A DNA stretch of 64,000 bases from Thermoplasmata archaeon. GTDB lineage: Archaea > Thermoplasmatota > Thermoplasmata > Lutacidiplasmatales > UBA184. Position numbers and translations under genes: made by a program. The stretch is from positions 27,288-91,287 of the forward strand of contig JBAUYF010000007.1 in assembly GCA_049584655.1 (NCBI GenBank), read 5' to 3'. How positions within the stretch are numbered: the stretch's first letter is position 1; the number at the start of each line of letters is the position of its first letter. The notes under the pieces were generated by a model. It was not told the DNA's origin. It saw nothing but the letters and a program-made list of their open reading frames with translations, and searched no databases. This document shows positions 1-64,000 of the stretch, in pieces.

Positions 1-174
1 TTCTTCCCGATGGTGCCAATAATTGATCCCAACGTTCGCCCCGAGGGCGGCCAATCGCAAGACAATCGCTCGACCAATCCCCGTCGCCCCACCCGTCACT
101 AGCCCCGACCGACCCGCGAGCGGCTCCGGCCCCACCCAATCGACGGTTCCGGTGGGCTTAGTCTTCACGGGCAT
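1..174 (-). CDS. short-chain dehydrogenase/reductase (SDR), N-terminal fragment; gene continues beyond window start
   Basis: Minus-strand ATG at 174. Translation MPVKTKPTGTVDWVGPEPLAGRSGLVTGGATGIGRAIVLRLAALGANVGINYWHHREE carries the SDR TGxxxGIG Rossmann motif. Frame stays open to position 1, so it is absent from the ORF track. Confidence 0.7.
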   Translation of the reverse strand, partial: MPVKTKPTGTVDWVGPEPLAGRSGLVTGGATGIGRAIVLRLAALGANVGINYWHHREE

Positions 175-203
175 GACTCCCGTGTTCTTCTTCTGTTCGG
201 GGT

Positions 204-210
204 AAAAAAA
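204..210 (-). terminator. oligo-T tract (T7 on minus strand) about 68 nt downstream of the 278..463 gene
   Basis: A7 run on the plus strand inside GC-rich spacer; archaeal terminators are oligo-T runs. It also lies about 30 nt upstream of the SDR ATG, so a promoter role is not excluded. Confidence 0.3.
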
Positions 211-277
211 CGCACGGCGGAGTCGCGAAGGGGCGCGCGCTCGCTCCACCGGCTGCGGGAATAACTTGCGCGGTGAA

Positions 278-463
278 CTAACTCGATCGGGTGGAGGCGA
301 GCGCGGTAACCAGGAGAATCGCCACGATCACGATCAAGAATAGGTAGAACCAGATGGACTGTAGCAAAAAGGCGACGGTCGTGTAATGGACCAAGAAGAC
401 GATCGAGATCAGTAGCGATAGGGGGAGGAAGACGACCAAGCCCACGCGAGAGGGTCGATTCAT
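278..463 (-). CDS. small two-TM membrane protein (hypothetical)
   Basis: Internal ATG of ORF 278..571. MNRPSRVGLVVFLPLSLLISIVFLVHYTTVAFLLQSIWFYLFLIVIVAILLVTALAS has two clear hydrophobic helices. Confidence 0.4.
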   Translation of the reverse strand: MNRPSRVGLVVFLPLSLLISIVFLVHYTTVAFLLQSIWFYLFLIVIVAILLVTALASTRSS

Positions 464-644
464 CCCCGATTCCTCAGATCGGTCGGTCTGATCCGCCGGT
501 GTCGTACAACCACGGGGCAGTGAAATCTTCGGACCGCGGTACTCTCGGACCCAACGACGGGCATAGACCAATGCCTCTAGCTCGGTTTGCGCGGAACAGT
601 CGTGGAAAAGACGTTAAGAATGGTCCCCAGGTCCACTCGCCCCG

Positions 645-1055
645 ATGGCACGTCCGAAAATCGAGTTCGTGTATAGTGGCATTCGCGTTCGCAATCTCGC
701 GAAGGCCGTGCGCTTTTACCGCAAGTTGGGCTTCCGTATTTACCGCCGGGGGAAGATGGAGCATGGAGGAGTCTGGGTCCATCTTCGATTCCCCGGCACC
801 GTGAGCCGACTTGAATTGAACTTCTATCCTCGCGGGAGTCGATTTTACGAAGCGATTCGCAAGGGAACGGAATTCGACCATTTCGGCTTCCGTGTATCCG
901 ATGTCGAAGCCTGGACCCGCCAATTGCGACGATGGCACTTTCCAATCGTGGCCGTAGTCCAGGAAACGCATGAGAATCTCGTGTACACACGCGACCCTGA
1001 CGGTAACTGGGTTGAATTCTTCGGCCCCGTCGCGTCGAAGAAATCCCTAAGCTAG
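645..1055 (+). CDS. VOC / glyoxalase I family protein
   Basis: 136 aa with IRVRNLAKAVRFYRKLGF...ELNFYP...DHFGFRV...DPDGNWVEF, the typical glyoxalase/bleomycin-resistance fold pattern. Paralogue of 14044..14520. Confidence 0.8.
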   Translation: MARPKIEFVYSGIRVRNLAKAVRFYRKLGFRIYRRGKMEHGGVWVHLRFPGTVSRLELNFYPRGSRFYEAIRKGTEFDHFGFRVSDVEAWTRQLRRWHFPIVAVVQETHENLVYTRDPDGNWVEFFGPVASKKSLS

Positions 1056-1259
1056 CCCCGATCCGAAGACCACGACCCCAGAGTATTCATACTCCCGGTG
1101 AATTGTGAAAACTGGCCACGGGCCAGGAGGTTTCTGGAGATGACGGCGCGCTGTGATTCATTTGATACTCCGGAAACCGACTGAGTAACCCGTTACTCGC
1201 GTCGGTTCCGGCTCGCCCTCGAGCCGAACAATCCGAGGAACCACCACACAAAACACAAC

Positions 1260-2000
1260 GTGCCGAACGACGCGTACCTTGACGCGAGTGTACACTGGAA
1301 AGTTCGATCCGGAAACGCGACCCTGCATGAACAGCGCTACTCGGAGGTCGTCGAGTCGATACTCGATACGGGACTGGCCACTTCGGTGGTGCAGCAGATC
1401 GGTTCTGGAAAGGAAGCTGGCGTCTTCGCATGTCTGAACGGGCCGCATTTGATCGCCGTCAAGGCGTATCGCTTCTACCAGTCGAGCCACCGAGGGGGTC
1501 GACCGATCAAGCAGGAATCGATGGGCCGTCTCGCGTTGGAAGAGTTGGCGCTCTTGACGCAGGCGTGGACCGGAGGCGCCCGCGTGCCCCGCCCCGGTCG
1601 TCGCGTGGAGAACATGTTCTCGATGCAGTATCTTGGGTCGGTCGAGGGGCCCGCTCCCCGGCTCAACGACGTCGCCCTCGAGGCTCCGGAGGAGTTTCTC
1701 GCCGAGTTATTGGCCAGTACGCGCAAGCTCGCCGACGCGGGCGTGGTCCACTCCGATCTGAGTCCCTTCAACATCCTCGTTCACGACGGGCTCCCCTGGT
1801 TCATCGATCTGGGCCAATGCGTACGGGTGGATCGAGTCGGTACGTCCCCGTGGATCCGGTTGACGGAGGCCGGAGACGCGCTGCGAAGCGGATTCAAGAC
1901 GTTCGACCGCTATTTCCGGAAATATGATCTCCGTGTGGATGTCGAAGCAGAGGTAGCGGCTATCGTGACGAAACTCGATCGTTTCGGCGTCCTGCGCTAA
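1260..2000 (+). CDS. RIO-type atypical serine protein kinase
   Basis: IGSGKEAGVFAC (P-loop-like), AVKAYRF, FSMQYLG, VHSDLSPFNILV and WFIDLGQ match RIO kinase catalytic and metal-binding motifs. Confidence 0.75.
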   Translation: MPNDAYLDASVHWKVRSGNATLHEQRYSEVVESILDTGLATSVVQQIGSGKEAGVFACLNGPHLIAVKAYRFYQSSHRGGRPIKQESMGRLALEELALLTQAWTGGARVPRPGRRVENMFSMQYLGSVEGPAPRLNDVALEAPEEFLAELLASTRKLADAGVVHSDLSPFNILVHDGLPWFIDLGQCVRVDRVGTSPWIRLTEAGDALRSGFKTFDRYFRKYDLRVDVEAEVAAIVTKLDRFGVLR

Positions 2001-2046
2001 TCTCGACCTTCCTTTCGTGCGGAATCCCCGGATTTCGTAGGCGAGG

Positions 2047-3429
2047 CTACCACCGAGCTCCCGGACTATCGCGACCGGAACTAACTCGGTCGTAGGACTC
2101 CACCGCACGAGCGAAGATCTCGCGTAGGCGCGGGGCCGCACGTTTGACGTGGCAGATGCGGGCCGTATGGTAGCCGGCCTCTCCCATACGTCGGGCGCGC
2201 TCCGGCTGGCTGAGGAGCGTCGCCATGCTCGTCACGAGCGCGCGTACGGAGCCCGGTCGCACGGCGTATCCGTTGAAGTCGTCATTGACGAGTTCCGCCA
2301 CCCCGGCCCCTTGGCTGACGACGACCGGGAGTCGATGCATCCATGCCTCAATGACCACGAGACCGAATCCTTCCCACGGGGCCGGATGGACGAAGAGACT
2401 TGCCCCCTCGTAGGCCGCCCGGAGGTCCTCATTCGAAACGTTCCCCGTGAGGATCACCGATTTCTCGAGCTTGAGATCTCGAATCTGCACGCGCAAGCGT
2501 TGCAGCCAGGCGTCTGACTTCGTCGGCTCGTTGATCTTCGATGCTTGCCGCGAGGAGAAACTCTCCCCCCCTACGAGTACCAAGCGATGGTCCGGAAATC
2601 GATCCCGAAGTTGGGCGAAGGCGGCGATGACCAAGTCGTGGCGTTTCACGGGATCCATGCGGCCGACGCATAGCGTGTACGGAGCGTGCCCGACCCCGCT
2701 CCGTGCTCGAAACTCCGCGATCGCCCGGTCGGAAGCGGGGCGATTCTCGTTCGGATCAATATACGGATAGACTTGGAACGCTCGTCCATGGAATCCGTGC
2801 CGGATCAATTCCTCGAGGCCCGCGCGGGTGCTCACGACGATGGCGTCAAATCCCTCCATCGACCGAAGGAAGAATCGACGCACGGGCTCCGGATAACCCC
2901 GAAATTCGAGGGGAATGTGCCAACGCATGAGCGCGGGTGAGGCCGACCCGATCATGCCGCCGACGAGGATCTGCTGAAAGTCGTTCACATAGAACAGGTC
3001 GTAGTCGTTCATGTGATGGAGCAAGTGCTGCGCGGTACGGTGGTTGTACTCCACGAAAGCCTGGTACTCTTCGGGGCGGAACGGTTCGAGTCCCCGGGGA
3101 CCATGAAAGGAACGCCAGACGGCTTCCTTGAACGAATTGTAGCGCTCGCGGAGATCGGCTTCGAGCGGAACGGTTTCAACGGTGTATCCTTCGTCGATCG
3201 TGAACTCCGTCGGAAGGTCCGGCCCTTGCTGCACGACCCACCGAGGATTGGGTGCAATCCAGTGGCCTAAGCCAGTCCGCAATAAGGATCGCATCATTGG
3301 AACCACCCCGCCCACGTTCGGAATGTAGTCGCGCCCGACCTTCCAGGGCCCCCGACGTGGCGGCGAGCGCCCACCGATTGGTTGGATCGGCGGCGTTTGC
3401 GAACTGATACAAATTCTGAGCATTCTCAC
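2047..3429 (-). CDS. GT-B glycosyltransferase (GT4-like, sucrose/trehalose-synthase-like architecture)
   Basis: C-terminal EGFGLVVIEAWMHRLPVVVS (E-x7-E GT4 motif) and LVLVGG block. N-half FYVNDFQQ...WHIPLEF resembles retaining sugar-phosphate/trehalose synthases. Substrate unknown. Confidence 0.7.
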   Translation of the reverse strand: MRMLRICISSQTPPIQPIGGRSPPRRGPWKVGRDYIPNVGGVVPMMRSLLRTGLGHWIAPNPRWVVQQGPDLPTEFTIDEGYTVETVPLEADLRERYNSFKEAVWRSFHGPRGLEPFRPEEYQAFVEYNHRTAQHLLHHMNDYDLFYVNDFQQILVGGMIGSASPALMRWHIPLEFRGYPEPVRRFFLRSMEGFDAIVVSTRAGLEELIRHGFHGRAFQVYPYIDPNENRPASDRAIAEFRARSGVGHAPYTLCVGRMDPVKRHDLVIAAFAQLRDRFPDHRLVLVGGESFSSRQASKINEPTKSDAWLQRLRVQIRDLKLEKSVILTGNVSNEDLRAAYEGASLFVHPAPWEGFGLVVIEAWMHRLPVVVSQGAGVAELVNDDFNGYAVRPGSVRALVTSMATLLSQPERARRMGEAGYHTARICHVKRAAPRLREIFARAVESYDRVSSGRDSPGARW

Positions 3430-3629
3430 CGATCCTACACCGGGCGGATCTCGTCGTTCCCTCCCCGGTACCTCCGGAGGTCTTTAGCTCATTTGGGCAC
3501 GGTACGAGCTCGGCGATCCTCACTGGCTTCAGTCGACGAATTAGATGCGGATTCGTGCTCTCGGAGAGGAAGTACACCGCGAGGATGTCGCCGGCCCACG
3601 CGCGAATCGCCGGCATTTGCCGAGCAGTC

Positions 3630-4082
3630 TCAATGGCGCGCGACCAAGCTTGCACGGTAAACGCCTAGGACGGCGATGGAGACGCCGACTCCTAGGAGTC
3701 CTACCGGTACCCAAATTTCGTGGGCCAGGGTGCCGATCGAGACGCCAATGCCGGCGGTTGTCCAGAGGAAGCCTGCGCCTGCGAGTGCGGTTGAGAGTTC
3801 GAATCGACCCGCTCCTACGGCGACGGCGGCGGCGAGAAAGAAGATGACGCCCAGCACCGCAAGAAAGGTGCCGAATCCGAGGAAGGTCATCAGGCCGGCT
3901 ACGGCGGTCAGAACGGCGAGGAGCGTGGCGGCGGTCCACCAAGCCACGGTGTCGGCGAGGTCTGGGAATTCCGAGGTTCGGTAGGATCCCGCGGTAGCGA
4001 CGCGTCCGCCGACTCGAAAGACGGGAGTGTCAGGGCGCGGTTCAGTGGTCACAGCGGTAATGCTCGGATTCCACACGCACAC
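3630..4082 (-). CDS. hypothetical multi-pass membrane protein
   Basis: 150 aa with 3-4 Ala/Gly/Leu-rich hydrophobic helices. The only protein-like frame here. Confidence 0.5.
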   Translation of the reverse strand: MCVWNPSITAVTTEPRPDTPVFRVGGRVATAGSYRTSEFPDLADTVAWWTAATLLAVLTAVAGLMTFLGFGTFLAVLGVIFFLAAAVAVGAGRFELSTALAGAGFLWTTAGIGVSIGTLAHEIWVPVGLLGVGVSIAVLGVYRASLVARH

Positions 4083-4138
4083 TTATCCTAAGCCGAACGG
4101 AGCGGAGTCCCCTAGCCTACGTGGCCGGGCGAGTCCGT

Positions 4139-4714
4139 TCAGAGAGCCAAATACAGGAAGTACGCCGCGAACGCCAGAAGGAAACCTGTCGCGACAACCA
4201 CGACGGTCGATTCGAGCTGTGGGCGCGACTGCACCCCCCGATGGACCGCCGTCGGGAAGACGACGATCCAGACTGCGATGGCAGAGAAGAGACCTACGAA
4301 CAGGACCAACCCTCCCAGAAAAGCGAAGGCGAGCCCAGCGGTGAGCCACCAAAGAATTTGAAACGGATTTCCGATGCCCAGTAACAACGCTTGCGCGTAA
4401 ACTCGGATGCTCGACGGGGTGGCTCCGGCGGGACCCCGCCTCGATCGGAGCAGCAGGATGGCGTACAGCGTCATGACGCAGGCTCCCGACAGGTAGACGA
4501 CCCGAATCTCGGCCGTCAGGCTGACGGAGGATCGGAGCAGAAAGACGACAGCTCCGAGTACGGCGTCGGCGCTCATGGCACCCGCTCCCGCTACCACGCC
4601 GTTGCGTAAGGACCGAACGGCCTGGCTCGAGATGAAGGCATTCATGGGACCCGGCGGGATCGTCAGGGAAAAGCCGAGGGCGAGCCCGAGCAGCAGGAAG
4701 TAACTCGTCTGCAA
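4139..4714 (-). CDS. LysE/RhtB family amino-acid exporter
   Basis: 191 aa. N-terminal LLLGLALGFSLTIPPGPMN and central GIGNPFQILWW are hallmark LysE-family motifs; six TM segments. Confidence 0.8.
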   Translation of the reverse strand: MQTSYFLLLGLALGFSLTIPPGPMNAFISSQAVRSLRNGVVAGAGAMSADAVLGAVVFLLRSSVSLTAEIRVVYLSGACVMTLYAILLLRSRRGPAGATPSSIRVYAQALLLGIGNPFQILWWLTAGLAFAFLGGLVLFVGLFSAIAVWIVVFPTAVHRGVQSRPQLESTVVVVATGFLLAFAAYFLYLAL

Positions 4715-4794
4715 TGGTCTCCTCCGTCGTCGGCGAGATTATTTCACCGGGAGAATTCCCGCATCGGTCGGCTGACTCGGGATGGGGATGCGGT

Positions 4795-5571
4795 TTAGGT
4801 TCCGAACGTTCGGGTGACGCGAACAGTTCCTGCCAATACGAAGGCGGGCGCCAACAACGCGAGGACCGGCGCCGCGAGCAGCAAGTATTGCGCTCCCTCG
4901 AAGGGGGTAAAAAGGAAAATGAAGGGTCCGACCAGAACCAAAAGTAGGATCGCATAGAGCGCGCCCCCGCCAGAAAGAGCCGGTTGACCGTATCGGGCGG
5001 CGCTCAGAATCAAACCCGCCACAATACCCACGGCGCCTATCCAACCCAACCAGAAACCAATGAGTGCGATCGAGGCGCCGATGGGCTGCGTAGATTTGAG
5101 ACAGGAGTAGATGTGCCCCGGTTGACCTCGTAGGCACGAAACCATGCTATTCGCCGAGCCGAGCACGATGGCGGCGACAATGACGATGAGGAGGAACCCG
5201 ATGGATCCGATCAAACAGAGTATCGAGGCAACGCGAAATCCCCCCGACACCTTTCGGAGGGCCGAAAAGGCCCGTCGATACTCGAAGAGGGATACGAGGA
5301 AAAGCAGAGCTCCGGCGAGCAGGGCGATACTGACGACATCGATGAGCGAGTTGCCGTAGGTGAAGAATCCACCCGGCTCGTACGTGCTAAGCCAGAGGAA
5401 CGTTACCGGGAGAACGAACAATGCGATCGCTGCTGCCAATCCCAGACCGGCCCCGGTCCCGAGGCGCCGAACTCCTCGTTGGTCTTCCTTCAAGATCAGG
5501 TGGCTTGCGATCATATTGTCATGCTGGAGGGAGCTCCCCGGACCAGGGCGCGGGAGAGTCAGAGAGCCCAA
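4795..5571 (-). CDS. hypothetical polytopic membrane protein
   Basis: 258 aa with about 6 TM helices. Divergent from 5817..6740. Start uncertain (internal MIASH possible). Confidence 0.6.
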   Translation of the reverse strand: MGSLTLPRPGPGSSLQHDNMIASHLILKEDQRGVRRLGTGAGLGLAAAIALFVLPVTFLWLSTYEPGGFFTYGNSLIDVVSIALLAGALLFLVSLFEYRRAFSALRKVSGGFRVASILCLIGSIGFLLIVIVAAIVLGSANSMVSCLRGQPGHIYSCLKSTQPIGASIALIGFWLGWIGAVGIVAGLILSAARYGQPALSGGGALYAILLLVLVGPFIFLFTPFEGAQYLLLAAPVLALLAPAFVLAGTVRVTRTFGT

Positions 5572-5816
5572 CTCGGTGGCAATCGGGAATCGCCGGGAGA
5601 TTATCTACCCAACGGACCGGACGAAATGATACCCATCCGGAGGCACGCCCGGTAACTTAGGTAGGGCGACCCACGTATCCTAGAAAGTCAGGGCTCGGAG
5701 TTCGACGACCGTTTACGACCGAGCCGGAGTTCGTACGTAACCCGCTTCATAAGCCAAGTGGATGCGACCGCCACCGGGGGGCTCAACCGGCCCCGCAGTG
5801 GAGCGAACGTCGCGGC

Positions 5817-6740
5817 ATGTTCAATGTGGAAGTAGTCGTCGCGCTCGCGATTCTCGCCGGGCTAATGGCCGGCGGGAACTCCTACATCTTTGTACAGTTC
5901 TTCCCCCGTCGGGGGGGGACCCCCAATTTGGGCCGGGCGATCCTCGTAGCGGGGCTGCTCGGTTCGTCCCTTTGCGTCTGGCTTGCGGTGATGTGGGCCG
6001 TCGTGGTACCCAGCTTCGGAGCTTGGCTCGCGGTCTTCCTCGGTATGAATTCCATGATGGTGGCGGTTGGCGTCTGGTTCGTCGCCATCTTCCTTCGCGC
6101 AGAAGAAAGGATGGTGCCTTCCGGGAGCTGGGGTTGGGCGGCAACGTTGTCCCTCTTGGTGATCGGGAATGAACTATTCATGGGAACATCGTTCGTCGGA
6201 GCCGTGGGAGGTCCCGGCGCTCTCTTGGCGGGATCCACTCCGACCCTGATCTCGGGATTCACGGCGTCCGTCAACTCGTTGTGGTTCTTCTGGGCGATGC
6301 TCGCAAATCTGACCTGGCTCGTCCTCTGGCTCCCCCTCGCTCGGAACGAAAAGGAGGCGTTGCTTGGTCTGAGCTCCGTAACGATCGTAGGCCCCTGGGT
6401 GCTTTGGAGCCCGTTCTGGGGACCGCTGGCCCTCCTCCTAGTGGTAGTGATGGTGGCCCTTCTCGTACTTCGATCGTACCGCGCCACGACCCAACCCACT
6501 GTCCGCTACTCCAGGATCGTGACTGGGTCGATTGCGGGGCTGGTGACCGTCGCGGGGGGCGCGACCATTGCCGGGCTGACTGCTGATTCTCCATTCGGAT
6601 CCCTCGCGTGGGCATCGGCTGCCTTCTTCGTTCTCTTCTTCCAACTCCTGTTCTTGTCTCAGTCGGCGTTGAAGCATACGACGCCGGCCGCGGCCAGCAC
6701 CTCCCTACCACTCACGGCACCTAGCGCCGCCTCCGAGTGA
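5817..6740 (+). CDS. hypothetical polytopic membrane protein
   Basis: 307 aa with 8 or more hydrophobic helices and a Trp-rich sequence. No recognisable family. Confidence 0.6.
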   Translation: MFNVEVVVALAILAGLMAGGNSYIFVQFFPRRGGTPNLGRAILVAGLLGSSLCVWLAVMWAVVVPSFGAWLAVFLGMNSMMVAVGVWFVAIFLRAEERMVPSGSWGWAATLSLLVIGNELFMGTSFVGAVGGPGALLAGSTPTLISGFTASVNSLWFFWAMLANLTWLVLWLPLARNEKEALLGLSSVTIVGPWVLWSPFWGPLALLLVVVMVALLVLRSYRATTQPTVRYSRIVTGSIAGLVTVAGGATIAGLTADSPFGSLAWASAAFFVLFFQLLFLSQSALKHTTPAAASTSLPLTAPSAASE

Positions 6741-6839
6741 AAGCGAGTCGAGGGCGTCGAGAGCTGAGTGCTCCCGTTTGGCGAACCCACCGCCGATAAC
6801 GGGATCGAGCTCCTGCCCAGGCGGATGTAATGAGGGTCG

Positions 6840-7550
6840 GTGGCTCCTACCTATGGAAGTTCAATGCCGGCCTCATGTCCCGATTGCGGTGCCCAGGTGG
6901 AGTACGTCTCCGAGCCGGCACGCCTCCTCTCCGGCACCTGCGGGTCCTGCCATCACGAATTCACGATTGTGGGGGGTCACCTCGACGTCAAGCCCGCACC
7001 GGATGCCCGGTCTCGGGCGGAGGTCGGCGCCGAGGGGCCAGCGGCTCCGCAAGGGCCGACCTGCCCAGATTGCGGCGCCCCGACCGCGTTGAGGGTGACC
7101 TCCTCGCGTTCGATTGAGTCGGTCTGCTCCGACTGCGACTCGACGCGTATGTTCGTTCTATCGGACGGAAGTCGACCACCTGCGCGCGAGCCCCGATCCG
7201 ATCGGGGTTGGCGCGATGACGGGGATCGTCGAGCGCCTTCGGCCAGTCGTCCCTGCCGGCAATGCGGCGCCCCGCTGACTTTCACCACGGGTGAAGACGG
7301 GCTGTTGACGGGAGAATGCACCCAGTGCGGGAACCGGTTTACGCTCCCCGCACGCCGTGACTCAGGGGGCCCGCGCAACGATCGCCGCGAGCGCCCGTCA
7401 TTCGGACGCAGCCGTCCCTCCGGATATTCCGGGGGTCGGAACTTCTCCCGCGGCTCGGGGCGACCTCCATCCTACGAGCGAAGGGGCCGACGGAACGATT
7501 CGTCGGACGATGCGGAGGCGCCTCGCCGTCGGCGGCCGCGGCGCGAGTAG
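6840..7550 (+). CDS. triple zinc-ribbon protein with Arg/Gly-rich C-terminal tail
   Basis: Three repeats of the module CPxCG-x17/18-CxxC: C13/C16-C34/C37, C75/C78-C96/C99 and C139/C142-C160/C163. Followed by an RG/RS-rich tail ending RRRRPRRE. Confidence 0.6.
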   Translation: MAPTYGSSMPASCPDCGAQVEYVSEPARLLSGTCGSCHHEFTIVGGHLDVKPAPDARSRAEVGAEGPAAPQGPTCPDCGAPTALRVTSSRSIESVCSDCDSTRMFVLSDGSRPPAREPRSDRGWRDDGDRRAPSASRPCRQCGAPLTFTTGEDGLLTGECTQCGNRFTLPARRDSGGPRNDRRERPSFGRSRPSGYSGGRNFSRGSGRPPSYERRGRRNDSSDDAEAPRRRRPRRE

Positions 7551-7660
7551 GGCTTCTCTGGAATTCGCGAAGGGTCGTTGCGGGATTCTTGGTCGATTGA
7601 CCCGTGCTGAAGGAGCAGGACGCTCGGAGCGGGACCTGTCTGCCGACCGGGTGGTTCGGT

Positions 7661-8566
7661 CTAAGTGAATTCTTCCCGAGCGAAGAAATAGAGACCCGCC
7701 AGCGCCGTGAGCACGAAGTACCCCGCCATGATGATTAGCCCCTCTAGGTAGGTGGGCGCGTACGTCGTGACGGTCGTCGTTCGGCCCCGCGGGCCGGTCA
7801 TGGTGGAGGTCGACACGTGCGCCGGTAGGGTGGAAAGGAAGGGATACGTGATCACCTGCTGGGCATACGTGATGATGAACCACGGTTCGATCTTCACGAG
7901 CACGGTGATTAGTTCTTCGATGATCGAGAATCCGAACAAGAACAAGACGGCGACGACGAGGACGGCGTAGAGGCTGTTCTTGAACATGGAACTAAAGAGA
8001 AAGACAGCGCCGAGCAGGGCGAGCAGGTAGAGCACCGCGATGGCGAAGGATTCGAAGAGCGCTACGGGAAACGCATTCACCCCGAGGTAGACGGCTCCGT
8101 TCGCGAGGAGGATCGCGAGATAGACTACCACGGCAACCAGGGAGGCGATCAGAGCCGCGAGGAACTTGCCCACATAGACGCTGTCGCGACGGATCGGGAG
8201 GCCCATCAGGAAGTATCCGGTCTTGTTCTGGAACTCCCCTGCGATCGCGTCCCCGCCGAAGATGATCCCGGCGAAGATGATCACGACCGTCACCCCGCCG
8301 CCCCAGAACGACCCATAGAAGGCATCGGAACTCGCGGTCAACCCCGACACCGTGGAGGAGCCATGGAAGTACGCCAGTACGAACGAAATGATGGCACCGA
8401 TCGCCGCCACGATTGCCATCATCAGCACGAACCGACGGGATCGGAGATAGTCCCTGAGTTGGTACCGAGAGAGGATCAGGGCCTGCGTCAGCGTGTCGGG
8501 AACTGAACCGATCGCCCCGTCCCCTCGAGGCGCGTTGGCGATCGCCGTAGCCGACGGAGTGCTCAT
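7661..8566 (-). CDS. ABC-2 type transporter permease
   Basis: 301 aa with 6 TM segments. Its ATG overlaps the stop of the upstream ATPase gene by 4 nt (8563-8566). Confidence 0.75.
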   Translation of the reverse strand: MSTPSATAIANAPRGDGAIGSVPDTLTQALILSRYQLRDYLRSRRFVLMMAIVAAIGAIISFVLAYFHGSSTVSGLTASSDAFYGSFWGGGVTVVIIFAGIIFGGDAIAGEFQNKTGYFLMGLPIRRDSVYVGKFLAALIASLVAVVVYLAILLANGAVYLGVNAFPVALFESFAIAVLYLLALLGAVFLFSSMFKNSLYAVLVVAVLFLFGFSIIEELITVLVKIEPWFIITYAQQVITYPFLSTLPAHVSTSTMTGPRGRTTTVTTYAPTYLEGLIIMAGYFVLTALAGLYFFAREEFT

Positions 8567-9510
8567 GCGTCCCCCACCGAGATCTCACGCAAGTAGACCT
8601 CCTCCAGCGCCGATCGCGATTCGCGGAAACTGAGAAGCCCGAGATGGAGCGCTGCGATCTTTTCGAGCAGTACGCTCTGCTCGGCCCGTCCCCCTTTGAC
8701 TTGCAACGAGATCCGTTGAGAAGCGACGCGCGTGACGCCGGCCACCTCTGGCAGCCCGGCGATCGTGCCGTTTAGGACCGCGTCGTCTATGGGGGCAGCG
8801 AACTCGGCCTCGACCGATTGGACCCCGCCGCCTAGACGTCGCGTGACGTTCTCCAGGGAGTCGGCGAAGAGTAACTTCCCATGGTCGATGAGCGCTACGT
8901 CGTCACAGACGTCGACAACTTCGCTGAGGATATGACTGCTCATGAAGATCAGACGATGACCCTTCTTGAGACCACGAACGATGTCGCGGACCTCCGCCAT
9001 TCCCCGAGGGTCGAGCCCAGTGCTCGGCTCATCGAGGATTACGACCTCGGGGTCCGAAAGGAGCGCCGCGGCGATGTTGACGCGCTGTTTCATGCCCTTG
9101 GAGAAGCGGCCCACTTTGTGGGTGGCCCATTCTGACATCTTCACTTCCTCCAAGACGATAGCCGTCCGAGAGCGGATCTCCTCCGGCCGCATCCCGCGCA
9201 GGGCGCCGCTCATCTCGAGAGCCTCCCGGGGGGAGAGCGACGGGTAGATCTCGGGGGTTTCCACCAAGTCGCCGCAGGACGCGAGGGCCCGTCGACGATC
9301 CGCTTGGACGGATACACCGTTGATGAAGGCCTCCCCTTCGGTCGGAAAAATCAGGTCCGTGAACATCTTGAGGGTGGTGGTCTTTCCCGCCCCGTTCGGC
9401 CCTAGGAATCCCATACATCGGGCTCCTTCGACCTTCAGATTGAGATGGTCTAGCGCCGTGAACGCGCCGAACCGCTTGGTCAGATCTATCGCTTGAACGC
9501 TCGGTGACAT
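8563..9510 (-). CDS. ABC transporter ATP-binding protein (ABC-2/DrrA-like)
   Basis: Walker A GPNGAGKTT, signature FSKGMKQRV, Walker B VVILDEPSTGLD and H-loop SSHIL. Start set at internal ATG 9510 (MSPSVQAIDLTKRFG). Confidence 0.9.
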   Translation of the reverse strand: MSPSVQAIDLTKRFGAFTALDHLNLKVEGARCMGFLGPNGAGKTTTLKMFTDLIFPTEGEAFINGVSVQADRRRALASCGDLVETPEIYPSLSPREALEMSGALRGMRPEEIRSRTAIVLEEVKMSEWATHKVGRFSKGMKQRVNIAAALLSDPEVVILDEPSTGLDPRGMAEVRDIVRGLKKGHRLIFMSSHILSEVVDVCDDVALIDHGKLLFADSLENVTRRLGGGVQSVEAEFAAPIDDAVLNGTIAGLPEVAGVTRVASQRISLQVKGGRAEQSVLLEKIAALHLGLLSFRESRSALEEVYLREISVGDA

Positions 9511-9774
9511 AGTAGCCCAGTCGCGGGGGTTGGGTCCCGGGAGTTGAAAAGCGTAGCTGCCTATGCGCAGCGCAACCCCGCACGAAGCGCTACTCGCGGG
9601 GCACAAATTCCTCCCGGATCACGATTCCTGGACCACCAGTCGAAATAGCCCATCGCGTCAACCGCCGCGAGCTACGGTTGGCGGTCTTGTCCGAAAAGTA
9701 GAGGATCCCGGGCCCGGTGGATCCGCGGGCGGTTACCACCGCCCAGCTCGGCCGCGCGGGAGTTTCCCGGTAAT

Positions 9775-10185
9775 CTAGCGGAAGTGGCGCGAAACCGCGA
9801 TCAGGTAAATCGCCAGGATCAACGCCACGATGAATCCGAATGTGATGAACGCTCCGGCCAATCCGTAGGACACCATCTCAAAGATCAGGAAGATGAGCGT
9901 AAGGACCAGGGCCCATAGACGCAGATGCCAGAGACCCACCGCGAGGCCGAGAATAATCAGGCCCACGATGAGCACGATCAGCCCGCCAATGACCCCCGAG
10001 AACCCGAAATGCCCGAACAGGTTCCCTCCTCCGTACTTGACCCCAATCGAGGAACCCACGGCCAGGAAGAGGCCCAGCAGGAACACGACGAACCCATAGA
10101 TCCCGATCAACACGGCGAGGATTGCCACGCCCAAAGGTCGGGAGGGCCGGGTCTCGTAGACCGCCGTGGTGGGTTCTGCCGTCAT
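9775..10185 (-). CDS. four-TM membrane protein, paralogue of 31263..31724
   Basis: 136 aa. Shares LW-x3-WAL...E...Y...YL(I/L)AV(S/R)R(H/Y)F C-terminal architecture with the 153-aa protein at 31263..31724. Confidence 0.6.
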   Translation of the reverse strand: MTAEPTTAVYETRPSRPLGVAILAVLIGIYGFVVFLLGLFLAVGSSIGVKYGGGNLFGHFGFSGVIGGLIVLIVGLIILGLAVGLWHLRLWALVLTLIFLIFEMVSYGLAGAFITFGFIVALILAIYLIAVSRHFR

Positions 10186-10350
10186 TGAGTCTTAACCTCT
10201 CGAATCGTTGGGAACCCGAGGGGGCATATGAACCCTCGTTTTGGTGTATATTTCGAAAATCTTGCCGCCGAGCGGGTAATCCGGCCTTCTCTTAGGCGAT
10301 TATGTCAGAGGTTCGGCTTCCAAACCGTCTGTTCGGAGGGATTGTATAGG

Positions 10351-11670
10351 TTATACGTCATGGGCGCGCGACGGAGAGTCAGATCTGACTTTCTGGGCCT
10401 CCGCCGGGGTCGTGATACCTCCGGATGCGGCCGCGATCGCAGCGGAGGTAACATACGAAAGGACGAAAATGGTCGCCATCACCGTAACGATCCCGAGAAG
10501 CTCTACCCCCATCTGCTGAACGGCTGAAATCCCACCCCCGAAGAAGAGGCCATTTGGTAGGTTCGGGAACCCCGACCCTTGGGCGAAAGCATGCTGCGCG
10601 AACAGGGGAATCATGAGAATGCCGAACAGTCCACCGACCAAGTGACCCGGAATCAGGCCGACGGGGTCTGAAAACCATCGGACTCGTGAGACCAGGACCT
10701 CCGCGTAAACAAAGATCGGGCCGCACACCAATCCCAGTATCAGGGCGCTCGCGGGCGATACGAAGCCCGCAAGTGGGGTGATGACGATGAGCCCCATAAG
10801 AGTTCCATTGACGGCCCAGGGGAGGTCCGCTGAGCCGCCCCGGCGGAAGAACTGGACCGCCAATACAGATACCATCCCGGCGGCCGCTGCGATGAAGGTC
10901 GTCAGAACGACTACGATCGCTTCCGAATTGAACTGTAGGACGCTCCCCGGATTGAAGCCAAACCATCCAACCCAGAGAAGAAGGATCGATAGGGCGAGCC
11001 ACCCCGGACGGATAGACAATGGCGTTTGCGGGGAGGTAGTATAGCCTCGAGCTCTCTCTTCTCGCCAGACTTGGGCGAGGATGCCCAGGCCAGCGGCGCC
11101 GGCGGCCCCATGAACGACGAGGCCACCCGCAAAATCAACCATACCGATTTTGGCGAGCCATCCCGTCGGATTCCAGATCCAGGCCGCGGGGATCGTCCAA
11201 ATGATCCCAAAGTAGACCACCGAGTAGATCGCGAACGAGGTCAGCTTGACCTTACGCAACACGACGACGCCTACGAGCGCCAGAGTTACGGATGCGAATG
11301 CCGTTTCGAAGAGGAAGTAGGTCCCCATCGCCAGCCCGGTGCCGAAGTAGGCCGGCTGCATCGACCACCAAGGCGTATCGAAAGCGTTCGAGTAGTTCGG
11401 AGAGAATCCTCCCAGGAGGAGCCCGGGACTGTACACAGGGTTTCCGATGAGCCCCGACAGGGTGGGGGCGAACCCGAGGTTGAACCCCACGATCGCCATG
11501 ACGACGAGGGCGAGCCCGCTCATCAGCAGAGTTTTGAGCAGACTTCGGTCCAAGGATTCCCCTAGCTCACCGACCTCGAGGAAGCCGACCGCAAGGGTCA
11601 TGCAGAAGACCAGGAGCGCCGCGATGAGAACCCAGAGATTGTTGTCTAGGTAGGTCGGGTCGAATAACAT
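10351..11670 (-). CDS. amt: ammonium transporter Amt
   Basis: Typical Amt sequence (DFAGGLVVHGAAGAAGL, WFGFNPGS, 11 TM). Start placed at ATG 11670 (MLFDPTYLDNNLWVLIAALLVF). No glnK/PII gene adjacent. Confidence 0.9.
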   Translation of the reverse strand: MLFDPTYLDNNLWVLIAALLVFCMTLAVGFLEVGELGESLDRSLLKTLLMSGLALVVMAIVGFNLGFAPTLSGLIGNPVYSPGLLLGGFSPNYSNAFDTPWWSMQPAYFGTGLAMGTYFLFETAFASVTLALVGVVVLRKVKLTSFAIYSVVYFGIIWTIPAAWIWNPTGWLAKIGMVDFAGGLVVHGAAGAAGLGILAQVWREERARGYTTSPQTPLSIRPGWLALSILLLWVGWFGFNPGSVLQFNSEAIVVVLTTFIAAAAGMVSVLAVQFFRRGGSADLPWAVNGTLMGLIVITPLAGFVSPASALILGLVCGPIFVYAEVLVSRVRWFSDPVGLIPGHLVGGLFGILMIPLFAQHAFAQGSGFPNLPNGLFFGGGISAVQQMGVELLGIVTVMATIFVLSYVTSAAIAAASGGITTPAEAQKVRSDSPSRAHDV

Positions 11671-11835
11671 CGTTGGATTCCTTGTTCTCGTCGGCTCGAA
11701 GACCGATCCGGGTCCAGACGCCCCGTGAAACACCGAATCGTCCCCTTTTTGAGCCCTCGCTTCGAGGCGAGGGGCCGCACTGCGGCTCTAAGGTTCCGGA
11801 CTGCGGAGCTCGCCGGGGAAAAATATCGGGCCGGC

Positions 11836-12429
11836 TCAGTCGGCCGATGCGTGGATCTGGGAACCCCAAGAGATGAGGGCGATTTCCGCGCCGATTCGCG
11901 GTGCGTCTACTTGCCGTATGCGTTGGAGGAGGTCTTTGCGCGCGGCGGGTGTGAGGACGGTGTCGAGCGTCCGATAGACCTCGTCCTCTCGTCCGTGGTC
12001 CTCCTCGATGCGATCGGCTTCCTTCCGAACCAGGTCGGCCATCTTGAGGGCGTCCGGGCCGGCGGGCGGTTTTCCTTCCTTCATCAACTGTCGGATCTGA
12101 CGCTCGAACTCCTCGGGCTTCCGCTGCTCCTTAGAGCAGCGTTCGAGAAACGCTTCCAGCTCCACTCGGCCGAGCTGGGCCAGCGCATCCTGCACCATGC
12201 GGTCGTTTACGAGGTGGGTTTCGATCAAGTAGCGATGATGTACGTCGAGCAAGCGCTCGATCCGCTTGAGGTCCATGCGCTTCGAGCGTTGAAGCACCTC
12301 GGCCGATTCTCGCAGACGGGCGGCCATCACATAGAGCAAGGTGTGCTGCCGATACATTTCGAGGATCAGGTCATCCTTTGAAAACCCCTCCGGCCCGCGG
12401 TGGGCTTGGGCGGAAGATGAGGCAGGCAC
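11836..12429 (-). CDS. hypothetical all-helical protein (possible hemerythrin-like metal-binding domain)
   Basis: 197 aa, charged and helical, with His/Glu-rich motifs (HHRYLIETH, EEDHGREDE). Family assignment is tentative. Confidence 0.5.
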   Translation of the reverse strand: MPASSSAQAHRGPEGFSKDDLILEMYRQHTLLYVMAARLRESAEVLQRSKRMDLKRIERLLDVHHRYLIETHLVNDRMVQDALAQLGRVELEAFLERCSKEQRKPEEFERQIRQLMKEGKPPAGPDALKMADLVRKEADRIEEDHGREDEVYRTLDTVLTPAARKDLLQRIRQVDAPRIGAEIALISWGSQIHASAD

Positions 12430-12494
12430 GACCGCAATAGGAAATCTGGAGTATTTGGCAAAGAGCTTCGTCGGCGAGAGGCCGGGGTCTCGAC

Positions 12495-13421
12495 CTATAG
12501 CGTGAAATGCGACGTCCGCAGCGATTCGATCTGGTCCGAGATGATGGGCCGACCGAGCCGATCGCGAATTCGCCGACGCTGCCGACGCCGCTGCGCGCGT
12601 ACTGCGGCCGTCCAGGCGGCGACGTCAGGCGCGTCCCGTTCGGGTCGAATCCATTGGATCACCTGATCCAGGTCGTGGAGCTTCCCCAAGTCCCGCTGCA
12701 GTCGGACGAGCTGCTCCTGCGCGTCTACGGGACGAGATGTAGCGAGGGCTTCGCGGAAGAGCCGCATTTCGCGGAGCTCCTTGCGCAAGTCATGCAATCG
12801 AGGGGTCGATACGCGGGCGACGGCTCGGTCGAGCGATCGGGAGACCTCGTCCACGCGTCGGAGGAACTCGGCCTCTGTTTGCAGCATCCAGGACCGCGGG
12901 TCCGAGGCTTCGTGTGCTTCGCGGACCAGACCCCGCAACGCGGCGAACGTCTGATCGTCCGTCAGCGCTTGCGCGAACTTGGCCAGCTTGCGTCGACCGG
13001 CGCGAGCCTCCTTCCTAAGTCGCCCGCGCGCGTTCTGAATGCCCTCGGGGCCGATCGATCGCGAATTTCGAGGGGCTGACGGCAGAACCGAAAGACCGAC
13101 ATCCCGATCACGCACTTGCCCGCACAGTCGAGCAAACGTGTTCACCCGCGCCTGGACCTCCTTCGCGAGCTTTCGCGATTCCGGCGAAATTGAGGCACGC
13201 CAGGGGCGGAACAAGACTGACAGGCGACGCAGGTCCCGGTGCAACACGTGGAGCGGCTCCTCGCCAATGGTGGGACGGATGGCCAATGCCGCCACGCGGG
13301 ACTCGATCGACCCGACCAACGATTCGTACCGTTGGAAGGCGCGTTCTTGATCGTCCGCAGGAATCATGGGAGTTCGCCGACCCCTTTCCCTTTCATTTAA
13401 CTTGCTCTCGAGACTTCTCAA
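12495..13421 (-). CDS. CHAD domain-containing protein
   Basis: 308 aa helical protein with repeated H-x-L/F-R-x-x-L/A-R motifs (LHVLHRDLRRLSVLFR, RLHDLRKELREMRLFREAL) typical of CHAD domains. Confidence 0.6.
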   Translation of the reverse strand: MRSLESKLNERERGRRTPMIPADDQERAFQRYESLVGSIESRVAALAIRPTIGEEPLHVLHRDLRRLSVLFRPWRASISPESRKLAKEVQARVNTFARLCGQVRDRDVGLSVLPSAPRNSRSIGPEGIQNARGRLRKEARAGRRKLAKFAQALTDDQTFAALRGLVREAHEASDPRSWMLQTEAEFLRRVDEVSRSLDRAVARVSTPRLHDLRKELREMRLFREALATSRPVDAQEQLVRLQRDLGKLHDLDQVIQWIRPERDAPDVAAWTAAVRAQRRRQRRRIRDRLGRPIISDQIESLRTSHFTL

Positions 13422-13797
13422 GGCGCAGAGCTGGTCAAATCGTGGTATAACCCCAGCAAGAGAGTTGCGGTAAACTTACCGGACCTCGACGATCGAATGG
13501 CGGATGAACCGAGACGCCGCGCCGTCGACCGATTCGACCAAATTCCTAGTAAAGGTCGCGCCAACTGACGGAAAATTAATCGTGTAGCTCACAGCGCTAC
13601 ATTTGAGGATTGATACTTGTCATGTTGTGCCGTGGCTCGGGGTTAATTGAGCCAATCCGGATTCCACTTTCCCAGTCAGCGTCTTCGCTAAATACCCCTT
13701 CGGAGCTGAACAATCGAGGCAAACCATGGACACGGAGGGAGACAATGCTGCAGATGCAGATAGCCCTGCAGAACGTAGCCATCCGGCGAGCCCATGC

Positions 13798-14055
13798 GGA
13801 CGCTCGCTTCCGCGGTCTTCAGGAGTACCATAACCTGGAGACCCCGCGCGAGGAGTCCTTGTGGCTCGTCGCGCAGGCACGAACCAACCGAACGACGGTG
13901 CCCGCACGGGAATCCGGCGAGTCCCGGTCACTCCGGACTCGGCTTGCGGAGTTCCTCCGCATCGGGGTCTGACACCGAACCTGCCCCTAGGGCACCGTCG
14001 AACCCTTTCCCCCGATTACACCGGGGGAACTACTGAAACCGGCTTAGGAGCGTCC
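13798..14055 (+). ncRNA. candidate structured RNA, possibly RNase P RNA (unconfirmed)
   Basis: Lies in a 620-nt gap with no protein-like frame. A perfect 8-bp closing helix pairs GGACGCUC (13798-13805) with GAGCGUCC (14048-14055). A 10-bp hairpin follows at 13814-13845. GAGGAGUCC resembles CR-I, and ACUGAAACCGGCUUA (14032-14046) resembles CR-V ACAGAAnnCGGCUUA. G-U pairs favour the plus strand. The P4 pairing is imperfect. Confidence 0.35.
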
Positions 14056-14520
14056 TTTCGGAGTCCTCTTTCTCTTCAGACGGGCCTTGGCGGCTCGCTC
14101 CTTACGCTTCTCAGCGGCCGTGGGCCATCGGAAGAGCTCGATCCAATTTCCGTCGGGATCTTTGACGTCCGCCACCCATCCCTGGCTCACTTTGAGGTCG
14201 ACCTCAGTAGGACGCGCCCCGTGACCAAGAAGACGGTGATATTCCGCCTCCAATCGGGCGGCCGAAACACTTCCGAGGAGGAATCCAATGTGATCGAGTC
14301 CCTCCCCTGCAGCGTACGGGGCGGCGAATTTCGACTTGCTCGGGTACCAGTTGAGTTCCAGCCGTTGGTGCGACTTGGGATCCTCTAACAGTACCCAGAT
14401 TCCAGCGCCCCACTTTCTCAAGTCGCCTCGAGTCACCTCCCGCAGTCGAAGTCCTCTCGTGTAGAATCGGAGCGATCGCGCCAGGTTCGTCACTCGGATT
14501 CCGGTGTATCGCAGCGGCAT
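14044..14520 (-). CDS. VOC / glyoxalase family protein with Lys/Arg-rich C-terminal tail
   Basis: IRVTNLARSLRFYTRGLGL-like start, LELNWYP, DHIGFLL and DPDGNWIELF. Paralogue of 645..1055. Tail is AAEKRKERAAKARLKRKRTPKGRS. Confidence 0.8.
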   Translation of the reverse strand: MPLRYTGIRVTNLARSLRFYTRGLRLREVTRGDLRKWGAGIWVLLEDPKSHQRLELNWYPSKSKFAAPYAAGEGLDHIGFLLGSVSAARLEAEYHRLLGHGARPTEVDLKVSQGWVADVKDPDGNWIELFRWPTAAEKRKERAAKARLKRKRTPKGRS

Positions 14521-14808
14521 GGAGGCTCGAACGACTCGCTCAATTCAAGGTTTCCGCCTTAGGCCTGGCGCCCAAATTGGATTCACGAGAGATCCGTGGA
14601 GTTCGCCGGACGCCGCCTGGGAGATGTGTAGGGCATACAGTTCAATTCGCAAACTCCGGGGTGAGTGGGGAATCGAGCTTATGGGAGGTTTTGGCCCATC
14701 TCAGACGACTAGAACCGTTTCTTGTCAACCAGGTCTCCGGCAGCCTCGACATCGTCGCCATTGGAGAGCTAGGTCTATCTTGGTGAAAGTTTTTGATTTT
14801 GTGGGACG

Positions 14809-15144
14809 ATGGAGTTCCAAGCGACGCGCGCCCCGATCCCCGCGGAGGGGATTATCTGCCCCGGGTGTGGGGAGTCGATTCATCGGAAAACCGTCGCCTT
14901 TCAGTTGTCTGGCTTGCCTTTGATCCTCCGCTCCACAATGGGCGAGGCACGATACCACGGCATTGAGTGCCTTCGGGTCGACGCCCGCCGACGTTACCGT
15001 GCCCAGTTCGAGTTCAAGTCGAGCAATCGATTCGGCTGGCAGGCGCATGCGGCTACGAACGATGAGCGGCTCCTCACTCTGAAGCTGCTGTCCGAGTGGG
15101 CCGAGGCGCGCCGGACCGCTGAAACGAAGTTGCCCGCGCAATAA
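14809..15144 (+). CDS. hypothetical small Cys-containing protein (possible TRASH/zinc-binding)
   Basis: 111 aa with CPGCGESIH...YHGIEC and high GC3 in this frame. Competes with antisense ORF 14725..15234. Confidence 0.3.
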   Translation: MEFQATRAPIPAEGIICPGCGESIHRKTVAFQLSGLPLILRSTMGEARYHGIECLRVDARRRYRAQFEFKSSNRFGWQAHAATNDERLLTLKLLSEWAEARRTAETKLPAQ

Positions 15145-15267
15145 CGCCCTCCTCGGATTGTGAACGACCGCCCGCTCCATCGGAGTACGGTCCGCGAGAC
15201 ATCCGCCTAGACTCAAGTAACACTGCGGTCCCACCCCGAGGAGGCGGGGAGTTCACGTTCCAGCGCT

Positions 15268-16098
15268 ATGCCGTTTGTCGATGTCCATGGAGCACGTCTG
15301 TACTACGAGGTCCGGGGCGACGTAGGCGACCCGATCGTACTGGTCCATGGTTCCTGGGTCGACCACACGACCTGGAACCTAGTCGCCCCCCGGCTCTCGG
15401 AGTCATTTCAGTTATTGCTCTACGATCGACGGGGGCATAGTCAGAGCGGGCCTACCAGCGTGCGGGGCACGATCGTCGATGATGCGCTTGATCTTGCGGC
15501 TTTGCTCGAAAGTACCGGATTGTATCCCGCGCATGTGCTTGGTAGCTCCATGGGCGGTTCGGTCGTGCTGCGACTCGCGGAACGTCGGCCCGAATTATTC
15601 CGAAGTCTACTCGTCCACGAACCTCCCGTGTATGACCTCATCCGGAACGATCCGGGTTGGGCAGCCCAAATAGCCGCCCTTCGCGTGGATTTCGAACGAA
15701 TCGCCGACCAAATTCGCCGTGGTCAGATCGAAGAGGGGGCGCGGGATTTCTGGGAGACGTTCGGGGGCCCAGTCGGCAGCTGGGAGCGCCTCAGGCCGGA
15801 GCTCAAGTCGACTTTCACCGCGAACGCTCCGAGCTGGCTCGAAGAATTCGAGGATCCGGGTGCGACCAGCGCCGATCCGGTCGCGCTCAGCGAATTTCTC
15901 ATGCCCGCGTTACTAACGACGGGAGCGAACTCGGTCGCTTGGCAGCAGGAGATTTCGAACCGCTTGGCCGCGCTGTTTCCGAACGTGACCCGTCAAACAC
16001 TACCGAATACCGGTCACTTGCCGCACCTGACCAACCCCGACCTCTTTCTCGGGGTGGTTCAGGCGTTCTGTCTCGAGAGGACGGTTCCCGTCTCGTAA
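15268..16098 (+). CDS. alpha/beta hydrolase fold protein
   Basis: VLVHGSW, YDRRGHSQS and the nucleophile elbow GSSMGG, with a C-terminal GHLPHL catalytic His region. Confidence 0.85.
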   Translation: MPFVDVHGARLYYEVRGDVGDPIVLVHGSWVDHTTWNLVAPRLSESFQLLLYDRRGHSQSGPTSVRGTIVDDALDLAALLESTGLYPAHVLGSSMGGSVVLRLAERRPELFRSLLVHEPPVYDLIRNDPGWAAQIAALRVDFERIADQIRRGQIEEGARDFWETFGGPVGSWERLRPELKSTFTANAPSWLEEFEDPGATSADPVALSEFLMPALLTTGANSVAWQQEISNRLAALFPNVTRQTLPNTGHLPHLTNPDLFLGVVQAFCLERTVPVS

Positions 16099-16131
16099 CA
16101 ACAACAGAACACGCGCGTCGATCGAGGGGGG

Positions 16132-16968
16132 CTAATTCCTGGATTCTGGCTTCGACATTCGAAACTCATCGAGCAGAGGCATGACTCCCTTGCCCAACCA
16201 CTGGCCTCCGTCGACGGCGAGTACTTGGCCGGTAATGTAACTCGCTTTGGGACTCACGAGAAAGCGGACCGCCTCGGCTACTTCATTGGGAGTTCCGAAA
16301 CGGCCCAAGGGGATTCCCGCTTCGACCGATCGAACCGTCGACTCCGAGGTCCAAAGTTGCTGGTCCGTTCCCGCCGTTCGAATCGGACCCGGCGCCACCG
16401 CATTGACCCGAATTCCGTATCGGGCCCACTCGACGGCTAATGTGCGCGTGAGCGCGAGAACTCCCGCCTTCGCGGCGGCCGAGTGAGCCGTCCCGGGTCC
16501 GGCCATCCAAGCATACGAAGCGACGATATTCACGATCGAGGCGCTAGGCGATGTTTTCAAGAGCGGAAATGCGGCCCGGGAGCACAGGAAGGTTCCGTCC
16601 AGCACGATCCCTACGACGGCCCGCCAGCCATTGGGCGTGATCGATTCTGCTGGGGCCACAAAATTTCCGGCGGCGTTGTTGATCAGTAGATCCAGACGGC
16701 CGTACTCCTGTTGGGTAGAGCGGACCATCGACTCCACTTGCTCGGCAATTCGGACGTCGGTCGGGACCTCGAGTACGCGCGCCCCCGCAGAGCGTAGCTG
16801 TCGCGCGCCGACATCAAGATGCTTCGCGGATCGGCTGGCAATGACGAGATCGTAGCCGTCCTGGATCAGCGAAGCGCCGATCGCCAACCCGAGTCCGGTA
16901 CCACCCCCGGTGATGACGGCAACGGGTCGATCTCGAAGTACGTCGGACTGAGGGGCCGGCGCTGGCAC
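16132..16968 (-). CDS. SDR family oxidoreductase (2,4-dienoyl-CoA reductase-like)
   Basis: VAVITGGGTGLGLAI Rossmann motif, NNAAG, and an S...AAKAG catalytic region. Confidence 0.9.
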   Translation of the reverse strand: MPAPAPQSDVLRDRPVAVITGGGTGLGLAIGASLIQDGYDLVIASRSAKHLDVGARQLRSAGARVLEVPTDVRIAEQVESMVRSTQQEYGRLDLLINNAAGNFVAPAESITPNGWRAVVGIVLDGTFLCSRAAFPLLKTSPSASIVNIVASYAWMAGPGTAHSAAAKAGVLALTRTLAVEWARYGIRVNAVAPGPIRTAGTDQQLWTSESTVRSVEAGIPLGRFGTPNEVAEAVRFLVSPKASYITGQVLAVDGGQWLGKGVMPLLDEFRMSKPESRN

Positions 16969-17046
16969 TTCGGTCCGAGACCCGCGACGCCTAAAAACGC
17001 TCCTGCAACGTGCGCTCTAATCCCCCGAGCCAATCACCTAGTCCCG

Positions 17047-17505
17047 ATGTCGTCCGAATCAGCCATCCCCAATCCCGATGCGCTCCGCCTGCGAGAGCGG
17101 CTAGACCTTGCCCTCGAGCGCATCTCGCACCTGCCGGCGTTCGACGGAGTCTACCTCGGTCCATGGTGGGAATTGCCCAGCCTATCTCATCAACTGGGGA
17201 TGGTCGGATGGAAGCGAGCGGTACTTCGACGTGTTGCCGGAGGAGGGGCGGAGCATTGGGGCCATTTGTTCCTGCTCTACTCAGCCGTTGGCCAAACCGC
17301 GGGGGTGGAACCGGAGTCCGATCCCCGAGTGCGATCGCCTCGATACGGCGCCGTACGGAAGGTCGGAGAAATCTCGAAGGTAGCGACGTTCCTGGTCCGA
17401 GCGAGTCACCCGGATGGTTCTCCCTTGCTCGATCTGTTTGCGGAACAGTCGCTGGAGCTTCTGCAGGGCGAAGGGAATTCCTCAACGGTCAGCGAGGTCG
17501 AATGA
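17047..17505 (+). CDS. hypothetical protein
   Basis: Internal ATG of ORF 16819..17505 (MSSESAIPNPDALRLRERL...). The upstream part overlaps the SDR gene antisense and is unlikely to be coding. Confidence 0.45.
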   Translation: MSSESAIPNPDALRLRERLDLALERISHLPAFDGVYLGPWWELPSLSHQLGMVGWKRAVLRRVAGGGAEHWGHLFLLYSAVGQTAGVEPESDPRVRSPRYGAVRKVGEISKVATFLVRASHPDGSPLLDLFAEQSLELLQGEGNSSTVSEVE

Positions 17506-17512
17506 GGAGGAC

Positions 17513-17875
17513 CTAGCGTGTCCCCTTCCCACTTTGCTCCGGGTTGACCGGGCCGGCAAACAACGCGCGAAGGGCCTCCACGTCCTCCGAGCGCAGTCCG
17601 CTCCCCAACACGCCGTCCCACCTACGAATCGGCTCCCCGTTTCGGAAAGCGACCATCGTCGGAACCACATCGATCGAAAAAAGCTCCCAGAGCGGCGAGT
17701 CCGTATCGGTCAAATCGCCGATAGCCGATTGGAAATCCTGTGAGTGTTCGAGAGCCGCGAAAGGCCTCAAAAACGCTCGACAGAACGGACACCAATCCGC
17801 TGAGAAGCAAACTCCCCAACTGCCCTCCCGTCGAAGGCGCTGGCCGTCAAAGTCCGCCGCGCTCAGTCGTTCCAC
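17513..17875 (-). CDS. thioredoxin-fold protein (WCPFC active site)
   Basis: 120 aa. FSADWCPFCRAF is a CxxC redox motif in thioredoxin context, with cis-Pro region VPTMVAF. Confidence 0.75.
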   Translation of the reverse strand: MERLSAADFDGQRLRREGSWGVCFSADWCPFCRAFLRPFAALEHSQDFQSAIGDLTDTDSPLWELFSIDVVPTMVAFRNGEPIRRWDGVLGSGLRSEDVEALRALFAGPVNPEQSGKGTR

Positions 17876-18005
17876 AGCGAGTTATCGCGAACGTCTCCAT
17901 AAGCTCGACCTGGACGCGGGACGACGACGCTCGCAGCCCTGGCCGATGTGGAAGCCACAGGGGAGCGGAGCGGGGGCTCGAGAATCAGCAGGTACTTGAG
18001 CCTCT

Positions 18006-18935
18006 TTGAATTGCATCCCACCGAGGGAATCCGAGATGACTTGGCCCGTTCCGATCGAGCGTAAGACCGAGCGAATGTTTCCGCGTCCGTTATCGGGGCG
18101 GATCGAACGTCATCCCTTTCCCAGCCGAGTCTTGCAAGACAACCCGCTTGGGGATCCGGCAGATCGCGAACTTCCGGTCTATATCCCTCCGTCCGGAAAG
18201 ACCGAGGGCCGTCCGCTTCTGGTCCTTCTCTCCGGTTACACAGGGGCGGGATGGATGCATTTCGAACGGTCCCGATGGTTAAACGAGACGCGTGTCGTCC
18301 TTTTAGACCGCTTGATCCGCGCCGGCCGGTTGGCGGAATCGGTCTTGGTCGCCCCGGACTGTTTGACGACACTCGGAGGCAGTCAGTATCTGAATTCGAC
18401 GGCGACCGGACAATACGAGGATTACCTCGTCCAAGAGATCCTTCCGTGGGTCCGCGAAAAATATCACACCGGACCAATGGGCGTCCTCGGAACTTCCAGC
18501 GGAGGATACGGCGCCTTGGTGATGGGCCTTCGCCACCCCGACCTATTTCCTGCCGTGGCGTCGAATGCCGGAGATTGCTACTTCGAGTACGGTTACTTGC
18601 CCGAGTTTCCCATTGACGCGCGCGAGATCCGACGGTCGGGGGGACCGGATAAGTTCCTCGCCCGAATCTTTGAACAACCCATCAGTGACTTCGGACCAAG
18701 AAACCCACTCGCAATCACGCTCGAGCAGGTGGCCTACGCTTCCTGCTACTCGCCGGTCGAGGCTGAGCCGGGGCGTTTCGACCTTCCGTTTGATCTCGAC
18801 TCGGGGGAGCTCGACCTTCCGGTTTGGGCGCGATGGCTGGCCTGGGATCCGGCCCGGATGATCGAGACGGATCGGTACCGAGAGGCGCTGCGCAAGTTAC
18901 GCTACGTGTACGTAGACGGCGGTACGCGAGACTAG
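18006..18935 (+). CDS. putative esterase (esterase D / enterochelin-esterase-like), terminated by in-frame TAG before the catalytic His region
   Basis: LLVLLSGY and nucleophile elbow GTSSGGYGAL. The reading frame continues in-frame after TAG 18933-18935 for 52 codons to TGA 19092-19094, encoding the expected family C-terminus (see findings). Start may be ATG 18036 or 18075. Confidence 0.75.
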   Translation: MNCIPPRESEMTWPVPIERKTERMFPRPLSGRIERHPFPSRVLQDNPLGDPADRELPVYIPPSGKTEGRPLLVLLSGYTGAGWMHFERSRWLNETRVVLLDRLIRAGRLAESVLVAPDCLTTLGGSQYLNSTATGQYEDYLVQEILPWVREKYHTGPMGVLGTSSGGYGALVMGLRHPDLFPAVASNAGDCYFEYGYLPEFPIDAREIRRSGGPDKFLARIFEQPISDFGPRNPLAITLEQVAYASCYSPVEAEPGRFDLPFDLDSGELDLPVWARWLAWDPARMIETDRYREALRKLRYVYVDGGTRD

Positions 18936-19214
18936 TATTTTCTCGATCTCGGGGCCCGGGTATTCGCAGCGCGGGCGAAACGGCAGGGAGTCACCGTCGA
19001 CCATCAAGAGTTCGACGGCGTGCACGGCGATGGCGGTCGGCGTTACGAAGCGATGTACACGGGCGTCCTCCGCGCTTTGGGCTTCCCGTCTTGAAACTCC
19101 GATCTCTCAAACCGACGCAAGACCTAAGAGCCCGAGAATCGACCGTAGGGGCGTAATGCCGTCCGATCACGGAGGTTCGACGACTTTGCCCGGCGCCGAG
19201 GGGAGGGAACGGCG

Positions 19215-19367
19215 ATGATTCAGGACGGCAAGATCGTCTGTGATGAGTGTAAGTCGGTAATCACGCGCGTCACCGTCCTGCCCCCGGAAGGATGGCCCAA
19301 ACTCCACTCTTTGTGCTCGAAATGCTATGCCGCGGCACGCGACCGCGCCGAGCCACGGCTCACGTAA
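19215..19367 (+). CDS. small zinc-ribbon protein (50 aa)
   Basis: MIQDGKIVCDECKSVITRVTVLPPEGWPKLHSLCSKCYAAARDRAEPRLT. CxxC...CxxC pattern, with GGGAGGG about 8 nt upstream of the ATG. Below the ORF-track length cutoff. Confidence 0.45.
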   Translation: MIQDGKIVCDECKSVITRVTVLPPEGWPKLHSLCSKCYAAARDRAEPRLT

Positions 19368-19382
19368 GCCGTCGCCCTGCGA

Positions 19383-19934
19383 TTATGAGGTCGCGTCGAC
19401 GACCGCCGCCCCGAGCGATGCGGCTTCGTCTTCGATCCACGCGAGCACGACGAAATACCAGCTCATGGCGAGCAGTAGCGGGAGTTCCGGATGGGTTCGA
19501 CCGAGCGGGTCAATCGACACGAGGGCCCCCACGAGCCGACCGGATTGACGAACCGGCTCGATCTCGAGTAACTTCGTCTCTTTCGAGTCGCAAAGATTCC
19601 ACGCCGGCACCAAGAGGCCCGCGCGTCGAAAGGAGTAGGATGCGCCCCCCCGGATTTCTAAGAGATGAGACCGCGAATGGACGGTCATCCGGGCGAGGTC
19701 GACGTTCTGCCCCGGTCGACGCGCGGTGAGATGTGGGTTGAGAAAGCCGGAGCGCTTGAGCGTCCACTCGTCCCCGACGGTCGCCACATGCGCGAGCGAC
19801 CCAATGTGCTTTTCCCAACTCATGACCGCGACGGTCGCGTCGCCGGCCTTTAACGCGTACTCGTGCCGGTCTTCCGTCGATCGGACCCAACGAACGGTGT
19901 TGAGGTCGGCGGCAGCGAAGGCAGTGAGTTCCAT
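19383..19934 (-). CDS. hypothetical protein
   Basis: 183 aa, beta-rich soluble N-part and a hydrophobic C-terminal segment (LPLLLAMSWYFVVLAWI). No family recognised. Confidence 0.5.
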   Translation of the reverse strand: MELTAFAAADLNTVRWVRSTEDRHEYALKAGDATVAVMSWEKHIGSLAHVATVGDEWTLKRSGFLNPHLTARRPGQNVDLARMTVHSRSHLLEIRGGASYSFRRAGLLVPAWNLCDSKETKLLEIEPVRQSGRLVGALVSIDPLGRTHPELPLLLAMSWYFVVLAWIEDEAASLGAAVVDATS

Positions 19935-20021
19935 CGGGGCGGCCCACCGTCGCGCCCGTTCTTAAGGGAACCGGCCGGGTTGCAGCCGATTCGGATTTTC
20001 CGAGCTCGCATGAGCGCGGAA

Positions 20022-20738
20022 TCACGATTTTGACGGCGAACTCCGACGAAGACCATCCAGGTCGTGCTTCAACAGATCGAGCTCATGGACCGCCACATCG
20101 CTTTCACCTTCCGAAGCGAGCGGAGTGAGGGGAATGGCCGCCCGGGCCGGAGGGGGAGGAGGCGGCGGAGGAGGCAAGAACGAAGTCGCCGGGCCGGCCA
20201 CGGATGCCGCCTTCACGGAGACCCCCCGTACGCCCCCCGGGTCCAACCTTCGAGACTTCGAAGAAATCACCGCCGGAGTACGGGGAGGGGGTGACGGAAG
20301 TGTCCGTAGGGATCCCGCGGAGGTCGATTTTCTTGGCGGGGCCGTTGGAGTTTCCTCCGGTTCATCCTCCTCGGCGAAATAGGAAATGACTCCGCCAACA
20401 CCGGCCACGATTCCGAGCACCAAGAACAAGATCCACAGATGGAAACCGCCGGCACCCACCGTCGGCTCGAGCGACCAGGTGAGAAGGGCTCCGACCAGCA
20501 GGATCCAGGATGGGAAGAGCAGCGGGAAGCAGCCCCCGATGCGGCGGAAGAAATCATTCGGGGCGCGCCGTTCTGCTGGATCCGGTCGACCATGTACATC
20601 GGGAAGGGGCCGACCGGTAACGCGGGGGGCGGGCGGGTCCGGGGAGGACGCAGGCGTCAGGGCGTCTTCGTCCCAATCGGGGGCATACATGCTGTGGGGA
20701 GCCATCGGCGCAATCTGGAATAATTCGAGGAGGGCCAA
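20022..20738 (-). CDS. proline-rich membrane protein (hypothetical)
   Basis: 238 aa with two central TM helices flanked by Pro-rich disordered arms. Includes nine consecutive Pro codons at 20148-20174. Confidence 0.5.
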   Translation of the reverse strand: MALLELFQIAPMAPHSMYAPDWDEDALTPASSPDPPAPRVTGRPLPDVHGRPDPAERRAPNDFFRRIGGCFPLLFPSWILLVGALLTWSLEPTVGAGGFHLWILFLVLGIVAGVGGVISYFAEEDEPEETPTAPPRKSTSAGSLRTLPSPPPRTPAVISSKSRRLDPGGVRGVSVKAASVAGPATSFLPPPPPPPPPARAAIPLTPLASEGESDVAVHELDLLKHDLDGLRRSSPSKS

Positions 20739-20742
20739 TTCA

Positions 20743-21111
20743 ATGTATCGCCGCTGTGGCGAGGCAGGGTGGCCCTGGTCGACTTCGACTCGTAAGGGGA
20801 CGGTCTACCGCCGAACGGGGCTGGGCTTATGCGGAACTACTTCCTATCCCGAAGCCGGAGGATTTCTGCCGCACTACACGTTGGCTCCCGCCTCGCCCAC
20901 TCGAGATCCAGAGAGGGAATTCGACCTTTGTTCTCGTTGCATGGTCGAACCCGAGATTATTCGGGTGGTCGCCGTAAAGAAATCCGGGCTTGCCTTGGGT
21001 TCCGATGCCAATCCAGCCGTTATCAAGGTCCCGCACACGTCCTACGATTTCGCGCCGCGACCAATTCCGTGCATCTCGTGTGCCCGGATACTATCCGCGG
21101 ACGACGATTGA
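20743..21111 (+). CDS. hypothetical Cys-rich protein
   Basis: Internal ATG 20743 preceded by GAGGAGGG. MYRRCGEAGW...CSRC...CISC suggests metal binding. The upstream part of ORF 20386..21111 is antisense to 20022..20738. Confidence 0.4.
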   Translation: MYRRCGEAGWPWSTSTRKGTVYRRTGLGLCGTTSYPEAGGFLPHYTLAPASPTRDPEREFDLCSRCMVEPEIIRVVAVKKSGLALGSDANPAVIKVPHTSYDFAPRPIPCISCARILSADDD

Positions 21112-21122
21112 ACTCCGGAACG

Positions 21123-21488
21123 CTACCGCTTCGCGACGAGAAACAAGATCCCGCTGATCAAGAGGCAGAGGGAGGCCAGGATCGCAAGAACGCCGGACGC
21201 AAAACCTAACGCGAGCCATCCGACGACCGCCATTACCACGAGGATGATCCCGGCCGCCAAACTCTCGTCGCCCCATCGTGACCTTCCGAGAATCGCAAAA
21301 AATCCGGCGATAAGCCCGACGACAATGAAAACGATCGACTGATCCAGGGACGAGAACGACGCCCCCGCTCGATGAGTCGCGAGGAAAAAGGCGCCCTTGA
21401 AGAAGTCAAAGATGCCGTCTAAGACCAGTAAGGCAGCCCCCAGCAAGCCAAACAGCAATCCAAGCGGGCGGTCCGAGCGGTACGTCAC
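21123..21488 (-). CDS. hypothetical four-TM membrane protein
   Basis: 121 aa with four hydrophobic helices. Confidence 0.55.
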   Translation of the reverse strand: MTYRSDRPLGLLFGLLGAALLVLDGIFDFFKGAFFLATHRAGASFSSLDQSIVFIVVGLIAGFFAILGRSRWGDESLAAGIILVVMAVVGWLALGFASGVLAILASLCLLISGILFLVAKR

Positions 21489-21765
21489 AGTCCCTCCTCA
21501 GCTACCGCGTGCGCCTCCGGCTCGGGAGGATATAAACCGTTCACGCTCGGCCCCGACGGCATGTCGCATTCTAGCTCTCCGAATGACATTCGATCCGAGC
21601 GAGTTAGTGTCTAGCCCCGGAGCAAGGAAGCCTCCCCTTGCCCAAATCGGGAATCTCGACGAACAGTCGCGCCCGAATACGCAACTGTCGTGGCCCATCC
21701 GTCGTAGGAAAGGTCGGAAATCCGAGGGCAAGGTTTTTCATCTCGGCCCGGACTCCAAACGCCGC

Positions 21766-21872
21766 GGCCGGGATGGGGTAGCTTGGCCTATCCTGGGGGA
21801 CTGTGGATCCCTCGACCCGGGTTCAAAGAGAGGCGGGAACCACCCCACCTCTGGGAACTCTCGGTCCCGGCC
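21766..21872 (+). tRNA. tRNA-His (GUG) with a 31-nt insertion (putative intron) in the T-loop
   Basis: G-1 (21766) faces C73 (21872), the tRNA-His hallmark. Acceptor stem GCCGGGA pairs with UCCCGGC. The D-arm has A14, G18G19 and A21. Anticodon stem GGGGA/UCCCU carries loop CUGUGGA, giving anticodon GUG. T-stem CCGGG pairs with CUCGG, and UUCAAA...U is interrupted by 21828-21858. The tRNA ends exactly 1 nt before the stop codon of the convergent HAD gene. No encoded CCA. Confidence 0.75.
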
Positions 21873-22775
21873 CTACCGCCGCCGCCCCGGCTTCTTCGCG
21901 CCCCTGCGGGACGATTTCTTACGGTTCGACGCCTTCGATGGACCGCGCTCAAGTTCGGCGAGTTTTTCGGGGAGCGCCGACAACGAGTAGTCCGCCCACG
22001 CGGCTCCCCAGCTTCGAAGATCTTCGGGGGTTAGTCCCCAACCGTGAAGCGACGATGCGCGCCCGATGGGAGTGACCCCTTCCACCGAAGCGGCAGCTTC
22101 CATATCGAATCGGGAGTCCCCGATCAAAAAGATCCGTGCGCCCGGATACCGCCGTCGGTACTCCTGGAGATGTTCCCGCTTCGTGCCTTGCGCCGAGCCC
22201 AAGACATCCTCGAACCAGAATCGCAATCCCTCGCGTTCGAGCAGCAAATCCGCCATCTCGGTTTCCGCTCCCGTCGAGATCACGAGGGTCCAGTGTTCTT
22301 GTGAGAGCCGTTTCAATAGCTTGGGCACCTCGGGGAACGGGCCCGCATGGGCATACGCTTCCGTTACCTTGCGGCCGTGGAACGTCCGGGCTGTGGCGGC
22401 TCGGAGCGTTGCCGGGGCATTTCCGTAGAGCTGGGACAGTTGAGCTTCGAATGGCATGCCGGTCGTGGCGAGGTAGTGAATGCGACCCTCTTCGATCGGA
22501 GTTCCAAAGGCGGTATGCATGACATCCGCGGCCACATGGCTGATGAGGGAGATATCGTCGAGAATCGTGCCATCCATGTCGAAGACGACGACTCCGCGTT
22601 CAACGTGAGTAGGAACAACTTCGCGCGGGAGGGTCGGGAGCCGGGAGATTTCGGAGAACTGGGAGGCGGCAGAGGAGACGATCGGGAGTTCGAGGCCTTC
22701 CAAGGGAGCGTCCGGAGGAGCGGGTTCCGGAGGTGGTGACGAGGAGTGAGAGGGCTTGCGGGCGCGCGGCTTCAT
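21873..22775 (-). CDS. HAD-superfamily hydrolase (phosphatase-like) with basic C-terminal tail
   Basis: HAD motif I VVFDMDGTILDD, motif II VISTG and motif IV IGDSRFDMEAA. Pro-rich N-extension and tail NRKKSSRRGAKKPGRRR. True start uncertain. Confidence 0.8.
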   Translation of the reverse strand: MKPRARKPSHSSSPPPEPAPPDAPLEGLELPIVSSAASQFSEISRLPTLPREVVPTHVERGVVVFDMDGTILDDISLISHVAADVMHTAFGTPIEEGRIHYLATTGMPFEAQLSQLYGNAPATLRAATARTFHGRKVTEAYAHAGPFPEVPKLLKRLSQEHWTLVISTGAETEMADLLLEREGLRFWFEDVLGSAQGTKREHLQEYRRRYPGARIFLIGDSRFDMEAAASVEGVTPIGRASSLHGWGLTPEDLRSWGAAWADYSLSALPEKLAELERGPSKASNRKKSSRRGAKKPGRRR

Positions 22776-22892
22776 CGGCCGGGGGAGCCCAGCCCCCTCT
22801 TAAGAGCCGCCTCGCCCTTTACCTCGACCTATCAGGACTCACGAGTTGCCTTGGGTAACTCCGTCCGGCCCTTAGCACGAGCGAGGAATACG

Positions 22893-24248
22893 ATGCATCC
22901 GAGCCGAGCGATCCGAGGTCGAACTTCGCAGCTGTTGAGCAAGCGCCGGATAATTCTCGGAATATCTGGGTCCATCGCTGCAGTCGAAGTCGTTCGAATC
23001 ATTCGAGAGCTAATCCGACACGGTGCGGATGTTCAAGCTGTCATGAGCGCCGAGGCGACTCGTATCATTACCCCGGAGGCGGTCGCGTTCGCAACGGGTC
23101 ATCCTCCCGTGACCCAGCTCTCCGGCGCGGTGGAACATGTTTCGTTCCTTGGCCCGGGGGAAGATCGGGCCGACCTATTCCTCATCGCTCCCGCCACCGC
23201 CAACACGATCTCCAAGATCGCCCACGGTATCGATGACACTCCCGTGACTTCGTTCGCCTCCGTGGCCCTGGGCGGGGGCGTACCGATCCTGATCGCTCCG
23301 GCGATGCACGCGCACATGGGACGCAACCCGGCGGTTCAGGAAAGTCTCGACCGCCTACGCGGCTGGGGTGTCGGAGTTATTGCCTCCCAAGCCGCGGAAG
23401 GAGAGGAGAAGCTCGCGACGCCCGAAGAGGTTGCGGCGGCCGTACTCCATCGACTCGCACGCGGACCTTGGGTCGGTGGAAGCGTGATCGTTATCGGAGG
23501 TGCCTCACGGGAGTCGATAGATGAGGTCCGATCGATCACGAATGAGAGCAGCGGGACGTTCGCCGTCGCGCTTGCCACCCAAGCGCACTATCGGGGCGCC
23601 GATGTTCAGTTTTGGGCGGGCGCGTTGCAAGTGCCCGTTCCCACCTTCTTGTCTCGACAGTCTTGGCGAGGAGTCACCGACCTGATCGAGTTGGCTCGAT
23701 CGCATGCCTTGGAGCTCTCGGCCGCCCGAGCCGTGATCGTACCGGCGGCATTGTCTGACTTTTCAGTCTCCAGCCTCCCCGGGAAAATATCTTCCCGAGA
23801 ACATCCGACGCTCTCGTTGAAGCTGGATCGTGCGCCGAAGGTACTCCCCGAACTCCGGCGATTAGCTCCCCCGCCGGTACGATTGGTGGGATTCAAGCTT
23901 GAAGCGGACACCGCCCCCGCCGCACTCGAGCGGGAGGGTCGTGCGATGTTGGAGGAGGCGCACCTCGACTGGGTGATTGCCAATGACGCGAAGACGCTCG
24001 GAAATCTCAATGTCAACGCCTACGTGCTCAAGCGATCCGGGGGTGGCCACTGGATTCAAGGGCCCAAGGCAGAAGTTGCCGGGAAGATTTGGGACGACCT
24101 TGGGCGCGAAATCGCCGACATCCCATCAACGACGGCGGTGGCATCCGTGTCCGCTTCGGCGAGAACGGCTGACTCGCAAGGATCGCGTCACGGGTCGCTG
24201 CGACGCCGTGCGGCGCGGGGTGGACGGCGCCGGGCCCGTCGGTCTTAA
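22893..24248 (+). CDS. coaBC: bifunctional phosphopantothenoylcysteine decarboxylase / phosphopantothenate-cysteine ligase
   Basis: N-terminal flavoprotein domain (ILGISGSIAAVE, IAPATANTISKIAHGIDD) followed by a DFP ligase domain (ITNESSG, KLD). Start at ATG 22893. Confidence 0.9.
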   Translation: MHPSRAIRGRTSQLLSKRRIILGISGSIAAVEVVRIIRELIRHGADVQAVMSAEATRIITPEAVAFATGHPPVTQLSGAVEHVSFLGPGEDRADLFLIAPATANTISKIAHGIDDTPVTSFASVALGGGVPILIAPAMHAHMGRNPAVQESLDRLRGWGVGVIASQAAEGEEKLATPEEVAAAVLHRLARGPWVGGSVIVIGGASRESIDEVRSITNESSGTFAVALATQAHYRGADVQFWAGALQVPVPTFLSRQSWRGVTDLIELARSHALELSAARAVIVPAALSDFSVSSLPGKISSREHPTLSLKLDRAPKVLPELRRLAPPPVRLVGFKLEADTAPAALEREGRAMLEEAHLDWVIANDAKTLGNLNVNAYVLKRSGGGHWIQGPKAEVAGKIWDDLGREIADIPSTTAVASVSASARTADSQGSRHGSLRRRAARGGRRRARRS

Positions 24249-24280
24249 TAGCCGCGGCACCTGCGCGGCCGAGGTTTCGC

Positions 24281-25420
24281 ATGGTGAAACTGGCCGAATG
24301 GCGAGGCAAAGAGATTCTGCGCCGGTACGCCATTCCGCTTCCTCGGGGGCAGGTAGCCCGAACCCCCCAGGAAGCTGCGGAAGTCATCCGAGCCGGGCGC
24401 GTACCGCTCCCCGCCGTCATCAAGGCTCAAGTCCTGGCCGGAGGCCGGGGGAAGGGCGGGTTCGTCCGTTTCGGGAACACCGCCGAGGAAGTCAGTCTGG
24501 CGGCGGCCGGAATCCTCGGACTTGAATTCAAGGGCGAGAAAGTCAAAGAGGTTCTGATCGAAGAGAAGCTCTCGATCGGACGAGAGCTCTATGTTTCGCT
24601 AACTCTCGATCGGAGCCTCCGACTGCCGGTCCTTCTGACGAGCGCCCAAGGAGGAGTGGAGATCGAATCCGTCCCGGACGACCAGTTGGTCCGACAGTCG
24701 ATCCACCCGTTCACGGGGTTGGTCACTTACGAGAAGAGACGGGCGGGCCAATCGCTCGGCCTCTCCGGTGGTCCAGCCAAAGCGTTGAATCCCCTCCTCG
24801 ACGCTCTGTGGCAGATCTTCGAGAAGGAAGATGCCGAACTGGTCGAGATCAATCCGCTCGCCATTGTAGGTGATGGCTTGGTCGCCCTCGACGCGAAAGT
24901 AATTATCGAGGACGATGCCGGATTCCGCCACCCCGACTACGCGACAATACTCGATGATCGAACTCCGCTCGAAGAGATCGCGCGCGAGAAAGAGATTGCC
25001 TTTGTCCAATTGGATGGGAACATTGGCGTCATCGCGAATGGCGCGGGATTGACCATGGCCACGTTGGACGTGCTCAAGGAGTTCGGCGGTGACCCCGGCG
25101 TTTTCCTCGACCTCGGAGGGACCGACGACCCGGCGAAGGTCACCGAGGCGTTTCTCCTCATGGCCAAAGCAAAGCCGAAGGTCGTCTTCCTCAACATCTT
25201 CGGCGGGGTCACCCGCTGCGATACGGTCGCGCGGGGCTTAGTCGAGGCGATGAAGCAAGTTGTCCCCGCCGAGCGATTCCCACTCGTCGCTCGAATTCGC
25301 GGTAACAACGAGAACGAGGGCCGCGCAATCCTCAAGGAAGCAGGAATAACCTCCCTCTCCAATCTGAAAGAGTCCGCCCAGGCCGTGGTCGCGCTCGCCC
25401 ACCCGGGAGTTTCGTCATGA
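24281..25420 (+). CDS. sucC: succinate-CoA ligase (ADP-forming) beta subunit
   Basis: ATP-grasp N-domain (EWRGKEILRRYAIP, VIKAQVLAGGRGKGG) and C-domain (GNIGVIANGAGLTMAT). 4-nt overlap with the alpha subunit gene. Confidence 0.9.
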   Translation: MVKLAEWRGKEILRRYAIPLPRGQVARTPQEAAEVIRAGRVPLPAVIKAQVLAGGRGKGGFVRFGNTAEEVSLAAAGILGLEFKGEKVKEVLIEEKLSIGRELYVSLTLDRSLRLPVLLTSAQGGVEIESVPDDQLVRQSIHPFTGLVTYEKRRAGQSLGLSGGPAKALNPLLDALWQIFEKEDAELVEINPLAIVGDGLVALDAKVIIEDDAGFRHPDYATILDDRTPLEEIAREKEIAFVQLDGNIGVIANGAGLTMATLDVLKEFGGDPGVFLDLGGTDDPAKVTEAFLLMAKAKPKVVFLNIFGGVTRCDTVARGLVEAMKQVVPAERFPLVARIRGNNENEGRAILKEAGITSLSNLKESAQAVVALAHPGVSS

Positions 25421-26301
25421 GCGTTCTCGTCGACGAATCGACCCGCGTCGTAGTCCAAGGGATCACCGGTCACCAGGGGACGGTCCACACGCGACAGATG
25501 CGGGCCTTCGGCACCAAGGTCGTCGCCGGCGTCACTCCCGGAAAGGGGGGTTCCACGGTCGAAGACGTTCCGGTGTTCGATACGGTCCGCGAGGCGGTCG
25601 ACCGAACCGAGGCGAACGCGGCTTGCATTTTCGTCCCCGCACCTTACACAAAGGACGCACTCATCGAGTCGGTAGACGCCGGCCTCCGACTGGCCGTCAT
25701 CGTCACGGAGCACATTCCGTTCCACGATATGCTTGTGATGTACCACTACGCCCGCGCCGAAGGCGCTCGGATCATTGGCCCAAACTGCCCCGGCATCGCC
25801 GCGCCTGGGAAAGCCAAGGTCGGGATTATTCCAAATGTCGTGTTCCAACCCGGACGGATCGGGGTGATTTCGCGCAGCGGGACCTTGACCTATGAGATCG
25901 TGAACGGGATCAAGGAACACGGACTCGGCCAGAGCACCTGTATCGGACTGGGAGGGGATCCCGTCGTCGGAACTTCTTTTGTGGACGCGCTCCCGTTCTT
26001 CGAGAAGGACCCGGAGACCGACCTCCTCGTGCTCGTCGGCGAGATCGGCGGAACAGCCGAGGAGGACGCCGCCGAGTACATCCGAGATCACTTCACCAAG
26101 CCGGTCGTCGCCTACGTCGCCGGCCGCTCGGCTCCCCCAGGAAAGCGAATGGGCCATGCGGGTGCGATCATCGCACGAGGCAAGGGAACCGCGGAGAGCA
26201 AGCTCAAAGCTTTGCAGGCAGCCGGCGCCGTCGTGGCACGATTTCCCTACGAGATCCCCGACCTCGTAGCGCAGCGTTGGAAGGTATCGAATCGCCGATG
26301 A
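25417..26301 (+). CDS. sucD: succinate-CoA ligase alpha subunit
   Basis: [23 protein letters not shown], and the phosphohistidine loop GHAGAII. Confidence 0.9.
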
Positions 26302-26525
26302 CCCCTGGGGATGGACGCCCGGCATCGGTCGAGGAAGCAGGCGAGATGTGCGCCGTTCCCGGCTGCGGGGGCGAATCGGTCCGCCACCTTTCGTTGGCGG
26401 AAGCTCGAAAAGTGTTCACCTCGCTCCCCGAAAGGGGCCGACGAGCGCCGTTATGTCGAGACCATTACAAAGAATGGAAAAAGCGGACCAAGGAAGCCCG
26501 CAAGCTCGACCGACTGACGTGGTAA
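26298..26525 (+). CDS. small zinc-finger protein translationally coupled to sucD
   Basis: ATG 26298 overlaps the sucD TGA (ATGA). Sequence reads CAVPGCGGESVRH...LCRDHYKEWKK, a C-x2-C...C-x2-H pattern. Confidence 0.5.
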   Translation: MTPGDGRPASVEEAGEMCAVPGCGGESVRHLSLAEARKVFTSLPERGRRAPLCRDHYKEWKKRTKEARKLDRLTW

Positions 26526-26595
26526 GGCGTCTCGAACGAGTTCTCCGATTCGCCAGGAACGGGTTTTGGGGACCCGAACCTCTCAGGTCCCCTAC

Positions 26596-26703
26596 TTACT
26601 GTTTCCGCATCTTTTGCGCCCGCATGCGTCGGCGCATCCGCTTCTTGCGCCATTTCCACCGCATGTGGCCGCGTTTCTTCCAAACGCGCGAGCTACGTTT
26701 CAT
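26596..26703 (-). CDS. rpl41e: ribosomal protein eL41 (L41e), 35 aa
   Basis: MKRSSRVWKKRGHMRWKWRKKRMRRRMRAQKMRKQ. The core WKWRKKRMRR...KMR matches the eL41 consensus KWRKKRMRRLKRKRRKMR. A TTAATAAG TATA-like box lies about 44 nt upstream. Too short for the ORF track. Confidence 0.6.
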   Translation of the reverse strand: MKRSSRVWKKRGHMRWKWRKKRMRRRMRAQKMRKQ

Positions 26704-26848
26704 TCAGTTCTCGTCCAGAGCGGCGCGGGTTACTTTCGTCCGCTTATTAAGGTGCCCGAGGGACGCCCCGTCTGTCCGAGGTGAAACTCGTGCCTCGCCC
26801 GCCGCGGGCGCCCCGGCCCTTATGTAGGAGCCGCCACTCGGCTCGATT

Positions 26849-27265
26849 GTGCTGGACACGGCCGACCTCGAGGTGAATATTCTCGAATTCCACGGCAAGA
26901 ACTTCGCCTTCGATCGTTTGGCCTCCCTCGCCGAGGAGGAATTTGCGATCTTCCTGCGGACCGAGACCGAAAGCGAGAGCAAGTTGCGCCCGAAGCTCGT
27001 TCGCCTACGCGTCGTCGTGCCGCGCGAGTGGGTCCTCTTCGATTTGGCGGCCGACCTTTTGGTCTTGGGGCGTGACGGAAAAACGCCGGGCGCTCGCTCG
27101 ACCGAAGCGGCGATCGAGGCGGCGGCGGAAAAGGCTGAGTTCAAAGAACAAGGGATCACCTGGCGCCGCGCCAAGCTGGCGGACGGAGGGTTCGCGTACG
27201 TCCCCGAGGAGCTGGCCTCTCAGCTGCTCGAATCCGGCGGCCTCGCGTCGCTCGGCGTCCAGTGA
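26849..27265 (+). CDS. hypothetical acidic protein
   Basis: 138 aa with a GTG start, protein-like composition and good GC3. No family recognised. Confidence 0.5.
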   Translation: MLDTADLEVNILEFHGKNFAFDRLASLAEEEFAIFLRTETESESKLRPKLVRLRVVVPREWVLFDLAADLLVLGRDGKTPGARSTEAAIEAAAEKAEFKEQGITWRRAKLADGGFAYVPEELASQLLESGGLASLGVQ

Positions 27266-27277
27266 CGCGACTCCAAG

Positions 27278-28438
27278 TCAGAGCACGCCCATCGCCGTCA
27301 GTTTCTCCGGCAAATAGTGCTCCGTCACGTAGTTGAGTCCGTACTTGGCCAGCGACTGCTGCTCCGCCTTCTTGCCATTTCGCAACATCAGCTCGATCTC
27401 GGAACGCCAGTCCGCGGTTGCAAAGCGCGGGTCGGTCAGTTCGGCTTGGAGGGCGCGCACGTCCTGCTCGGACAGCTTGTCGTGCGGGAGCGCGTAATTC
27501 TCGATATCGGACGCGGTGACCCCGAGGAACTCAGCGGCGGGCGTGGCGAGGTAGTGCGAGATGTGCGCCGTCTTGATCGCTCCGTAGGCGACGGAGGCGA
27601 AGATACGAAACGACCAGGGATCGCCATCCGTGAAGACGACGACGGGGAGATGCAGCTCTTCGTTCATTCGTTTGAGGAAGCGACGGGTCGATCGAGCCGG
27701 TTGTCCCTTCAAGTGAAGTAAAATCGCGTGGTAATCCTCATCGAAATTATTCTCGGCCAGTCGATCTACCATTCCTCCGCATTCGATCGCGATCACGAAC
27801 TTGGCATTCGTCGATAAGAATCGGATCTTTTCCTTCTCGACGTTGAACGGCAGCGCGTAGCCTCCATCGCCGACGTCGTCCTTGCAGTTAATCTTCTTGA
27901 CCGCCCCCTTGCGGTTCGTCTCCCGGATGGTCAGGTCGCCGAGCACCGAGGCGCCATTCTCCTCGGGATGAAGTCGGAAATCTTCCCGAAGGCGCTCGCA
28001 CAAGACTTCCAGATCCTCGATGAGTAGATTCGATTCATCCTCGCTGTGGAACTTCGACTCCTCCCATCCTTCCGAGATATAGTACAGCTCCCGCAACGTC
28101 GACGTCTTGTGGTCGCGGGCCATCTCGTTGATGAAATCTACGAGATAGAACGTGCGCAGCAGCATCAAGGCTCCATCGAGTTTCCGCGCGCTTCGAGTTC
28201 CGAGCGCTCGTCCGAGTCGCCACACACCCTCGCGCATCTGGAACTGGATATTCTGTTTCGTACGAAGCGGAAGGCGCATCCGGGGAATTTCTCCATCCGC
28301 GAGCTGCTGGTAGATTTGGGCGGCGAGTGCCTGGGTCGGCTGTAACGCGTCCGAGCGGATCGCCCGGTCGTCTTCCTCACTCGTCTTCTTCGACTTCGGC
28401 GCTGCTTTCCGCGGCATCGTAGTCCACCTCCTCCCCAT
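27278..28438 (-). CDS. top6A: DNA topoisomerase VI subunit A (Spo11-like)
   Basis: Winged-helix region with catalytic Tyr (LRELYYISE) and Toprim domain ([18 protein letters not shown]). Start is 28438 or ATG 28417, and either overlaps the top6B 3' end. Confidence 0.9.
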
Positions 28439-30392
28439 CCGGCGCAGGAAGGGTTTCGCCTCCGGCTTGGGCCGCCTCTATCACCGCACGCGGGAGCCGC
28501 ACGTCCCAATCCCCGGGGAGTGGCTCTCCGCCGAGCAAGTGTCCCTCATCGACGCCCGCCACGTACCACGAAAGGTCGTTCTCCTCCACCTCCGTCCGAG
28601 CCGGAAACGTGAGCGCGACTCGAGTACGATCGCTTGGGGCCAGCTTGGGGAGCGTCCACCAGGCCCTTCCGAGCTCGGGGTCTGTTCCTGCGGGCTCGGG
28701 TTCCCATCGCGCGATAGAGAAAACTTCGGGAGGTACTTCCGCGAAAAGCTCCAATACGCGCGCGCGCGGCGTGTAGTTCGTGATTTCCGTATCGAACCGG
28801 ATTCCTCCCGTGATTTCCGGAGTTGACGTCTCTAGATTCACAACATCCATGATCCGCGTGATGACCGGCGTGAGGTCCGGGACTGGCTTTCCCACCAAGT
28901 GGCTGGTCTTCTCGGCCAATTTCGGAAGGATCTTGAGGATGATCGCAAATTTCTCCGTGGCAAACTCTCGACGAGTCTTACGGGAGAGATGGGTGCGCAA
29001 GTGCCGGGCGGCGGCCTGGAGTCCGAGCAACAATTCCTTGTCGATCTCGGGGTCCTCTGCGACGGCCTCCTTGGCTTCGCTGGTGAAGGGGATTTTCGTG
29101 GAGGCGATGTGAACGAGCAGAAGACACGGCCCACTCGGGAGGCCACTGCCGCCTTTCTGGTCGAGGCCGTAGCGTCGCCAGTCCATGTTCTGGACCGCGT
29201 TCGTGATCGCACACGCCCCTTGTTGGAATAGCAGGGGAACGCGGTTGGCGAAACGAAGCAGCTGGATAGGTTGGTCGCCCGGCAGTCCGCCCCCGTACAC
29301 GAGGCCGACCTCGACGAGAAACGGAAACCCCCCACGGATCTTCGGAGCCCGGCTGACGGGCGGTGCAAAGAACTCCGGCCGTACATCGCCGAGAACATTG
29401 CGAAGCCCCCGTTTGATCAAGAGCGGCCCGATCGGAGACAAGGAGTCGACACTTGGCGCGACGAGGGGAGCAGCATGCAAGGCGGCTAGAAGTCGCTCCT
29501 GCATTTCTCCTAGGATCGAACCCGGCGCGGCCCGACCCGAGATGCCCGAACTAGTGAGCACCTCGCGGAGCGCCCGGGGCCCAACCCCAGCGAGGTCCTT
29601 CGTGAGCATTTCCGCACAGGTGCCCCGCTTCGAGTTCTTCAGAAGGTATCCGAGCTCTCCCAACTCCAGCCCATAGGGGTGAGGAGGAGTTTCCTTGGGA
29701 ACCGCCGGGAGTTCGGTTGTCGCTCGATTCCACGTGACGCGAGTTCCGTCGGGCTCCACGAGTACTATTTGCGCGTGGGGATTGACGATCGCCGTACCCC
29801 GTAGGTACTCAAATGGGGCTTGGCGTCCGCGCACGTACTTCGCTCGGATCAGGAGCTCGATCCGCGTTCCATGCGGTCGGTCCCAAAGGGCCACATCTTC
29901 CGACACGATACGAGGAAGATTCTTCTGGGTGTCGATCAGCAACTCCAGCACGTGCGCGGCTTCTTCTTCCTCGACTTTGGAGGTGATTCGAGCCGGACGC
30001 GCGGTCGTGAGGGCGGCGTAGAGGATGGCCGCCGAAATCCCGATCCCTTGCTGCCCTCGTGACTGACGATTCGCGTGGAAACGGGATCCGTAGAGAAGTC
30101 GACCGAACACATTGGGAATCTCGCGCCGGAGGATTCCAGGTCCGTTATCCTCGACGGCGACGCGAAGGCGGTCATTGCCTTCCTTCGTGATCTCGACCTG
30201 AATGTCGGGAAGGAACTGTGCGTCAGCGGCAGCATCCATGGCGTTATCCACGGCTTCCTTGACGGTCGTCAAGAGCGCTCGCTGCGGATTGTCGAAGCCC
30301 AAGATCTGGCGATTCCGCTCGAAGAATTCCGCGACGGAAATCTCACGCTGCTGGGAGGCGAGGCGTTCCGCGATCGTTCGAGACGGCGGCAC
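28377..30392 (-). CDS. top6B: DNA topoisomerase VI subunit B (GHKL ATPase)
   Basis: Bergerat fold motifs ([21 protein letters not shown]), then H2TH and transducer regions. 671 aa. Confidence 0.9.
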
Positions 30393-30447
30393 GGGCTTCC
30401 CAGCTTGAAGGCAGGTCTATAAGCCCGACGTTAGAATGGTGGGTGAA

Positions 30448-31263
30448 CTACGGCGGCGCGGACGTCGGGGGTCGTGCATCGACGTCGCGCAGCACCGGCC
30501 GGAACGGCCTCCAATGCGCCGCATCGACGAGATCGATCTCCACCCGGAACAGCCGTTGCTCGGGCGAGGCTCCCTCGAACGGGATCGCTTCCATCGCGAT
30601 GGGCTCCCCCCGCGCGTCCCACGCGTTCGTGCCGCCTCCAAACACTACGCCGTCCTCGACGCCCACGCGATTGACGTAGATCATCGGGGTCGCGTTCTCG
30701 ACCGCCCGCGCGGGCAAGACTTTCTCGAACAATCGCCGTGAAGTTACGGGGGAAGCCGAGACGTTGATCAACAGGTCAGCCCCGGCGAGTGAGAGTCCGC
30801 GTGTGACTTCCGGAAAGAAAGCGTCGTAGCAAATCTCGACGCCGAGTCGGTGGGCTCCCAAAGGAAGCGGGGTGCTGCGATCCGTCGGCGTGAAGAAGCT
30901 GCCTTCCTCGAATGGTCCGTACGTAGGCAGGTAGCGCTTGACTTGCGCGAAGACCGACCCGGAAGGTAAAAAGAGAAGGGCTACGTTTTCGACCTCGCCC
31001 GCCCGGGTGGGTCGCCGGCGAGGGGCGCCAACCAAGATCGCCGTTCGGGAACGACTCGCAAGCTCGACCAGTCGCCGCCATTCCGAAGAGGACTCGAACA
31101 ACGCGAGCGCGTGGATTTGGTCACCCACCCGGTACCCGCTTAGAAACAGTTCGGGAAAGATGGCGAGGTCGGCGGGGGCGGCGGTGATGGACCGCTCTAT
31201 GCGGTCGATGTTCGCGGCGACCTGATGCGGAACCGGCGTCAGCTGGCCTAGGGTGAGGCGCAT
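30448..31263 (-). CDS. carbon-nitrogen hydrolase (nitrilase superfamily)
   Basis: Catalytic E (FPELFLSGY) and C (VEICYDAFFPE) motifs. The ATG at 31263 overlaps the upstream membrane-protein stop (TGATG). The long N-extension of ORF 30448..31767 is rejected. Confidence 0.85.
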   Translation of the reverse strand: MRLTLGQLTPVPHQVAANIDRIERSITAAPADLAIFPELFLSGYRVGDQIHALALFESSSEWRRLVELASRSRTAILVGAPRRRPTRAGEVENVALLFLPSGSVFAQVKRYLPTYGPFEEGSFFTPTDRSTPLPLGAHRLGVEICYDAFFPEVTRGLSLAGADLLINVSASPVTSRRLFEKVLPARAVENATPMIYVNRVGVEDGVVFGGGTNAWDARGEPIAMEAIPFEGASPEQRLFRVEIDLVDAAHWRPFRPVLRDVDARPPTSAPP

Positions 31264-31724
31264 CAGTAGAAGTACCGTCGCACGGCCAAAAGGTAGACGA
31301 ACAGCACGAGGAACAAGACGAACAAGACCGAGATCGATCCGATGAAGAACAGGTACGCCTCCGAGAGGAAGACCAACACGATCAATGTCCAGAGCGCCCA
31401 CGTCTCCTGGCGCCAGAGCGCCGTGGCGACGACCAGGAGCGTGATGCCCAGCGCCGAGAGTATGAGCGCCCCGAGGGTCGTTATGGAGTGCACGATGTTG
31501 AGCGAAACGGGGACGAGCGCCGGAAAACTCTCCGACATGAGAAAGAGGAGGCCCGCGAGGATAAGGAGCACCCCGGCGATGGCGATCAGGATGCTGAGAA
31601 TCCCGATGCCAATCGGGAGGCGCGGTCGGATCGGCTCGGGCTCCCAGCGCGGAGGCAGGTGGTCGATCTCGACTGCCGTCGAGGGGTCCGCAGACGCGGT
31701 AGCCGTGGAGCTCGCGGGGGCCAT
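31263..31724 (-). CDS. four-TM membrane protein, paralogue of 9775..10185
   Basis: 153 aa. Shares the C-terminal motif with 9775..10185. Its stop overlaps the nitrilase start by 1 nt. Confidence 0.6.
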   Translation of the reverse strand: MAPASSTATASADPSTAVEIDHLPPRWEPEPIRPRLPIGIGILSILIAIAGVLLILAGLLFLMSESFPALVPVSLNIVHSITTLGALILSALGITLLVVATALWRQETWALWTLIVLVFLSEAYLFFIGSISVLFVLFLVLFVYLLAVRRYFY

Positions 31725-31791
31725 CGTTCGATGTTCCGGGGATACATCGAGCCGTCGTACGGGACAAGTAGCTTTCGTTCGACGGGTCTGC

Positions 31792-32847
31792 TCAGAATCG
31801 ACGGGCGGCGGCGCCGCGCGCCAGTCGGTCGAGTAGCGTGTGATACGGCGAGGGTCGGATCGGCTCGAGGGCCTGGACAGCGCGCTCCGCCCACCGCGAA
31901 GCTTCTTCCGCCACTACCGTAGCGGCTCCCGTTGACTCGGTCAATTCATGCAAGCGCAGGAGATCCTTGGCGTGTTTGCGGCGGAGCCGGAACAGCCGGT
32001 CAAATTCTTCCTTCTGGCTCGACCCCAGTCGCTGATAAGCCTCGAGAGAGACGAGCGTGGGATTCCCCTCACGAAGGTCCGTGTAGAGCGGCTTCCCTAA
32101 CAGATCTGCATCGCCGAAGACATCGAGCAGGTCGTCGCGGATCTGGAACGCAATCCCCAGGGCGCGTCCGTACGTCGCACAGGCGTCAATGACATCCGAG
32201 GGGGCACCGGAGATCTCGGCCACTGAAGCGAGCGCAGCCGCGACGATCGCGGCCGTCTTGCGCTCCACGACCCGGAAATAGTGTTCCCGTCCTGAGGTCA
32301 GGTCGAACCGACTCGATTCCTGCAAGACTTCCCCTTCGACGAGGTCCGCGCATGCCTCGCCGCATCGCAAGATCACGGTCTTTGGATACTCCGCTGCAAG
32401 TTCGAAAGCCCGGACGAATAGGAAGTCCCCGGAGACAATAGCCATCGGAACGCCGAACGCACGGGGCATCGAGGGACGTCCTCGACGTAGCTCGGCGTGG
32501 TCGATCACGTCATCGTGGACGAGCGTGGCGGTATGGATCAACTGGAATGCGGCGGCCAAGGAGTGGATCGGGCGCGTTTCCTCGTGACCGAGGGCCCGGT
32601 ACAGTACTGCCATGAGGAGGGGACGGACTCGCTTGCCACCGGTGCTGCACGCGTAGGTAGCTGATTCGGTCAGCTGCGGATAGGTGGATCGGAGCACTTG
32701 GTGAAGTCGCCAATCGATATCGGAAAGGTCGTGGACCAGCGCCGGAAGAAGTTCGGAGATATGCTCGAGCGCCTCGACCCCCAGCGTTTCCGTAACGAGA
32801 ACTTCAAGAGGAGGCTCGGCTGGCTCGGCGGGGACCGGGGACGTCAC
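31792..32847 (-). CDS. trans-polyprenyl diphosphate synthase (GGPP synthase family)
   Basis: FARM LVHDDVIDHAELRRG and SARM FQIRDDLLD. GTG start at 32847 overlaps the upstream TGA (GTGA). The longer ORF 31792..33348 is rejected. Confidence 0.85.
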   Translation of the reverse strand: MTSPVPAEPAEPPLEVLVTETLGVEALEHISELLPALVHDLSDIDWRLHQVLRSTYPQLTESATYACSTGGKRVRPLLMAVLYRALGHEETRPIHSLAAAFQLIHTATLVHDDVIDHAELRRGRPSMPRAFGVPMAIVSGDFLFVRAFELAAEYPKTVILRCGEACADLVEGEVLQESSRFDLTSGREHYFRVVERKTAAIVAAALASVAEISGAPSDVIDACATYGRALGIAFQIRDDLLDVFGDADLLGKPLYTDLREGNPTLVSLEAYQRLGSSQKEEFDRLFRLRRKHAKDLLRLHELTESTGAATVVAEEASRWAERAVQALEPIRPSPYHTLLDRLARGAAARRF

Positions 32848-33944
32848 GCGGCGCTCCCGAGCCGAGTCGGTCGACGCAGGCGCATCATCGTGTCGAGACC
32901 GGAAGCCCCGATATAGCGCATGCCTAGCGCGAGTAACGGATTGTAGTGGACAATCGTGTCCCCCAAGAGCTTTATCCGATGCGCATTCGCGAGCGGCCCC
33001 GCCAGATGGGCGCGGAGGAGTGTGTCGTATTCCGCAAGGCTCGTTCCCTCCCGAACACTCTTGGCTGCGACGACCCCCGCATCTCGTCCGGAGATCATGG
33101 CGGTCGGGATACCCCCACCGTTGGTCGCCATCACCAGATTGGCCGCGTCGCCGACGAACAGGGCGCGACCCCGCACCGCGCTCGCCGGGGGTGGCCCGAT
33201 CGGAACCCACCAGCGCGTGAGGTCGAATGGTTCGTTCAACCCGAAACGCTGGCGGAAGTGCTCGAGCAGTCGACTTAGCGTTTGGCCGCGGGGGAGCCGC
33301 GCGACCCCTAACCCCACGTTGGCGTCGCTCTCCTTCGGAATGACCCACGCGTAGCCGCCCGGAGCCACCCGCCCGAAGTAGAGGGCGATCTCGTCCGCGA
33401 AGTGGCCCTCTACGGTCGCCGTGATCATCCGAAACATCTCACGAGGAATCGCGAACCCCGTTCCTCGCGCGACGGTCGAGATCGGACCGTCCGCGCCGAT
33501 GATCACCTCCGCGCGGACCGTCGTGCCGCCGGAGAAGGAGATCTCCGAGTCCTGCACACGCGTTACGCCGCACGGAAATCGCAGCTCTGCGCCCGCGCCT
33601 TCCGCTTGATACGCGAGGGCCTTATCGAACGCTCGGCGAGATACCGAGTAACCGTCCAGCGGGAACCGATAGCGACGCCCGTAGGGCGAAACGCAGACCA
33701 TCCAGTGCGTCGCGCGCAGGATCGTTTCGCTCGGTATATCGAACGAATCATCGATAACCTCGGGGCAATCGAACAGATCCTTGAGTTCGGTCGGTGTGGG
33801 GAGGAACTCCCCACACTGTACGGGATGGCCCAGTTCTGGGCGCTGATCGACGAGGAGCGTCTTAGCGCCGTTCCGCGCGGCAAATTTCGCCGCCAAGCTC
33901 CCGCCCGGGCCGGCTCCCACGACCACGACGTCGAAATGCTCCAC
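32844..33944 (-). CDS. geranylgeranyl reductase family flavoprotein
   Basis: FDVVVVGAGPGGSLAA FAD-binding motif, GEFLP, and GDAANLVMATNGGGI. GTG start lies 6 nt after the nuoN stop. Confidence 0.85.
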   Translation of the reverse strand: MEHFDVVVVGAGPGGSLAAKFAARNGAKTLLVDQRPELGHPVQCGEFLPTPTELKDLFDCPEVIDDSFDIPSETILRATHWMVCVSPYGRRYRFPLDGYSVSRRAFDKALAYQAEGAGAELRFPCGVTRVQDSEISFSGGTTVRAEVIIGADGPISTVARGTGFAIPREMFRMITATVEGHFADEIALYFGRVAPGGYAWVIPKESDANVGLGVARLPRGQTLSRLLEHFRQRFGLNEPFDLTRWWVPIGPPPASAVRGRALFVGDAANLVMATNGGGIPTAMISGRDAGVVAAKSVREGTSLAEYDTLLRAHLAGPLANAHRIKLLGDTIVHYNPLLALGMRYIGASGLDTMMRLRRPTRLGSAA

Positions 33945-33950
33945 GGCCCT

Positions 33951-35549
33951 TCACGCCCCGACCGCCACGAAATGCTGTGCGGCGGAAGAGATCGCGGCAA
34001 GGACCGGCTGCGGGTAAATGCCCAGCGCCACGATCGCAAAGGTCGCGAGGCCGATCGCCATCGCGCGACCGTACCCGATTCCTCCGAGCGGTAAAGGATC
34101 GGCACCGGACGCGCCCTGAATACCTGCGGTATGCGGAGAACCCGCGATGGCACGGTCGGGTTGGTCCATGTACATCACCTTGAGGACGCGTGCGTAGTAG
34201 AAGACGGATAGGGCGCTATTGAGCAGCCCCGCGATCGCAAGATAGACGAAGAACCCTTGCGCCTGGATCGCGGACGAGAAGAGAATGAATTTCGACACGA
34301 AGCCGATCGTGAGGGGAACGCCGGCGAGCGAGAGTAGCATCAGCGCGAACGACGTACCCAGCAACGGTCGTCGAACCCCGAATCCCTTCCAGTCTTCGAT
34401 GAGGGGGCCGACGCCGAGCGATGCCGCCGCCGCCACGACGAGAAACGCGCCGGCTTTCATGAAGACATGGGCGAAGATCTGGAGGGTAGCACCCGTGATC
34501 GCCGGGGCGGTTCCGATCGTGATCCCGATCAGCATGTAGCCTGCTTGCGAGATCGACGAATAGGCGAGCATTCGCTTCATCGAGCGCTGCATCAAGGCCA
34601 AGACATTCCCCACGGTCATCGTCAGCACGGCCATCGCGCCGAGCGTGATCTGTAGTATCGGCCCGAGGTCCGTGGGGGTCGACCCATTTCCGATCGGACT
34701 TGTCGCGGAGCTTACAAAGAGGACCGGACCCAAGAAGACGAGGAAGAAGGCGAAAAGGCCGATTTTCTTTGTCCCACCGGCGAGGAACGCCGAGACATCA
34801 TTCGGCGCGCCGTCGTAGACATCGACCGCCCATGCGTGGAAGGGAACGGCCGTTACCTTGAACGCCAAGCCGGCGATCAGAAACCCATAGCCGACGAGTA
34901 CGAGGTTCGGCAAGCCGACGGAGCCGCCTTCGGCTCGGATCGCGAAGAGATTCGTCGTTCCATAGGCTCCGAAGATCAGTGACGCTCCGTAGAACGAGAG
35001 CACCGTCGAGAGCGCGCCGATAATGTAGAACTTCATCGCGGCTTCCATGCCACGCGGATCCTTCCGCAGGTAGCCGACCATCAGATACGTGGAGATCCCC
35101 GTGATCTCGATCGCGATCAGCAGAAAGATCAGGTCGGCTGCCACCGCGACCAAGAGCATTCCAAGGGTCGCGATCAAAAGAAGCCCGAAGAACGTCGCCG
35201 CTCCGGGGTCGCGCGAGGGGCGCGAGAGCGACGCGAGTGCTACGAGTAAGGCGCTGACGAGAAAGATCCCTTGGAAGATCAGACCCAACGAGCTGAACGT
35301 AAAGAGGGCAGTCAGTGAAGGATGGAGAGGATCGATCTGCGACGCGGGGATCGTCGCCATCCCGGAGAGCGGCGAAAAGCGTAGGTCCGCCACGACCAAC
35401 AGTAACGCAGCCAGTGTACCCACGACCGCGACCCCGCCGAGCACTTCGAGCCGCCGGACCCCGACGACCTCGAGGAGAAAGACGAGAAGCGCGGCCGCGA
35501 GGAGGATGAGCTCGGGCAGCCATGGAAGGGCGAACGAGGCGAGATTCAT
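33951..35549 (-). CDS. nuoN: NADH-quinone oxidoreductase subunit N
   Basis: 532 aa, 14-TM antiporter-like subunit. Last gene of the contiguous nuo gene string. Confidence 0.85.
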   Translation of the reverse strand: MNLASFALPWLPELILLAAALLVFLLEVVGVRRLEVLGGVAVVGTLAALLLVVADLRFSPLSGMATIPASQIDPLHPSLTALFTFSSLGLIFQGIFLVSALLVALASLSRPSRDPGAATFFGLLLIATLGMLLVAVAADLIFLLIAIEITGISTYLMVGYLRKDPRGMEAAMKFYIIGALSTVLSFYGASLIFGAYGTTNLFAIRAEGGSVGLPNLVLVGYGFLIAGLAFKVTAVPFHAWAVDVYDGAPNDVSAFLAGGTKKIGLFAFFLVFLGPVLFVSSATSPIGNGSTPTDLGPILQITLGAMAVLTMTVGNVLALMQRSMKRMLAYSSISQAGYMLIGITIGTAPAITGATLQIFAHVFMKAGAFLVVAAAASLGVGPLIEDWKGFGVRRPLLGTSFALMLLSLAGVPLTIGFVSKFILFSSAIQAQGFFVYLAIAGLLNSALSVFYYARVLKVMYMDQPDRAIAGSPHTAGIQGASGADPLPLGGIGYGRAMAIGLATFAIVALGIYPQPVLAAISSAAQHFVAVGA

Positions 35550-35559
35550 GGCCTCCGCC

Positions 35560-37044
35560 TCATGGGAACCCGTACACCGGAGAGTTCGAGATCACGTTCA
35601 CCAAGAGCCCAGGTAAGATCCCGTAAAGCACGATCAGAGCCACGAGGATCGCCATGCCGGCGATCTCGTACCACGGGAGGTCATGGACCCGTTCGGAGAA
35701 TCCCTTCGGCGGACCGAAGAGCGTCCGCTGCATCATCCAGATGTAAAACGCCGCCGTTACCACCAGAATGATGAGGGGCAATAGGACCCAGTAGCCGATC
35801 GCATCCCAGGTGGCGAGGAAAGCGGAGAACTCTGCTGGGAAACTCACCAGCGCGGGAAGCCCTAAGGACGCGAGTGACCCGATCATGATCATCGTAGCTA
35901 AGGTAGGGCTCGCCGGCGTGATGCCGCCGAGCGTGGGGATATCGCGGGTCCCGAAGGTGTGATGGACGCTCCCCGAGGCCATGAAAAGAAGCGCGCTCAC
36001 GACTCCGTGGGCAAACATCAGAAGGACGGCCGCGAGCAGGCCGAGCGACGAGTAGACGGCGATCGCGAGCAGCACGATCCCCATGTGATTGATCGAGGAG
36101 TACGCGACCATTCGCTTCAGGTCCCGCTGCGCGAGCGAGACGAGCGAACCCCAGATGATCGAGGCAAACGCAACGACGTAGAGGAGCGGCGTCAAATGGG
36201 ACATGCCCTGCGGAAGGACCTCCACCGCCCACCGGATCAGCCCGTAGCCCCCGAGCTTGAGGAGGAGGCCCGCAAGAAGAACGGATCCGCCGGTCGGCGC
36301 TTCCACGTGGGCATCCGGCAGCCACGTGTGGAAGGGGACGATCGGGAACTTGACGCCAAAGCCGAAGAAGAGGGCGAGGAATATGAACGATTGGACGACG
36401 GCCGAGAGCCCTTGTGCGGCCGAGAAGATACTCCCAAAGTCGAAGGACGAGGCGCCCGAATAGAACGCCAAGACGAGCAGCCCGGTGAGCATGACGATGC
36501 TCGCAACGTGGGTGTAAATGAAGAACTTGATCGCCGCGTAGCGCCGGTTCGGCCCGCCCCAATAGCCGATGATGAAGAACATCGGGACGAGGACCGCTTC
36601 CCAAAAGAGGAAAAAGAGGAGAATATCGAGGGCGATGAACACCCCGAATGAGCCGAGACATGTCAGGAGAACAAGTCCGAACCAGGCACTCGGCCGCTTG
36701 GACTCGTTCCAGCTGTAGACTACGGTGGCGATCTGAAGGAATCCCGTGAGCAGGATCAGGATGAGACTGATCCCGTCGATCCCGACAGTGTAGTTGATGT
36801 GGAGCCAGTAGAGCGAGATCCATGCGTACGATTCCGTGTAATTGTAGAGCGGAACTCCCGTCGCACTCCGCCCGGCCCAGGAGCCGAATCCGAGGAACAT
36901 TGCGGCGATCTCGATCAGGAAGAGGATCGAGGTGCCGAGCGCCACGTACCGGGCCGATCGCCCCGAGGCGAAGGTCAGGACCGTCCCCAGGACCAGGGTA
37001 GCCAGCGTGAACGAGAGGATCGGGAACACGTCAGCCGCCCCCAA
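35560..37044 (-). CDS. nuoM: NADH-quinone oxidoreductase subunit M
   Basis: 494 aa antiporter-like subunit (WLPDAHVEAPTGGSVLLAG). The TTG start overlaps the nuoL end; an alternative GTG sits at 37029. Confidence 0.85.
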   Translation of the reverse strand: MGAADVFPILSFTLATLVLGTVLTFASGRSARYVALGTSILFLIEIAAMFLGFGSWAGRSATGVPLYNYTESYAWISLYWLHINYTVGIDGISLILILLTGFLQIATVVYSWNESKRPSAWFGLVLLTCLGSFGVFIALDILLFFLFWEAVLVPMFFIIGYWGGPNRRYAAIKFFIYTHVASIVMLTGLLVLAFYSGASSFDFGSIFSAAQGLSAVVQSFIFLALFFGFGVKFPIVPFHTWLPDAHVEAPTGGSVLLAGLLLKLGGYGLIRWAVEVLPQGMSHLTPLLYVVAFASIIWGSLVSLAQRDLKRMVAYSSINHMGIVLLAIAVYSSLGLLAAVLLMFAHGVVSALLFMASGSVHHTFGTRDIPTLGGITPASPTLATMIMIGSLASLGLPALVSFPAEFSAFLATWDAIGYWVLLPLIILVVTAAFYIWMMQRTLFGPPKGFSERVHDLPWYEIAGMAILVALIVLYGILPGLLVNVISNSPVYGFP

Positions 37045-38920
37045 TTTTCGATACGAGCCAGGGCGCGACGTAAAGCAGGATCAGGACGAAGGCGACGAGG
37101 CCCGTGACGACATAGGCGGCGTAGTCCGAGACAACTCCACTCTGCAGTGTCCTCGCCTGCCGCGAGAGAGCCGCGAACATCCGTTCGAACCCGCGAATGG
37201 TGCCGTCGATTACGTAGCGGTCCACGAAATCGGCGAGTCGCGCGAGGGCGTAGACCCCCTTCTCACCGATCGCGTCGTACGCGTCCTTCACGTAATACCG
37301 ATTGAGGAGCAACCGCCGAATCGACTGCGCAGGCGAACCCTCGGGTAGCACGTAGACCCGTCCATTGCCCCAGAGCACGAACGCCGTGAGTATACCCGCG
37401 AGTCCGAGCACGACTGATCCTACGGAGAGCAGGATCTCCGTTGTACCGTATCCCGGAGGAATACCGGCCCCCGTGAGGAGCGATGCGAATCCAGGAGAGA
37501 AGATCAAGAGACCCGCTACGACGGCGAGTGCCGAGAGGATGAGCATGGGGATCCGCATCGCCCAGGGCGCCTCGTGAGCCTCCGGAAGAGTTGGATCCCG
37601 CGGGGAATCCCCGCTGAACGTCAGGAACCATACCCGGAAAATGTAGTACGCCGTGAGAAAAACGGACGCGAAAGCGAGGAGGAAGAATGGCCAGTAGAGG
37701 GGGTGGCTCCCGAGCTGGAGATAGACCGAAGCCAGCACGTCATCTTTGCTCCAGAACCCGGCGAACGGAGGGATCCCGGCGAGCGCCAAGCCACCGATCG
37801 CAAACGCGGCCGCGGTGAATTTCATCGGCTTGCGGAGCCCGCCCATCTTGAACAGGTCCTGCGTGCCGATGGCGTGAATGACGGCGCCCGCGGAGAGGAA
37901 AAGAAGAGCCTTGAAGAACGCATGGGTGAAGAGATGGAACATCCCGACCATCGCAAAGCCGGCGCCGACGGCCATCACCATGTAGCCGAGTTGGGAGATC
38001 GTCGAGTACGCGATGACCCGCTTGATGTCGGGATGCACGACCGCCATCGAGGCGGCGTAGAACGTGGTGAAACCGCCGATCGCGACGATCGCGAGCGAAT
38101 CGATCGACGTGAAACCGATGAAGAGCGACGTGACGGCCAGCAGGTAGACGCCCGCCGCCACCATCGTCGCCGCGTGAATGAGCGCCGAAACGGTGGTCGG
38201 CCCTTCCATGGCGTCGGGCAGCCAAACATCGAGGGGGAACTGGGCGGACTTACCGGCAGCGCCGGCGAGGATCATCAGGCCGGCGAGCGTGATGAGTGGG
38301 GCTGTGCTGGTGGCGCCGACGAGGAAGGATTGCCCCCCACTCACGAAAATAAATCCATTCGCGGCCCAACCGCCATTCGGGCCGGAGAGGGCGTAGACCT
38401 GGAAGTAGATGAAAATCCCGAGCAGAAACAACACATCGCCGATCCGCGTGACGAGGAACGCCTCCTTGGCCGCACTTGCCGCGCTGGGCCGGGAATAGTA
38501 GAATCCAATGAGGAAGTACGAGCAGACGCCGACCAACTCCCAAAAGACAAAGAACTGGAGGAGGTTATCCGCCAGGACCAGTCCGGTCATAGCTGCGAGG
38601 AACAGCGAGAGCTCCGCGTAGTAGCGGGGGAGACCCTCCTCGTGATGCATGTAGCCGATCGAATACAGCATGACGAGGAATCCGACCACCGTCACGACGA
38701 TGAGCATCAGGGCCGAGACCGGGTCGACTAGGATCCCCATCACGAGGGAGAATCCGTTCGGGAACGTGCCGGGAGACCCGGCGAGGTGGATCCACGTGTA
38801 GCTTTGTTGGAAGTAATGGCCGGGACTCAGGATCTCGGCGACCGCGACGAGCACGCCGATGACCATCGAAACGCCGGACGCGCCCACGGCGATCCATCCG
38901 CCCCACTCGAGGCGGCGCAT
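37031..38920 (-). CDS. nuoL: NADH-quinone oxidoreductase subunit L (true start probably upstream, near 39016)
   Basis: 629 aa from ATG 38920 (WLPDAMEGPTTVSALIHAATMV, plus the long C-terminal lateral helix region). The in-frame upstream sequence encodes the conserved first TM helix but has no ATG/GTG/TTG (see findings). Confidence 0.85.
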   Translation of the reverse strand: MRRLEWGGWIAVGASGVSMVIGVLVAVAEILSPGHYFQQSYTWIHLAGSPGTFPNGFSLVMGILVDPVSALMLIVVTVVGFLVMLYSIGYMHHEEGLPRYYAELSLFLAAMTGLVLADNLLQFFVFWELVGVCSYFLIGFYYSRPSAASAAKEAFLVTRIGDVLFLLGIFIYFQVYALSGPNGGWAANGFIFVSGGQSFLVGATSTAPLITLAGLMILAGAAGKSAQFPLDVWLPDAMEGPTTVSALIHAATMVAAGVYLLAVTSLFIGFTSIDSLAIVAIGGFTTFYAASMAVVHPDIKRVIAYSTISQLGYMVMAVGAGFAMVGMFHLFTHAFFKALLFLSAGAVIHAIGTQDLFKMGGLRKPMKFTAAAFAIGGLALAGIPPFAGFWSKDDVLASVYLQLGSHPLYWPFFLLAFASVFLTAYYIFRVWFLTFSGDSPRDPTLPEAHEAPWAMRIPMLILSALAVVAGLLIFSPGFASLLTGAGIPPGYGTTEILLSVGSVVLGLAGILTAFVLWGNGRVYVLPEGSPAQSIRRLLLNRYYVKDAYDAIGEKGVYALARLADFVDRYVIDGTIRGFERMFAALSRQARTLQSGVVSDYAAYVVTGLVAFVLILLYVAPWLVSKIGGG

Positions 38921-39029
38921 CTTGGTGCCGAGCAGTCCGATGAGGACGAAGGCGAGGGCCGGGAGGAGCGGGACGAGGAAAGCGCCTCCGAATACCCAAT
39001 CGAGCGACCCGTTCGTTGTTCGATCCCTC

Positions 39030-39347
39030 CTATAGTTTGAGTTGCGTCGCTTCGCCGACGTTGATCGAACCGCGGAGCCGGTTGAGGGCGAGCACGATCG
39101 CGAGACCTACGGCAACCTCGGTGGCGGCGAGGCCGATCAGTACTACGGCGATCGATTGACCGTTCAAGCCGGACGGCGCGGGGAGAAAAGCCGCAAAGTA
39201 CACGAAATTGAGGATCGTGGCATTCATGCCGATCTCGATGGCGATCAGGAGAAGAATGAAGTTCCGGCGCGTCAGGATCCCGAAGATTCCCACGCCGAGC
39301 AAGGACGCGGAAAGCGCCAGAAATCCCGCCAACGGAAGGGTCGTCAT
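39030..39347 (-). CDS. nuoK: NADH-quinone oxidoreductase subunit K
   Basis: 105 aa, 3 TM (IAIEIGMNA..., ATEVAVGLAIVLAL). ATG 39347 overlaps the nuoJ stop (ATGA). Confidence 0.85.
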   Translation of the reverse strand: MTTLPLAGFLALSASLLGVGIFGILTRRNFILLLIAIEIGMNATILNFVYFAAFLPAPSGLNGQSIAVVLIGLAATEVAVGLAIVLALNRLRGSINVGEATQLKL

Positions 39348-39832
39348 TCGCGGCCCTCCCGAACAAGGTACAGCGCGCCGCTCAAGGCCGCGAGCATGAC
39401 CAGGCCCAGCAGGATGAGCCACGCGCCATTCGCATTGAACAGGTTGGCGGAGAGAAGGGTGGGGTCGTAGGTCTGGATCGACGTCGAGGATTGCGGAAGC
39501 TCGCTCAGTACCGAGCCGACCATGATGACCACGAGCACGGCGAGCGCGACGGGGATCGGGCCGATGCCCGTCGCCGCATCGCGGGAGAAGATCCGTTTAC
39601 GCGTGACCATCACCCCGAAGAGAAGGAGAATCGTGACGGCGCCCGCGTAGACGCCAAGTTGGAGTACTCCGAGGAAAGGCGCCTCGAGGAGGAAGTAGAT
39701 CGCCGAGAGATCGATGAAGAAGAGCGCGACCCAGAGGATGGTGTGCACAAGCTCGCGGACGAGCAGCGCCAAGATGGCCGTGACGACGGCGACGACGCCG
39801 AGCGCGGCGAATGCCACCAGCTCCAGGTTCAC
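39344..39832 (-). CDS. nuoJ: NADH-quinone oxidoreductase subunit J
   Basis: Hydrophobic 5-TM protein. GTG 39832 overlaps the nuoI TGA (GTGA); the ORF-track start at 39889 would overlap nuoI by 61 nt. Confidence 0.8.
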   Translation of the reverse strand: MNLELVAFAALGVVAVVTAILALLVRELVHTILWVALFFIDLSAIYFLLEAPFLGVLQLGVYAGAVTILLLFGVMVTRKRIFSRDAATGIGPIPVALAVLVVIMVGSVLSELPQSSTSIQTYDPTLLSANLFNANGAWLILLGLVMLAALSGALYLVREGRE

Positions 39833-40608
39833 GAGTGAGTCCCCCAGAAGAGACACTCCTTGGGGCAGACCGAAATGCACGTACCGCATCGGACGCAGTC
39901 GGAGTCGTTGATGACCGGCTCCTTCCAGATTCGCTTCGTTTGCTTTTCACCGGGCTTCGGCTCCGGCTTCGGGATGTCGAGCATCGTGATGCACTGTGTC
40001 GGGCAGTCCCGCGAGCACGCGTTGCAGCCGATGCAGAGGGGGGGGTCGAGCAGGATGGCGTCCTCGTTGGCCGGACGCTCCAAGCGGATCGGGTTCATGG
40101 GCAGCTTGCGCTCGAAGATCTCGAACATCTTTTGCGGCGTGTAGACCATCTCCGAGCGCCGCGTCACGGAGAGTTCGTACTTCGTGGTCATCGTGAGGCA
40201 GCCCTCGGGGCACGCGTCGGAGCAGAACCCGCAGTAGCTGCATTTTCCGTAGTCGATCTGCGGGCACTTTTTCGGGTGCTTGGGGTCGCCGCCCGGGACC
40301 GAGACCATCTCGATGCAAATGTCCGGACAACTGAAGGCACAGAGGTTGCACGAGATGCAGGTGTTGATGTTCAGGGCGTGCACCCCGCGATAATTGTCCC
40401 ACACCTGCCCGACGCCGAACGGCTTCCCCGAGGCAACGCGCAATTCGTCCCGGAATTTCGGATCTTCGAGCCGCTCGAACGGATAGACGATCGTCGACGG
40501 GCGGATGAGGCTCTTCGCAAACTGCCGGGCGGCGGTGGCCAGCGGTTTGACAACGTAGAGGATCGGGTTGTCGTCGCTCGCCGTTTTCTGGGTGCTGTTG
40601 GTTGCCAT
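39829..40608 (-). CDS. nuoI: NADH-quinone oxidoreductase subunit I with additional 2x[4Fe-4S] C-terminal ferredoxin module
   Basis: Four CxxCxxCxxxCP motifs: CISCNLCAFSCP, CSYCGFCSDACP, CIGCNACSRDCP and CVRCGTCISVCP. ATG 40608 preceded by GGAACGGAG; an alternative TTG sits at 40632. Confidence 0.85.
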   Translation of the reverse strand: MATNSTQKTASDDNPILYVVKPLATAARQFAKSLIRPSTIVYPFERLEDPKFRDELRVASGKPFGVGQVWDNYRGVHALNINTCISCNLCAFSCPDICIEMVSVPGGDPKHPKKCPQIDYGKCSYCGFCSDACPEGCLTMTTKYELSVTRRSEMVYTPQKMFEIFERKLPMNPIRLERPANEDAILLDPPLCIGCNACSRDCPTQCITMLDIPKPEPKPGEKQTKRIWKEPVINDSDCVRCGTCISVCPKECLFWGTHS

Positions 40609-40621
40609 GTGCTCCGTTCCT

Positions 40622-41752
40622 TTAGCCACCAATGCTCGGGACGCAACCGAATACGGGTAGGCATTTCACGAGGACTACGACGGCCGCGAGAACGACGCTG
40701 AGGAGGGCCAGTGGGATCATTCGGTTCCACCCCACGCGCAAGAGCTGGTCGGTGCGCACGCGCGGCAACGAGGCCCGGATCCAGACGAAGACGCCAAACA
40801 CGGCGTAGGTTTTGATCATGAACCAGAAGATGCCCGCGAGGGGAAAGTTGGTGAGCGCGCTCGGGACGTACGACGGGAGCGTCCATCCGCCGAGAAACAA
40901 CAGGACGACGAGGATGCTCCCGACGAGGGCGCGGAGGTAATCCGCGAGCATGAAGAACGCGAAGAGCATGCCCCCGTACTCGGTGTTCCAGCCCTCGACA
41001 AGCTCAGCTTCGGCCTCCGGTAGGTCGAAGGGAATGCGTTCCATCTCGGCGAGCATTCCGGCGACGAAGACGATCAGGGCGATGAAGAGGGGTCCCCAGA
41101 ACCAGTAATTCTGTTGTTCGAGCACGATCGTGTTCAGATCGAAGCTCCCGGCAAGCACGATCACGGCGACGACGGCCAGAAGCAGCGGCACCTCGTAGGC
41201 GATCATCTGCGCCGCCGAGCGCATGCCGCCCATGAGCGAGTACTTGTTGTTGCTCGACCACGCACTGATGAAAATGAAGAGGGGAGCGAACGAGAAGATC
41301 GCCAACGCGAGGAGCAAGCTCAGCGGGAGCGCCCCACTGTTCCATCCGGTCGAAATCGGGAGGACGCCAAAGATCACGAGCGACGTGACCATGTAGGCCG
41401 TGGGTCCCGAGAAGAAACCGAGAGCGTCGGCCTCGCGCGGCTTGAACGTCTGCTTATGGAACAACTTGAGCCCGTCCGCAAAATTCTGCAACAGGCCGGC
41501 GTAGCCGACATGCATCGCGCCCCGCCGGTCCATGAAGCGGCCCAAGAGCTTGCGTTCCCACCAGATGAGCAGGATCGTGTTGAGCATGCTGGCGGCGAGC
41601 AGGATCGCGGCAAAGATCAGGACCGCGATCGTGAGAATCAAACCGCTGTTCGTGATCCAGTCGCTGAGTGGGGCCGGGAGCACGGAGCCGAGGGCATGGA
41701 AGAGGGTGTTCGAGAGGAAGAACGCCACCGAAAACAACGAATCAGAGGTCAT
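40622..41752 (-). CDS. nuoH: NADH-quinone oxidoreductase subunit H
   Basis: 376 aa, 8 TM. ERKLLGRFMDRRG and PFDLPEAEAELVEG are NuoH signatures. Confidence 0.9.
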   Translation of the reverse strand: MTSDSLFSVAFFLSNTLFHALGSVLPAPLSDWITNSGLILTIAVLIFAAILLAASMLNTILLIWWERKLLGRFMDRRGAMHVGYAGLLQNFADGLKLFHKQTFKPREADALGFFSGPTAYMVTSLVIFGVLPISTGWNSGALPLSLLLALAIFSFAPLFIFISAWSSNNKYSLMGGMRSAAQMIAYEVPLLLAVVAVIVLAGSFDLNTIVLEQQNYWFWGPLFIALIVFVAGMLAEMERIPFDLPEAEAELVEGWNTEYGGMLFAFFMLADYLRALVGSILVVLLFLGGWTLPSYVPSALTNFPLAGIFWFMIKTYAVFGVFVWIRASLPRVRTDQLLRVGWNRMIPLALLSVVLAAVVVLVKCLPVFGCVPSIGG

Positions 41753-41768
41753 CGCGCCGGCTCCCTCC

Positions 41769-42914
41769 CTAGCGGTCGGACTCCCCGACGCAGACGTCCA
41801 CGCTGCCCATGATCGGCGGAATGTCCGCGACGCGATAGCCGATCATATACTGCTTGGAGGCGCTCAAGTTCGCAAAGACGGGGGACCGGAATTTCACGCG
41901 ATACGGATGTTCCGCCCCTTCGTTGACCACGTACGCCTGCGCTTCCCCATGCGGCTCTTCGACCGACGAAAAACCGATGCCCTTGGGGTAATTCCTCTTG
42001 AGCAGGTAGCCCTCCTTACCGACGGGGGCGTAGGGGGCACCGAGCCAGCGGGGCAACGGAGACGCCAGTACGGGACCGGGATGTTTCTCGAGCCAAGTTA
42101 GGATCTGGCGAATGATGTTGACGGACTGTCGAAGTTCCTCCATCCGGACAAGGTAGCGGCCCGTCACATCCGCGCTATCGGCCTGGGCGACTTCGAAATT
42201 AACCTGCCCGTAGGCGGAATACGGCCGATCGCGGCGCAGGTCACGGGCGACGCCGGCCGAGCGGAGCATCGGTCCGGTGACTCCGTGCGCGACACAGTCA
42301 TTGGCCTTGAGCACACCGAGACCATCGCACCGCCGGCGAAAGATCGTCGATCCCATGCACAGGCGGTCGTATTCGACGAACCGGTCGTCCAACCAGTCGA
42401 GAACCTTCCGCGCCTGGTCGATGAATCCGTTGGGGAGGTCGTTGCGAACGCCGCCCACGCGCATGTATTCGTAGGTCAATCGACCGCCGGTGTAGCTCTG
42501 GAATAGGTCGAGAACCAAGTCGCGGTCTCGCATCCCATAGAGGAACGGGCTCATCAGCCCCAGGTCCTGCACGAACGCCGCGTACCACATCAGATGCGAC
42601 GCGATGCGTTGGAATTCATCGGACATCGTCCGAATGAACTCGGCCCGTTCCGGCGGATCGATATGGAGCGACTTTTCGGCCGCCAGAATATAGAGATGCT
42701 CCCAGGCCATGCCGGCAACGTAGCAGCAACGGTCCATCAGCGTGATGACCTCGTTATAATGGCGGTCCTCGCTGATCTTTTCGATCCCGCGATGCAAGTA
42801 GCCCATTTCCGGGTCCACGTCGAGAATGATCTCGCCATCGATCTTGACCCGAAGGTTCCAGAGACCATGGGTCATGGGGTGCTGAGGCCCCATATTGATC
42901 CACATTTCAGACAT
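41769..42914 (-). CDS. nuoD: NADH-quinone oxidoreductase subunit D
   Basis: MSEMWINMGPQHPMTHG start and the C-terminal DIPPIMGSVDVCVGESDR, both typical of NuoD/49-kDa. ATG 42914 overlaps the nuoC end by 8 nt. Confidence 0.9.
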   Translation of the reverse strand: MSEMWINMGPQHPMTHGLWNLRVKIDGEIILDVDPEMGYLHRGIEKISEDRHYNEVITLMDRCCYVAGMAWEHLYILAAEKSLHIDPPERAEFIRTMSDEFQRIASHLMWYAAFVQDLGLMSPFLYGMRDRDLVLDLFQSYTGGRLTYEYMRVGGVRNDLPNGFIDQARKVLDWLDDRFVEYDRLCMGSTIFRRRCDGLGVLKANDCVAHGVTGPMLRSAGVARDLRRDRPYSAYGQVNFEVAQADSADVTGRYLVRMEELRQSVNIIRQILTWLEKHPGPVLASPLPRWLGAPYAPVGKEGYLLKRNYPKGIGFSSVEEPHGEAQAYVVNEGAEHPYRVKFRSPVFANLSASKQYMIGYRVADIPPIMGSVDVCVGESDR

Positions 42915-43383
42915 GGCGCGTCTTGACCTCCAACTCCTCGGGCTCGTGAAGTTTAAACGACCGAAGCAGCGGATGGAATTGGTATCCATCCGGCATCAGT
43001 AAATGGCGGAGGTCGGGGTGATGGTCGAAGGTGATGTCGACCATTTCCCAGGCCTCCCGCTCATGCCAATTGGCGGACGGCCAGACCGGCGTCGCGCTTT
43101 CGATGTGGGGGTTGTCGGCCGGGAGATCAGAGGAGAGAAGCAGGTATTGCTTTTCCACGTCGGACCACAGAACGTAGAACGCCTCGCGGTGGTCGACCCA
43201 GTCGATTCCACCGACCATCGACAAATGGCGGAAGCCGAGCTGATCGCGTAAGGCGCGGAACACGTCGAGCGCACCTTCCCTGCGAAATCGAACGCGCCCA
43301 ACAAATCCTTCGAACGGCTCGACCCCGAGGAGGCGGTCTCCCACGATGGGAGTCAACCGTCCCGCCACGTCGTCTGGCTGCAT
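42907..43383 (-). CDS. nuoC: NADH-quinone oxidoreductase subunit C
   Basis: 158 aa. NWHEREAWEM and HPLL motifs of the 30-kDa subunit. Confidence 0.85.
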   Translation of the reverse strand: MQPDDVAGRLTPIVGDRLLGVEPFEGFVGRVRFRREGALDVFRALRDQLGFRHLSMVGGIDWVDHREAFYVLWSDVEKQYLLLSSDLPADNPHIESATPVWPSANWHEREAWEMVDITFDHHPDLRHLLMPDGYQFHPLLRSFKLHEPEELEVKTRHV

Positions 43384-43421
43384 CTCTCGCTTCCTGGTGT
43401 CTTCGGTTCAGCGCGGAGGGG

Positions 43422-44039
43422 TTACTCCTTCCGTTCGCGGATGAGTTCTTCGAGCACCAAGATCCCGTCCAGCATTGCCTCCGGACGGGGCGGGCAACCC
43501 GCAATGTAAACGTCGACGGGAATCAGTTTGTCTACGCCCGGAACCACCGAATAGGCGGTGCGGAACGGTCCGCCGCCGGTCGCGCAGTTCCCCATCGCGA
43601 TGGCCCACTTCGGCTCCGGCATCTGTTCGTACAGCGTGATCAGCTTGTGGGCGACCTTCCACGTCACGGTGCCGTTAACGATGAGCAGGTCGCACTGTCG
43701 CGGCGAGGAGCGGGGCACCACCCCGAACCGCTCTGCGTCCCATCGCGCCCCGAACGCCGAGGCGAATTCGATCGCGCAGCACGCGAGTCCCCAGTGCAAG
43801 GGGAAGAGGGAATTCCGCCCGGCCCAATTGAATACCGGCCGTACGACCTTGTCATGGGCTTGCTCGGCCAGCAAGGAGGTCAAGGCTTCCTTCGCCGCCG
43901 GGACGAACTCTCGGGCGCGGAGCGTTTCGATCTCCACGAAAGGAACGGCGGGCGCACTCGCCATGGGAAGTTCGTCCGAAGGGGCGGGAGGAGTCGCTAA
44001 CTTGGAGGCAGGGGAAGGAGCTGGGTTGCTGCTGCTCAT
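43422..44039 (-). CDS. nuoB: NADH-quinone oxidoreductase subunit B
   Basis: N2-cluster ligands [19 protein letters not shown] and [10 protein letters not shown] 44039 overlaps the nuoA stop (ATGA). Has a Pro/Ala-rich N-extension. Confidence 0.9.
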
Positions 44040-44401
44040 ACCACCCACCGCTTTTCCCCGGACAGCGCGTAGTAGATTCCCGCGATGACGAGCGCCGCGA
44101 ACGCGAAGGCGATGAAGACCGGGTACCAACTGCTGTTGATGCCGCGGAAGGTGAGACCCCAGAGGGCGAGGATGAATCCGATCACATCGACGGCGACAAA
44201 CACGATCGCGAACGTATAGTGCTGCGTGGGGAAATCGATCTGCGCCTCTCCCTCGGCCTCCTCCCCGCACTCATAGGTCGTCAGTTGCAGGTACGACTTA
44301 CGACCCCGCGCGCTCAGTAGGTGGTTCGCCGTGATCGACCCCACGCCGAAAATCGCGGCGACTAATGCGAATACCAGGAACGTGGTGACCCCGGCGTCCA
44401 T
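44036..44401 (-). CDS. nuoA: NADH-quinone oxidoreductase subunit A
   Basis: 121 aa, 3 TM (YECGE motif). GGAGGA lies 7 nt upstream of the ATG. Confidence 0.85.
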
Positions 44402-44449
44402 CCTATTCCTCCTTCCGGTAGCTCAGACGATATTCTGACCCTTTGAGCG

Positions 44450-44456
44450 TATTTAA
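44450..44456 (-). promoter_or_regulatory. TATA-like box (TTAAATA) upstream of nuoA
   Basis: Minus strand reads CTTAAATAC about 50 nt upstream of the nuoA ATG, leaving room for a ~25-nt leader containing the GGAGGA Shine-Dalgarno. Confidence 0.4.
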
Positions 44457-44674
44457 GCGATGCCCGCAGTCGGCGGAGAACGACTCGAACTTCGAGGACT
44501 CCATGGGCTCAATTGCCCGGCCGTCGGTCTGGATAGCTCACGTTGAACCTGCTACGTGGCGGGCCAGTTGACTCTCGGAATTCGCGGTGAACCGCTCCTC
44601 GGGAGCGGCGCCCTGAGACTCAATACCTCGGATTGGGAATGTTGCGCGGCCGCTGAAAGGCCCCGACGCCGCCG

Positions 44675-45463
44675 CTAAGGATGGAAGTTCGGTTTTCGTT
44701 TCTCTTGGAACGCGCGAATGCCTTCCGGAAGCTCTCGACCCTGGGCCGCCTCCACCATCCCGCGGCGCTCCAGCATCATCTGAGATTCCAGGCTCTCGGA
44801 AAAAGCGGAGACCATCAGTCGCTTCATCCACCCCCAAGCGAACGTCGGTCCATCGGCGAGCTCTTGCGCCCGTTCCAGCGCCCGGGACGCCAATCGCTCG
44901 GCTGATACTATCTCATGGATCAACCCAAGCTCCCGCGCTCGCTCAGCCGAAATTCGTCCGTTAGAGAACAGGATCTCCTGGGCCAATCCGATCCCGAGGT
45001 AGTGGGGCAGGAAATAGGTCAATCCCCCGTCCGGCACGGCTCCTAGTCCGGGGAATGCGGGTACCATGACGGTCGACTCCGTCCCGATTCTCCAGTCCGC
45101 CGCGAGTGCCAGGGAGAGACCGCCTCCGGCGGCCACTCCAGGGAGCGCGGCCAGGACAGGCTTGTGCATTCCCACGATCTCTCGAATCGCGAGCTCTTGC
45201 TCGCCCGTGAGCTCGTGGAACAGCTCGGCCAGGCGACCCTGGCCCAAGTGCTCGTGCATTGTGGCGACGTCTCCCCCGGCACAAAATGCCTTCCCGGCCC
45301 CGGTCAAGAGGACAGCTCGAGCGGTGGAATCCATCGAGGCTCGCTGGAGCGCTTGGCGAAGTTCCCTCATCGAGGGTACGTCCAGCGCATTCAATCGTTC
45401 AGGCCGGTTGATGCAGATCCGAAGGACAGCGCCCCGATGCTCGACTTCGACCGAACCGTTCAT
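44675..45463 (-). CDS. enoyl-CoA hydratase/isomerase (crotonase) family protein
   Basis: RPERLNAL, GAGKAFCAGGD, and the oxyanion-hole region AALPGVAAGGG. Confidence 0.85.
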   Translation of the reverse strand: MNGSVEVEHRGAVLRICINRPERLNALDVPSMRELRQALQRASMDSTARAVLLTGAGKAFCAGGDVATMHEHLGQGRLAELFHELTGEQELAIREIVGMHKPVLAALPGVAAGGGLSLALAADWRIGTESTVMVPAFPGLGAVPDGGLTYFLPHYLGIGLAQEILFSNGRISAERARELGLIHEIVSAERLASRALERAQELADGPTFAWGWMKRLMVSAFSESLESQMMLERRGMVEAAQGRELPEGIRAFQEKRKPNFHP

Positions 45464-45509
45464 GGCGCGTCTCTAAGCTCGAACTTCGATAGAGCTCGAT
45501 AGGTTCCGC

Positions 45510-46763
45510 CTACCCAGTCGAACCGGAAGTCGGTGGGGGTTTCTTGCGGGGGTCCTGGCTTCCGGGCGCCGGAGAACTTACGATTGGGTTGCGGGTGACG
45601 CCCACCGTTCCTTCCGGCGGGGGCGCGAACTCATCCGGGTTGGGAAGCTGAGGCCCGGGAGATGCCGCTTTGGCCCCGCGTCCGGCCGTTCCGTAGGGGG
45701 ATACGATCGAGGCGGACTCGGCCGACTCGGCTTTGATCTCGTCCTCGATGCTCTTGATCTCGGTGAGCAGTTCCTCTTGCTGCGGGATCGGGCCAAGAAC
45801 GTTGTCCATCGAACCGATCTGCCTCTCCAGGTCCTCGAGGGAGTTCAGCGGCCGATCCGGTACCGTGCGCGAGGTTCCCAGGTACTCGGAGGCGCCTTCC
45901 ATCAAGCGTGAAAACTCGAAGGGGAAGAGAATCTTCGTGGCCTGTCCGTTCCCTACGGCGGTAACGGTGTCCAGCGAAAGCACTGTCAAGGCCTTGGCGT
46001 CCAACGTGCTCGCGCCGAGTGCGAGGATTCGGAGGCGCTGGGCTTCTCCTTGCGCCTGAAGGATCGTGGCAACCCGAGCCCCCTCGGCTTCCAGGATCTG
46101 AGACTGTCGAACTCCTTCGGCTTGCAGGATTCGGGACCGCTTCTGCCCTTCGGACACGAGAATCGCGCTTCGCTTCTCTCCGTCCGCTCGGAGCACGGCG
46201 GCGCGACGTTGACGTTCGGCGGAGGTTTGCTCCTCCATCGCCGTCTTGACCGGTCCAACGGGATCCACTTCCTTGATCTCGACCGCTTCGACGCGAACGC
46301 CCCAGCGGTCCGTGGCTTCATCCAGAATATCGCGGAGTCGGGTGTTGATCCTCTCGCGGTTGTACAGAATCTCGTCCAGTTCCATATCGCCGATGATCGA
46401 CCGCAGCGTCGTTTGGGCGAGGGCTACCGTGGCGACGTGGAAGTCCTGGACCTGGAAGATCGCTTTCGGTGCATCGACGACTTTGATGTAAATGATCGCG
46501 TCGACATTCGTGGGAGAGTTGTCCTTGGTGATGACCTCTTGGCGAGGAACTTCCAGCACCTGCGTACGTAGATCGATCTTGAGTACGACCGACAGCGGAC
46601 TGACGATATTGAACCCCGGGTTGATCATCCGCTTGTACGACCCCAAGAGGGTGACAATCCCCTGCTGGTAGGGGTTGATCGTGTAAATCATCCGGCTCAG
46701 GAGCACGAGGATGACAATCACCACGACGATCGCGATGAAGATGATAGTCGTGTAATCGGCCAC
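45510..46763 (-). CDS. SPFH/Band 7 (stomatin-like) protein
   Basis: N-terminal TM, SPFH core (TKDNSPTNVDAIIYIKV, WGVRVEAVEIKEV), a coiled-coil AEGxxQ repeat region and a long disordered tail. Confidence 0.85.
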   Translation of the reverse strand: MADYTTIIFIAIVVVIVILVLLSRMIYTINPYQQGIVTLLGSYKRMINPGFNIVSPLSVVLKIDLRTQVLEVPRQEVITKDNSPTNVDAIIYIKVVDAPKAIFQVQDFHVATVALAQTTLRSIIGDMELDEILYNRERINTRLRDILDEATDRWGVRVEAVEIKEVDPVGPVKTAMEEQTSAERQRRAAVLRADGEKRSAILVSEGQKRSRILQAEGVRQSQILEAEGARVATILQAQGEAQRLRILALGASTLDAKALTVLSLDTVTAVGNGQATKILFPFEFSRLMEGASEYLGTSRTVPDRPLNSLEDLERQIGSMDNVLGPIPQQEELLTEIKSIEDEIKAESAESASIVSPYGTAGRGAKAASPGPQLPNPDEFAPPPEGTVGVTRNPIVSSPAPGSQDPRKKPPPTSGSTG

Positions 46764-46840
46764 GTCCGCCTCGTCCTAAGTTAGGTTCCCTGGAAGACCG
46801 AAAGGGGTGTAACCTTTCCCCCTGTGCGCACCCATTGAAA

Positions 46841-47311
46841 TCATGGGGGAGTCGGAGGAGCCTCGATCGGGGTTACCGTCAGGGAAACTCCTTCTCCCTT
46901 GACAACGCGCACATGGGTCCCCACCGGAATAGGAAAGTTCGCCCGCGCAGACCAGATTTCCGAGTTGACCCGTACTTTTCCGCGCAGCGTATCTGGGACG
47001 ATCGGGACAATCACGATGGCCTCCTGGCCGGCCAATCCTGCGGAAGTCGTGCTGATCGGCCAGTGGGTGGGGGCAACGTAGCGGTAGTACGGGATCTCGC
47101 AGAGCGCGGCCACTAAGGCGGCCACGATGACCACGACTGGCCCGCCATAGCTATCTAACAAAAAGCTCGGCACGAAAATGTAGAGAAGACCGGCAGCCAG
47201 GAGCACAGAAGCAGGGATGAACAGAAGCGCGCCCGGATGCACCAGTTCAAACAAGAAGAGGGCGGCCCCGGCAGCGACCAACGCGATCCCGATGGTTTCG
47301 TAGATTGCCAT
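46841..47311 (-). CDS. NfeD family membrane protein (stomatin operon partner)
   Basis: Three N-terminal TM helices plus a C-terminal OB-fold (GKVRVNSEIWSARA...VRVVKGEGVSLTV). Immediately upstream of the stomatin gene. Confidence 0.8.
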   Translation of the reverse strand: MAIYETIGIALVAAGAALFLFELVHPGALLFIPASVLLAAGLLYIFVPSFLLDSYGGPVVVIVAALVAALCEIPYYRYVAPTHWPISTTSAGLAGQEAIVIVPIVPDTLRGKVRVNSEIWSARANFPIPVGTHVRVVKGEGVSLTVTPIEAPPTPP

Positions 47312-47411
47312 ATCGGTGCCCGGGGAGAGGGATGGTGTCCTTAAGGGCTTGACTCCGCGACCTTCCTATCTTCCGAACTCGACCCGATGGGTCGTCGCGC
47401 GCGAGGCGTTC

Positions 47412-48089
47412 TCAACGGATGTACGTGGAAGTGGTGGCCAGGTCGAAGTTGGTCACGACTTTGAGCCGGCGTCCATCGCCGCCCGCGGAGTACTGCAAGA
47501 AGGGGTACATGCGCCAGAGATCGCCTTCCGCCATTCGGGTGGCGGGATGATCGGCGCCAAAGGCGGAGCGGGTCACATGCGCGGTCACGCGTCGCACCCC
47601 GGCTTCGTCCAGATAACCAAGAGAGTGTAGATACTCATGGGCCAGAATCACATAGACGAACGAATTGAACTCGAGAGGCGAGGTGGCGTGCTCGCGCATC
47701 GCCTGGACCAATCCTTCATTCATCACGATCAAATTCCCCGTGATCTGCCAATACGCTCCGAGGCCCGGAGGCAGGTTCGACAGCCCAAGTCCGAGGCCTG
47801 GCCGCTCGCGCCCCAGTACGTGTTGGACGGCGGCCCGGACGACCTTGAACACGCCGTTGTAGTCCGCCTGCCCGTCCAATCCGTGAAGCATTCGAAATGG
47901 ACGCTCGGCGGCCGCTGGCGGAGGCGGGGCGACGGTCGAGGGTCGGTCCCGGCCCCGGGGACCCTCCGAAAGTGAAAACGGAATCCTCGTCATCATGTGT
48001 ACACCGGCATTCCCCCACTTATAGGGGACCTTACGGACAAGAAACCTAGGTACTCCATCGGTCGCTGGCTCGGTGCGGTCCGACATCAT
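47412..48089 (-). CDS. putative zinc metallopeptidase (HExxH motif)
   Basis: 225 aa. VILAHEYLHSLG contains HExxH in a helix-like context. No other family features recognised. Confidence 0.5.
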   Translation of the reverse strand: MMSDRTEPATDGVPRFLVRKVPYKWGNAGVHMMTRIPFSLSEGPRGRDRPSTVAPPPPAAAERPFRMLHGLDGQADYNGVFKVVRAAVQHVLGRERPGLGLGLSNLPPGLGAYWQITGNLIVMNEGLVQAMREHATSPLEFNSFVYVILAHEYLHSLGYLDEAGVRRVTAHVTRSAFGADHPATRMAEGDLWRMYPFLQYSAGGDGRRLKVVTNFDLATTSTYIR

Positions 48090-48138
48090 TCGGACGCCTC
48101 CGGCAACCTATTTGCTTGGGGACGGTCGGTCCGGTGCA

Positions 48139-48927
48139 ATGCCCCGGCCGGAAGAGATACTGTATCCGACTACGAAGGAGCGTTTTGAAGACCGGCGCAA
48201 TGAGGGAGAGCAGCGGCGACTTCGAGGCGAGTTCTTCGACCACTCGACCCTCCTCGCCGTCTCGCGGCTCGTAACACAAGGTCAGTTCGATGCGCTGGAC
48301 TATCCGATCGCTACGGGCAAGGAGGGGGGGGTCTTCCGCGCCACCAGCGGAGAGACGTTCCGGGCAGTGAAGGTGTATCGGATCGGGAACTCGATCTTTC
48401 GACGTTTGCCCCCGTATGCGATCGAAGAGCTCCGCAAGGAAGCCAGCGACCGCAATTTCGCCGGCTTAGTGTTCGCATGGACTCGGCGGGAGCACACCAT
48501 TTTGCGAAGACTATACGCGGCCGGAGTCCGGGTGCCTCAGCCGTATGGGTACCGTCGAAACGTCCTCGTGATGGATTTCATCGGGACCGAAGGAATCGCG
48601 GCGCCTCGGCTGAAGGAATCCGTGGTCTCGGATCCAGCCCAGCTGTATGAAGACCTCGTCACCCAGGTCCGCCGAATGGTCGTCGACGCACATCTCGTCC
48701 ATGGCGACCTGTCACCGTACAACATTCTTCTGGCGCAGGATCTTCCCGTCTTGATCGACGTGGCACAGTCCATCTCGAGCCTGCACCCGCAAGCGAAGAC
48801 CTTGCTGGCGCGCGACATTGCCAATTTCGCGAAGTACTTCCGACGGTTGGGCTTGAAGTCGGACGCGCGGGAGATGTTCCAGTCGGTGGGGGGAGATACG
48901 GTGTCCCTCCCGCGAGGTACGACCTGA
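48139..48927 (+). CDS. rio1: RIO1-type serine protein kinase
   Basis: IATGKEGGVFRA, AVKVYRI, LVMDFIG, VHGDLSPYNILL and LIDVAQS. Start placed at ATG 48139. Followed by the KH-domain gene, the typical archaeal arrangement. Confidence 0.85.
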   Translation: MPRPEEILYPTTKERFEDRRNEGEQRRLRGEFFDHSTLLAVSRLVTQGQFDALDYPIATGKEGGVFRATSGETFRAVKVYRIGNSIFRRLPPYAIEELRKEASDRNFAGLVFAWTRREHTILRRLYAAGVRVPQPYGYRRNVLVMDFIGTEGIAAPRLKESVVSDPAQLYEDLVTQVRRMVVDAHLVHGDLSPYNILLAQDLPVLIDVAQSISSLHPQAKTLLARDIANFAKYFRRLGLKSDAREMFQSVGGDTVSLPRGTT

Positions 48928-48929
48928 CG

Positions 48930-49499
48930 ATGCCCGTCCTCCATGTTCGGGTGCCGGAAGACCGGATCGCTGTTCTCATCGGGACCGGAGGGAAGACCAA
49001 GCAGGAGATTGCGGCCAAGACGCACACCGAACTGCAGATCGATCCCGAAGACGGCCAGGTACAGGTCTCCTCGCCCGATACGGATCCCATCGCCGCGCTC
49101 ACCGCGCGGGATATCGTCCTCGCGGTAGGCCGAGGATTCTCGCCGGAGCGGGCGATGCGGCTGTTGAAGGACGACACGTACCTGGGCGTGATCGATATCA
49201 AGCAGGTGACGGGCAAGCACGAAAAGGACGCGCTTCGCCGCATCCGCAGCCGTGTGATTGGAGTCCGGGGCCGTGCGCGCACCCGCATCGAAGAGCTTTC
49301 GGGCTGCTCGGTCAGCGTCTATGGTACCACTGTCGCCCTGATCGGCCAAGAGCGCCAGCTCGAACGAGGATCGCACGCAGTCGAACTGCTGATCCGGGGA
49401 AGCGAGCACTCTACCGTCTTCCACATGCTCGCGCGCAATCGCCGAGACGACGCGCTCGAGACGGCGACTCTACCGGCCGAACTGGACGACGTGGAGTGA
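48930..49499 (+). CDS. KH-domain RNA-binding protein (Dim2/Pno1-like)
   Basis: Two KH modules (IAVLIGTGGKTKQEI and VIGVRGRARTRIEELSG). Located 3 nt after the rio1 stop. Confidence 0.85.
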   Translation: MPVLHVRVPEDRIAVLIGTGGKTKQEIAAKTHTELQIDPEDGQVQVSSPDTDPIAALTARDIVLAVGRGFSPERAMRLLKDDTYLGVIDIKQVTGKHEKDALRRIRSRVIGVRGRARTRIEELSGCSVSVYGTTVALIGQERQLERGSHAVELLIRGSEHSTVFHMLARNRRDDALETATLPAELDDVE

Positions 49500-49503
49500 G
49501 TCC

Positions 49504-50778
49504 GTGGCCAAGACGGTCCCGCTTGACGCCCGGACTCTTCAGTGGGCTCGCCGGCTATTTGCTCGGTACTATCGCTCCGCCCCGATCTCTCCTCCAGCCC
49601 GGTTGGCGCGGCGGGAATTCGCCGCCTTTCCGTTCGCCGAACAGACGCTCATGCGTCGCCACGCATCCCTCCGTTCCGCGGAGGAGTTCCACGCCTTCCT
49701 CAGTCGGGAGAGCCCGCGTCACGTCTACTACTCGTCGGCGTACTACCGGCACCCGGCCGACCCCAAGATGGCGGACAAGGACTGGTTGGGTGCGGACCTC
49801 ATCTTCGACCTCGATTCGGACCACCTCCGCGGAGCCGGCGAACTGGATTACCCGGGCCAGCTACGTCTCGTGAAGGAGCGGCTGAAACAGCTGTTGGACG
49901 ACTTCCTTTTCGGCGATTTCGGAGTCGATCCCGCCCAAACCTCGCTCGTGTTCTCCGGGGGACGTGGATACCACGTCCACGTGCACGATCCGCCTTTTCA
50001 GAGCCTGACCAGCCCCGAGCGACGGGAGATCGTTGAGTACGTGCTAGGGATGGGGTACGACCCCCTTTCCGCCGTCGAAGAAGTACGCGAGGGGGACGGG
50101 GGAGTAGGAGATGCCGACGGGTCGGCGGTCTCAGAAGTATTGGCGAATGCCTCCGGCCGTCGCACGCGAGCGCGGTCGTTTAAACGGCTACCCGCCCCCG
50201 ACGCGCCGGGATGGAAGGGTCGAACGACGCGCGCCGTGATCCGCCTGCTCGAGCATTGGGATGCGATCGGAGCGGAAGGCGCGACACAGGAGTTGTTGCG
50301 TATGAACGTCGAGCCGGTGCGCGCTCGCCGATGGGCCAAGTGGTTGGTGACGGACGGGGGCGGTCGGAGGATCCGGGAAACTCGGTCGCTCGAAGTCTTC
50401 CCCAAGGAGGTTCCGAAAGACTTCCTGGATGTTGTGCTTCCGCAAGCCGCGATCGAGCTGCAGGGAGAAACCGATGCGCCGGTCACCACAGACATCCATC
50501 GCTTGATTCGGCTACCCGACTCGATTCACGGAGGAACCGGGTTCCGTGCCAAAGCGATCGAGCGTGCGTCCCTGGACGAATTCGATCCGTGGCGCGACGC
50601 CCTCTTTCCCGCCGCCAGGGAGGAGCGTTTCTCGGTACAGCTGACGGAATCGATCCGATATCCGTTTCAGCCGGATGCCATCGTCGGCCGCTCGGGCGAT
50701 ACCGTGGACGTCGTCACGCCGGCGGCGCTGTTTCTGGTGCTGCGGGGCGAAGCGGTGCTTCCGCCCGAACCGGCATGA
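49504..50778 (+). CDS. priS: DNA primase small (catalytic) subunit PriS
   Basis: YYSSAYY, catalytic DLIFDLDSDH, and FSGGRGYHVHV. Confidence 0.9.
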   Translation: MAKTVPLDARTLQWARRLFARYYRSAPISPPARLARREFAAFPFAEQTLMRRHASLRSAEEFHAFLSRESPRHVYYSSAYYRHPADPKMADKDWLGADLIFDLDSDHLRGAGELDYPGQLRLVKERLKQLLDDFLFGDFGVDPAQTSLVFSGGRGYHVHVHDPPFQSLTSPERREIVEYVLGMGYDPLSAVEEVREGDGGVGDADGSAVSEVLANASGRRTRARSFKRLPAPDAPGWKGRTTRAVIRLLEHWDAIGAEGATQELLRMNVEPVRARRWAKWLVTDGGGRRIRETRSLEVFPKEVPKDFLDVVLPQAAIELQGETDAPVTTDIHRLIRLPDSIHGGTGFRAKAIERASLDEFDPWRDALFPAAREERFSVQLTESIRYPFQPDAIVGRSGDTVDVVTPAALFLVLRGEAVLPPEPA

Positions 50779-51718
50779 CCAAGCGCCCGATCTTTTCGAT
50801 CGACGCTTCGATCTGATCGCCGGATTTGAGCTTCCGGCTCTCGTTACCAAATTCGTAGCCCGGAACGCCGCCAAGGCTGCCGAGCGAGATCACATCCCCC
50901 GGCTCGAGCGTGATGCCGCGCGTGATATGTTCGAGGATCTGCGGGATCCGGAAAATGTAGTCGGAGGTATCGCCCTGTTGCCGAATGACGCCGCCTACCT
51001 TGAGTTCCATTCGGAGCGGATACGGGTCGCCGACCTCTTCCTTCGGCACGATCCACGGACCGACCGCCATCGAGGCATCGAATCCTTTTCCCATGACCCA
51101 GTCGGGCGGCGAGTCGGGCGGATACTGAAGGTCCCGATATCCCATGTCCAGCGCGATCGTGTAGCCGGCAATGTAATCGAACGCCTGGGCGGCGGCGATG
51201 TGCTTGCCCTGCTTTCCGATCACGGCGGCGAGCTCGAGCTCCACGTCGGGAAAGGTCCCCGCGCTGTGGAGCACGAGAGGTTCGCTCGGGCCGACGAGGC
51301 TGTTGAAGAAGCGGGTGAAGAGGTACGGCTGCTTCGGCATGGGCGCGTGCTTCTCGGCGACGTGACTCTTGGAGTTCGAAGCGAGAAGGTAGATCTTGGA
51401 ACCGTTGATCACGGGTGCCAGGAGGCGTATCCCTTCCTCGGCCTTGAATAAGTAGCGCGCCCCCGTCGCGGCGCGAGGGGTCCAGCCCATCTTGCGACGG
51501 CGGTCGATGTACTCTTGGATCTTGCGAGTGATCTCGACGGATTCGGCTCCCCCGGAAAAGAAGACCCGCATGTCGCGGAATCGACTCGGGTCCGCGCCCT
51601 TGATGGGATTTACTCCGAAATAGTCGCGGCAGGCCGTATCCAGATCGATGAATTCGTTCGCGTCGGTGATCATTCCGAAGTGGAATTGATCGCCGAGCAG
51701 GAAGTGAACGAGCTTCAC
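50714..51718 (-). CDS. fumarylacetoacetate hydrolase (FAH) family protein
   Basis: C-terminal FAH domain (ELELAAVIGK, GYTIALDMGYRD, GDVISLGSLGG). 3' end converges on and overlaps priS by 65 nt. Confidence 0.85.
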   Translation of the reverse strand: MKLVHFLLGDQFHFGMITDANEFIDLDTACRDYFGVNPIKGADPSRFRDMRVFFSGGAESVEITRKIQEYIDRRRKMGWTPRAATGARYLFKAEEGIRLLAPVINGSKIYLLASNSKSHVAEKHAPMPKQPYLFTRFFNSLVGPSEPLVLHSAGTFPDVELELAAVIGKQGKHIAAAQAFDYIAGYTIALDMGYRDLQYPPDSPPDWVMGKGFDASMAVGPWIVPKEEVGDPYPLRMELKVGGVIRQQGDTSDYIFRIPQILEHITRGITLEPGDVISLGSLGGVPGYEFGNESRKLKSGDQIEASIEKIGRLVMPVRAEAPLRPAAPETAPPA

Positions 51719-51751
51719 GCGTCGCTACCCGGAGGTCCGGGAGCGTGAGGG

Positions 51752-52471
51752 TTAGATAACGGTGGGGGGGGCGGAATTCGTCCCCGGCCCCGAAGGCTCT
51801 CGTCGAGGGGCGTAGGATAGCAGGTGACCGTCCCCTAACCGTTCGAGAGCTAAGAGAGTGAGCGCAACGGTCTTCTCCGGATCCGGGCATTCGGGGCCCG
51901 TCATCAGGGGCGGAGCCGATGAGCCCCCGATGAGGATCGGGGCTACGTAGACAGTGAATCGGTCGAACGAACCGCTGCGCAGAACGCTCGCGAGCACGCG
52001 CGACCCGCCCTCGACCATCAGGCGTCGGACTCCGCGGGCATGGAGAAGGCTCCAGAGCCGCGGGATCTCCACGGTGTCTCGCCCCGCCACCACGGTTTCT
52101 ATCCCTGCGGGGAATTTCCGGGTAGAGCGCTCGCTCACCGCCACGAGTGTGGGAAGCGCGCCGTCGAGAACGCGAGCTTTCTCCGGCACTCGGCCCCGAG
52201 AGTCCAAGACGATGCGCAGCGGCGGTGGGTGGGGTGGCTCATTGACCAGTTCCCAGTGGACCCGCAAGGAGGGATCATCGAGAATAACCGTCCCCACGCC
52301 GACGACGATCCCGTCCGATTCGGCTCGAAGTCGCTGGACTCGCGCAAGATCCTCCGGTCCAGACAAATAGGCGCGTCGACCGTTCGCGTACGCTAAGCGT
52401 CCATCGGCCGAAACGGCACAATTGACCCATACCGCCGGCCGAGCCTCCGCCGCCGACTGCGACGATTCCAT
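51752..52471 (-). CDS. 2,5-diamino-6-ribosylamino-4(3H)-pyrimidinone 5'-phosphate reductase (RibD C-terminal domain family)
   Basis: Start at ATG 52471. NCAVSADGRLA, VGVGTVILDDPSLRV and MVEGGSRVLASVL match DHFR-like RibD_C reductases. Confidence 0.8.
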   Translation of the reverse strand: MESSQSAAEARPAVWVNCAVSADGRLAYANGRRAYLSGPEDLARVQRLRAESDGIVVGVGTVILDDPSLRVHWELVNEPPHPPPLRIVLDSRGRVPEKARVLDGALPTLVAVSERSTRKFPAGIETVVAGRDTVEIPRLWSLLHARGVRRLMVEGGSRVLASVLRSGSFDRFTVYVAPILIGGSSAPPLMTGPECPDPEKTVALTLLALERLGDGHLLSYAPRREPSGPGTNSAPPTVI

Positions 52472-52479
52472 GATGGAAG

Positions 52480-53967
52480 TCACGGTCCCGCAGCGCGCAG
52501 GCGAACGATCTCTGCTTCGACATCGCCGACCGGTTCGTGGGCCGCTCGGAGGTCTTCGAGATTTATTCCCACATTGGCCAGCGCGCCCTCGCTGGTGGCC
52601 CGAAGTAGTGCGAGGGACGTCACGAGGTCGCTTTCCAATGCCGCCTTTACTCGACTCCGCATATTCCCGAGGGTATCGCTGAGGTGACGTGCGAGCCGAG
52701 CCGTCTCGAGCGGAACTTCCGCTGCCTTGCGAAGGCTTACCACCCAAACCTTCTGGACCACGGAGTCGTGCGGGCGTTCTTTGAGGTCCCGTCGCGCCGA
52801 ACGCACGGATTCGTACGCCGCCGAATCTTCCCCGACGAGCTCCAAGAAACGAGCACGGGCGGCTCGGGCGGAGCTCAAGGCCGGTTCGAGCACTGGGTCT
52901 TCTCCGCCTTTGGGGATCGAGTAGGCTAGCGCCATCTCTCCGAGAGCGGCCCCCATCGCCCCGGCCGCCGCCGCCGCACTCCCTCCGCCCGGAGTAGGAG
53001 TACGGGCGGCGATCCGCTCGACGAACTCTCGGAACGGTTCGGCGGCCATGCCGCTGGTTCCGGACGTTCCAACCGAGCGGACTTTCCGTTCTAAAACTGC
53101 GGATCGGTCGAACCGATTGAGCTGGAGATAGTACTCCGCTGCGTCGAACAGAGCGTCTTCGGGGATGAGGCCCACGACTTCGGACTCCTCGATCGTCACG
53201 CCGAAACGTGCGGCTTCTCGTCGCACGAACTCGAGTGCCCGGGGGACGGACGTCCGACGGTAGTCGGTCAGATTCATCGAGACTTGGGCTCGTTGACGTT
53301 CCTTGATCTCGAAGCCGAGTGCTTTGACCTCCACCAACCCGCCGTCACGGGCGCGAATGGCCTTCGCAATCTTCTTGGCGATCGCCACGTCCGGGGTCGA
53401 CAGATAGGCGTTGTAGGCGATCAGTACAGGTCGCGCGCCGATAGCTACCGCACCGGCAGTCGGGTGGATTCGAGGTTCTCCGAAGTCCGGTGTGCGTGCC
53501 GGATCGGATGCGATCGCGTCCCGGATTCCCTCGAATTGACCTTCGCGCACGCGTGCGAGGTCGGCGCGCTCCGGTCGCTGGGCGGCCAATCCGTAGAGGT
53601 AGACCGGTATCTTGAGCTCTCGAGCGACCCGCTCGCTCAATTGGCGCGCGAGCCCCACCGCATCTTCCATCGAGGACTCCCCTAGTGGCACAAAGGGGAC
53701 GACATCCGTTGCGCCCATCCGGGGATGCTCTCCGTGGTGATGCGTAAGATCGATCAGTTCGGTCGCGACGCGCATCATTCGAATGACTGCCTCGACGAGA
53801 TCGTTGCCCTCGCCGGCGAGCGAAATGACGCATCGGTGATGGTCGGCGTTGCTCTCGATGTCGAGGACTGTGACGTGCGGAACCGCGCGGGCGGCATCTG
53901 CGATCCGAGTGATGATCGCGGCATCGCGTCCCTCGGAAAAGTTGGGGACGCACTCGAACATGGTCAT
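52480..53967 (-). CDS. glutamate formimidoyltransferase / formimidoyltetrahydrofolate cyclodeaminase (bifunctional FTCD-like)
   Basis: N-domain FECVPNFSEGRD...HHRCVISLAG. C-terminal cyclodeaminase domain TPTPGGGSAAAAAGAMGAALGEMA. Confidence 0.85.
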   Translation of the reverse strand: MTMFECVPNFSEGRDAAIITRIADAARAVPHVTVLDIESNADHHRCVISLAGEGNDLVEAVIRMMRVATELIDLTHHHGEHPRMGATDVVPFVPLGESSMEDAVGLARQLSERVARELKIPVYLYGLAAQRPERADLARVREGQFEGIRDAIASDPARTPDFGEPRIHPTAGAVAIGARPVLIAYNAYLSTPDVAIAKKIAKAIRARDGGLVEVKALGFEIKERQRAQVSMNLTDYRRTSVPRALEFVRREAARFGVTIEESEVVGLIPEDALFDAAEYYLQLNRFDRSAVLERKVRSVGTSGTSGMAAEPFREFVERIAARTPTPGGGSAAAAAGAMGAALGEMALAYSIPKGGEDPVLEPALSSARAARARFLELVGEDSAAYESVRSARRDLKERPHDSVVQKVWVVSLRKAAEVPLETARLARHLSDTLGNMRSRVKAALESDLVTSLALLRATSEGALANVGINLEDLRAAHEPVGDVEAEIVRLRAAGP

Positions 53968-54998
53968 GGATCCGGCCCGCCGTACGTTTCAAGCAGCGTT
54001 TGACGCGCGCGCGCGTCCGCCGGCGAACTCGTCACCACCGGCCGTTTCCGAGCTCGTGCCACGGCCGCCTTGACACGATCCGGAGAAAATCCGTGTCCCT
54101 CCACGAGAATCCGCTCTACCGCGGCCTCGTCCACCGGTCCAAAATAAGGCGCGGCGGTTGCCTCCACTGCGGGATGGCGGAACAGTTCCGCAACGGGCTC
54201 CACCTCTTTGGGATCGAGGCCGGCCTTCATCAGCGTTGCCTCCCAGCCCAGATGTTCTTGCACCAACTTCAGCGCCCGTTTCGGCCCTATCCCTTTGGCT
54301 CCGTCGTTGAAATCCGTTCCCACGAGAATCCCGATCAGAATTAGCTCATCTCCGCTCACTCCAAGCTGACTCAGCAAGTCGTCCCGGTTCACGAGCTGGG
54401 CGCCCGGGCTCTGACCGGCCCGCCCCCGCGCAGCGAGGCCCCGCACGAGCCGAGGAGCGCCAAAGAGGAGCGAATCATAATCTTCGGAGGCGGCTGCCCA
54501 AACGGATCCGCGCGCTGCCATTGTCGCCGCCTGGGCTTCGCCTTCCGACGGCGCTTGCACGGAAGGTACTCCCAACGCAGTCAGCAACTCCCGAACTTCC
54601 TCGACCATGGATCGCGTGAGCCGGGAAGTCTGCGCGGCCTTCTTGCGCGCAGTTTCGAGATCCCCGGCGGCGAGTGCTTCACTCCACTGCGCCTCGGCGC
54701 GCTCTTTGGCGAGTATCCTCGACCGGATCGTTCCGGCCTTAAGATCCGGCGGGCGACCGTCGAAGACCCATACCGGAAGGACGCCTTGGCTCAGGAGCGA
54801 TGAGGTGCGATAGAAAACCCCAATCAGATGGCTGGTGGGGTGGCCCTCCGGATCCGTGAACGGCATCCCATCGCGCTGGCGAATCGTCGCGAGGAATTGG
54901 TAAATGGCGTTGTAGCCGTCGACAGCCAAGGAGCGCCCGGAGAGGGCGTCCCAAGGAAGCTCCTGCGGGCTGACCAACTCCCGAAACGGAAGGCCCAC
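53964..54998 (-). CDS. fen: flap endonuclease 1
   Basis: GTG start at 54998 (VGLPFRELV...). LAVDGYNAIYQF, THLIGVFYR, VFDG, SEGEAQAA and GTDFN are XPG-N/I motifs. 344 aa. The upstream part of ORF 53964..55175 is rejected. Confidence 0.9.
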   Translation of the reverse strand: MGLPFRELVSPQELPWDALSGRSLAVDGYNAIYQFLATIRQRDGMPFTDPEGHPTSHLIGVFYRTSSLLSQGVLPVWVFDGRPPDLKAGTIRSRILAKERAEAQWSEALAAGDLETARKKAAQTSRLTRSMVEEVRELLTALGVPSVQAPSEGEAQAATMAARGSVWAAASEDYDSLLFGAPRLVRGLAARGRAGQSPGAQLVNRDDLLSQLGVSGDELILIGILVGTDFNDGAKGIGPKRALKLVQEHLGWEATLMKAGLDPKEVEPVAELFRHPAVEATAAPYFGPVDEAAVERILVEGHGFSPDRVKAAVARARKRPVVTSSPADARARQTLLETYGGPDP

Positions 54999-55116
54999 GA
55001 TCGAAGCGAAGCGGCGCGGAGTACTTGTGGTTGCCGTCGGAAAGTTTTGGTGGCGGTGCTGGAACGTGCGCGAAGGGTGAAGTACCGGAGGCCGTACTGC
55101 CGGCGCGAGGAAGGCG

Positions 55117-55902
55117 ATGGAGATCAAGTGGCAGGATGAGGCAGGATCCTCCGGGCTCGAACCAGGCGCCGTCATTGTGTCGAGCTTCCCGAGCGCGGGA
55201 CTCGCCGCGACCGTTGCGGCGCATTACATGGTCCAAGCCCTCAAACTCCCCCGCATCGGAATCTTCGACGGGCCGGACATGGCGCCCATCGCCGTCGTAC
55301 AGGACGGCGTGGTGAATCCTCCGATCCGAGTCTACGGGCAGAAGGATTTTGCCGCGATCCTCTCGGAGTTTCCTCCGACTCCCGCCTTGGCGTCCGCGCT
55401 GGCGACGACGATCTTGAACGGCGCAATCCAGCGCAAGGCGCGGATGATTGTGTGTTTTGAGGGGGTGGTCCCGCACCCGTTGGAGGAGGGTCAGGATCCG
55501 GCCGCGGAGGCCCCCGATGAAAAGGTCTGGGTTGCTTTTGCCCGCAAGGACCCGGCTATCACCAAGACGTTCGAGCCCACCCAGGCAGGACTGCTGGAGG
55601 ATGGGGTACTCGGCGGAGTCTCCGGAGCGCTGCTCGTCCAGGGTATCAACCGCTCGATTCCCGTCGCCGTGTTACTCGTCAGCGCACGGGCGGTCGAAGG
55701 GCTTCCCGATCATCGGGCGGGCGCGGCGTTGATCGAAACGTTCGATCGGTTGCTCCCGGAGCTCAAGATCGATACGGGGCCTCTAAGAGTCGAAGCGGAG
55801 CGCATCGAACGAGCGCTACGCGCCGCGATGAAAACGCACGGAAAATCGGAAGCGGCGGGAAAGGCTATCGTCGAGCCGGCAAGCGCGGACATGTACCGGT
55901 AA
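55117..55902 (+). CDS. PAC2-family proteasome assembly chaperone-like protein
   Basis: 261 aa. VSSFPSAGLAATVAAHYMV near the N-terminus and the overall pattern resemble archaeal PAC2/PbaA-type proteins. Confidence 0.65.
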   Translation: MEIKWQDEAGSSGLEPGAVIVSSFPSAGLAATVAAHYMVQALKLPRIGIFDGPDMAPIAVVQDGVVNPPIRVYGQKDFAAILSEFPPTPALASALATTILNGAIQRKARMIVCFEGVVPHPLEEGQDPAAEAPDEKVWVAFARKDPAITKTFEPTQAGLLEDGVLGGVSGALLVQGINRSIPVAVLLVSARAVEGLPDHRAGAALIETFDRLLPELKIDTGPLRVEAERIERALRAAMKTHGKSEAAGKAIVEPASADMYR

Positions 55903-55928
55903 GGGTCCCCCGCGGCCGACGCCCCCGG

Positions 55929-56093
55929 CTAATAGGCGTCGGTATAGGTCAACAGGTAGAGGACGCCCCCGACCATCACGGTGAGGAGGATCAGGATCGA
56001 GATCGGATTGGAGGAAAAGACCGCGACCGTCAACCCGATCAACACAGCGGGGAGGAGGATCGCCAGGAGGAATGTCCAGAGCTTTCCGTCCAT
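55929..56093 (-). CDS. 54-aa two-TM membrane protein downstream of the FtsZ-like gene
   Basis: MDGKLWTFLLAILLPAVLIGLTVAVFSSNPISILILLTVMVGGVLYLLTYTDAY. ATG 56093, TAG 55929-55931. Same strand, 87 nt after the FtsZ-like stop. Below the ORF-track cutoff. Confidence 0.5.
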   Translation of the reverse strand: MDGKLWTFLLAILLPAVLIGLTVAVFSSNPISILILLTVMVGGVLYLLTYTDAY

Positions 56094-56180
56094 CGCAACC
56101 GCGAGGAGCCCGAGCTCCTCTTAACGATTCTAGCTCGAGGCGAGAGCGCCCCGACCGTCGATGACTCGGTTACCCACTCC

Positions 56181-57104
56181 TCAGTGGAGCGCCTCGGGGG
56201 GACGCGGAGGAGATTCGATCTCGAACGTCAACTCGGCCTCGTGGAACGACGGGCTGGCGGCAGGGGTAGGGGCGTAGGGGCCTAGTCGGGCGGGGCTCTC
56301 GGGCGGAAGCGAAACTTCGATCGTCAGGGGAGCCGACTCGGGGGGCTCGTTCATCGCCCGCCGCGCTCCGAGGGGCCGGGCCGCGGCCGCCGCTACGAGT
56401 GCTTCTGTGGGAATGAGATAGGCTTTCTCGATGTGACTCGCGATCGTTTCCGCCCAGTGTTGGTCCAGCTGGTTGAAAGGAAGCTTGCGCTGCCGCGCCG
56501 CCAGGTACTCGTTGTCGAGGACCTGGAGATTCGCACACCCACGTTGTTGCTTCGCGACGAACTCCTCCACGAAATGCAGGCGCGCCAGCCCACGATCCGC
56601 AACGGACCGGCGGTCCCCTTCCGCGAGGAAGGGCTTGATCACAAAGGCGGAGAGGATTTCGCACTGCCGTGCGGCGGCGCCAAGTACGTAAGGGAACGCT
56701 CCCGTTCCACTGCCGCCCCCCAGACTGCCGACGACGGTGACGAATGTGGCGCCCTCAAAGATTCGGTCCAGCGCCGGCTGCGCGGCGTGCGCCAGCATAC
56801 CGCCGACCACCGTGGAGCCACCGGTATCGGTCTCGACACCCGAATCGGGACCCAAGTAAACGCGTCGATCGAACTCCTCGAAACCCTGGACGCGGGGATC
56901 GCAGTTGATGGCTACGGTCTCGAGATAGCGAAGATGTCGGCGGGCGATGGCCCGGCCGACTTGGATAGCTCCGCCGCCGACAGCGGCCAAAACGAAACGG
57001 ACGTCGTGACCGAGCCGCAAGTCCTCCAACCCTTCGACCGCCGGGTCGGACGGCTCTTCCAGGTTGATCTCTCGGTTGGGTCCATCTCGTGCGGCCTCGT
57101 ACAT
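56181..57104 (-). CDS. FtsZ/tubulin-superfamily GTPase, N-terminal GTPase domain only, with Pro-rich repeat tail
   Basis: Start at ATG 57104 (GGGGAG 6 nt upstream). AVGGGA (T1), VAINCD, SLGGGSGTGAFP (tubulin signature), KPFLAEGDRR and VLDNEYL are collinear with the FtsZ N-domain. No T7-loop/C-domain. The tail carries LTIEVSLPP and LTFEIESPP repeats. Confidence 0.75.
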   Translation of the reverse strand: MYEAARDGPNREINLEEPSDPAVEGLEDLRLGHDVRFVLAAVGGGAIQVGRAIARRHLRYLETVAINCDPRVQGFEEFDRRVYLGPDSGVETDTGGSTVVGGMLAHAAQPALDRIFEGATFVTVVGSLGGGSGTGAFPYVLGAAARQCEILSAFVIKPFLAEGDRRSVADRGLARLHFVEEFVAKQQRGCANLQVLDNEYLAARQRKLPFNQLDQHWAETIASHIEKAYLIPTEALVAAAAARPLGARRAMNEPPESAPLTIEVSLPPESPARLGPYAPTPAASPSFHEAELTFEIESPPRPPEALH

Positions 57105-57141
57105 TGCAACTCCCCTGCGTCGTGTCTTCCCTTGCCGCTCC

Positions 57142-57669
57142 CTATCGACCGACGACCCCCTTTCGCTCCAAATCGCGGGCACTCTCTTGGAGGGCACCGA
57201 CTTGAGCCCGCTGTTCGGCGGCTTGCTGGACCGACGTGCGCGCGCGTTGGACGAGTTCGACGACCTTGAGTTCGAGCTCGGCTCGACGCACGAACTCGGC
57301 GAGGACATCGCCGATCGGGCGGTCGTTTCCGACAAGTCGAGCGTAGGCGCCCAGGGTTTCGATCTCATCGCTTCGCAGTCGAACGGGAACTTCGACGATT
57401 CCCGTAGGGTCCAAGCGGGCCGGGGGTGTGGCCGACAGCGCCCGAGCACGCAAGAAGCTGCGCAGCGCCTCTCGCATCAACTCCGAGCGGCTGGCAAACT
57501 CTCCGTTCGAGACGAACGAATCCAGCAGCTGGAGCTCTTTGCGGTTGCACCGTAGGGCGATGCGCTCATCCTCGCGACCCGCCAGGCGGTCTGCCGATTC
57601 TTTCGAACCTTCAGATGCCTTGTTGGGAGCGTTGTCGAACACGACTGGGCGCTGGTATGCAGAATGCAA
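57142..57669 (-). CDS. tandem ribbon-helix-helix (CopG/Arc-like) protein with C-terminal coiled coil
   Basis: RHH1 is RIALRCNRKELQLLDSFV...SRSELMREALRSFL. RHH2 is VEVPVRLRSDEIETLGAYARL...IGDVLAEFVRRAEL. A heptad-like tail follows. The listed TTG start abuts the TATA box, so GTG 57642 is a more likely start. Confidence 0.7.
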   Translation of the reverse strand: MHSAYQRPVVFDNAPNKASEGSKESADRLAGREDERIALRCNRKELQLLDSFVSNGEFASRSELMREALRSFLRARALSATPPARLDPTGIVEVPVRLRSDEIETLGAYARLVGNDRPIGDVLAEFVRRAELELKVVELVQRARTSVQQAAEQRAQVGALQESARDLERKGVVGR

Positions 57670-57670
57670 C

Positions 57671-57678
57671 TATTTAAA
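57671..57678 (-). promoter_or_regulatory. TATA box (TTTAAATA) for the RHH / FtsZ-like operon
   Basis: Perfect archaeal TATA consensus TTTAWATA on the minus strand in a locally AT-rich spacer. About 33 nt upstream of in-frame GTG 57642. Confidence 0.5.
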
Positions 57679-57814
57679 GAGATGCCATGGGCTGCGCCGA
57701 GCATTGCACCGGTACGTCCTAGCAGGAGTTCTATGACGTGTCGAACAAATTTTGATAGGCCGGAACTAGCGTCGATCGTGAAAATCTCACTGTATAACCG
57801 CTCCAAATTTTCGC

Positions 57815-57822
57815 AAAAAAAA
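57815..57822 (-). terminator. oligo-T terminator (T8 on minus strand) after pilin-like gene 57888..58739
   Basis: A8 on the plus strand, 66 nt downstream of the stop, in AT-rich spacer. Confidence 0.4.
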
Positions 57823-57887
57823 CACGCGCGAAGGTGCGACGTTGGAACGAACTACATTCAATCGCGCGCAGGATCGCGGTCGACTCT

Positions 57888-58739
57888 CTAATCGACTCCC
57901 GCGATGCCGTAGATCTGGATCGCGGCGAGAATGGTCGACGGGTATCCTTCGTAGGTCAGGTAGATCTCACACGCCCCCGGCACCACGAAGCACCAACCAG
58001 GAGCGCCGTGGAAGTCGTCCCCGTCGACGCAGGGGTTGCCGGAGTAACCCGGGGCGCAGTCCCCGCTGTAGTCGAGCGGGGTTCCCGGGGTGTGCGTGTA
58101 CAGGATGAACGTATCCCCATTGTTGACCACGCCGGAATAGTTCAGGAGCGGTACGAAAATCCCGAGCCGATTGTACAGTGTGCTATAGGACCCCGAGGGG
58201 ATGAACGTCCCGCACTCCCCGAGGTGGGGCGCGTTAGGGGCGGGTCCCGTGGAACTTCCCGGGAACCAGGTCATGGCCGCCAATGATCCTTGTACCAAGT
58301 AGGTCGTGTAGTTCTGCCCCAGAGCATTGGTCGCTCGGCAGACGAACGAGAACTGGATCTCATCCAGCGAGATATCATCGGGTGTGTGTTGGGTAAAAAC
58401 GATCTGCGTGGAATTCATCTGGGAGTAATTCCCGGTCGCCGTAGTATCACACTGATACGTGATCGCGTTTCCCAACGTCCAGGTGTGCGGGAGCACGTTG
58501 TTGACCCAGGGAAAGTGATACGAATCGAATGTACAGTCGGTCGGATCTCCCCAGACGGGATTCGAAGTGCCCGATCGAACCAGGTAGGAAAGCGTGGGAG
58601 CGGGAGTGGGAAGGTTGAGGTGGAACTCCCACAAGATCGAGCCGACGGCCACCGTCAGGCCGACCAGGAGGACCATCGAAATGATGGTGCTCACGGCCCG
58701 CAACGGCCCAACGCGCCGACGGGACCACTTTCGGACCAT
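57888..58739 (-). CDS. archaeal type IV pilin-like protein (class III signal peptide)
   Basis: N-terminus MVRKWSRRRVGPLRAVSTIISMVLLVGLTVAVGSIL has a basic leader, a small residue, then a hydrophobic helix (pilin_N/DUF1628-like). Four N-x-S/T sequons. Confidence 0.7.
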   Translation of the reverse strand: MVRKWSRRRVGPLRAVSTIISMVLLVGLTVAVGSILWEFHLNLPTPAPTLSYLVRSGTSNPVWGDPTDCTFDSYHFPWVNNVLPHTWTLGNAITYQCDTTATGNYSQMNSTQIVFTQHTPDDISLDEIQFSFVCRATNALGQNYTTYLVQGSLAAMTWFPGSSTGPAPNAPHLGECGTFIPSGSYSTLYNRLGIFVPLLNYSGVVNNGDTFILYTHTPGTPLDYSGDCAPGYSGNPCVDGDDFHGAPGWCFVVPGACEIYLTYEGYPSTILAAIQIYGIAGVD

Positions 58740-58962
58740 CGGCGTAAATACTTGGACTCGAGGGATATCTACTTTGCCTTGGCCGGGCTTTCCTCTCGAG
58801 AGCGAGATTCGCCCTCGTCGCGGATCCGGCGTCTATCGAGTGAGGAAGGGCGAGGAAGAAGAGCGGCCTCTCCCCGAGTGAGTGTGTGTCAATACGCATT
58901 GATATGCAGGCCGACTATTGACGATTTGTAAGTCGTTATTTGTCGTTTCCACTCGGCTATGC

Positions 58963-58971
58963 TTTTAAATA
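58963..58971 (+). promoter_or_regulatory. TATA box (TTTTAAATA) upstream of pilin gene 59030..59623
   Basis: Matches archaeal TATA consensus. About 60 nt upstream of the ATG, with GGAGG 10 nt before the ATG. Confidence 0.5.
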
Positions 58972-59029
58972 GGGGAGGCTTTCCATACGCATACCTGCGG
59001 GTCGAAGGACCCTCGGAGGAAAAAGGCGA

Positions 59030-59623
59030 ATGCACGTATTTGGACGGAAAGCGAGAAGTTGGAGAAAGGGGCGCAAGCGGGGAGTATCCCCGATCATCGC
59101 TACGATTTTGCTCGTGGCGATTACCGTGGTACTGGCTGCCGTGCTCTATATCCTCATCTCGGGATTGACGAAGGGACCCGGCAACACGCCGCTTAGCACG
59201 GCGTTTGGATTCGGAACAGCGACCCAAGTGAACCCGACAGCCACTACGGCTGGCGAGTGCACAGCAGCTCACTTCTGCTATGAGATCGCGATTAGCGAAG
59301 CGAGCGGCGGGCTCACGGCGAACGATATCCAGCTGAAGCTGACCACGAATACGGGCACGATCATTGCGGTGAACGACTTCTATGTCGATGCCGCGAACTT
59401 GGCCGTGAACGGTTATCTCGCGTCCGCCGTCAACCCCTCCGGGGCATGGGCGTCGACCGCGGGAACGGGTGGAGCAGCCGTCGAAATTACGGGCACGACC
59501 GTCATGACCGGCGCGATGGTCATGTGGATCGATATTACCGCGTCCGTATACGGCACCGGCGCCATCTTGACCGCGTTCGGACAGGGGTCGTTCTCGTCTT
59601 CGGTCTCGACCACCCTCCCGTAA
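59030..59623 (+). CDS. archaeal type IV pilin (class III signal peptide, pilin_N domain)
   Basis: KGRKRGVSPIIATILLVAITVVLAAVLY is the canonical archaeal prepilin N-terminus (cleavage expected after RG). Thr/Ala/Gly-rich beta domain. Confidence 0.8.
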   Translation: MHVFGRKARSWRKGRKRGVSPIIATILLVAITVVLAAVLYILISGLTKGPGNTPLSTAFGFGTATQVNPTATTAGECTAAHFCYEIAISEASGGLTANDIQLKLTTNTGTIIAVNDFYVDAANLAVNGYLASAVNPSGAWASTAGTGGAAVEITGTTVMTGAMVMWIDITASVYGTGAILTAFGQGSFSSSVSTTLP

Positions 59624-59753
59624 GTCAGTCGCAGCACGTCTAGACCAACCCTTTCCAATTCCCATTTTTCAACCGCCATTGCGGCGACCTTAGCGCCCGC
59701 GCGTCGGCGATCCAAACGCTTGCGCTGGGAACGTCTAAATAGGCCCCCTTGGA

Positions 59754-60980
59754 ATGATTTACCGAGAGGTCGTTGTGAGAAGGGCCAGTCGACGTGTTGC
59801 GCTTCGAACTCAGAATTTCCGACGCTCTCGGCGGTCCTTCCGCCGGAACGGCCGCGGGGTATCGGAGGTCGTCGCGACGATCCTGCTGCTCGGTCTCACC
59901 GTAACGTTGTTCTCCTCTATCTTTTTCTTCGTCAACACGTTTCCCCGACCTCCTTCCCAATCTGCCAGCCAGTTCCAGGGGTCGCTGCTCTTTACGCCGA
60001 ACGGTGGCTACATCACGAACGTCCTGATCTTGCACCTCTCCGGTCAAGTGCTGAGCTCGCCCGTGACGACGATCTACATGCGATCCTCGGCGAACCCGGG
60101 CTTCTACAGCGCCCAATACACGGTCGCGCAGGGGCTCAATGGCTCCAACTACTGGGCGCTCGGTCAGACCTGGAACATCTCGCTCACCTCCACGGGACCG
60201 CAGCCCGGGCCCTCTCCCAACGGCGACCCCGTCCCGGACAACATGACCGTCTACATCCTGTCGGGAACGCAGTTGATTTTCACTGTCACGCTCCCCGGTC
60301 AAGTGCCGGCGCTGGCCCCTTACTTTACGAATTTCGGAACCAAGCCGTCTCCCCCCGTGGTGGCGCAGGCCTTCAATATAACGATCTTCGTCTCAAGCAC
60401 CGATCTGAACACGCACTCGGTCTACGTGAACATCTCGCAGCTTCCGGGAGTGTCGGGCGCCTTGCTAAACGCCCAGAAGATGACGAAGGGCAGCTTACCG
60501 GGGGAATACTACTACAACGTCCCCGCCGGGGTGACTTCGAATACGGGGACCTACTACGTGGTGTTCAACGCTACCGATGCCATGACAGGCCTTCGGGGGG
60601 CGCAGGGCTTCGCCTTGACGATCCAGACGCCCAGCAGCCCATCCACGCTGCTCACCGTGGGGGCCGTCAACTTGACGGCTGTCTATCACGGAGGCACGAA
60701 ACCGGCGTACTTCTCCGCGATAGTTTCGGACCTGGCCGTCTCCGGGGGTACGGCGAACGTCACGGTTTGGTTCAACATCACGATCAACGGAGGCGCGTCC
60801 ACTACGATCGGCACGGCCGTCACCGGAACGGTGGGCCCGGGCGGGACCATCACCTTGAATTCCGCAGCGTTCAAGACGGCCGCGACGAGCGCCGCGGGTC
60901 AGAAATGGGTCCTGCTGGTCACGGCGACCGCAACCAGCTTGGGGACCGCCACGGGAACGATCTCGGGCGTCCTCAGTTAG
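59754..60980 (+). CDS. large archaeal pilin-like surface glycoprotein (class III signal peptide)
   Basis: RRNGRGVSEVVATILLLGLTVTLFSSIFFF prepilin-like N-terminus after an Arg-rich leader (alternative GTG start at codon 8). About 9 N-x-S/T sequons. Confidence 0.7.
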   Translation: MIYREVVVRRASRRVALRTQNFRRSRRSFRRNGRGVSEVVATILLLGLTVTLFSSIFFFVNTFPRPPSQSASQFQGSLLFTPNGGYITNVLILHLSGQVLSSPVTTIYMRSSANPGFYSAQYTVAQGLNGSNYWALGQTWNISLTSTGPQPGPSPNGDPVPDNMTVYILSGTQLIFTVTLPGQVPALAPYFTNFGTKPSPPVVAQAFNITIFVSSTDLNTHSVYVNISQLPGVSGALLNAQKMTKGSLPGEYYYNVPAGVTSNTGTYYVVFNATDAMTGLRGAQGFALTIQTPSSPSTLLTVGAVNLTAVYHGGTKPAYFSAIVSDLAVSGGTANVTVWFNITINGGASTTIGTAVTGTVGPGGTITLNSAAFKTAATSAAGQKWVLLVTATATSLGTATGTISGVLS

Positions 60981-62089
60981 CCCTGCGGACCCTTGTTTGC
61001 GGAGCGTAGCGGAGCTGACTCCGCACTATTCGGAAGCGAAACTCCGCACTTCCAGCATGACGTCTCGTTCGGATAGACGACGGCTTGGCAGTTTGGACAA
61101 CGGCGCTCGTCGACCGTCGAAGCGATGCTGGACCCCGCCGCGGTCCCCGGCGGCGCTGCGAGATTAGTCGGGCCCGATCCAGGATTCGCCGGCGGGGCCT
61201 GGGCGTTTGATTCCGCTCGGGCCGCTTCTTCCTTCCGGTTCGCTTCTCGCCGCTTGAACCAGATGTAGACGACCAGCGCGAAGAAGAAGACCCCGCCCAC
61301 GTAGAGGAAGACCTCGACGTAGAGACCCAGAATGACGCCCTCGAGGGTGGTGAAAAAGTCGCCCGTTACGGGACCCTCGATCCCTCCGCTGTAGCCGTTA
61401 TTCTCGTTCAGGAAGATCCAGTAGTTCGGCGTGGACTTGTTGGTGGACGCGTTGATGTTCCGGACCGCCAACCCCATCTGGAACCACCAGACGTTATTCC
61501 CGTTGAGCGCCAGGGGGATTTCGACCAGAGTCGTCCCGTTCGTATTCGGGGGGAACGTGTAATTGCCTACCACCAACGGGTAGGGGGTTCCGCAATTGGA
61601 CGAAGGGGGAGGAGAGGAGCCCGTGGCGCCCGGACAAGTGCTAACCCAGACGTTCAGCCATTGAGGGGTCCCATTTCCCGGGGGGATGTACTGGGGGTAG
61701 ACGGAGACGCTGAAATTGTAGGTCCCCCCGCTGTTGCCGAGGAAAGGTGATACCTGGGCATTCTGGAGCACGGAATTGCCGTTGCCGTTCGGCAAACTGG
61801 GATCCGAGCTACCCGGAGACGACGGAGTTCGCAATTCCTGCGCGTAAAAAACGGTGAAAGCGGGAGTTGCGATCAGGAGGGCGACGATCCCCAAGGTCGC
61901 GAGGTACCGGGGTCGCTTCATTCCGCCCAAGATGGGGACCGCGAGGCCGAAGATCAGGAACGCGGGGATCGCGATGAGAACGCCTAGGTAGGCGAGTGAC
62001 GCAAATAGGACGAGCGTGGCGAGGGCAATGAGAGCGATTCTTCCCCACCGAGTTGCGACGAAAGCCCTAAAGCCGCCCTTCCGCTCCAC
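60977..62089 (-). CDS. polytopic membrane protein with glycosylated extracellular domain and cytosolic C-terminal zinc ribbon
   Basis: Three N-terminal TM helices, a ~200-aa Asn/Gly/Pro-rich domain with 6 sequons, a further TM region, then RRCPNCQAVVYPNETSCWKCG. 4-nt convergent overlap with 59754..60980. Confidence 0.65.
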   Translation of the reverse strand: MERKGGFRAFVATRWGRIALIALATLVLFASLAYLGVLIAIPAFLIFGLAVPILGGMKRPRYLATLGIVALLIATPAFTVFYAQELRTPSSPGSSDPSLPNGNGNSVLQNAQVSPFLGNSGGTYNFSVSVYPQYIPPGNGTPQWLNVWVSTCPGATGSSPPPSSNCGTPYPLVVGNYTFPPNTNGTTLVEIPLALNGNNVWWFQMGLAVRNINASTNKSTPNYWIFLNENNGYSGGIEGPVTGDFFTTLEGVILGLYVEVFLYVGGVFFFALVVYIWFKRREANRKEEAARAESNAQAPPANPGSGPTNLAAPPGTAAGSSIASTVDERRCPNCQAVVYPNETSCWKCGVSLPNSAESAPLRSANKGPQG

Positions 62090-62302
62090 AGACGAGCGGA
62101 GGCGAGTCGGCCTTCCTAATTAAGCAGTGGGGGGCGGACCATCGTCGAGACAGCCGGAACTGACCCTCGACTCGCGCTGATCATCCTCGACGGCCTCGGA
62201 GATCTGCCCCATCCCGACACGGGCGGGCTTTCTCCGGTCGTAGCGGCTCGGACGCCGAATCTCGACCATTTACTCACGCTCGGGCAGTCCGGACAAGTCG
62301 TT

Positions 62303-63460
62303 GTGATCGGCCCTGGTGTGGCGCCCGAATCGGACGCAGGCGTCCTGGCGCTTCTCGGGTACGACCCCGTGCGCGACTCTCCGGGACGCGGCGTGCTCGA
62401 AGCCGAGGGGGTTGGAATATCCTTGGGCTCGGGAGATGTGGCACTCCGGCTAAACTTCGCCACGATCGATGGCGACGGCCAGGTCCTCGACTCGCGGGTC
62501 GGTCGATCCCTCGGGACCGCCGAAGCTGCCGAACTGGCCCGGTCTCTGACCGAAGCCGATACCCTCGGCCCGGAAGGGATTCGCGCCGAGGTCCGAGCCA
62601 CGGTTGGACATCGCGGCGTCCTTTGGCTCCACCCAGTGTCCGGCGATAGGCTCTCGGAGCAAGTGTCGAATTCAGACCCCTTCTACGAAAAGGTCGGAGG
62701 GATGGGACAGGCGCGAACCGCTCTCCAGCCGCGTCTCCTAGTTGTGCAGCCACTAGACCAATCGCCGGAGGCCGCACGGACCGCCCATGCGATCAACGAG
62801 TTTACTATGCGGGCCGGGAAAATTCTTGCCGGACATCGCGTGAACGCCCGCCGTGCGCTGGCGGGCAAACTGATTGCCAACGGCATTCTGCTTCGCAACG
62901 CCGGGCGACGGATCCCCGGAGTGCCCGCGCTCTTCACGCAAAAATACGGTATCGAAGGCGCCGCGGTGACCGAGATGCCCGTCGAACGCGGAATCGCTCG
63001 ATTGCTCGGGCTTGCCGACCTCTATGTGGGTCCAATGGGACCAGATCGAGCCGCCGGCTTCCGAGAGCGAGCGCTAGCCACGCGGCAAGCACTCGAGAAG
63101 TACCCGTTCGTCTACGTCCACCTCAAAGGCCCCGACGAGCCGGGGCATGACGGCAACGCTCGGCTCAAGCAAGAGATCGTGGAAGCGATTGATGCGTCAT
63201 TCTTCGGCCCTTTCATGAGCGGCCTCGATTGGAGCCGCACTCGTATCGCAATCACGGCCGACCACGCCACGCCGTGCATTCGAAAGGGGCATTCCGACGA
63301 CCCGGTGCCCCTCTTGATGGTCGGAGAGAGAGTCCCTCCTCCTAGCGCATCGGCCGCCCTGAAATTTGGGGACTCCACGTCCGCGCACGGGGATCTCGGC
63401 ACGCGACGCGGGAACGAGCTCATGGGGCTCTTACGTAGTCCCCGAAAAGAGACCCAGTGA
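62303..63460 (+). CDS. apgM: archaeal-type cofactor-independent phosphoglycerate mutase (true start probably upstream, near 62141)
   Basis: GYDPVRDSPGRGVLEAEGVGI, ALRLNFATID, YVHLKGPDEPGHDG and ITADHATP match ApgM. The conserved N-terminal LALIILDGLGD lies in-frame upstream of the first canonical start (see findings). Confidence 0.85.
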   Translation: MIGPGVAPESDAGVLALLGYDPVRDSPGRGVLEAEGVGISLGSGDVALRLNFATIDGDGQVLDSRVGRSLGTAEAAELARSLTEADTLGPEGIRAEVRATVGHRGVLWLHPVSGDRLSEQVSNSDPFYEKVGGMGQARTALQPRLLVVQPLDQSPEAARTAHAINEFTMRAGKILAGHRVNARRALAGKLIANGILLRNAGRRIPGVPALFTQKYGIEGAAVTEMPVERGIARLLGLADLYVGPMGPDRAAGFRERALATRQALEKYPFVYVHLKGPDEPGHDGNARLKQEIVEAIDASFFGPFMSGLDWSRTRIAITADHATPCIRKGHSDDPVPLLMVGERVPPPSASAALKFGDSTSAHGDLGTRRGNELMGLLRSPRKETQ

Positions 63461-64000
63461 CGCATAGCGCGGCACTCCGAGTCGATCGTAGGCGTGGGGA
63501 AGAGATTCGCGAACGATTGGCTGCGAGCGGCGCGTTACGAACTGACCTTGAGATCCGGCGAGAGGGCGACTATCTCGTGCTTCCGGTCTTGGAATCGACG
63601 ACTCGAGATCCCGCTTGGGGAGAGTGGGTCGAAGCCGAATTCGAGGCGCTTCCTCATTCTTCCGTCCGATCATATCGGGATCTGCTCTCGTGGACGGAGG
63701 CGGACGCGCAGCTCCTTCCTCGATCCTTCGACGTCGTGGGGGACATCGTCCTGATTCGTGTTCCGGAGGAGTTGCGCGGCCGCTCTACCGAGATCGGCGA
63801 CGCTCTGCGCCGATTTGTCCCAGGTACGCGATTGGTGGGAGCCGATTTTGGCGTGCATGGCGAGGCGCGACGCCGTCGCTTGGTCGCGATCGCCGGGACC
63901 GGGCCTTGGCGGACGCGGCATCGAGAAAACGGGATTGAAATGGAGGTCGACGTCGACCGTGCGTACTTCTCCCCCCGCTTGGCTCGCGAACACGAACTCG
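63457..64000 (+). CDS. trm5: tRNA (guanine37-N1)-methyltransferase Trm5/Taw22 family, N-terminal part (runs off window end)
   Basis: GTG 63457 overlaps the apgM TGA (GTGA). SFDVVGDIVLIRVPEEL and YFSPRLAREHE are Trm5 (Met-10+) motifs. No stop before 64000. Confidence 0.75.
   Translation, partial: MTHSAALRVDRRRGEEIRERLAASGALRTDLEIRREGDYLVLPVLESTTRDPAWGEWVEAEFEALPHSSVRSYRDLLSWTEADAQLLPRSFDVVGDIVLIRVPEELRGRSTEIGDALRRFVPGTRLVGADFGVHGEARRRRLVAIAGTGPWRTRHRENGIEMEVDVDRAYFSPRLAREHEL

Follow-up and report, generated by a model that had tools for sequence, protein, structure and literature searches.

A probable fast-evolving type IV pilin cassette in a fixed genomic slot of a soil Thermoplasmata archaeon

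The region described here is probably the main pilin locus of the organism. In this reading it is a cassette of rapidly evolving type IV pilin genes that keeps to one slot, with a conserved backbone gene on each side, and the flanking gene D stands apart from it. The locus seems an ordinary one, its assembly machinery presumably being encoded elsewhere. The source is an uncultured soil archaeon, a Thermoplasmata MAG from the Ca. Lutacidiplasmatales lineage, and by "the window" we mean the whole 64-kb stretch of DNA that was analysed. A preliminary description of this DNA listed four open reading frames; all of them are present, with the positions and sizes that it gave, and we refer to them as A to D (Table 1).

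Table 1. Positions of the genes, protein regions and promoter-like elements in the window
Feature	Position	Strand	Description
TTTAAATA	57671-57678	-	TATA-box-like; precedes the RHH gene
A	57888-58739	-	Pilin-like, 283 aa; N-terminus of class III type
TTTAAATA	58964-58971	+	TATA-box-like; lies 59 nt before the start codon (ATG) of B
B	59030-59623	+	Archaeal type IV pilin of 197 aa, proposed as the major subunit
TCTAAATA	59733-59740		Element listed with gene C
C	59754-60980	+	Large modular pilin; 408 aa, or 401 aa in the public annotation, which starts at GTG 59775
D	60977-62089	-	370-aa conserved membrane protein; four TM helices and both termini inside (predicted)
D, residues 331-348	61046-61099	-	Putative Cys4 zinc ribbon, predicted cytosolic, CPNCQAVVYPNETSCWKC; C331/C334/C345/C348
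D, residues 93-242	61364-61813	-	Predicted extracellular beta-sandwich; six sequons; invariant C152 and C166

The proposal that three of these genes are pilin-like, with class III N-termini, is borne out by a pattern search for A, B and C and by family models for B and C. When a FlaFind-like regular expression was applied to the six-frame translation of the window it matched at exactly three sites, those of A, B and C, compared with 0.04 in shuffled sequence. The confirmed N-termini are ...PLRA/VSTIISMVLLVGLTV in A, ...KRG/VSPIIATILLVAITVVL in B and ...GRG/VSEVVATILLLGLTV in C, where the slash marks the predicted cleavage site (A15/V16, G18/V19 and G35/V36, respectively). A class III signal peptide has a basic residue at -2 and G or A at -1, followed by about 20 hydrophobic residues; the contexts RA/VST (A), RG/VSP (B) and RG/VSE (C) are of this kind, and hydropathy gives a single N-terminal hydrophobic segment in each protein. 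Judged by their N-terminal residues, A, B and C are made with class III signal peptides.

The search with family models, which had been suggested as a check, gave scores for B and C that reach the cut-offs of both models. For the Pfam family Pilin_N (PF07790) these are 32.4 bits (B) and 31.1 bits (C), above the gathering score of 25.2, with A falling below it at 16.3 bits. For TIGR02537, where the cut-off is 20, B has 50.3 bits and C is exactly at the cut-off with 20.0 bits. We also considered whether these proteins are archaellins and rejected this identity: none of the three matches PF01917 at E <= 1, and Sheridan et al. report that archaellum genes are absent from the order (PMC9287336).

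B has both the architecture and the evolutionary pattern of a pilin, with a near-invariant N-terminal helix and a hypervariable head. Its structural model (pLDDT 83) consists of a helix (residues 21-46) and a beta-sandwich head (59-195), that is, the N-terminal alpha-helix followed by a beta-sandwich head by which pilins are recognised, and the mature protein is predicted to be 179 aa long. Residues 19-45 are invariant in 61 sequences; across the order, identity is 95% in the 38-residue helix and about 31% in the head. From V19 onwards, 19 of 21 residues are identical to the mature N-terminus of CdiPB (PDB 8REY). More than 1,300 homologues were found, mostly from Thermoplasmata and mostly named archaellin/type IV pilin N-terminal domain protein.

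The longer pilin C is modular, and Ig-like domains (CARDB or PKD) are appended in some of its relatives. A conserved pilin module (about residues 36-280) is followed by a variable C-terminal part, and identity drops from 75% (36-75) to 38% (76-280) and 20% (281-408). The domain scan of C itself found neither a recognised domain in the C-terminal part nor a solute-binding domain. Its 50 homologues, of 331-711 aa, are named as type IV pilins of Thermoplasmata, and relatives carry Pilin_N (33 of 35), CARDB (6) and PKD (1) domains; in our ORF analysis C-type frames in the slot reach about 700-850 residues. A contains eight cysteines, and no PDB relative was found for it.

The slot itself lies between D and the RHH/FtsZ-like operon. 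Among 56 species it holds between zero and four pilin genes: C and B (21 species), C only (17), B only (5), C with two copies of B (3), a set that includes an A-like gene (5, a minority) or none (5). D adjoins at least one pilin gene in 51 of the 56. In four species D is intact and a gene-free gap of 205-295 bp is all that separates it from RHH. Further homologues that we looked up are located in this same slot. The surrounding backbone, which runs from AdoHcyase to FTCD over ~20 kb, is collinear across the order. A comparison with related genomes had been proposed as a test of linkage, and the synteny is indeed there; given that the entire ~20-kb neighbourhood is collinear across the order, however, it tells little.

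The two TATA boxes that had been noted are both present: TTTAAATA matches exactly twice in the window, against a chance expectation of 0.14, once before B and once before the RHH gene. Of 40 relatives, only 7 have the element in front of B. The proteins had also been described as sequon-dense glycoproteins. The counts given for A (4) and C (9) are correct, and D has 7, of which six belong to the outside domain and the seventh to the cytosolic ribbon. At 2.2 (C), 1.9 (D) and 1.4 (A) sequons per 100 aa, these are the three densest frames in the window (background 0.31), but the excess is marginal once their own N/S/T-rich composition is considered (p~0.05, p~0.09 and p~0.22, respectively). The term glycoprotein derives from the sequons alone, which A and C possess but B, with none, does not.

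The preliminary description was right that no assembly ATPase, platform or peptidase gene lies nearby: the T2SSE, T2SSF and A24 peptidase families are missing both from the scanned ORFs of the window and from the Pfam-annotated genes within 10 kb on either side of D on the source contig. This is not unusual, since the pilins of Cuniculiplasma and Haloferax are also encoded far from their machinery; cdiPA and cdiPB of C. divulgatum lie about 500 kb from the machinery operon, and those of Haloferax volcanii are likewise remote (PMC12448462). No published survey of this order for type IV pilus machinery is apparent. We hypothesize that a PibD/ArlK-type A24 peptidase, encoded elsewhere, would cut after G18 of B, G35 of C and A15 of A. 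An ATPase and platform of the PilB/PilC type (AapE/AapF-like), likewise encoded away from this locus, could then polymerise B through its hydrophobic helix to form the core of a filament. C, and A where it is present, may be low-abundance minor pilins or adhesins, and the sequons of both may be N-glycosylated. Some observations fit a pilin locus less well, namely that genes for PilB, PilC or PibD have been located neither in this genome nor in the order, which reportedly has no archaellum genes either, that a C-type gene is alone in 17 of the 56 slots, that B, unlike the glycosylated CdiPB, has no sequon, and that A is below the Pfam cut-off.

D is predicted from hydropathy, the structural model and the basic residues to be a polytopic membrane protein with a sequon-rich outside domain and a putative zinc ribbon on the cytosolic side, as first described. 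Hydropathy and the AlphaFold model (pLDDT 86.8) agree on helices at residues 14-35, 37-54, 60-86 and 245-296, and on a beta-sandwich at 93-242. Clusters of basic residues (the N-terminal MERK..R..R.GR, KRPR in the first inside loop and KRREANRK after the last helix) place both termini and the zinc ribbon in the cytosol. Across 42 homologues the four ribbon cysteines (CPNC...CWKC) do not vary, and the AVVYP.E..CWKCG loop varies little or not at all. D itself scores below the cut-offs of DZR (PF12773; 18.7 bits, cut-off 27.3) and Zn_Ribbon_1 (PF13240; 14.4 bits, cut-off 25), the latter of which is reached by the homologue P0106 (25.5 bits). For the body of D (three TM helices, the beta-sandwich and a fourth TM helix), neither Pfam nor NCBIfam has a matching family, nor did any solved structure match it specifically. 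There are 109 full-length homologues, and 438 representatives were recovered by a profile search. To call this an odd combination of parts was an overstatement; membrane proteins of this lineage repeatedly carry small fused zinc ribbons, for example a ~1000-aa DZR protein about 10 kb from D, and such ribbons are covered by Pfam DUF7575 and DUF7577.

Are the class III proteins filament subunits at all? They might instead be cleaved and stay anchored in the membrane by the N-terminal helix as surface glycoproteins, forming part of the disordered glycoprotein coat of wall-less Thermoplasmata or something like the Sulfolobus bindosome, with C as an Ig-domain adhesin or envelope protein. Thermoplasmatales have an unordered protein layer in place of an S-layer (PMC12448462), archaellum genes are reportedly absent from the Lutacidiplasmatales (PMC9287336), and assembly machinery is missing from the scanned ORFs of the window and the 10 kb to either side of D. 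The size of the largest C-type proteins, the CARDB or PKD domains of some relatives and the 17 slots that hold only C are also in keeping with such a role. We nevertheless consider it rather unlikely. The conservation of the B helix and its near identity to the filament-core helix of CdiPB imply a constraint well beyond what a plain membrane anchor would require, the small B with its single beta-sandwich head resembles known major pilins, and C has no solute-binding domain.

The place of D was the other point to be weighed. The four genes had been presented as one cluster, with D as a transmembrane link from a surface structure to a module in the cytosol; on such a reading D would be an anchor, stator or sensor dedicated to the pilins, within this order if not beyond it. 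Its adjacency to pilin genes in most species, its outside beta-sandwich joined to a strictly conserved inside ribbon and its evolution, faster than that of the housekeeping neighbours (42% against 55-69% identity), are the points in favour. However, C and D are convergent, their stop codons overlapping by 4 nt as had been seen, and they therefore share no transcript or operon; the adjacency lies within the collinear block, D persists in four species whose slot is empty, and B-like pilins exist without D (e.g. at locus L012). Distant full-length homologues of D with the same architecture have other, housekeeping genes as neighbours (carbamate-kinase-like, DRG GTPase and topoisomerase VI A). At 80 distant D-like loci outside the order a profile of the pilin N-terminus had no match and the regular expression had one, about 4 kb away, whereas the same profile matches 74 of 92 loci of the order (L001-L092). 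An accessory protein encoded in a type IV pilus operon should be co-transcribed with pilin or machinery genes or stay linked to them in different lineages, and for D we see neither. The proposed unit is not supported, and a dedicated partnership is improbable, although a link specific to the lineage is formally conceivable given the adjacency within the order. D might also work with the RHH, FtsZ-like and 54-aa membrane protein genes, for example as a membrane tether of the divergent FtsZ-like protein, the pilin cassette being a later insertion. Where the slot is empty, in four species, D is co-directional with RHH-FtsZl-s54 and lies 205-295 bp upstream of it, and its cytosolic ribbon and tail are conserved. 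RHH and FtsZ-like neighbours are missing at the distant D-like loci, though, and the arrangement is again part of the frozen-synteny block; this reading is very improbable. D is probably an unrelated, conserved and uncharacterised membrane glycoprotein that flanks the slot. Our best guess is that it is exposed on the surface and docks a partner in the cytosol through its strictly conserved zinc ribbon and its C-terminal tail.

How does the locus compare with known systems? D ends in CxxC-x10-CxxC, with weak matches to Zn_Ribbon_1 (PF13240), DZR (PF12773) and DUF7575/DUF7577, but its body is foreign to all Pfam and NCBIfam families, and its family has yet to be described. In C, further C-terminal domains follow the pilin module, as in bimodular type IV pilins such as Streptococcus sanguinis PilB, which has an extra adhesive domain (PMC8179133). 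That system is bacterial and has no sequence relationship to C, however, and no domain is recognised in the C-terminal part of C, Ig-like (CARDB/PKD) domains being found only in some relatives. Haloferax volcanii PilA1-6 and other Pilin_N (PF07790) pilins (PDB 8FJ5, 8GI2) share the class III signal peptide and the conserved hydrophobic domain, and the PilA genes are also dispersed away from pilB/pilC. Haloferax belongs to another phylum-level lineage, the head sequences are unrelated, and function and assembly have been shown experimentally there, whereas the present locus is known from sequence.

Among the closest known systems is the CdiPB/CdiPA pair of Cuniculiplasma divulgatum (Thermoplasmatales), for which Gaines et al. 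(2025) reported the cryoEM structure 8REY (PMC12448462). There are differences: the similarity to B is undetectable outside the helix (the E-value of 3e-4 rests on the N-terminus), mature CdiPB has 135 residues to the 179 of B, which has the larger head, CdiPB carries two glycans and B has no N-glycosylation sequon, the second gene here, C, is a modular protein of 400-700 aa, and of the two organisms only Cuniculiplasma has had its machinery genes located. That said, both systems come from the class Thermoplasmata, both have adjacent pilin genes without local machinery, B and CdiPB are each built of a helix and a beta-sandwich head, and from V19 on B is almost identical to the mature CdiPB N-terminus, VSPIIATILL[IV]AITVVLAA.

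Three adjacent genes in this stretch, here called A, B and C, begin with class III (prepilin-type) N-termini, and a fourth, D, encodes a membrane protein with a predicted zinc ribbon. The preliminary description read the first three as pilin-like glycoproteins and placed D with them in a four-gene unit, where it would couple a surface structure to a cytosolic module. Our comparative analyses support the pilin reading, which can be sharpened into roles, but not the part given to D. The four open reading frames lie at the coordinates first proposed, and all have the high GC3 that marks coding sequence in the window. A and B are divergent and separated by a 290-nt spacer, B and C are co-directional with 130 nt between them, and C and D converge with a 4-nt overlap of their stop codons.

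Positions and properties of the features discussed in the text.
Feature	Position	Strand	Size and remarks
A	57888-58739	-	283 aa
B	59030-59623	+	197 aa
C	59754-60980	+	408 aa; start 7 codons later in public annotation
D	60977-62089	-	370 aa
Palindrome	62118-62125		in the short spacer between divergent D and apgM
RHH protein	57142-57642/57669	-	166-175 aa; weak match to haloarchaeal CdrS, E 5e-5
FtsZ-like protein	56181-57104	-	307 aa; divergent member of the tubulin/FtsZ family
54-aa protein	55929-56093	-	two TM helices; third gene of the unit spanning 55929-57669
Membrane protein (predicted)	5817-6740	+	no Pfam family at E <= 0.01
Membrane protein (predicted)	9775-10185	-	no Pfam family at E <= 0.01
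Membrane protein (predicted)	21123-21488	-	no Pfam family at E <= 0.01

A pattern search and, for B and C, family models confirm the three class III N-termini. Searching all six reading frames of the 64 kb with a FlaFind-like pattern yields three sites only, those of A, B and C, compared with 0.04 in shuffled sequence, and cleavage is predicted between A15 and V16 in A, G18 and V19 in B, and G35 and V36 in C. Pilin_N (Pfam) scores 32.4 bits for B and 31.1 bits for C, both above the gathering score of 25.2, while TIGR02537 is passed by B (50.3 bits) and reached by C exactly at the cut-off of 20. A falls below the Pilin_N cut-off, at 16.3 bits, and is called pilin-like because of its motif and its N-terminal similarity to B and C. 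Two other identities were considered and rejected: archaellins, since A, B and C have no match to the archaellin family (PF01917) and the order, Ca. Lutacidiplasmatales, is reported to lack archaellum genes (Sheridan et al., PMC9287336), and bindosome-type solute-binding proteins, since the solute-binding domain is absent.

B is likely the major pilin. It has more than 1,300 homologues, and those with a source name are labelled as Thermoplasmata "archaellin/type IV pilin N-terminal domain" proteins or similar. Residues 19-45 are invariant among 61 aligned sequences, and the median identity to B is 95% in the helix (19-56) versus about 31% in the head (57-197). The sequence of B from V19 on is VSPIIATILLVAITVVLAAVL; it is identical at 19 of 21 positions to VSPIIATILLIAITVVLAATL, with which the modelled mature form of CdiPB, the pilus subunit of Cuniculiplasma divulgatum (PDB 8REY; PMC12448462), begins. 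An AlphaFold model of B (pLDDT 83) consists of a helix (21-46) and a beta-sandwich, and a Foldseek search of the PDB with this model gave no significant match. By its behaviour in these comparisons, B resembles the filament-forming type of pilin. Some genes at the B position in relatives (proteins P0207 and P0226; loci L175 and L177-L179) have B's invariant N-terminus and an unrelated head, with about 55% of the query aligned. For P0207 and P0226 this suggests that the head domain was replaced while the locus stayed fixed, and did not diverge gradually.

C belongs to the large, modular pilins and is likely a minor pilin or an adhesin. The 50 relatives detected are 331-711 aa long and named as type IV pilins of Thermoplasmata; Pilin_N is found in 33 of 35, with CARDB added in six and PKD in one. 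Identity declines along the protein, from 75% (36-75) through 38% (76-280) to 20% (281-408). A is likely an accessory protein. Searches of PDB sequences with A and with C gave no meaningful match. In sequon density, C, D and A rank highest among the ORFs of the window (9, 7 and 4 sequons, respectively), and B has none, so that by this measure the glycoprotein label does not fit B. As the excess over each protein's own composition nears significance for C alone (p~0.05), glycosylation is plausible from sequence for C, for A and for D's outside domain, and we reject sequon enrichment as a sign of special glycosylation, the counts mostly reflecting an N/S/T-rich composition.

The genomic setting of these genes is strongly conserved. 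D itself matches, at 100% identity, a "zinc ribbon domain-containing protein" of another Thermoplasmata MAG (GCA_049584295.1, contig JBAUXN010000013.1), and a scan of species-representative genomes found it in 130 stretches; among the 80 of these listed, nearly all are from Thermoplasmata archaeon and two from Ca. Lutacidiplasma silvani or Ca. Lutacidiplasmatales. In genomes carrying D, the gene order is near-universal across about 20 kb, that is (with D as +) PPDK - Trm5 - apgM(-) - D(+) - [pilins] - RHH(+) - FtsZ-like(+) - 54-aa TM protein(+) - PAC2(-) - FEN1(+) - FTCD. Synteny of the four genes in relatives, set as a test of the proposed unit, was thus found, and it says little, since everything around them is also syntenic.

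The only variable part of the block is the interval between D and RHH, a hypervariable slot occupied by A, B and C alike. Among 56 loci containing both D and RHH, it holds C and B in 21, C only in 17, B only in five, C and two B genes in three, and no recognised pilin in five, four of which have a D-RHH gap of just 205-295 bp. A is sporadic in distribution, with A-like genes in the slot of only five of the 56 species. Of five more homologues of B or C, looked up on long contigs, four lie in the same slot; the fifth (L012) is a tandem pilin pair elsewhere, adjoining an MFS transporter and without D. In the locus L069, the D-RHH gap is 3.3 kb with no recognised pilin, and a giant ORF (about 2,324 aa) beyond apgM is similar to C and lacks the class III motif.

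The architecture of D was read from an alignment of 42 homologues and a model with a pLDDT of 86.8. Three TM helices (14-35, 37-54 and 60-86) are followed by a beta-sandwich (93-242) with six sequons and two invariant cysteines, and an IEGPV motif is conserved as well. The fourth helix (245-296) continues into basic residues, followed by a disordered Pro/Ala-rich linker and a nearly invariant Cys4 ribbon, E..CPNC.AVVYPNE..CWKCG. Basic clusters read from the sequence put both termini inside, so the topology first suggested is right. Among 1.84 billion representatives, a profile search found 438 proteins, including a second tier of 300-345 aa with the same architecture and shared motifs. D represents a family of Thermoplasmatota membrane proteins that is widespread and undescribed, has a strictly conserved, predicted cytosolic zinc ribbon, and is mildly interesting in its own right.

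Some members of this family depart from the common form. Longer ORFs of 530-750 aa occur in some species (L008 10001-11851; L021, L031, L069, L080, L084), P0088 has 616 aa and the maximum is about 747 aa; matches to the D profile in two or three stretches of P0280, P0283 and P0286 suggest that an outside domain has been duplicated or inserted. The MAG AcS4-93 has two D copies on different contigs (L015 and L090, one of just 1.8 kb), which may reflect a true paralogue or a bin of mixed strains. At the far end of the collinear block, a protein of about 950-1100 aa with double zinc ribbon (DZR) hits is conserved (L001 1-421, about 10 kb beyond D and outside the window; L004, L005, L008, L010), so large proteins with a fused zinc ribbon occur repeatedly in the lineage.

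Coupling between D and the pilins is not supported. Because C and D converge with overlapping stops, D cannot be co-transcribed with the pilins, and in four species D is kept beside an empty slot. Outside the order, distant D homologues in 80 loci lie among carbamate-kinase-like, DRG GTPase and topoisomerase VI A genes, and RHH, FtsZ-like or apgM homologues are found near none of them. A profile of the B and C N-termini, which matches 74 of 92 loci (L001-L092) from the order, has no match in these 80, where a single regex match lies about 4 kb off in one locus. These observations argue for D as a conserved membrane protein in its own right and against its being a pilus component. The TTTAAATA TATA box does occur exactly twice in the window, upstream of the RHH gene and of B. 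It is not conserved in relatives (7/40 for B, 2/51 for RHH), so we do not read the coincidence as regulatory and reject a shared regulon. The palindromic TTAATTAA could be a bidirectional TATA element for D and apgM.

As the preliminary description had it, there is no machinery nearby: T2SSE, T2SSF and A24 are absent from the window ORFs scanned, which were large or had several TM helices, and within +/-10 kb of D, and no PilB or PilC was found near the further B and C homologues on long contigs. Such distance is usual among archaeal pilins: in C. divulgatum about 500 kb separate the pilin genes from their machinery operon, and several remote pilins of H. volcanii share one PilB/PilC pair (PMC12448462). 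These negative scans leave some room for a less likely reading, in which the class III proteins would be surface proteins anchored in the membrane, not filament subunits; the closeness of B's helix to that of CdiPB speaks against it. It is far less probable still that the order, besides archaellum genes, lacks any canonical PilB/PilC, and that the slot proteins and the order-wide D, with its TM bundle, outside beta-sandwich and inside zinc ribbon, form a new machinery-independent display or anchoring of pilin-like surface proteins, maybe coupled to the adjacent RHH/FtsZ-like module.

With the slot genes read as pilins, this is the first description of a probable pilin locus in an abundant uncultured order of acid-soil archaea, which has so far been described as non-motile. 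Type IV pili are not treated by Sheridan et al. (PMC9287336), whose supplements have no pilin, prepilin or secretion entries, and we found pili mentioned neither there nor in a second paper on Thermoplasmatota genomes. The pattern is one of an invariant filament-core helix, hypervariable heads and species-variable copy number in an otherwise fixed gene order; such a pattern would suit selection by viruses or attachment surfaces.

The pilin locus is a known kind of system, and neither it nor the D family alters the current understanding of type IV filaments. The adjoining RHH/FtsZ-like/54-aa unit, which about 50 of 56 species of the order share, resembles in its arrangement the haloarchaeal cdrS-ftsZ2 pair, but its FtsZ-like protein lies far outside canonical FtsZ, the match being confined to the GTPase domain (~40-177) at 58.9 bits versus the 295-bit ftsZ cut-off.
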